DNA of 32,027 nucleotides. Origin: Deltaproteobacteria bacterium TL4 (GTDB lineage: Bacteria > SAR324 > NAC60-12). The notes beneath the pieces are model-generated. The model was not told the origin of the DNA, did no database searches, and was given only the letters and a program-made list of their open reading frames with translations. The stretch is taken from the NCBI GenBank assembly GCA_051382335.1, contig JBBCAX010000396.1, positions 1 through 32,027 of the forward strand, written 5' to 3'. Shown here in pieces: positions 1 through 32,027 of the stretch. Positions within the stretch are counted from its first letter, which is position 1. Each line of letters begins with the position of its first letter. The translations under genes were made by a program, and so were the position numbers.

Positions 1-183
1 GTGTTGACCTGTTTACACAACTACTTTATCAAACGTCCGGATGGGACCACCGCCGCTCAACGTTTTTTCCTGCAAGAACCTCAGGATTTATTTCAATGGC
101 TCTTGCGACGGAGGCCTCCCTTATCCAAACCGGCGGCTTCCAGAAAAAAGGAGCAAAGGAGCAATGCCCTGAAAGTCGCTTGA
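1..183 (+). CDS. C-terminal end of a transposase-like protein (DUF6399-like), partial at window edge
   Basis: LTCLHNYFIKRPDGTTAAQRFF...DLFQWLL resembles the HN-x-RxDGTTAAxRFF C-terminus I recall for DUF6399-type IS proteins; stop TGA 181-183. Confidence 0.55.
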   Translation: MLTCLHNYFIKRPDGTTAAQRFFLQEPQDLFQWLLRRRPPLSKPAASRKKEQRSNALKVA

Positions 184-218
184 TTGCTGGATTGGCGAAA
201 CGATGACTATAGCCGATT

Positions 219-251
219 GGTGGGTTACGCCTTGCGGCTAACCCACCCTAC
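219..251 (-). repeat. GTAG-class REP element
   Basis: Minus strand reads GTAGGGTGGGTTAGCCGCAAGGCGTAACCCACC: GTAG foot plus imperfect palindrome. Confidence 0.8.
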
Positions 252-264
252 GAATTCACATTCT

Positions 265-284
265 ATTCTCGGACAGGCTCCTAG
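265..284 (-). mobile_element. IS5-like terminal motif next to CTAG, shared with 5849-5868 and 5978-5997
   Basis: Minus strand CTAG|GAGCCTGTCCGAGAAT versus CTAG|GAGTCTGTCCGAGAAT at 5849-5868; family assignment is inference. Confidence 0.5.
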
Positions 285-300
285 GAATATAGTGTTCAAG

Positions 301-480
301 CATAGGTGTTCTGGATTTTTTCTATTTTTAATCATGTACTTAGAGAGACGCCTCATAATTGTCTCTAAAACCGGTAATTCACGGATATTTTTTATCCTTG
401 TTTAACGGGCATTTACGGGCACCCCAAAATCTGGATTTTAACCAACTGATTATAAATAATAAAAATCCCGAACACCTATG
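301..480. mobile_element. 180-bp MITE (probably IS4-family derived)
   Basis: TIRs CATAGGTGTTCTGGATTTTT (301-320) and AAAAATCCCGAACACCTATG (461-480), 19/20 match, imperfect to about 34 bp; perfect direct repeat AGTGTTCAAG at 291-300 and 481-490; no room for a transposase. Confidence 0.9.
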
Positions 481-492
481 AGTGTTCAAGGA

Positions 493-552
493 AAGTTTTT
501 TCCCTGGGAGCGAGGGCATCTTGCCCTCACCGGAGGGCAAGATGCCCTCGCT
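493..552. repeat. GGAG-class REP doublet (REPIN) split by the intron; right arm resumes at 1799-1814
   Basis: 493-528 AAGTTTTTTCCCTGGGAGCGAGGGCATCTTGCCCTC is the exact reverse complement of 533-552 joined to 1799-1814; loop ACCG; each arm has a GAGGGCA-nnn-TGCCCTC hairpin. Confidence 0.85.
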
Positions 553-1798
553 GTGCGCCTGGCATAGCGTTTAACTTGGTGGTGAAAGTCCACTCATTAC
601 CCCGACAGGAGGGAAAATGTAGTCAGAGTCAAGGGTGTCTAAAGAAACTTGGGACAGGCGCCTCAACAGAGGGAACCAACGAGTGTCGCAAGCCAATGAG
701 GAATCTGAAGGAAGACCGAGACAAATCTGCCGTCTAAACTAGGTGTGAACCTCCGGGAGGCGGAGGCAAGGGATGAGGTAGCAGCGATTACTAAAGTCCA
801 ATATCCTGAACGTAACTTGCAGACGTAGAAGAGGTAGGCGGGCAGAGAAAGTGAAACGAATTACCCAGGGAAGAGCCGACAGACTGGCGGATATCATAAC
901 TACGATGCTTGCCTCCGCTCAGCGACTGTGAAGACACAGAAGCGCATGTTTGTGGGTTTTCAGAGGAAGCCCTAGTAGTCGTAAAGTATCCTGCCAAGGA
1001 AGAGGTGGGCGACCCATCGGAGGAGAAAACAGGATACAAGCAGCAGGAAGCTGGAGGCGAAGGGCGAAACACAATAAAGACAGGAAGGATCAGAATAGGG
1101 ATGAATCGAGATTTGAAAAAGCCTGAAGCGGAAACGGAACGTAGCCGGAGAAACGGAGGGGAAATCAACGAAGAGAAGTCCCAAAGGCAGGCAAAATGAT
1201 ACAACCGAGTCTATTTGATACGGAGCCAAGAGGACTCTTTGAGCAGATAAGTTCGGTCGAACCATTGGCCAAAGCATACCAATGGGTACGAGCGAACAAA
1301 GGCTCCCCAGGGGTGGACGGAGTCCGTTCAAACCTATGGAATCCATTTGCAGGAAGAGTTAAGCCAACTCTCGCAAGAAGGGAAGCCCTCTAAGTCCCTT
1401 GTTGAGTAACATCATTTTGGATGAACTGGACAAGGAATTGGAGATTAGCCGCAATAGAAGCTCATATTCGGCGTCGGTTACGTTCCCAATTAGTAGGTGA
1501 ACAAAAACAGCGTCGGAATCTGTTTCGACGGCTTTTGGAACGGGGCGTCAATCGAGCCTCCTCCACGAAGGTTTTTCAAAAACATCGGGGACGCTGGTTT
1601 CTTTCTCACCTTCAAGCCGTGGAAAAAGCCTGGAACAATGAATGATTCCGACTCCAGGGACTGAAGTGTATCTCCGACTTTGCTTTACCCCACTGGCTTC
1701 CTTTATCCGTAGGGAAGACCGTATTGTGAGGAGCCGTGTACGGACCCGTAAGCACGGTTCTGTGAGCGGACGGCTCCGAGAGGAGCCTCCGACTCGAT
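553..1798 (+). mobile_element. Group II intron (IIC-like, class C/E type), internally deleted
   Basis: 5' end GTGCGCCTGGCAT at 553; short domain V GAGCCGTGTACGGACCCGTAAGCACGGTTC at about 1731-1760; domain VI ending ACTCGAT at 1798; removing 553-1798 restores a perfect inverted repeat; RT/maturase fragments inside. Confidence 0.92.
1196..1690 (+). pseudogene. Remnant group II intron reverse transcriptase/maturase
   Basis: Three fragments in different frames: RT0 (LFEQISSVEPLAKAYQWVRANKGSPGVDG), RT4 (GSPLSPLLSNIILDELDKELE, 1381-1443) and X/thumb domain (LAAIEAHIRRRLR...WFLSHLQAVEKAWNNE). No YADD; 3' boundary approximate. Confidence 0.9.
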
Positions 1799-1839
1799 CC
1801 CAGGGAAAAAACTTATTCTTTTCATAGTCCTTAATGATT

Positions 1840-4569
1840 TTAAGCCTGTAGGTATTTTAGAAGGCGTGCATTCAACTGGTATTCATATTTGAGATGTTTC
1901 CCAAAGGTTCTCAAATTGCTTGTATTTCGTGTCAATACCGGAACATTTCGTTTGCCGTAGGGCGTCTGTTTTAACGCGGTCACCAATTGATTGAGTTTTT
2001 CCGGAGCAGCAAAGATCGTAAACACATTTTTGGTATACGCATGAGTATAAGGCTCCAAAGGCGGATCTTCAAACCAATGCTGTAATTCTGAGAGCCCCTC
2101 TTGATAAACCCGGACATTGGCTTTCACGTCCGCGAGTCTTGGAAGTTGCTTATGAATCGCAGGATCGGTGACGGACAATAACTGTCCAAAACTTTGAAAA
2201 TTCAACGACTCTTCACTTGCGGACCAGACGGGTCGTTCTTGAGACCATTTTACATTTTGGGTTGCCTGCTTCAAAATGTAAGTCAAAGAGACAATATTCT
2301 TTTTCATTACCTCATATTCAAACACTGTCAGTTGTTGGGTTTTAAGTGCGTATTCCATGACCATAAACAGGGTTTTTCGTTTCATCTCCATGGCGATACA
2401 ATCGCTCATGGTAAATAACGTAAACACGGGAACGCCTCCCGAAAAATCAACATAACGAAAAGGATAGCGACCCCACTCAATCAGCCAAGGATCCGCGTTA
2501 GCAGGACTTTCAGACATGACTTGGAACGCTTTTTTCCCGGCTTGATAAAAGACGCTCACTCCTTGATTCGCCCCAACCTCCGGTGTTTGCGGAGGAGGGA
2601 GAGGGGCTGTGGCTTTCTCAGGGAGAACCTCTGCTGTCTGTTGAAAACGAACACGTTCATAGTTCAGGATGGATTGCTGTGATTGATGCATTTCAATCAA
2701 CTGTTTCCCCAACTGAACTTTTTGCTCCATGAAAAAATCAAAGTATTTCCCATAAAGATGACCTGTCAAAGTGGATTGAAGCTGATCATAAACTTTCTGA
2801 ATTTGAGGACTATAGATCAAATCAGAAACCCACTCCGGCTTTAATTCTTGCAGCGAGATATCTTTTTTACGTGCAACCCAACGTTGGATATCACCAAGGA
2901 TACTTGATAGAAATTGGGTATATTGAAAACGGGTCAATAAACTGGGATAGCGGATTTCCAAAAGATCATGCAGCTCTTGAATTGCCTTTTTGAAATCATA
3001 AAATCTCAACATGTTGTTACGATCATAAACACTGATCTTCTTTCTCCTTAATTTAATTTTGTCCGCAAGCCCCGATACAAGATCGGTCATTTCCGGGAGT
3101 TGGTTGAGACACACCTCCAATTCAATGGGGACCATTTGGCCAGACCCCAGTAAATAACCTAAAAAATCTCGATAGGCGCGGTTAGGAAGATCCAATAAAA
3201 GCAATTCCCCCAAGGTAAAATATTGAAAATGAGGACGAGCATACTCAATGGTCAGAAAACAATAGGGGAGACCACTCAATTCAAAAAGATAATTTTGCTC
3301 AAGAGCCTGTTTTGAATTAAAATGGAAGGTATTAAAAATAGTTTCTTTGGGAATGATATTGTCATAACTTTTATGAATATCTAGCTCTTCCACAAATTCC
3401 GGAAATTCTTCCAAAGAAAGTGTGCCCTTGACAAACACATGCTGAATCAGTTTTTCGTTTTTAAATGTTGATTGGATTACACTTTGGTAATCCACAATCA
3501 TGCGCAGCGTTTCAACGATGGTTTGATAATGGTCAGGGAGGTCATAATCGTGACTTTGATAATAAGTTTTGATCTCTGAGAATATTCTTAAAACATCGGT
3601 TTGTGATTGCAGGTAATCCTGCTTGAGAACCTTCATCCGGTCTTCGGGATGCAGATGCCCCAGGAACAGAGATAACTGGGAAAAATCCTGTTGTTTCAAG
3701 TATTGGTATTGTTCCGCAAATTGTTCTTTAGGATTTAAAAAATGAAATTGTTCAAATTCCTGCTCAATCCGATCGGCCTTGAGCTGCGAAGGATCAATGT
3801 CAATGATCGGAATCAGCTCCTTCAGAACGGCACAAATTTCAGGCGCCGCGATCTCTCCCTCGGAAGTTGAAATCAGTAACGCCTTACTCATAATTAAATA
3901 CAACCGCCTTAGATCATTGATGAATAACGGTTTTTCTCCATCAATAATACAGTCTAAGGCCTCAGCACAAATGAGTTGTATCGCACTCTGAAATTGTTGT
4001 TTGAACGGATTAAAGCGCTTGGGTTGCAGCAACGTCAATTGAACAATTTTATCAAATTTGTCATAAATCATGACAAACTGTGTGAAACGAAACAGCCAAC
4101 GAGAAATTCTATTGCTGATATACATGTAAATGTAGCTACTGTACCTGGCCCTGAACTTCAAAAAATCATGAATCAGATCAAAAACCAACATAGGATTGGT
4201 GATGAAGAGAATCGCATCCACTTCAAGCGGAATTTGAAGATAATTAGTCCCGTTGGGATCGAGTTTCTTTTTGATGAGGAAATTAAAAAGCTGAGGATTT
4301 GCCAGTCTCGCGAGACTCAGGGTTGTAATATTTAAACGACTTGCAATTCCATCTTCATCATCAATCTCCAACACTTCTTTCATTTCTTCAGAAACCGTAT
4401 CTCCCTTGGATTGATCCAGAAGTTTCAAGCGGGCATTGACCAACTGCGTGTTGTACGTATCGAATTCTTGGTAAAACTTCTTGGAGTTGGCTTGCAAAAA
4501 ACTGTCAATTCGTTTGAATTGACGCATCATTTGTTCTTGGCGCTTTATCGCCTCTTGAGACTCACTCAT
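1840..4569 (-). CDS. Large hypothetical protein (909 aa) with internal duplication
   Basis: Long uninterrupted ORF with ATG start; no family motif recognised. Confidence 0.85.
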   Translation of the reverse strand: MSESQEAIKRQEQMMRQFKRIDSFLQANSKKFYQEFDTYNTQLVNARLKLLDQSKGDTVSEEMKEVLEIDDEDGIASRLNITTLSLARLANPQLFNFLIKKKLDPNGTNYLQIPLEVDAILFITNPMLVFDLIHDFLKFRARYSSYIYMYISNRISRWLFRFTQFVMIYDKFDKIVQLTLLQPKRFNPFKQQFQSAIQLICAEALDCIIDGEKPLFINDLRRLYLIMSKALLISTSEGEIAAPEICAVLKELIPIIDIDPSQLKADRIEQEFEQFHFLNPKEQFAEQYQYLKQQDFSQLSLFLGHLHPEDRMKVLKQDYLQSQTDVLRIFSEIKTYYQSHDYDLPDHYQTIVETLRMIVDYQSVIQSTFKNEKLIQHVFVKGTLSLEEFPEFVEELDIHKSYDNIIPKETIFNTFHFNSKQALEQNYLFELSGLPYCFLTIEYARPHFQYFTLGELLLLDLPNRAYRDFLGYLLGSGQMVPIELEVCLNQLPEMTDLVSGLADKIKLRRKKISVYDRNNMLRFYDFKKAIQELHDLLEIRYPSLLTRFQYTQFLSSILGDIQRWVARKKDISLQELKPEWVSDLIYSPQIQKVYDQLQSTLTGHLYGKYFDFFMEQKVQLGKQLIEMHQSQQSILNYERVRFQQTAEVLPEKATAPLPPPQTPEVGANQGVSVFYQAGKKAFQVMSESPANADPWLIEWGRYPFRYVDFSGGVPVFTLFTMSDCIAMEMKRKTLFMVMEYALKTQQLTVFEYEVMKKNIVSLTYILKQATQNVKWSQERPVWSASEESLNFQSFGQLLSVTDPAIHKQLPRLADVKANVRVYQEGLSELQHWFEDPPLEPYTHAYTKNVFTIFAAPEKLNQLVTALKQTPYGKRNVPVLTRNTSNLRTFGKHLKYEYQLNARLLKYLQA

Positions 4570-4952
4570 AAGGAACCTGACAAAAACTTTGTGCTATTGA
4601 TAATGCTGCTCCTCTTCAGACCTGCTCTCATCAAGAAACAGGCTCGTTGTAGAAGATCACTTCCTTTTGATTTTCAGCAGTCAGAGCCGTTCTCCGAGAC
4701 ATGAAGTTCTCTGAAAATCGACTCCCCACTGTACCTATAAAAAGCTCATAGGTTCCTATAGATGTTCAAGTTTTGTTCCTTTACCCCATTTTTTGCTGTA
4801 CAATGTGCAGGATATCTTCAACATAAAGGTATAAACCTGTCCTGTATTTCAAAACCAAGGATCAGATTCTCAATGAGGATTTGAAAAATATTTGCGATTC
4901 CCATGAGTTAGAACCTCATTTTAGGCAAAACCTTCCCCAACAAGGAATCATT

Positions 4953-5822
4953 ATGTTTGAACAAAATACACCTTCTTATCTTACTTCCAAAAATAAAAAA
5001 CTGTCACTGAACAAAAAGCATTTGATTGGAATATTAAACATTACGTCTGATTCTTTTTCTGACGGAGGTCACTATTTACAATCAGAGCATGCGATTGCAC
5101 ATGCTTTTCAAATGATTGAAGAAGGTGCGGACTGGATTGATATCGGAGCGGAGTCTTCTGGTCCAGGAAGCCAGGAGATCTCCGCAGAACAGGAAATGGA
5201 GCGAATTCTGCCAGTCCTCCACGCCATCCGTCAGAAGAGTGATCTTTGGCTTTCCATTGATACCTGGAAAGCCAATGTCGCCCGCTGCGCCTTGGAAGCT
5301 GGTGCTGACGTCATCAACGATGTAACCGCCTTACGCGGAGATCCGGCCATGGCAGAAGTTTTGGCAGAAACCCAATGTCCCGTAATCCTCATGTATTCCA
5401 AAGACCCAACCGCTCGCACAACAACCGCGTCCAAAGATTATGAGGACGTCCTTGAAACACTTTCGCGATTTTTTCAGGAACGAATCGAGTGGATGCAAAA
5501 GAGAGGCATTCAAAAAGAACAAATCATTCTGGATCCTGGCATGGGATTTTTTATCAGTGCCAAAGCCAAGTATAGTTTTCAAATCATTCAACGCCTTCAC
5601 GAAATGATAACCTGGGGCTATCCCCTCTTACTGGGGCCTTCCAGGAAGTCCTTTTTAGCGCAGGTGTCTCCAGAAAAAACATTAGCTCTCCATGAACGGG
5701 AATTACCCGGCCTGGTAGTTGGCGCTCTGGCTCTGAAAGAAGGCGCTCATTTCTTGAGAATGCACAATACGGCTCAAGCGCGTCTAATGATGGATACCTT
5801 CATGACCCTTCAAAATGCCTAG
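4953..5822 (+). CDS. folP: Dihydropteroate synthase
   Basis: GILNITSDSFSDGG, IDIGAES, SIDT, INDV, IILDPGMGF, GPSRKSF, RMHN motifs; ATG 4953 preceded by AAGGA. Confidence 0.95.
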   Translation: MFEQNTPSYLTSKNKKLSLNKKHLIGILNITSDSFSDGGHYLQSEHAIAHAFQMIEEGADWIDIGAESSGPGSQEISAEQEMERILPVLHAIRQKSDLWLSIDTWKANVARCALEAGADVINDVTALRGDPAMAEVLAETQCPVILMYSKDPTARTTTASKDYEDVLETLSRFFQERIEWMQKRGIQKEQIILDPGMGFFISAKAKYSFQIIQRLHEMITWGYPLLLGPSRKSFLAQVSPEKTLALHERELPGLVVGALALKEGAHFLRMHNTAQARLMMDTFMTLQNA

Positions 5823-5848
5823 ACGGCTGTCCGAACCTTTCAAAATGC

Positions 5849-5997
5849 CTAGGAGTCTGTCCGAGAATGTGATGTAGGGTGTGCTTAAGCGAAGCGAGCG
5901 CACCGGAAAGCTTGCTGTTTCCTTATTTTTGGTGCGCTCGCTTCGCTTAAGCGGCACCCTACTTAGGTTCAACTTCTATTCTCAGACAACCACCTGG
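5849..5997. repeat. REPIN (inverted GTAG REPs 5874-5904 and 5931-5962) enclosed by IS5-like inverted ends
   Basis: GTAGGGTGTGCTTAAGCGAAGCGAGCGCACC ... GGTGCGCTCGCTTCGCTTAAGCGGCACCCTAC; outer GAGTCTGTCCGAGAAT (5853-5868) and ATTCTCAGACAACCAC (5978-5993), bounded by CTAG / CTGG. Confidence 0.8.
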
Positions 5998-6066
5998 CAT
6001 CCTCCCAACTTGAGGCGACAATTCCGGTACTTTTGCGTTTTTGTAGCGAAATCGTCACCCTCGTTC

Positions 6067-6093
6067 TAAAGTTTTTCAGCAACCTGCCGATAA
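6067..6093 (+). promoter_or_regulatory. Sigma28 (FliA) promoter, distal
   Basis: TAAAGTTT-N11-GCCGATAA, exact consensus, upstream of flagellin. Confidence 0.85.
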
Positions 6094-6176
6094 AGAGACT
6101 AAGTCATAAAAATGATAGCTGAGGGCCTCATCCACGACTCGAAAATAAGCCCTGGGAAGAAAATAAAATTTTTCAC

Positions 6177-6203
6177 TAAAGTTTTAACTTCCCTTGCCGA
6201 TGT
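6177..6203 (+). promoter_or_regulatory. Sigma28 (FliA) promoter, proximal
   Basis: TAAAGTTT-N11-GCCGATGT, correct spacing. Confidence 0.8.
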
Positions 6204-6401
6204 AAAGGTTACGTGGATAGGACGAAACAGTCCGTCACAAAAATAGTGTGGAAGTGCTTCACCAGTCTTTGTTTTACGATCATTTGATTATTTCCAAGGT
6301 TTTCAAATGAGGAAAGAGTAGGAGGAAGGACTTTCAAGGAAACAAAACCATTGCCTGGTTTGTCAATATTATCAAACTCTATATCTATTAAGGAGTACAT
6401 T

Positions 6402-8018
6402 ATGGGGATGAGTATTAGGCACAATGTGTCGTCGCTCAACTCATTAAGACATGCGAATGAAACCTTTGGTAAGGTCAAACATTCAATTGAGCGACTGAGT
6501 ACAGGACAACGTATCAACTCCGCGTCTGATGGACCTGCAAGTCTGATTGCTTCAGAACGATTAAGAGGACAGGTTGGCGGATTACGCCAGTCTTTAGACA
6601 ATGCGGAATTCTCGATTTCAATGGTTCAAACGGCAGAAGGCGCCTTAAACGAAGTCAGTGGAGTCCTGATCAATCTAAGACAACTGGCGGTTCATGCCGC
6701 GAACGAAGCGGTCAATGACCCCGCGATGTTGTCTGCAGATCAAAATGAGATTGAACATTTATTAACCTCTGTCGATCGTATTGCAAATAATACCATTTTT
6801 GGAGATCGAAAGTTATTGGATGGAAGTAATGGAACTCGTGGTGTTACGGTGGGCGACGGATTACGCTACGTGACCGCTGGGACCGAAACCCAACCCTCTC
6901 CTAAAAGTGGTTATGAAATTGATATTTACCAAGTGGCGACTCAAGCGAAAGTCACAGGTTCTGTTCCGATAGACATTAACAATGTTGGGGAAGGAATTTC
7001 AATCGTGATTAATGAAGGCGAGCGAACCGCTGTCTTAAATTCAACTTCTGGCGAACTTAAAGCAAACATTGGTAAAGTGATCAACAATCATAAAGCCGAT
7101 CCGGTACGATTTCCAGAGGACGTTGCTTCTGCGGATGTCAGAAGATTTCTGATTACGGATTTACGAGAAAAAATTGAGGCTGCAGGTCTTAAAGTTGAGG
7201 CCTTCTTTGATCCTGAGGGTAAAATGGTGGTTCGTCATCAAGAATTTGGAGATGAACCCACTCTTTCCGGAACAGGCTCGATTGATGGCATTCTTTCAGC
7301 AAAAGCCAACGTTGCCCAATTTGCGGAACCCGGGAAAGATGTTGAAGGGACTATTGGTGGCGAGTTGGCGTTAGGCGATGGCCAGTTTCTGACTGCGGTC
7401 AAAGGAACCAGAGCTCAAGGACTCACCGTTCAATATAATCGTGAGTTAGGGTTAAAGGAAGTTCCTGTTTTAGATCAGAATGGGGAGCAGATTGGCACGA
7501 AATTTATTGAAGAAAAGAATGAGGAATTGGTGGGCAGCCCCTCAAACCCCAAAGTCGAAGGCTATCTGCATCTGTCACAAGGATCTTTGTCTTTTCAAAT
7601 TGGGCCTCATGATGGGCAAGCCGCAAAATTGGCCATGGTTGATGTACGCACGAATCAATTGTCCCGAGGTGTCAATAATGAAAGTGGATTTACCAGCTTG
7701 GCGGATATCGATGTAACCACGGTTAGGGGCGCATCGGATGCGATCACGATTATTGACAAGTCCATTGATGAATTAACCAATGTTCGCGGAAATTTGGGTT
7801 CCTTTCAGAAAAACGCACTGGAAAACAATCTGAATAGCTTGAGAGTCGCGGAAGAAAACCTGACCCAAGCGGAATCATCGATTAGAGATTCTGATATGGC
7901 TGCGGAAATGTCAGAACTGACAGGAAATCAAATCCTTCTGTCTTCCAGTACCGCGATGTTAGCACAGGCGAATCAAGTACCTCAATCTGTATTGGGGTTG
8001 ATTACCGGAAATAGATAA
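6402..8018 (+). CDS. fliC: Flagellin
   Basis: ERLSTGQRINSASD, SMVQTAEGALNE, RGNLGSFQKN, AESSIRDSDMAAEM, MLAQANQ; AAGGAG precedes ATG 6402. Confidence 0.95.
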   Translation: MGMSIRHNVSSLNSLRHANETFGKVKHSIERLSTGQRINSASDGPASLIASERLRGQVGGLRQSLDNAEFSISMVQTAEGALNEVSGVLINLRQLAVHAANEAVNDPAMLSADQNEIEHLLTSVDRIANNTIFGDRKLLDGSNGTRGVTVGDGLRYVTAGTETQPSPKSGYEIDIYQVATQAKVTGSVPIDINNVGEGISIVINEGERTAVLNSTSGELKANIGKVINNHKADPVRFPEDVASADVRRFLITDLREKIEAAGLKVEAFFDPEGKMVVRHQEFGDEPTLSGTGSIDGILSAKANVAQFAEPGKDVEGTIGGELALGDGQFLTAVKGTRAQGLTVQYNRELGLKEVPVLDQNGEQIGTKFIEEKNEELVGSPSNPKVEGYLHLSQGSLSFQIGPHDGQAAKLAMVDVRTNQLSRGVNNESGFTSLADIDVTTVRGASDAITIIDKSIDELTNVRGNLGSFQKNALENNLNSLRVAEENLTQAESSIRDSDMAAEMSELTGNQILLSSSTAMLAQANQVPQSVLGLITGNR

Positions 8019-8145
8019 GACTTGAGTCTATAGGGATAAGAGGATAAATCAAGCGCGGCGTTTCTTTGAACGTGCGGTTTCTCCTGCTTTTCTTCAGAAG
8101 TTGTGTGGAAAGCAAAGCATCACTCTTTGACACTATAGCATTTTC

Positions 8146-9045
8146 ATGAGTTTATTATCCTGGATTCATTATTGTAACGCTTTTGATCCTTCAAACTTTA
8201 TCCCGTTTGAAGTTGAAGGACAAACGGTAGGATGTATCCGAAAGACAAATCTTGTTCCTTTGAAAGCGTTTGCTCATGTTTTTCAAATTCTGGAGGATCG
8301 TGTGGTTCTCCAGCCTCACCTCAGCTCCTTAAAAGAGCGCAATCAGGCAGTTCAACAGGTGCTGCCAGCCTTGGAAGCTCAGCACCTGATTTCTCACCAA
8401 TATCATGAATTCTATCCTGTCTCTTTTTCTTTTAATGATCCCCCTTTATTGCTGCTTGAAAGAGCCGCGGTGCCTTTTTTCGGGACACGTGCTTCAGGTG
8501 TTCATCTGAACGCTATTGTTTACAAAGAGCAGCAGTGTTTTATGTGGATTGCGCGCCGTTCCCAGACTCGGACCAGCTTTCCCGGATATTTAGATAACTT
8601 GGTGGCAGGAGGGCGGGCGTATCCTCATAGTGCTTGGGAAACTTTGATCAAGGAAGCTCAGGAGGAAGCGGGCATTCCCCAGATGGTGGCTCAACAAGCA
8701 CGAGCGGTGGGTGCGATTAATTATGCCAGAGAAGTGAAATCGGGGGTACGTCGGGATGTGATCTTCAGTTATGACTTGGTTTTACCCGAATCTTTTCAAC
8801 CTCAAAACGTGGATCATGAAGTAGAAACTTTTTATCTTTGGCCTATTGAAAAAGTGATCGAACTGGTGACGCATACTGAAGAATTTAAAACAAATTGTAA
8901 CTTGGTGATCATTGATTTTTTAATCAGACATGGTTGGATCACTCCAGAAACACCCCATTATCTGGAAATGATTGCGGGATTGCACCATCCTGATCCCCTT
9001 TCTTCTTCATCGCAACTCTATCCAAAAAGCACCGTCTCCTCCTAA
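8146..9045 (+). CDS. Nudix hydrolase (DUF4743-type N-terminus)
   Basis: ERAAVPFFG, GVHLN, MWIARRS, PGYLDNLVAGG, KEAQEEAGI Nudix box. Confidence 0.88.
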   Translation: MSLLSWIHYCNAFDPSNFIPFEVEGQTVGCIRKTNLVPLKAFAHVFQILEDRVVLQPHLSSLKERNQAVQQVLPALEAQHLISHQYHEFYPVSFSFNDPPLLLLERAAVPFFGTRASGVHLNAIVYKEQQCFMWIARRSQTRTSFPGYLDNLVAGGRAYPHSAWETLIKEAQEEAGIPQMVAQQARAVGAINYAREVKSGVRRDVIFSYDLVLPESFQPQNVDHEVETFYLWPIEKVIELVTHTEEFKTNCNLVIIDFLIRHGWITPETPHYLEMIAGLHHPDPLSSSSQLYPKSTVSS

Positions 9046-9456
9046 TTGCGGTGGCGCCGTACGAAAATCCCGGATATAAGGCTTTCCTTTACTTTTAAGC
9101 CAGGTGGCAACTTCTGTTTTCAAAATGGGGCCTCCATAGCCTGAGTGAAGGCCTTTTCCTGTGATGATCAAAACGACATTGAATCTCTTTTTTATGCTTT
9201 GTACTATGAAATTTTGAACTTTTTTAAGCGCGTTTTCTAAAGTTTCTCCGTGTAGATCCAACGCATCGTCCGGTGTGGTTTTCCATGATTTTGATTTCTG
9301 ATTCGAGGAATTTGGGTTGAACAGCGGAGCCGGAATCTCCTTTTCAAAAAGGCGCATGTCGTTCAGGAGCGCTTCCATGATTGAATCCTCATGCTGTGTT
9401 TCCTCAAATTCAAGGAGTAGCGTTCTTTTCAGAACTTGAGGCCTCTTTTTTGTCAT
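9007..9456 (-). CDS. Smr/MutS2 C-terminal domain protein
   Basis: LDLHG, IITGKGLHS, GGDGA motifs. Confidence 0.9.
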   Translation of the reverse strand: MTKKRPQVLKRTLLLEFEETQHEDSIMEALLNDMRLFEKEIPAPLFNPNSSNQKSKSWKTTPDDALDLHGETLENALKKVQNFIVQSIKKRFNVVLIITGKGLHSGYGGPILKTEVATWLKSKGKPYIRDFRTAPPQLGGDGAFWIELR

Positions 9457-9561
9457 AACGTTACACTACCAAAGGTTATCCATTAAGCGTTTTGACCTCA
9501 GCGTCTGTTCCCTCGAAGCTTTTAAGGTTCTAATGAGCTCTTATCTCACCATGAACAAGGT

Positions 9562-10782
9562 TTAAAAAATCTCCAGACCAATCAGGGTGATATCATCATC
9601 ATAATAAATTTTATTGCTAAAATCTAAGCCAAAATCATAAATTTTTTCCAGTAATTTCTCAACAGGGACCTGGTTATTTTTCAAAAGAAACGCATCCAAG
9701 CCTTCGGAATCAATCCTCTGACCTTGAGAACTTTCCATTTCAATAATCGCGTCGGTATACATCAATATTTTATCACCGGGGAGCAATTGAATCTCCTTTT
9801 CTTCAAACTCAACCAGGCCTGGAGGGAATTGTCCCACAAAAATTCCCGAAGTATTGAGCTTGAGGATGTGGGGTTCTTTCTGGTTTCGAATAATCAGGGC
9901 TGGAGGGTGTCCGGCATTGGAGAAGGATAGTTTTTGGGACTGGGTATCATAAATGGCGTAAAACATGGTGGCGAAGGTGCCATCCGGCATTTTTTCAGCT
10001 AACATCTCGTTGGTGAGATCCAGCGCGGTCTGGGGAGAGGCCAAGTTATAGGCTGAGTTTTTAAAGGTAACAGCCACCATAAATGACAGCAATGCGGCAG
10101 GAATACCGTGTCCCGTAACATCTGCGATTAAGAAACCGTACTTATTGCTCCCTAAGGAAAGCACATCATAAAAATCACCACCAATTTTATCCATGGGCAC
10201 ATATTTCACCGCGATTTTAGCGTTAGGTAACTCAGGGAGTGTATCCGGAAACAAAATCTGTTGAGTGCCTCTGGCCCTGTCCAGTTCATTGTCCATCTGC
10301 TGTTTTTGCTGCATGATGGTTTGATACGAATTTTGTAAGGCTGCTTCAGCAAGTTTTCGTGCCTCAATTTCTTCAACAAGTAAATGGAAAGCGCGGCGAC
10401 GCTCAATATAGCCTACCGTTCGTGCTTCGAGTTCTTGAGAAAGGAAAGGTTTGCTAAGGTAATCGGTCGCTCCCAATTCAAACGCTTTGATCTTGGTCTG
10501 TTCATCGGTATGTGAGGTTAGGAATAATACGGGCAGATTCTCAAGTTCAGGAACACTTCGTATATGTTTGATCAACTCTAAGCCTCCCATAACCGGCATT
10601 TCAATGTCTGTTATGACCAGTTCAATTTTATTTTTTCCCAAGAGTTCTATCGCGATTTTTCCATTTTCCGCCTCGAAAATATCATAGTTTTTATTGCTGA
10701 TTTCTAAAAAAACTCTTCGAATGGACATGCGGATAAATCGGCTATCATCAACGATCAAAACACGATAGTAATCTGTTTCCAT
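9562..10782 (-). CDS. Response regulator fused to SpoIIE/RsbU-like PP2C phosphatase
   Basis: VLIVDDS, TDIEMP, KPF receiver; GGDFY, ADVTGHG, NAGHPP, YTDAI, DDIT phosphatase motifs. Confidence 0.93.
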   Translation of the reverse strand: METDYYRVLIVDDSRFIRMSIRRVFLEISNKNYDIFEAENGKIAIELLGKNKIELVITDIEMPVMGGLELIKHIRSVPELENLPVLFLTSHTDEQTKIKAFELGATDYLSKPFLSQELEARTVGYIERRRAFHLLVEEIEARKLAEAALQNSYQTIMQQKQQMDNELDRARGTQQILFPDTLPELPNAKIAVKYVPMDKIGGDFYDVLSLGSNKYGFLIADVTGHGIPAALLSFMVAVTFKNSAYNLASPQTALDLTNEMLAEKMPDGTFATMFYAIYDTQSQKLSFSNAGHPPALIIRNQKEPHILKLNTSGIFVGQFPPGLVEFEEKEIQLLPGDKILMYTDAIIEMESSQGQRIDSEGLDAFLLKNNQVPVEKLLEKIYDFGLDFSNKIYYDDDITLIGLEIF

Positions 10783-11042
10783 AGGTGAGATCCTGCTAGT
10801 ACTGTATAAAGTTGTTGTGTCTCAATTTAAGTCATCTGGTTCTCTTCATAACACCTTTTCGGCAAATCGACAATCATTCGATTTATAAATTCATAATTAT
10901 TTTTAATAATAGGGTGTCCCTGAACAACAAATACTTGTGCCTTTTTTACAATATTTTATGATGGTACAAGCCGCCGGGGAATCTCAGGTTCAGGAGTCCC
11001 TGTTTGCGAAGAGGGCCTCCGGTCTAAAGCGGGACAATCGTA

Positions 11043-11078
11043 GTAGGGTGTGTTAGCGAAGAATGAGCGTAACGCACC
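11043..11078 (+). repeat. GTAG-class REP element upstream of holB
   Basis: GTAGGGTGTGTTAGCGAAGAATGAGCGTAACGCACC; preceded by a TAAAGCGGGACAA motif like the one at 14876-14888. Confidence 0.7.
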
Positions 11079-11120
11079 AAACCTATCAACCTAGCACCAC
11101 TCGTTATGAGGAACAAACCA

Positions 11121-12113
11121 ATGGGATTTTCAACAATACAGGGACAAGACAGGGCCCTTCAATCCATCAGGCAGACAATTCAAGAGAACCGTATCCCTTC
11201 CGCGTGGTTGTTTACGGGAATGGCTCATATCGGAAAATTCAAAACTGCGGTCACCATGGTTCAAGGGTTGAATTGTTTGTCACAAACAGGAGACGCTTGT
11301 TTGCAATGTGAGGCTTGTTCGCAAATTCAACACCGAACGTTTGCTGATTTTTCGGTAATTGAACCGGAGGGGCAATATATAAAAATCGGTCAAATCAAAG
11401 AAGCCTTGCAATGGTTGAATTTTCGTTCTGCCAAAGGGCACTATCGTGTATTATTAGTGGATCATGCGGAGCAAATGAATAAAGAGGCCTCCAATGCGTT
11501 TTTAAAAACCTTGGAAGAACCGCCTCCCCAAACACTCCTTGTGCTCCTTGCGGAAAGCCCACAACAACTGCTGGAAACCATGGTCTCCCGTTGCCAACTC
11601 CTTCGTTTTCAACCCTTAAAACCCGAAGTGATTTCCAATATTCTTCAACAACAGTACCCGCTGACTCCTGAGCAAACTTCGTTCCTCACTTCTTTTTGCA
11701 TGGGACAGGTTCGTGGGGATTGGGCTGAAAAAATTGAGGTTTTACAAAGCCTTCGAAACACGATGCTCCGTTTGTTAAGGTCTTTAAATCCTGCGGTTAT
11801 GGAAGAAATCCTGGTTTTATCCACACAATGGAGTTCCCCCAAGGAGACAGAGTGGTCGTTTTTGATTGATTTTTTAAGTTATTGGTTCAGAGATTTAGCG
11901 TGGTTGTTGCATGGTCTTCCTTTCCAGCAGGTATTCAATCAAGACTGTCAAAAAGAACTCCAGGAAGCCTTGAAAGACTACTCCTTAAAGAACGTTATGG
12001 AAACCTATTCCATAATATTGAAAACTAAAGAGGCGATTAATCTGAACGCCAATAAGGCGCTAGCTTTAGAAGCGCTTTGGATTCAATTACGACAAAAGCG
12101 GGAACAGGGATGA
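11121..12113 (+). CDS. holB: DNA polymerase III delta-prime subunit
   Basis: GQD, AWLFTG...GK, Cys cluster CLQCEAC, ASNAFLKTLEEPP, SRC; GAGGA before ATG 11121. Confidence 0.92.
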   Translation: MGFSTIQGQDRALQSIRQTIQENRIPSAWLFTGMAHIGKFKTAVTMVQGLNCLSQTGDACLQCEACSQIQHRTFADFSVIEPEGQYIKIGQIKEALQWLNFRSAKGHYRVLLVDHAEQMNKEASNAFLKTLEEPPPQTLLVLLAESPQQLLETMVSRCQLLRFQPLKPEVISNILQQQYPLTPEQTSFLTSFCMGQVRGDWAEKIEVLQSLRNTMLRLLRSLNPAVMEEILVLSTQWSSPKETEWSFLIDFLSYWFRDLAWLLHGLPFQQVFNQDCQKELQEALKDYSLKNVMETYSIILKTKEAINLNANKALALEALWIQLRQKREQG

Positions 12114-12613
12114 GAATACTCCAATTTACGGTTAGTCTTTTGTTTATAGTAGGCCTTTTGTCCTTTCCCTCATTTCTGTGGAGTGAACCCACAGAAATCG
12201 AATTCAAGGCTATCCGCTCTCAAGTCGATACCGCTTTTCGTGATTTCATTCAACTGTGGAGAGAAGAACGGTATTTTGAACTCTATGAAAAAGGAAAGCT
12301 GCAATCACAAAGGGATCTAAAACCTGGCGAATATGCCACACGAATGGTTGAGCTGAATTGGGTTCCAGTGAAACTGATTGAAGACCCACCGATTGAAATT
12401 TCTTTTCAATTTCGAACTTTGATTTACGTTACGGCAACCATTGAGTTTGGACACAAAAGTAATGAATCCCTCCGCTTCAAAAAGCGTCAAACATTTCTGT
12501 TACTTTGGGAGAAAAATGAATGGCGTTTTGATTTATTACAAATGATCCGGGCTCCTTTTTATACGCCAGAAAATGTGCTCTCTGAAGCCAAGCAAGAAAC
12601 CCCCAAACCTTAA
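12110..12613 (+). CDS. Hypothetical exported protein
   Basis: ATGA overlap with holB stop; MRILQFTVSLLFIVGLLSFPSFLWS looks like a signal peptide. Confidence 0.75.
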   Translation: MRILQFTVSLLFIVGLLSFPSFLWSEPTEIEFKAIRSQVDTAFRDFIQLWREERYFELYEKGKLQSQRDLKPGEYATRMVELNWVPVKLIEDPPIEISFQFRTLIYVTATIEFGHKSNESLRFKKRQTFLLLWEKNEWRFDLLQMIRAPFYTPENVLSEAKQETPKP

Positions 12614-12621
12614 TAGCTTTG

Positions 12622-14811
12622 ATGATGTCTCAAGAAGAAGTGACCCTGGTGGGAACATTGGAACGTATTATTTATGAAAATCCGGAGGCGGGGTTTTTGA
12701 TTGGTCATTTTTTGCAGGAAAAATCCTCCACCCCGATCACGATTAAAGGAACGCTCTTTAATATTGCCCTACATGATACCCTTCAACTGAAGGGCCGTTG
12801 GGAGAACCATAAAGTCTATGGAACGCAGTTCGGAGTAACCGAATTTATGCCGGTCTTACCAACCTCATTGGAAGGCATGGAGCGGTATCTGGCCTCGGAT
12901 GTGTTTAAAGGCATCGGCAAACGCACCGCAAAACGGATTGTGAAAACCTTTGGAGAGCAAACCTTCGACATTATCGATAACTCGCCTGAGGAGCTCCTTA
13001 AAAAAGTTCCACGTTTTAATAAAAAACACTTCAATGCGATCATGGCGGTCCGTGAGGATCAAAAAGGCATCAGGGAGGTGATGAGTTTTCTGCATGGTCT
13101 GGGCATTTCTCAAAGCTATGCGTACAAGATTTTTAACAAATATGGCTTTAGCGCGGTTCCCCTGATTCAAACGAATCCTTATCAACTGACTGAAATACAA
13201 GGCATCGGATTTTTGATTGCCGATACGATTGCGCGGAAGATCGGCTTTGATGAAAACTCCATTGAACGCGCGACCGCCGGGGGGTTGTATATGTTGGAAC
13301 AACTCGCGTCACAAGGTCATACCTGTTATCCCAGAGCCTTGCTGGTACAGAAAACTCATGAAGAACTTAAAATTGACGTGGAGGTGCTGGAAAAAGCAAT
13401 CACTCAAAGTCTAAATGATCGATTCTTAAAAAAACACACAGGATCCTCGTCTCCAGCAAAAAGTGGAAACGAATTGATTGCCCGCCCCCGATACTATTAT
13501 GCGGAGCAGCGAATTGCGGAAAATTTATACAGGGTGATGAGCAGTCAGGCCTTTACGTCTTTTGAGCATGAAACGTTTTTGATTCGTAAAAAAGAAGCAC
13601 AATTAAATATCACTTTGGATCCGGTGCAACGAGAGGCGATTGCCGCAGCGCTGAAACATAAAGTCTTAATCATCACCGGCGGACCTGGAACAGGAAAAAC
13701 AACAATCATTCGCTTTATTCTGGCTTTGATGCATTCTCATATTCCTGCCATCGCGCTCGCCGCACCAACGGGAAAAGCGGCAAAGCGCTTGTCGGAAACC
13801 ACAGAATCCCCTGCGTCAACCATTCATCGTTTATTGGAAGCCGGGAACACAGGGTTTACGAAAAATCGTGAAAATCCGCTGGACTATGAATTGCTGATCA
13901 TTGATGAAACCTCCATGATTGATACCCTGTTGATGGACGCTCTGTTGGAAGCGATTCCTTCTTCATCACGCTTGGTGCTGGTGGGCGATGTGGATCAATT
14001 ACCTTCTGTGGGAGCCGGAACGATTTTGCTGGATTTGATTCAGTCGAAATTAGTTCCAGTGATTCGTTTGGAAACCGTATTTCGCCAAGCAGAAAATAGT
14101 TTAATCACTGTTAATGCGCATAAAGTACGCAAAGGTCAATTTCCGAACATTCTGCGCTCTGAAAATGAGAATCTTCAGGATTTTTATTTCATTCGTGAAC
14201 ATGATCAGAACCGGATTGTTGATAAAATAATAACAATGGTCACAGAGCGCATCCCTTCCCGTTTTGGCTTGGATCCGCTGATGGAATTGCAGGTCCTTTC
14301 TCCGATGCATCGAGGGTTGACAGGAACCATCAATCTGAATCAACGTCTGCAAAACGCTTTGAATCCTTCCACGAAAAGTTTGACCCATCGGGATCAGCTT
14401 TTCAAGGTGGGAGATAAGGTCATGCAGCAACAGAACTGGTATGAGCAGGATGTGTTTAATGGCGATGCCGGAATTATTTGTGAGATCAATGCCGAAACCA
14501 AGGAAATCAGGGTAGAATATGATCAGGCGACCATTCTTTATCAGGCTGGTGATTTGGATCAACTGCTGTTGGCCTACGCGATTTCTGTGCATAAATCTCA
14601 AGGCAGTGAGTATCCCGCGGTTATTTTGCCTCTAACCTCTCATCATTACATGATGCTTCAACGAAATCTGGTTTATACCGCATTAACCCGGGGAAAGCAG
14701 TTGGTGATCATTATCGGGACAGAAAAAGCGCTGCAAATGGCCATTGATAACGATAGTCCCGCCTTACGATATACGGCCTTGAATTTGGAACTGGATCAGG
14801 TGTGGCGATGA
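12622..14811 (+). CDS. recD2: RecD2-family ATP-dependent helicase
   Basis: HKVYGTQF, HhH GIG motifs, GGPGTGKT, APTGKAAKR, IIDETSM, GDVDQLPSVG, SVHKSQGSE, YTALTRGK. Confidence 0.95.
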   Translation: MMSQEEVTLVGTLERIIYENPEAGFLIGHFLQEKSSTPITIKGTLFNIALHDTLQLKGRWENHKVYGTQFGVTEFMPVLPTSLEGMERYLASDVFKGIGKRTAKRIVKTFGEQTFDIIDNSPEELLKKVPRFNKKHFNAIMAVREDQKGIREVMSFLHGLGISQSYAYKIFNKYGFSAVPLIQTNPYQLTEIQGIGFLIADTIARKIGFDENSIERATAGGLYMLEQLASQGHTCYPRALLVQKTHEELKIDVEVLEKAITQSLNDRFLKKHTGSSSPAKSGNELIARPRYYYAEQRIAENLYRVMSSQAFTSFEHETFLIRKKEAQLNITLDPVQREAIAAALKHKVLIITGGPGTGKTTIIRFILALMHSHIPAIALAAPTGKAAKRLSETTESPASTIHRLLEAGNTGFTKNRENPLDYELLIIDETSMIDTLLMDALLEAIPSSSRLVLVGDVDQLPSVGAGTILLDLIQSKLVPVIRLETVFRQAENSLITVNAHKVRKGQFPNILRSENENLQDFYFIREHDQNRIVDKIITMVTERIPSRFGLDPLMELQVLSPMHRGLTGTINLNQRLQNALNPSTKSLTHRDQLFKVGDKVMQQQNWYEQDVFNGDAGIICEINAETKEIRVEYDQATILYQAGDLDQLLLAYAISVHKSQGSEYPAVILPLTSHHYMMLQRNLVYTALTRGKQLVIIIGTEKALQMAIDNDSPALRYTALNLELDQVWR

Positions 14812-14863
14812 AACCTGGCATACACAGATGAAAATCCTTTCAACTCTTGAAATTGTTTCCATG

Positions 14864-15086
14864 GGATACCCCCTTTAAGACGGGACAAAATTGTAGGGTG
14901 CGCTTAAGCGTAGCGAGCGCACCGAACAATCTGTGACTGGTGCGCTTAAGCGTAGCGAGCGCACCGAACAAATCTGTGGCTGGTGCGCTTAAGCGAAGCG
15001 AGCGCACCGAACAATCTGTGGCTGGTGCGCTCGCTTCGCTTAAGCACACCCTACATGAAGTGTTGTTCCGCCTTAAGTGAGTAGCC
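14864..15086. repeat. Tandemly expanded REPIN (three direct plus one inverted REP, 14893-15054) inside imperfect outer inverted repeats
   Basis: Units GGTGCGCTTAAGCG(T/A)AGCGAGCGCACC at 14897, 14939, 14982 and an inverted copy at 15024; near-identical linkers; outer GGATACCCCCTTTAAGACGGGACAA / TTGTTCCGCCTTAAGTGAGTAGCC. Confidence 0.85.
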
Positions 15087-15137
15087 GCCGGATCAATCCT
15101 GGAAGTTTGTCATTAACCTTTTGCTAAGATGTAGCTT

Positions 15138-17279
15138 ATGCCTAGTTCTGATTCCGTTGTCGCTTTACTTGTTGATGATGAACCGTATATACGGGATTTC
15201 CTATCAAAAGTTTTAGGAAGAAATTCCATTTGTACCCATCAAGCCTCTAATGGTCAAGAAGCCTTGGAGGTTTTGAAACAACAGCACATTGATCTGATCA
15301 TTACCGATGTCCGTATGCCTTTTATGGATGGGATTCAACTGACCAGGCAAGTCCGTAAGGAGTACCCGGAGATGCCGATTGTTGTGTTGAGCGGCTTTAC
15401 CGACGAGGAGATGGTGATTGCCGCACTAAGAGGAGGTGCCAATAATTTTTTGAATAAACCCGTGGATCATCATGAATTTCTGCATGTGATCCTTCCGCTG
15501 GTAGCAATCATTGAGCAAAGAAGGACTCAAATCTTTGATTATCGACTGCTTCAAAAATTATCGGGAGAAATTTGTCTGGGAAATGACCTTAAAGCCATTC
15601 CCGCAACTGTTGACTTTTTAGTCCAACACCTCAAAACCGGCCCTTACACCTCAAGGTTACATGGCTTGAAAATTGGTCTTCAAGAAATGCTTGTGAATGC
15701 CATTGAACATGGAAATTTGGCAATTACCAATGCGGAAAAAGAGGAGGCCTTGGAAAAAGGAACTTTTGAAAAGTTACTCCAGGAACGTCTTGAGGTTAAA
15801 GAGTATCAAAGCCGGAAGGTTTCGATTCAATATGAATTCACTCCAGCCAAAGCCCTATTTAAAATTATTGATGCCGGGAAAGGTTTTGACTGGTTAAAAT
15901 TCGCGGATGAATTCGGGCAGAGTCGTTTGATGGCGAAGTCTGGTAAGGGCATCTTGTTTGCGAGATTGTATTGTGATGAAGTTCACTATGATGAAAAGGG
16001 AACTCAAGTCTCGTTAGTGATCAATAATGAGGAATATCAGGGTGATGATCAAGAGGTTATGAGTGTTTTTGAAAACAGGAAGAATAAAATTTTGGTTGTC
16101 GATGATGAACCTATGGTTTTCACTCAATTACAAACCGTACTGCAAGAATGGGGATATACGGCTGGATTTATATCACAACCCAGCTTTTTATTTCCACGCT
16201 TGGAAAAGGAGGATTTTGACCTGATTTTGATGGATATTCATATGCCGGAAATGAATGGCGTTGAATTACTGAAACAGCTCAAAGTCCATTCCGCTTATCA
16301 AAACATTCCGATAGTCATGTTGACTGGAGAGGGAAACCAACAATTGATTGCCAACTGCTTTGAGATGGGAGCTGAGGATTACTTAACAAAACCGTTCAAT
16401 CACGCGGTTTTGAAAGCACGCATTTCCTCTATTATCGAACGGAAAAAATCCTATAATAAGATCCACAGAATGAACAGTGAGCTTTCGCGTCAATATAGAG
16501 CGTTATCAGATGTTCAGGGGGCGTTGGAAAAACGTCATCAGCAAGTCCAGGAAGACATCCAATTGGCCTCCAAGATTCAAAAAGCAACCTTCTCTTTACT
16601 TCCTGATCCTGGTTTTCTGAAAACCTCGCTACTCTTCATTCCTCACAGTATTGTTTCAGGCGATGTCTATTATGCGTCAGCGGAACCGAATGGGGATCTG
16701 TTCATTTTTTTGGGAGATGTGACAGGACATGGCGTCTCCGCGGCCTTTATGACCATTATGGTAAGAATGATTCTGGAAAACATGGAGGACTCAGAAACCT
16801 ATCATTCCAATCAGGAAATCTTGCTCTTGCTCAACGAAAAGATGAATTTTTACGTTCCCAAGGGAGATTATATTGTGGGCGTGGATTTAACCATTTCGCC
16901 TACAGGGATGTTGACGGCTTGTAGTGCGGGAGGCCCTCCGTTCCTGATTCTTTCTGATCGTAGCGAAGAACCGATTTCTTTAACTACAGGCGGACAGGCA
17001 CTTGGAATGTTTGCTAAAGTGCGAATACCCTATGTCGAAGAAAGTTTTCAACTGAAGGCCGGAGACAAAGTAATCCTTTTTACAGATGGAATTCTGGAGT
17101 GGCGAAACAAAGCCCAAGTTTCCTTTGGGAGCGATCGCCTCAGCAATTTTTTAATGAGCCACAAAACTCAGGAAATTGGAGTTCTCCTTGCGGGATTGTT
17201 GAAAGAAGTCCAGGATTTTGCGCAAGAATGCCCCTGCCAGGATGACTTCACCGTGTTAGGCTTTGAATTCCTCGGCTAG
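15138..17279 (+). CDS. REC - RsbW-like Ser/Thr kinase (HATPase) - REC - PP2C phosphatase hybrid
   Basis: TDVRMP and MDIHMP receivers; EMLVNAIEHG, DAGKGF, SGKGI; SGDVY, GDVTGHG, FTDGI, DDFT. Confidence 0.92.
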   Translation: MPSSDSVVALLVDDEPYIRDFLSKVLGRNSICTHQASNGQEALEVLKQQHIDLIITDVRMPFMDGIQLTRQVRKEYPEMPIVVLSGFTDEEMVIAALRGGANNFLNKPVDHHEFLHVILPLVAIIEQRRTQIFDYRLLQKLSGEICLGNDLKAIPATVDFLVQHLKTGPYTSRLHGLKIGLQEMLVNAIEHGNLAITNAEKEEALEKGTFEKLLQERLEVKEYQSRKVSIQYEFTPAKALFKIIDAGKGFDWLKFADEFGQSRLMAKSGKGILFARLYCDEVHYDEKGTQVSLVINNEEYQGDDQEVMSVFENRKNKILVVDDEPMVFTQLQTVLQEWGYTAGFISQPSFLFPRLEKEDFDLILMDIHMPEMNGVELLKQLKVHSAYQNIPIVMLTGEGNQQLIANCFEMGAEDYLTKPFNHAVLKARISSIIERKKSYNKIHRMNSELSRQYRALSDVQGALEKRHQQVQEDIQLASKIQKATFSLLPDPGFLKTSLLFIPHSIVSGDVYYASAEPNGDLFIFLGDVTGHGVSAAFMTIMVRMILENMEDSETYHSNQEILLLLNEKMNFYVPKGDYIVGVDLTISPTGMLTACSAGGPPFLILSDRSEEPISLTTGGQALGMFAKVRIPYVEESFQLKAGDKVILFTDGILEWRNKAQVSFGSDRLSNFLMSHKTQEIGVLLAGLLKEVQDFAQECPCQDDFTVLGFEFLG

Positions 17280-17600
17280 AGCCTCACTTTCAGATTCATA
17301 GATGGTGATCATTCGGTTTAATTTTAGCAGCTCTAATAATTTAAAACAATCCTGGCTCAGACTGCAGAGCAGTAATTGTTTTTCAGCTTTTTCCAAGTCT
17401 TGATAAGTTGAGGCAATCAGGCCCACGCCCTTGGAATCAATAATATGGACGTCTTGAAAATTTAAAAGAATTTTTTTGACTTCAGCGGCTTTGATGAGAG
17501 GTAAGAGGTAGTTATGAAGTTCTTGATTCTCACTTAAAGCGAGATTACCAAAAATAGTGACGAGACAAATCCTTTTTTCAACCCGATGTATGATTTTCAT
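17256..17600 (-). CDS. STAS-domain anti-sigma factor antagonist
   Basis: ILLNFQDVHIIDSKGVG with Ser at the SpoIIAA-type phosphoacceptor position; IYESESEAL C-terminus; GGAG before ATG 17600. Confidence 0.88.
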   Translation of the reverse strand: MKIIHRVEKRICLVTIFGNLALSENQELHNYLLPLIKAAEVKKILLNFQDVHIIDSKGVGLIASTYQDLEKAEKQLLLCSLSQDCFKLLELLKLNRMITIYESESEALAEEFKA

Positions 17601-17640
17601 AAGTTTCTCCACTAATCATTAAAGTTCTAAATGTTATTTT

Positions 17641-20136
17641 TCATTCTTTTTGGAATTCCGAAGCCTTTGAAGTTTGTACGGAAATGGTTCTCGATAAACT
17701 GGTCGTGTCAAGAATCAATCCTACCTCACCATCCCCTAAAATAGTACAGCCTGATAAGTGAGGCACATGCGTCATGGATTTAGGTAACCCTTTAATCACT
17801 ATTTGTTGTTGTCCTATGATTCTATTCACAAACAAGCAGAAATGTTGTTCCGTGTTTTCAATCACCAAAACCACTCCCTCTTCAAGCCTGTTTTTTTCCG
17901 CTACCGCTCCATAGAGCTGAGGCAGACGCAGGATTGGGATTAAGTGTCCACGAATGTTCAACATTTCTGTCCCGTTCATTGCTTTACGAATATCTGAAGA
18001 CTCCGGACTGACGATTTCACGAACAGAGGTTGTGGCCAGAGCATAAAAGACGCCGTCAATGTCAACAAGCAAGCCATCAATAATACTCAGCGTTAAAGGA
18101 ATACGCATGGTGAAAGTGGTCCCCCTTCCCCTTTGTGACTGAACCTGAACGTTGCCTCTCAGTTTTTCAATGCTTCGTCGGACCACATCCATCCCCACAC
18201 CTCTTCCCGAAAAATCGGTAACCTGTTCCGCGGTACTAAATCCCGCTTCAAAAATCAGTCGCCACACTTCTTCATCCGAAGGGGAACCTTCTTCGGGAAG
18301 GAGCTGTTGTGCTCTGGCTTTTTTAATGATTTTATCACGATTTAAACCACTCCCATCATCCTTGACCACAATCCAAACTTCATTACTGACATGCTTCGCT
18401 TCCAAGTGAATCGTACCCGTCGTGGGCTTATTGGCTAATTTACGAACTTCCGGCAGCTCAATGCCATGATCTACGGCGTTTCGAATCACGTGGAGCAAGG
18501 GCTCAGAAATATGTTCTACCAGTGTTTTATCCACCTCAGTATCTTCGCCGGACATCTTGAGTTCTACCTGTTTTCCCAGTTTCCTGGAAGCATCACGAAC
18601 CAATCGAATCATTTTACGAAAAACGATAGCAACCGGAATCATACGCATTGACGTTGCCACTTCTTGCAGTTCCAGCATATTTTGATGCAGGTGTGCTGAG
18701 GTATTTCTCAGTTCCTCAGCTTCTATCTTTTCCTTGGAAAGATGCTGAGAGATCATCGCGTCAGAAATAATCAACTCTCCCACCAGCGCTATCAACTGTT
18801 CCAGCTTTTCCAAATTGACACGAATATCGTGTGTTTTGGGAACCGAAGAGGCGGTCGAGGCCGCAGGCTCTGATTGGCTGACAGGAAGTGCTTCCTCAAC
18901 GTCAGAGGGTTCTTTTTCGGGCTCTAAGGTTTCTTCAGGCACAAGATCCCGTGTTTCTTCTTTGGGTTTCTGTTCTTTTGGGAGGACGGGCGCTCTCCGC
19001 TGTGAAGAAAGTAAATCCCCAAGCTTCAGCTCTATTGCTTCAAAACGGGGTTGATTTAAAGTTCCCTTGTTGGAAATAGCAATGGTTCCTTCCTTTAAGG
19101 TATCCACAGCTTCCAGGATTAAAGGGATACTGAGGTGATCAATGGCGATTTCTTTTTCCTGTATTTTCTCCAACACACTTTCGGCTTTGTGACTTAAGTG
19201 CTCCATTAAATGCAGGCCTATAAATCCAGAATTCCCTTTGATCGTGTGAAAACATCCAAATACCGTTTGTAAATATTCCTCTGTTTCTGCTTCACTTGGC
19301 GACTTTTCCATGACAAGAAAAGCTTGCTCCACTTTTTCCAGATATTCTAAGGTATCTTCAATGAAGGTTTCCATCAATTCCGGTGTGATCAGAATGTCCA
19401 TGGAGGGAGACAGAAAGGAGTTCGAATCCTTTTTAGCAAAAGACATCTCATCAGACGCCGATTCCTCAGAGGAGGGTTGTGAGGTTTGGAATTGAGTTGC
19501 AACAGCAGAGGTCTCAATCCCATAATGAGTTCTGAGGGTGTGGATTAATACTTGTGCTTCTTGATAGTTTTCAGCCTCTCCGGGAACGCATAAAAATTTT
19601 TGTGCTAATCGATGCAGAAGATTGACTGTCCGAAACGCCGCTTCTTCAACGGAAATATCAGGCCTATTGAGGGTATCCGGAGGGAAAGCGGGCAGACTCA
19701 TCGTCTGAAAGGTGTTGGGGATTTCCGCACAAAGCCTTTTGAAGTGCAGAGAGAATTTATCAATGCTTTGTTCAAAACCCTTATCTTGATACTGGAGTTC
19801 TACTTGTTTGAGCATCTCTCGAAGCAAATCCTGGCATTGAATACAGGTTTCTGTATATTGGGGCTGCCAAGCCTCAGGATGGTTCCGAAATATTTGTAAA
19901 AAAGCGCCAATGGCCTGAGACAGCGTCTCAATATGACTCAGACCCAAAAAGCCCGCTCCGCCCTTGAGCGTATGAAAATTCTGATAAACCTCTTGAATTT
20001 TGAATCCTGTCTCTTCAAGGCCGGAAGAAACTTCAAGCTGGATTAACAGGGGTTCAATCAGATCCAGATTTTCAATACTTTCCGCGATATATTCTTGAAA
20101 AAGGATTCGTTGCTCATCCCTTATTGTTGAATCCAT
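17641..20136 (-). CDS. cheA: Chemotaxis histidine kinase with two Hpt domains
   Basis: FHTLKGGAGFLG and FHTIKGNSGFIG; IRV...LVGELII; HVIRNAVDHG, DDGSG, GFST, GRGVGMDVV; C-terminal CheW domain. Start 20136 (ATG) or 20160 (TTG). Confidence 0.95.
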   Translation of the reverse strand: MDSTIRDEQRILFQEYIAESIENLDLIEPLLIQLEVSSGLEETGFKIQEVYQNFHTLKGGAGFLGLSHIETLSQAIGAFLQIFRNHPEAWQPQYTETCIQCQDLLREMLKQVELQYQDKGFEQSIDKFSLHFKRLCAEIPNTFQTMSLPAFPPDTLNRPDISVEEAAFRTVNLLHRLAQKFLCVPGEAENYQEAQVLIHTLRTHYGIETSAVATQFQTSQPSSEESASDEMSFAKKDSNSFLSPSMDILITPELMETFIEDTLEYLEKVEQAFLVMEKSPSEAETEEYLQTVFGCFHTIKGNSGFIGLHLMEHLSHKAESVLEKIQEKEIAIDHLSIPLILEAVDTLKEGTIAISNKGTLNQPRFEAIELKLGDLLSSQRRAPVLPKEQKPKEETRDLVPEETLEPEKEPSDVEEALPVSQSEPAASTASSVPKTHDIRVNLEKLEQLIALVGELIISDAMISQHLSKEKIEAEELRNTSAHLHQNMLELQEVATSMRMIPVAIVFRKMIRLVRDASRKLGKQVELKMSGEDTEVDKTLVEHISEPLLHVIRNAVDHGIELPEVRKLANKPTTGTIHLEAKHVSNEVWIVVKDDGSGLNRDKIIKKARAQQLLPEEGSPSDEEVWRLIFEAGFSTAEQVTDFSGRGVGMDVVRRSIEKLRGNVQVQSQRGRGTTFTMRIPLTLSIIDGLLVDIDGVFYALATTSVREIVSPESSDIRKAMNGTEMLNIRGHLIPILRLPQLYGAVAEKNRLEEGVVLVIENTEQHFCLFVNRIIGQQQIVIKGLPKSMTHVPHLSGCTILGDGEVGLILDTTSLSRTISVQTSKASEFQKE

Positions 20137-20346
20137 GGAGACCTGTTTTCCAATGCTCAAAATGAGAGTTTAATGGTTTGCGTACTGAGGTAATCCAAAT
20201 GCTAAAAAAATCAAGGTGTTTCGGTTTGGTAGTTCCGCTGGTGTTGGTTTGAAACACCCATTCACTTTCCTTCTTGCAGTTTAATTGCTGATTGTCAATT
20301 AAGGAATGACAAAAAAGTGTTACAGCCACACTTAGGCGTTGCGTCG

Positions 20347-21639
20347 TTATTTTTTTAGCAGCCTTGGCAGTAAGGGGGTTATCAGTTGGCCAAGCGTCTG
20401 TCCTTTGGGAAACTCCCAGAAACTTCCCAGAAGCACGTCAAGAGGAAAGAGCGGTTGACCGGTCTCATCCACACAGCGGCCCGTTGTTAAGGCGGAAATG
20501 TTTTTTCTGTTGATTTGATCCGGGGTGAGCCAAGTCGTGCTTTGGAGTTGCTCCTGAAACGATTCCAAATATTCGATTTGCTCGAAACTTCCAAGGCATT
20601 TCAAACCATTCAAAAAACATAAAATACAAAAGGTTAAGAAAAGGCCTGGACAGAGTTGTTCTGAATCCAGGCTTTGAGTTAAACTTTCCGGATTCATTTC
20701 AATCAACGTTGTCGGACCTTCAAGCTTTGAACCTTTTGCGAATAAGGGCTCCAGCCTGATTTTTTGATGCTGTGAGACAGGTCTTGTGAAAAGAGGAAGG
20801 GGGTCTCCTATTTTTGAAAATACGGCATTTCTCAGTCGTTCCTCTGACAAAAATCGACAAATAGGGTGTTGCGGTTTTTGTAATATGCTTTTCAGGTAAT
20901 GACCTATAATTTCATTTAGATCCACGTAAACCACAGAAGCCTGAGGGAGCAAACGGGTCATTTGTTGATTGCAAAAGGTTAAGGCCCACTGAGTGTATGA
21001 CGCTGTCAAGGGGATAGGAGGAAGCAAGGTCTGCAGCCGTGAGGAAAGATGCGGAAGGAGCTGACTCATTTTTACAGGAATTTCCGCACGATATACAGGC
21101 GCGTCCCGCATCACACCAGAGATCAGAGAAAGTCTACATTCTTGTGTGTCGCGACCCCTGTCTTTTTGAGACCGGGACAATTCTCCAAAAAAAGGACAGT
21201 CTTTGTTCAAGAGGGCTTCCAAGGGGTGTCGGGAACTATAATTTAAACATCCTGACCATGCGGAGCTGGAAAAAGGAACGCCTGAATAAGCCGCAACCAG
21301 GTAAGTTTCCCCCCGGGGTACGCCTAATGACGCAAGCTGATGAATAGCAAAGAAGGTGGGTCCTTCCGAAGCGGTGAGATGGGTTGAGGTTTGGAGAACC
21401 CCCGTACGCTGAAGTGACGAAAGAATGTCTTTGCTTTTCTCCACGAGACCTATACGCTGAAATTCGTGATCGAACGCTTGAAGCAGTTCCGGTTCCAGGG
21501 AACAGGAGTGATCTTTATATAAAAGATCGGCATATTCCGTTAAAGAATAATTCCAATAGCGTTCCAGAATGAGTGAAAGACGGTTTCGTCCCAGTGCTTT
21601 AAGGGACTTGATGATTTCTTCTGAATTTGTAGAGTACAT
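20347..21639 (-). CDS. Hypothetical protein (430 aa)
   Basis: Long ORF with ATG start; no confident family. Confidence 0.8.
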   Translation of the reverse strand: MYSTNSEEIIKSLKALGRNRLSLILERYWNYSLTEYADLLYKDHSCSLEPELLQAFDHEFQRIGLVEKSKDILSSLQRTGVLQTSTHLTASEGPTFFAIHQLASLGVPRGETYLVAAYSGVPFSSSAWSGCLNYSSRHPLEALLNKDCPFFGELSRSQKDRGRDTQECRLSLISGVMRDAPVYRAEIPVKMSQLLPHLSSRLQTLLPPIPLTASYTQWALTFCNQQMTRLLPQASVVYVDLNEIIGHYLKSILQKPQHPICRFLSEERLRNAVFSKIGDPLPLFTRPVSQHQKIRLEPLFAKGSKLEGPTTLIEMNPESLTQSLDSEQLCPGLFLTFCILCFLNGLKCLGSFEQIEYLESFQEQLQSTTWLTPDQINRKNISALTTGRCVDETGQPLFPLDVLLGSFWEFPKGQTLGQLITPLLPRLLKK

Positions 21640-21775
21640 AGAACGGTGATACTTTAATTAACAGAGCAGGAAATGGTTATTAAAAGCCTGTACACGAATT
21701 TAATTAAGGTCACTCTACCTTTAAATTGTAGGAGTTCAAAGCTTTTTATCAATCCATCATCTATCGAAAGGTTTC

Positions 21776-22216
21776 ATGTCCGCACAGCTAAAAATTCAAT
21801 GTCATTATGAGTTCATGAAGCTCCCTGCCAGAGCCCATGCTTCGGATGCGGGAATTGATATCACCGCAATGGCGATGGAAGAAAAACAAGATTCCGTGTT
21901 TATGTTTGATACGGGCATTTCCCTACAGGTTTCTGAGGGCTACTATGTAGAAGTTGTGCCCCGTTCAAGTATCATTAAAACAAATTTTATCATGGCCAAT
22001 AGTGTGGGGATTATTGACCCTGAGTATCGAGGCCGAATCTTTGTCCCCTTGCGTTATGTCGGACATGGCAACCCCGTTGAGGCCGCGGAAAAATTGCTCA
22101 ACACCCGCATTGCTCAACTCCTCATTCGTCCATGGATCCCCTGTACTGTGGAACAAGTAGAGTTCCTGTCTTCCACCACAAGAGACACTGGAGGTTTTGG
22201 AAGTACAGGAACCTGA
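21776..22216 (+). CDS. dut: dUTP diphosphatase
   Basis: AGIDI, PRSS, GIIDPEYRG, RIAQL, RDTGGFGSTG. Confidence 0.95.
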   Translation: MSAQLKIQCHYEFMKLPARAHASDAGIDITAMAMEEKQDSVFMFDTGISLQVSEGYYVEVVPRSSIIKTNFIMANSVGIIDPEYRGRIFVPLRYVGHGNPVEAAEKLLNTRIAQLLIRPWIPCTVEQVEFLSSTTRDTGGFGSTGT

Positions 22217-22223
22217 GTGAAAA

Positions 22224-25043
22224 TCAACCAATCCGGTTGGTGTTGAGGACCAGGATGGGACTGTTCGCGTGAAGTGTGATTCCCAAATAGGTTGGGATTT
22301 CGCTATAATCCTCAGGCAAAGGGAGAATGGGGAGCGTTGCATGATGCAGAATATCATTGATAATCAATCCCATTTTGTCCTTCTGCGTTTTTAAAACAAG
22401 GATTCGCTGAAGGCCTGCTTCCGCAATATTCACCCCTTCATCAAACAAATGGTTGGAGTTAATCAGTGGAATCAATTCATCAGCACGTTGATAAGTTGGT
22501 TTGGAACCAATGTATTTGATGAGGGATTTATTGTAACCTTGAAAGGCCTCAACATGATCTTCCGGGATAGCAATCAGGAAATCTCCGATGGAAACAATAA
22601 AACAAGGCAGGGAGACGTTACTTTTAGGGAAGATGAATTCCCAGGTTGTGCCGAGGCCTCTCTCTGAGGAAATCGTGCAGGTTCCCCGAAATTTCTGCAT
22701 GGCCTCCTGCACCGCGTTCAAGCCAACGCCACGACCGGCATTGTCATCCAAGGTCTCGGCTGTGGAAACCCCTTGCGCGAAAACCAGGCCCAGAATTTCT
22801 TCCCTCGTCATTTCATTCAGGCGTTCTTGCGTGATGACTTTGTGTTCAATCGCTTTCTGTGCCACTTTTTCAATGTCGATGCCCCGTCCATCGTCATTAA
22901 TCGTAATGAAGATTCTCAAGGCGTCCTCTTTAAGGTAAACCGTAACTTTGCCCGTCTCTCCTTTGTTTGCCTGTTGACGATCATCAATGGTTTCCAAGCC
23001 ATGGATGACCGCGTTTTTTAGGGCGTGGTTGAAGATCTCATGCATAGCGTTCCAGAACTCTCGGTCGGCACGAACCCCGTCATCCTTCAATACAAATTGC
23101 GCCGACTTACCATACTGATTCGCGAGACTTGGAATCAAGCGCTCATAACGGGAAAGGTCCAGGGGGACTTTTTTGATTCTTTGATGGGTGTCCAGGAATT
23201 CGTTATAAATACTCCCTGCCTGAACTATATTTTCTTCAGGTAGATTTTCGGAAATCATATAAAACAGATTTTTAACATGCTGTGATAATTGTTCATAACC
23301 GCTCTGTGAAACGGAAAGATAGTCTTCTTTTCTATTCCGCAATTCACCATGATCCTCTTCACGTTGAGCCAGGAATTTTGAGAGCTTCTCCGTGTGTCCT
23401 TTGGTCAACTCAAGGGAACACTGAAGCTTTTTTTCAACCCTTTCCAACCAATTTCCCAAATTAAATTGAGCCACAGGATTTTTTTGATAAACTTCCAGCA
23501 TATCTTGCATTTTATAGATAAATTCTTTGAACAACACCACGACTGAACGGGTTAACAGAATCTTCTTGTCATTGAGGGGGTGAATCAAATCCTCGATTCG
23601 ATGACACAGTTCTTTGGCTTTAGCGATCAGAAAACCCGAACTTCCCTTCAGTCCATGAACTTTATTACCCAATAAACGCAAGGTTTCCTGAAAAACATGA
23701 ATCTGTTTTCCCCGCATGAATTCCTTGTAATTATCCCAAACAAAGACGTCTTCCTCCTCAAAAGCAAAGGTTTCCAGTTCTTTAATCAAAACAAGAATTT
23801 CTGCTGCCAGGTTTGTACTGTCCGTCAGAATATTTTCCCGTGTTTCATCATCCACCATGACTGAGGCTTTAAGCGTTTCTTCTTGCTTCGCGATTCGATC
23901 GGAAACAAGGGCTACTTGCTCTTGAGTATCGGAAGGAATCAGGTTGCCTTCCAGGGATTCCGTCTTTTTGCTAAATTGGAATTGGACGGAAAAAATTTTA
24001 GGCTTACCTTCCGGTGTGTTGAGTTTAATTTCAATGGGAAAAGGCACATTTTCTTTTTGATCAAAGGCAAAGGTAAATACGGGTTCCACTCCTGGATCGG
24101 CTAAATACTGTGTGATTTCCGGGAAATTTTGATCCTCCTGATATTCTGGAAATAAGTCATGAATGACAGGCGAGACAAAGGTCAACTGGAGTTGCTTATT
24201 AACACGAATGAGATTCTCATCCATCAAACTCCTGGTTTGATTTTCCAATTGCCGAATCGCGGTAATATCCCTTCCGGTCCCTATCATTCGATAAGGACGA
24301 CCTTCTGAATCCAGCACAGGATTTGCTGAGAATTCCAAAATGACAGGCTTGCCATCAGGTTTATTGAAGACAACCTCCAAACCTCTCAGCTCGTGATTGA
24401 ACTGGTTTTGATCCTGGAAGGTTAACCAAAACTTCTCCCGTCGTTCCTCAGACATGTGCTTATCCAGAGACTCCCCCAAAAAATCAGTGGCAGGGTATCC
24501 TAACAGTTGCTCCACGTTTTCGCTGATATAAGTACAGACAAGCTCTTGATCATATTCGATAACCAGATCGGGAATGTTATAAAGTAAGGCGGCAAAACGA
24601 CTGGTGGTATCCCCGATTTGCTCAAAAAGTAGGGATCGTTCCTGCTGTAACCGTTTGCCGTATTTCTGCTCTTCTTCCAATTCTCTCAGGTCTTGAAAGG
24701 TGCCGATCAAATAAGGCTGACCTTGAAAGGTAAAACGGGAAAGCTTGCAGAGTACCGAAGTTCCGGCTTCTTTCTCCTCCCTGAATTTCAAGGAACTTGG
24801 AAACATTTTTGTTTCCTTTTCACCTTCCATGGCGAGTTCATGGGCGTTTCCAATAATATTCGCGGGAGAGTTCCCGATCAGTTCTTCAGGGAAATATCCG
24901 CATAATTGACAGAAAGGATCATTGACATACATCATTTTTTTGTCGTCCAAATGAGGTGCGTCTTTCATAATGCAGATTCCATTAAGGGTATGGTCTAAAG
25001 CTGCTTCGACAAAACCTCCAGGTATCGATTTGAATACTGTCAT
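22224..25043 (-). CDS. PAS-domain-fused CheA-like kinase (PAS-PAS/PAC-PAS-like-Hpt-HATPase-CheW)
   Basis: YVNDPFCQLCGY and YISENVEQLLGY...GTGRDIT PAS motifs; VHGLKGSSGFL Hpt; NHALKNAVIHG, DDGRG, GRGVGL; C-terminal CheW-like domain. Confidence 0.9.
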   Translation of the reverse strand: MTVFKSIPGGFVEAALDHTLNGICIMKDAPHLDDKKMMYVNDPFCQLCGYFPEELIGNSPANIIGNAHELAMEGEKETKMFPSSLKFREEKEAGTSVLCKLSRFTFQGQPYLIGTFQDLRELEEEQKYGKRLQQERSLLFEQIGDTTSRFAALLYNIPDLVIEYDQELVCTYISENVEQLLGYPATDFLGESLDKHMSEERREKFWLTFQDQNQFNHELRGLEVVFNKPDGKPVILEFSANPVLDSEGRPYRMIGTGRDITAIRQLENQTRSLMDENLIRVNKQLQLTFVSPVIHDLFPEYQEDQNFPEITQYLADPGVEPVFTFAFDQKENVPFPIEIKLNTPEGKPKIFSVQFQFSKKTESLEGNLIPSDTQEQVALVSDRIAKQEETLKASVMVDDETRENILTDSTNLAAEILVLIKELETFAFEEEDVFVWDNYKEFMRGKQIHVFQETLRLLGNKVHGLKGSSGFLIAKAKELCHRIEDLIHPLNDKKILLTRSVVVLFKEFIYKMQDMLEVYQKNPVAQFNLGNWLERVEKKLQCSLELTKGHTEKLSKFLAQREEDHGELRNRKEDYLSVSQSGYEQLSQHVKNLFYMISENLPEENIVQAGSIYNEFLDTHQRIKKVPLDLSRYERLIPSLANQYGKSAQFVLKDDGVRADREFWNAMHEIFNHALKNAVIHGLETIDDRQQANKGETGKVTVYLKEDALRIFITINDDGRGIDIEKVAQKAIEHKVITQERLNEMTREEILGLVFAQGVSTAETLDDNAGRGVGLNAVQEAMQKFRGTCTISSERGLGTTWEFIFPKSNVSLPCFIVSIGDFLIAIPEDHVEAFQGYNKSLIKYIGSKPTYQRADELIPLINSNHLFDEGVNIAEAGLQRILVLKTQKDKMGLIINDILHHATLPILPLPEDYSEIPTYLGITLHANSPILVLNTNRIG

Positions 25044-25067
25044 CTCGCATTATCTCGTGCTAAGGGG

Positions 25068-25541
25068 TTATAGAATTATGGTTTCTCGTTCTTTTGCTTC
25101 AATTAATACTTTTCCTGTACCGACATCAAACGTGATTCTGCGGCCACTACTTCCCCCACAATCGGCGGCAATGATCTTAATATTATGCTGGGCCAAAACT
25201 TCATGAACGGCTTTAACATTACTTGCGGAAACATTTAAATCCTTACTGTAATTTTCAAACATCTCTCCTCCTCCCGCAATTTTTGCCCCCGTTAATCGAT
25301 GGTTGGCGGCTCCTGCTTTAACCATTTTTTGGATGAGGTAGCGAGTTCCCGTATCGGCATATTTGCCCGGATTGTCCGTGCGCCCATTGGCATACCCCAA
25401 CATGATATGGACCATCCCGCCAATTTGACACTTTTTATCATACAACATGATGGCAACACAGGAGCCAACCACCGTGAACAGTCGGTCATCCTTGCGACCA
25501 ATTTCCGCTCCACCTATTGATACTCGAATAATTTGACCCAT
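25068..25541 (-). CDS. cheD: Chemoreceptor glutamine deamidase CheD
   Basis: VGSCVAI (catalytic Cys), GGMVHIML (His), KYADT, AKIAGG, DCGG..GR. Confidence 0.93.
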   Translation of the reverse strand: MGQIIRVSIGGAEIGRKDDRLFTVVGSCVAIMLYDKKCQIGGMVHIMLGYANGRTDNPGKYADTGTRYLIQKMVKAGAANHRLTGAKIAGGGEMFENYSKDLNVSASNVKAVHEVLAQHNIKIIAADCGGSSGRRITFDVGTGKVLIEAKERETIIL

Positions 25542-25647
25542 CTTCCTTGTGATTGATAGGGTGTGCCATGTTCAAGGGAAAAGAAGGGAGTAGGGTTTGT
25601 AGATAACGGGTGACTGTGGCTCTTTTCCGCTTAGTTGTAGAGTTAAG

Positions 25648-26178
25648 CTACTCTATCGCGCATATGCGTTTCAAATCCGGTAGAATGATTACTTGATCAT
25701 GGACTTTCCCCACATTTTGAACAAAATGCTGCTGCTCTTCAGTTAACGCTGACGGTGGTGCTGAAAGTGATTTTTTCTCCATTCGTATGATTTCATTGAC
25801 ACGATCCACTAAAAGACCAATGGAACGCTCTCCGTCTCGAACCAGCATGATTCGGGAATGTCTTGTGATCTCACTGGTGCCCATTCCCAGTCGCTTTTTT
25901 AAATCAATGACCGTCAGAATCATCCCTCTTAAATTGATGATTCCTCTTAAATCAGGATTTCCTTTGGGAATGCGGATAATGCCTTTGGCTTTTAAGATCT
26001 CTTTTAAGGAAACCAGTTCAATCCCGTAATTCTCATTCTCAACTGAAAAACTGATCAAATCCAGATAATCTAACTGCTTTTCTGACTTTTGACCCAGATT
26101 GCGGAAGCGATGAGATTGGATCAACCACTTTCTGCGTTGTTGTGCCAGCGATTGTGTGTTTGTTTCGGTGGAACTCAT
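25648..26178 (-). CDS. cheW: CheW coupling protein
   Basis: YGIEL...EIL, GIINLRG, IGLLVDRVNEI; ATGA overlap with upstream cheW. Confidence 0.92.
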   Translation of the reverse strand: MSSTETNTQSLAQQRRKWLIQSHRFRNLGQKSEKQLDYLDLISFSVENENYGIELVSLKEILKAKGIIRIPKGNPDLRGIINLRGMILTVIDLKKRLGMGTSEITRHSRIMLVRDGERSIGLLVDRVNEIIRMEKKSLSAPPSALTEEQQHFVQNVGKVHDQVIILPDLKRICAIE

Positions 26179-26624
26179 GAGTCATACCCCTTTAACAATT
26201 CTTCAATATTGAGGACTTCATCTACATCCAGATAAAGCAGCAATTGATCGCCTTTACGCAAAACACCTACCGTGAACTCATTCCCCGAACGACTGATTCC
26301 GGGAGGCGGCGCTGAAATTTCAGATAAGTCAAAGGTATAGACCTCATTGACCTTTCCTACAATAAAACCAAAAATATACTCCCGGACCTCCACAATCAAG
26401 ATCTTGGTCTTCAGGTAATCTTCCGGAATCGTCAAACGAAATCGTTTGTGTAAGTCCACAACCGGGATAATCTCTCCCCTTAAATCAATCACGCCCTCGA
26501 TCAGATCCATCGCTTCAGGGGTAGGCGTTACTTTGTCATACTTAATGACACTATGAATCTTTGAGACATCAACACCAAAAAGCTCACCACCTACTTCAAA
26601 GGTGACCAGTTGAACCAACTCCAT
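26175..26624 (-). CDS. cheW: CheW coupling protein
   Basis: QLVTF, GVIDLRGEIIPVVDL, GFIVGKVNEV; probable start ATG 26624. Confidence 0.92.
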   Translation of the reverse strand: MELVQLVTFEVGGELFGVDVSKIHSVIKYDKVTPTPEAMDLIEGVIDLRGEIIPVVDLHKRFRLTIPEDYLKTKILIVEVREYIFGFIVGKVNEVYTFDLSEISAPPPGISRSGNEFTVGVLRKGDQLLLYLDVDEVLNIEELLKGYDS

Positions 26625-26847
26625 ACCTGTTCTCTGTTGGATGTGACCTTGATAAAAATGCAACCCCCTTCAAAGAGGGAGGGATCCTGCTTAATGCTCG
26701 CTATCCGCATGCAGGCTTTTAACCAATAGCTTCTGATAAAACGGAGTCTTTGTAAATTTTATTCATTAGAACCTCCTCTAACCGGATCTGTTCTTTAGCA
26801 GGAAATGCGCGTCAGATAAACACAAAAATGCGAAAGTTTGTTTTTAA

Positions 26848-26885
26848 TTGACACACTATTAGCACTCTGGTATAGTGAGTGCTAG
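26848..26885 (+). promoter_or_regulatory. Sigma70 promoter overlapped by a CIRCE (HrcA operator)
   Basis: TTGACA (26848-26853)-N17-TATAGT (26871-26876) with TG extension; TTAGCACTC-N9-GAGTGCTAG at 26859-26885. Confidence 0.93.
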
Positions 26886-26965
26886 CAAGTTACCCAAATC
26901 AAGCGTTGAGGATGAGGTGGGGTCTTGAACGAGAGGTTGTGAGATTGGATGCATAGGAGGATGCC

Positions 26966-29572
26966 ATGAATTTACAAAAGTTTACAGAAAAGTCAGTTTC
27001 GGCCATTGAAGCAGCTCACAGTAATGCGGTTCGTAGGAAAAACGCAGAAATGAGTCCGCTTCATTTGTTGCAGGCCTTGATTGCGCAAGAAGACGGTTTG
27101 ATTCCGCGTTTACTTGAAAAAATGGAATTAAGCGCAAAAGCCATGGTTCAGGAGTTGGATAAGAAGATCGGGGAAATTCCAACGCTTAGTGGCAGTTCGG
27201 TTCCGAACGTATATGCCAGTGGCGAACTGAATCAAGTTTTGGTGAAAGCGGAAGATGAAGCCGCTGGATTTCAAGATGAGTATATCAGTGTGGAGCACTT
27301 GTTTCTGGCCTTGCTGGAGTCCAGCCGAAATGGAGACTGTCCTCGGTATCTTGCTGCCAAAGGGATCACCCGCAAACAAGTATTGACGATCCTCAAGGAA
27401 ATTCGTGGCGGAAAACGTGTGACCTCTCAGGCTCCGGAAGAGACCTATGAAGCCTTGGAAAAATATGGACGGGATCTGACCCAAATGGCGTATCAGGGCA
27501 AGTTAGACCCCGTCATCGGGAGAGATGATGAAATTCGCAGAGTCATTCAAGTTCTTTCCCGTCGAACAAAAAATAATCCTGTCCTGATTGGAGAACCTGG
27601 TGTCGGAAAGACGGCAATTGTTGAAGGGTTGGCCCAAAGAATATCCAGAGGGGATGTGCCTAATAGCTTACAGGACAAGCGGATTATGGCTTTGGATATG
27701 GGGGCTTTAATCGCTGGAGCAAAATATCGGGGTGAGTTTGAAGAACGGCTGAAAGCGGTCTTACAAGAGGTATTGCATGCCGAAGGCCGGGTTGTGTTGT
27801 TTATTGACGAGTTACATACGGTTGTAGGCGCAGGAAAAACCGAAGGCTCCATGGACGCTGGAAATTTACTCAAACCGATGCTGGCGAGAGGGGAGTTGCA
27901 TTGTATTGGCGCGACCACTTTGGATGAATATCGCAAATATGTGGAAAAGGACCCTGCTCTGGAACGCCGGTTTCAGCAAGTCTATGTCGGAGAACCTGAT
28001 GTGGAAGATACCATTTCTATCTTACGCGGACTGAAGGAGCGTTATGAAATTCATCATGGAGTTCGGATCAAAGACAGTGCGTTAATTGCGGCAGCAACGC
28101 TTTCTCATCGTTATATCACAGACCGTTTCCTTCCGGATAAAGCGATTGATTTAATGGACGAAGCCGCAGCGAAAATGCGTGTGGAAATCAATTCCATGCC
28201 GCTGGAAATGGATGAAATTTCCCGCAGAGTTCTGCAACTGGAAATTGAACAGGAAGCGTTAAAAAAAGAAAAAGACCTAGGCTCACAAATACGGTTAGAG
28301 AACATTTCTAAAGAACTGGCTGAAAAAAAGCACCAGTTGGATACCCTGCGTTTGCAATGGCAGCAGGAAAAAAACGCTATTCAGAAATTAAGTGAGTTGA
28401 AAAAACAAATTGAGCAAACCCGTCTCATGATTGAGCAAGCGAAACGTGCCTATAATCTGGAAGAAGCCGCGCGTCTTGAATATGGAGCACTTCCAGCGCT
28501 CGAACAGGAATTAGGCCAACTGAAACGTTTTAATGAAGGGGGCAGCAGCATCCAGAAACGCTTATTGCGCGAAGAAGTAGAGTCGGAAGATATTGCGGAA
28601 ATTGTGGCTCACTGGACAGGAATTCCTGTGGCTAAAATGTTGGAGAGCGAAACGGAAAAGCTGTTACATTTACCGGAACATTTGCACCAACGTGTGGTGG
28701 GGCAAGATGAAGCCATCGAATTGGTTTCTGACGCGGTCATTCGCGCACGTTCTGGAATTAACGATCCTAATCGACCTTTGGGAAGTTTCATTTTCCTGGG
28801 CCCCACTGGCATTGGAAAGACGGAGTTAGCCCGGGCCTTGGCGGAATTTTTATTTGATGACGAACAGAATATGATTCGGATTGATATGTCAGAGTATATG
28901 GAAAAACACGCTGTCTCCAGATTGATTGGCGCGCCTCCCGGATATGTGGGCTATGACGAAGGCGGTCAACTCACAGAAGCCGTCCGTCGCAGGCCTTATA
29001 GTGTGATTCTTTTTGATGAGATTGAAAAAGCTCATTACGATGTATTTAATATCCTTTTACAAATTTTGGATGATGGCCAATTAACGGACTCCCATGGCAA
29101 ACGGGTGGATTTTAAAAATACCATCATCATTATGACCTCCAATGTCGGAAGTCCTCAAATCTTGGAGCAAAGTTTAAAAGACGCGGATATGGAACAAATT
29201 CGTGCTTTGGTCTTAAATGAACTGAAACGGAATTTCCGCCCGGAGTTTTTGAACCGTGTGGATGATACCGTTGTGTTTCATTCGCTCCAAAAAGAGCACA
29301 TTCGGAATATCATCAAAATACAACTTAAACGCTTACAAAAGCGGTTGGATGAACGTCGCCTGACCCTGACTTTGTCGGACAGTGCTTATGAGTTGTTGGT
29401 TGAAGCTGGTTATGATCCTGTCTATGGAGCTCGTCCACTCAAACGCGCGCTGCAAAAAGAACTGGAAACACCCCTGGGGCGCGCCTTGTTGAAAGGTGAA
29501 CTGCATGAGGGGCAACAGGTAGTTGCCGAGTCTGTCGAGGGAAAAATTGTTTTTCACCCAAAACAAAAATGA
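26966..29572 (+). CDS. clpB: ATP-dependent disaggregase ClpB
   Basis: Two AAA+ modules ([16 protein letters not shown]), [11 protein letters not shown], coiled-coil middle domain, GYVG pore loop, GARP; AGGAGG RBS. Confidence 0.97.
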
Positions 29573-29639
29573 GTTGGCTGTAATTCCAGCGAGATCTCAC
29601 GAGCATGAACGGGATCGCATTTTCAAAGAACCGTTCAGC

Positions 29640-29663
29640 CACAGAGACACAGAGGCACAGAGA
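29640..29663 (+). repeat. 8-bp tandem repeat x3
   Basis: CACAGAGA CACAGAGG CACAGAGA. Confidence 0.8.
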
Positions 29664-29730
29664 GGTTATCAATATTCTTATTTTCCTCTATATTCTCAAA
29701 ATCATGAAAGCCCCATATTTCGCTCATTTC

Positions 29731-29766
29731 TTTCGTGTCTTTCGTGTCTTTCGTGTTTTTCGTGGT
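29731..29766 (+). repeat. 9-bp tandem repeat x4
   Basis: TTTCGTGTC TTTCGTGTC TTTCGTGTT TTTCGTGGT. Confidence 0.85.
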
Positions 29767-29800
29767 TAAATTTAAACCACCTGCACAGGATTGAAAATCC

Positions 29801-31930
29801 TCACTTCACAAGATTCATCAACTGGCCATAATCACTCACCACCTCGTATTTAACGTGATCGGTGGTGAGACCGGTAAAGAACTTTCGGGCACAGTCGATC
29901 TTGCATTCTTCGATCTTCCTCAGTTCCATGGAGGACATAGAGCCTTTGGTCTCAGCGACGAAATAGATGTGTTTGACCGCCCCCTCTTTGAAGGCAATCG
30001 CCCAGTCTGGATTATAGTTCCCGACGGGAGTGGGGATGAAGAAACCTTTGGGGAGTTTGGCATAAACAACGACTTCGGTGCTCTTGTCCAGTTCGGTGAC
30101 AAAGGCCTTTTCGTTCCTGGAATCTGTAAAAACATAATCATAAACATGCCGCTCAGTCTTTACAGCCCGGCTGAAATCCTGCTGTTTATCCACGGTAAAG
30201 ATTTCGTGAAGCTCGTGTCGGTCTTCCACGGGGTTGTAGGTCAGATGTTCAACCACCATTGTTGCCTTCTGCTCGTTGATGAGCCTTGCTGACTTGAGCA
30301 TGAAGTCTTCCGGATTCTGTCGATACTGTGCGAACTTATCCGGTCTGATTTTTTTCAGAATTGCCGCTATGGTGTTGCGGGTCAACTGGGTATCTTCCGT
30401 CAGCTTGCCGATCAAATCATATTTGACCGCAGAATGAACCGAGATCGTCATATACTCGGTTGTATTCTCCGTAACGGAAAAACCTTGTCCACTTTTCAAC
30501 TCATCGTAAGAAATGGAATCGCTCTGTGTTCCACCCGTTATGGTGTATTGCAGCTTGGTTACATTCAATTCCCCATCCAGAGTAGCCACACATTTCTTGA
30601 TCAATTCAGCGGTATCAAAATGAACGGAGTAGGCCGCCTTGCGGTTGATCTTTTCCCAAAGCGCCTTAAATTCAACTTTATCAAGGTTCTTGTTCAGAAG
30701 ATTGGGCTTGGCTTTGCGGCCATCTTCAATTCCCGGTAGGGCAGCGTCACTAAATACACTCTCGATCAACTGTACAATTTGAGGGGTATATTGGGTCAGT
30801 TCCGGAGGCAAGGGAGCCAGTGTATTGTTCTTGAGTGCTTCATGGTAGGTGGCCGTAATCCCGTCGTTATCGTTAGTGTAATCATTTTTGACAAGGTAAC
30901 GGTAAATTTGTTTGGCAATCTGCGGCGTGATTTGAACTTCACCTTCAGGGGTTTTGATGACTTTGCCTGTGAAGTAGGCTTCATCCGCTTTACGGGGTCT
31001 GGCGGATAGAGATTCTGATAGCTCCTTCTGCAATCCGGCTGTAAAATCTTTATAACTTTCACTGGCAACGACCGTCAGGAGATTGATTTCGTGGATGTTG
31101 GCGCCACTGTCTATACGATCCCCTTTCTGGTTGACGCATAGCCGTAAGCCACGCCCCACTTCCTGGCGTTTACGGATACTGCTGTCGCTGTGTTTCAGCG
31201 TACAGATCACAAAGACATTCGGATTGTCCCAGCCTTCACTCAAGGCTGAATGGGAAAATATAAAACGAACATCTTTTTTACGTCGTGTTTCTTCGTTATC
31301 TTTCGCTGTCGGAAACGACAACAAAGATTCTTTATCCTTCAGGATCAGATCGTAAGCATCGACATCATCCGCTTCAGTGCTCCTGGCTCCTACAGTAGGG
31401 TCAACCAGCCGATTACTTTTCTTATCAATGGAGAAGTAGCCGTTGTGAGTTTTCTCTGCCTTGATGCCTTCAAGGTAGGTACGATACGGAATATCCAGTA
31501 ACAACGCTAATTCATTGAGAGCCGCGTTGTACTCTTCTTCAAACATCTTTGCATATTCACCAGGCTGCTCAACACCCCCATCGTAGCGGCGGTATTTGGC
31601 GACTTCATCAATAAAGAAAAGGGAAAGCACCTTGATTCCCAAGGGGAAGAGAGCTTGCTCTTTCTCAAAATGTGCCCTGATCGCTTCCCGAATCTGAATA
31701 CGGCGCAAGGTGGATTCATTGACATCACCGGTTGCTTCTCCGGCCTCCAGAATCACACCATTCGTGAACGTGACGGTATCTTTTGTCGCGTCAATATCTG
31801 CAATCACAAAGCCCTTATATTGTTCCAATCCCCCTGATAGATCGAAGAGGTTGTCATTTCTGCCGAATTTACGCACGATGCGCTTGATACCTGTTTGTTG
31901 CCTGACCTCATACTCAATACGGGCAACCGG
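29801..31930 (-). pseudogene. res: Type III restriction endonuclease Res subunit, 5'-truncated
   Basis: KVLSLFFIDEV, FIFSHSALSEGWDNPNVF, RQEVGRGLRL, YNPDWAI...ETKG nuclease; frame runs upstream of GTG 31876 as PVARIEYEVRQQTGIKRI to 31930, then meets a stop at 31937-31939; Walker A/B motifs absent. Confidence 0.88.
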
Positions 31931-31931
31931 G

Positions 31932-32027
31932 CAATGTCAGTAACTTAAGAATTTGACAATAATAACAATTAGATTCGTCATTTTTTTTCTAATGAGGTAT
32001 GTTGGCATTTTAATTTTAATGAGAGAG
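31932..32027. mobile_element. Probable terminus of an IS4-family element interrupting res
   Basis: CAATGTCAGTAACTTAAG begins where the Res-like sequence stops and the DNA turns AT-rich; it resembles CAAT...CTTAAG IS4-type ends as I recall them. Partner end not in window. Confidence 0.55.

Follow-up and report, generated by a model that had tools for sequence, protein, structure and literature searches.

Introduction

Group II introns of class IIC carry a CGC catalytic triad and insert at terminators "or other inverted repeats" (PMC1702495, Toor 2006); both terminators and attC sites are named as their targets (PMC4424553; PMC8643678). A genome survey found IIC introns mostly after terminators (PMC8919778), and introns whose proteins lack an endonuclease insert at the replication fork (PMC4424553; PMC8919778). 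An association with REP elements is recorded for a group II intron of Pseudomonas putida KT2440, two of whose nine copies are REP-associated (Table 1 of Tobes and Pareja, PMC1525189). This was the only such entry in the literature we searched, consisting mostly of openly accessible papers, in which we found no paper on a REP-targeting intron clade; likewise, a REP target of the kind described below is not covered in the available parts of PMC3552965 and PMC12584367.

We analyzed a 32,027-nt stretch of DNA from Deltaproteobacteria bacterium TL4 (contig JBBCAX010000396.1, here C396), referred to as the window, in which a first-pass annotation had noticed a group II intron inserted in a REP. We delineated the intron and its protein gene, reconstructed the pairings with its target site, and compared its insertion sites with those of related introns in other genomes, a plasmid and metagenomes.

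Results

Organization of the intron locus

The intron site lies between the end of a DUF6399 gene and a convergent 909-aa ORF without a Pfam match, which ends at 1840. The following features were identified in this region.

288-300, + strand: left end of a TA-flanked MITE-like cassette carrying the REP doublet; one copy, the first, of a 10-bp target duplication occupies 291-300
301-480, no strand assigned: 180-bp inverted-repeat element (MITE) inside the cassette left end, with a 10-bp duplication at 291-300 and 481-490
493-528, + strand: REP left arm, with GGAG at 507-510 followed by REP hairpin 1 at 512-528
529-552, + strand: end of the 5' exon, comprising the spacer ACCG, the inverted REP hairpin 2 (533-549) and IBS1 CGCT (549-552)
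553-1798, + strand: class C-type (IIC-like) group II intron of 1246 nt, internally deleted, matching Rfam RF02001 and RF00029
777-792, + strand: EBS1 stem-loop with EBS1 = AGCG at 783-786, supported by covariation with the last exon bases and by stem covariation
828, + strand: EBS3 = G, complementary to the first 3' exon base C1799; G>T in the relatives X1 and X2
1196-1726, + strand: remnant of the RT/maturase (IEP) gene, found by tblastn with homologues P0011, P0007 and P0006; in-frame stops
1730-1798, + strand: domain V (AGC triad) and domain VI; distal stem of domain V 2 bp shorter than in the Rfam model
1799-1814, + strand: 3' exon, the remainder of the REP arm; right end of the cassette truncated

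The intron begins with GTGCG and ends with AT, in agreement with the group II consensus GUGYG/AY. Its Rfam matches are RF02001 (686-861, 79.8 bits) and RF00029 (1729-1798, 48.4 bits), and it comprises domains I-VI including the catalytic domain V. As in class C, the distal stem of domain V is shorter by 2 bp, which corresponds to a 4-position gap against RF00029. The likely epsilon-prime position, for which an AGGAA bulge is described in class C (PMC1702495), reads AGGAG. As regards the class C trait of having no EBS2, the RF02001 match is full-length and a hairpin is present in the 5' exon. The catalytic triad, however, is AGC instead of CGC; therefore the window intron is a member of a class C-like sub-lineage and not a canonical IIC intron.

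The IEP gene of this copy is broken. In addition to the in-frame stops, its reading frame shifts once near 1323, and two large deletions inside the gene remove about residues 62-203 and 224-343 of the 437-aa homologues; the contig of relative X1 has 359 additional letters at 1444/1445 of the window, at one of these deletions. A check of the genome's 20 RT matches revealed no intact IEP of the window intron in the assembly. The close IEP homologues possess RVT_1 and GIIM as their only Pfam domains and no endonuclease domain. Among solved structures, one of these homologues, P0011, is matched best by the GsI-IIC RT (6AR1, E 6.6e-99) and 7UIM (E 1e-87). These domains and structure matches, together with a UFBoot-100 grouping described below, assign the close homologues to class C IEPs.

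The MITE at 301-480 has 34-bp inverted ends and 12 full copies in the genome, several with 10-bp target duplications; as these copies are 97-100% identical, the element has been active recently.

Pairing of EBS1 and EBS3 with the target site

A scan with homologue P0011 yielded 80 metagenome loci, and 57 loci, genome and plasmid loci included, passed the domain I profile. The EBS1 test set consisted of 45 distinct related sites with a 5' exon, compared with 20000 shuffles. Pairing between the bases corresponding to 783-786 and the final four bases of the exon is seen at 124 of 180 positions versus 66.0 +/- 5.7 in shuffled sets, none of the 20000 reaching 124, and EBS1 windows slid off 783-786 gave only 19-73 pairs. 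The excess is retained when each of the 19 EBS1 types is represented by one site (55.1 versus 22.4 of 76 positions). By EBS1 position, pairs are formed in 39, 32, 39, 14 and 10 of the 45 sites; given the low counts at positions 4 and 5, the EBS1-IBS1 core of the family is 3 bp.

The stem-loop at 777-792 is present as annotated at first pass, and the lower 4 bp of its stem covary across 19 relatives, the top pair mostly not being formed. The five-base EBS1 proposed there, AGCGA (783-787) pairing with TCGCT, was placed in the right loop and holds for AGCG at 783-786, but the fifth base was rejected: the A787-T pair fits the window but is found in related sites only at chance level. Folding 553-900 as a single sequence gave no useful signal (z 0.04). 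The EBS3 base G828, absent from the first-pass annotation, emerged from family covariation: in 30 of 47 sites, versus 17.1 +/- 2.7 in shuffled sets, position 828 is Watson-Crick complementary to the base that opens the 3' exon. The intron thus has the short (3-4 bp) EBS1-IBS1 and the EBS3-IBS3 pairings of class C. No EBS1-IBS1 match was found in the Thiomargarita copy.

The target REP family

A loose pattern detects 302 units of the target repeat, distributed over about 178 loci and 108 contigs. Of the 267 units recognized by a stricter pattern, 54 are located in open frames of at least 150 aa versus 83.5% of the genome, so the family has the many dispersed, mostly extragenic copies and the inverted doublets that characterize REPs and REPINs. 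Inverted units of the same family flank a protein on contig C336 that passes the NCBIfam model NF047646 (REP_Tyr_transpos; 95.4 bits, cut-off 80), a REP-associated tyrosine transposase (RAYT), which justifies the name REP. The first-pass view of the target as an abundant and largely intergenic REP is therefore confirmed. The foot tetranucleotide is GGAG, at the place 0-2 nt before the hairpin where GT[AG]G is expected (PMC6006769). The feet described in PMC8266576, PMC6006769, PMC3733652 and bioRxiv 10.1101/119735 are GT[AG]G, CnGA and CGTC, and the word GGAG is absent from the available main texts of these four papers. By analogy only, GGAG could serve as a guide for the RAYT.

Many of the REP doublets are found inside the TA-flanked MITE-like cassette, and TA precedes 148 of the 169 cassette ends that lead into a REP. 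We take the TA duplications at the cassette ends to be IS630-like. Between cassette-type ends within 2.2 kb, we detected no transposase; the TA-flanked ends suggest that another mover besides the RAYT may act. On contig C237 (about 10630-10735; L023), a TA-flanked REP cassette is located inside the RT/maturase gene of a sister intron, with a CRISPR array just upstream, which indicates that the cassette moves.

The genome has several REP/RAYT systems, with 12 Y1_Tnp matches. The RAYT on C336 and its flanking REPs (about 3030-3710; L026 1235-1910) are in frame within a 1207-aa open frame, the other parts of which look DNA methylase-like by eye, and additional REP doublets are in frame farther along it. 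On C135 (17115-17380; L009), a GGAG REP cassette breaks the start of a REP-type Y1 transposase gene flanked by GTAG repeats. GTAG-headed REP clusters of other families are present in the window at 219-251, 5872-5952 and 14892-15056.

Intron copies in the genome

Copies of the window intron were found on contigs C103, C222 and C42, and fragments on C200 (3' part) and C74. The tabulation of flanks that the first-pass annotation had called for gave a uniform result, with all seven assembled junctions at the same REP position, CT|CC: four 5' junctions (C396, C103, C222, C42) and three 3' junctions (C396, C103, C222). The four 5' junctions are preceded by differing unique upstream DNA, one of them having a private SNP and one belonging to another REP subfamily. 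Under a strict site rule (7-bp hairpin plus CGCT|C), 105 of 147 genome sites are REPs (about 70%), and the chance that four of four junctions fall at REPs is about 0.26; under a loose NGCT|Y rule, REPs account for 106 of 660 sites and this chance is about 0.0007. Therefore, if pairing is strict, the four junctions require no REP-specific recognition.

The genome also contains a sister intron, 70% identical and with EBS1 GCUU. It has two 5' junctions, both within the doublet spacer of the REP family targeted by the window intron. Of its four 3' flanks, one is an IS200-type end, one a tandem repeat, and the other two are unique. The assembly is fragmented (445 contigs), and intron pieces end contigs with 127-nt overlaps. 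At C74 1-700 (L028), a piece of the window intron is joined straight to the 3' half of another group II intron, for which a chimera, a twintron remnant and an assembly join are candidate explanations.

The perfect palindrome and the empty sites

Excision of 553-1798 restores a perfect 36-bp inverted repeat around ACCG, and the junction falls within CT|CC, 3 nt past the hairpin at 533-549, both as first annotated. The interpretation of this repeat as a restored empty site did not survive. Of 164 matches to a REP-doublet pattern, 3 have the symmetric form, and each of these immediately precedes an intron copy, whereas the 53 empty doublets with the same ACCG spacer are asymmetric. Among ACCG-spacer doublets the second loop is of the GGGA type in 53 and AAGA in three, plus one empty ATCG variant; the hairpin-2 loop of the window has the atypical AAGAT form. 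The 3' flank of the C222 copy follows only GGGAC loops in empty sites (7/7), and no 5' junction has a GGGAC loop. Since the symmetric form was seen only before intron copies, the perfect palindrome does not represent the normal state of an empty site and provides no evidence of a pre-integration allele. The symmetric 5' exon hints at 5'-exon conversion or swapped flanks.

Three candidate routes would lead to this form: ordinary gene conversion among intron copies, a single ancestral event combined with flanks exchanged during assembly, or co-conversion by an intron to which additional 5' exon is attached. Consistent with the last, cryptic 5' sites lying upstream, after stem-loops, are used in B.h.I1 (PMC1702495). 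An extended version would describe the AGC-triad class C lineage as a parasite of REP repeats that is re-aimed, by changes of one or two bases in EBS1/EBS3, at the most common palindrome of each host and overwrites the target hairpin loop with that of the donor. If a linear intron were cut at a cryptic site past the first hairpin, 20 nt of 5' exon would remain attached to it and would replace the homologous target segment. Such overwriting would explain why the AAGAT loop is found in all three intron-bearing ACCG doublets versus GGGA-type loops in the 53 empty ones, and would make introns agents of REP homogenisation; we nevertheless regard this version as improbable.

The intron lineage and its target sites

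In a tree of 106 IEP proteins, the homologues form a clade of 77 proteins (FastTree support 0.945). In a second tree, the clade comprises 22 of 47 proteins (UFBoot 97) and falls into a group with UFBoot 100 that also contains class C references of the terminator and attC types, whose class labels derive from target sites and triads as read in this analysis; nodes deciding between a nested and a sister position relative to these references have UFBoot 33-48. The RT phylogeny proposed at first pass thus sets the clade apart within the class C group, but the window remnant itself, too damaged for a tree, was placed by similarity only (tblastn). The AGC triad is present in 50 of the 51 readable domain Vs of the clade, and EBS1 occurs in 19 different sequences.

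We surveyed 41 distinct sites of the clade for which 45 nt or more of 5' exon could be read, having dropped shorter ones and four near-duplicates, and compared them with 19 controls (12 canonical class C-type and 7 neighbouring-clade introns) and a background of 6754 windows. Insertion after an intrinsic terminator or attC, the class C habit, was found neither for the window intron, whose site is a REP doublet, nor as a trend of the clade: T-rich 5' exons precede none of the 41 clade sites versus 15 of 19 controls. A GT[AG]G-hairpin rule matched 9 of 41 clade sites versus 3.8% of the background windows and 0/19 controls, and with a GNA mini-hairpin rule added the numbers rose to 17/41 versus 4.8% and 1/19, the REP-like rules having been set after the flanks were viewed and the 41 sites being related, not independent. 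Neither rule is matched at 24 of the 41 sites, and one of the nine GT[AG]G matches (L086) looks like chance. An own-genome Y1 transposase search found no RAYT beside the metagenome loci of the clade and only one outside it, at L076. For this reason, the GTAG hairpins at these clade loci are called REPs on shape, on doublets (L055, L065, L073, L102) and, for L037, on a match to a family that flanks a RAYT.

Relatives of the intron are rare in samples of GTDB genomes (2/61, 4/400 with one further genome unscored, and 1/55); by protein, 3 of 88 GTDB genomes have relatives, canonical class C matches counted in. A DNA pattern scan for the EBS1 region detected one locus in genome contigs and none in metagenome contigs, and viral contigs contained no relative. 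Class C-type introns occur directly past the 3' end of another intron, forming tandem arrays, at L012, L013, L038, L107 and L115. Apparent duplications of 6-11 nt across intron junctions at L064, L075 and L037 are probably flanks of different copies.

The closest relatives, X1 and X2 (one contig each, depth 5.8 and 2.4), are about 96% identical to the window intron in domain I. They keep EBS1 AGCG, have T at 828 (EBS3 = U), and their 5' flanks differ from that of the window. X2 is preceded by a CCCAGGG..CCCTGGGCT hairpin of a form also present beside the Y1 transposase on contig C90 of this genome; here the hairpin is followed by G or A in 11/11 cases, as EBS3 = U would need.

An intron of genome G009 is 86% identical, with EBS1 AACG and EBS3 G. 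Its 3' exon belongs to a repeat with 41 matches, the empty copies of which have a hairpin followed by CGTT|C in 4/5 examined (20 exact motifs), in the geometry of the window site; the actual 5' flank is another, single-copy hairpin. The repeat is not located beside the one Y1 transposase of that genome, which also contains five GGAG-REP motifs. A dispersed palindromic element with inverted ends and at least 41 matches was noted there (L148-L152). BLAST shows single-copy 5' flanks for the introns of G009, Thiomargarita and G084.

On the closed Methylomonas plasmid CP157006.1, two 5' junctions are located at one position of a palindromic repeat, an uninterrupted empty copy of which lies nearby. 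The intron-hosting repeat, of ~290 bp, is inserted among CRISPR-like direct repeats (about 147250-150900; L125/L135). Similar elements flank introns in L063, L064, L074, L086 and L105, and repeats of this type had no Rfam match in the five loci scanned. The 5' and 3' flanks of introns often disagree (G009; sister intron on C431), so many assemblies are probably chimeric or recombined.

Discussion

The window contains a non-autonomous class C-type intron inserted at CT|CC of a REP doublet. We consider it probable, though well short of certain, that it belongs to a clade which has moved off T-rich terminators and been retuned to dispersed palindromes of its hosts, its fit to GGAG being local. 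The mechanism is expected class C biology, the known rule of a hairpin plus short pairing being applied here to dispersed palindromic repeats. The intron likely arrived by reverse splicing into single-stranded DNA exposing the hairpin and bases complementary to EBS1 AGCG and EBS3 G. Class C biology suggests that the hairpin would be recognized in single-stranded DNA at the replication fork, and that this copy was mobilised either when still intact or in trans. Comparison across the clade suggests that its members keep the hairpin and the 3/4-bp rule but have left T-rich terminators, and that small changes in EBS1/EBS3 may retune them to numerous host palindromes, among them REP, REP-like and MITE-like elements and an IS200-type end.

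This reading has to be weighed against ordinary class C opportunism, in which any hairpin with a 3-4-base match is used, REPs merely dominate such sites and nothing has shifted beyond a non-T EBS1. The predominance of REPs among strict-rule sites of this genome (105/147), the unrelated hairpins used by the sister intron, the wording "or other inverted repeats" of Toor 2006 (PMC1702495) and the two REP-sited copies among nine in P. putida all agree with opportunism. It accounts poorly for a clade that is phylogenetically distinct and has the AGC triad almost throughout, in which 19 EBS1 sequences coexist with a complete lack of T-rich sites among the 41 surveyed, and in which two sister introns each fit, at both EBS1 and EBS3, an abundant repeat of their own host; we hold it possible but doubtful. 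In a far stricter model, closest to the first-pass annotation, recognition of the REP foot GGAG/CTCC is the speciality of the lineage and directs its homing. All seven junctions are at CT|CC, three of the five paired bases read CTCC, and among the phylum genomes searched the REP motif and the intron occur together only in the present genome and G009 (2/88; 2/61). Close relatives (86-96% identical) are nevertheless found at other palindromic repeats with EBS1 or EBS3 altered: X1, X2 and G009 have other flanking sequences, the last despite its GGAG-REP motifs. The 5' junctions of the sister intron lie in the doublet spacer. Moreover, clade members in GTAG REPs occupy the 3' arm or loop, not the foot. 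Insertion of close relatives at non-REP sites is what the first-pass annotation had itself named as refuting its proposal; the strict model is thereby largely refuted and retains very little probability. From these sequence comparisons, the fit to the GGAG foot appears to be local to the window intron and not a signal read by the lineage; of the proposed specialization for REPs, the dependence on the GGAG foot does not survive, but a looser claim does, a shift of the clade from terminators to dispersed palindromic repeats.

The whole arrangement could also be an assembly chimera of repeats, with the intron not truly in this REP. The fragmentation into 445 contigs, the 127-nt overlaps at intron pieces and the fact that the symmetric form is never empty are what one would expect from such an artefact. 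Yet the same base is reached at all four 5' junctions, although the unique DNA upstream differs between them, and EBS1 and EBS3 predict this base independently; flank swaps between copies, although possible, would not create the site. A chimera is thus very improbable. Under the preferred reading of a retuned class C-type clade, dispersed palindromic repeats would be a third target class beside terminators and attC, and the 19 EBS1 types a natural series of matched EBS1/EBS3-target pairs, which could be used to test how a ribozyme with only 4-5 bp of specificity plus a hairpin selects its sites. It would also link two selfish systems, repeats amplified by RAYT or MITE supplying landing pads for introns and a REP cassette having jumped into the sister intron gene on C237. 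The surprise is moderate, the mechanism being that expected for class C and the IEP of the window copy being broken.

Comparison with known systems

The closest described systems are the terminator-type class C introns B.h.I1 (PMC1702495) and GsI-IIC, which share with the present clade the short EBS1-IBS1 pairing, EBS3, the 5' exon hairpin and the shortened domain V, as well as an endonuclease-less IEP of about 437 aa. In contrast to them, the clade has an AGC instead of a CGC triad, a separate IEP clade, targets without a T tail (0/41) and a highly variable EBS1. The IIC-attC introns (PMC4424553) likewise are a class C subgroup that lands on the hairpin of another mobile system; the present clade differs from them (L129 groups elsewhere), its target is a REP doublet or other dispersed palindrome, and its site is not fixed lineage-wide.

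Insertion sequences that target REPs (IS1397, IS621, ISPa11, ISPpu9/10, ISRm22; PMC1525189) also use these elements as numerous intergenic targets. Unlike these DNA transposons, the intron is targeted by ribozyme base pairing and a hairpin. Finally, the target itself resembles the REP/REPIN-RAYT systems (PMC6006769, PMC8266576, PMC3733652) in the tetranucleotide followed by 1 nt and a hairpin, in its inverted doublets, in its many intergenic copies and in flanking a REP-associated tyrosine transposase, and differs from those described in its GGAG foot and in the location of many doublets inside a TA-flanked MITE-like cassette.
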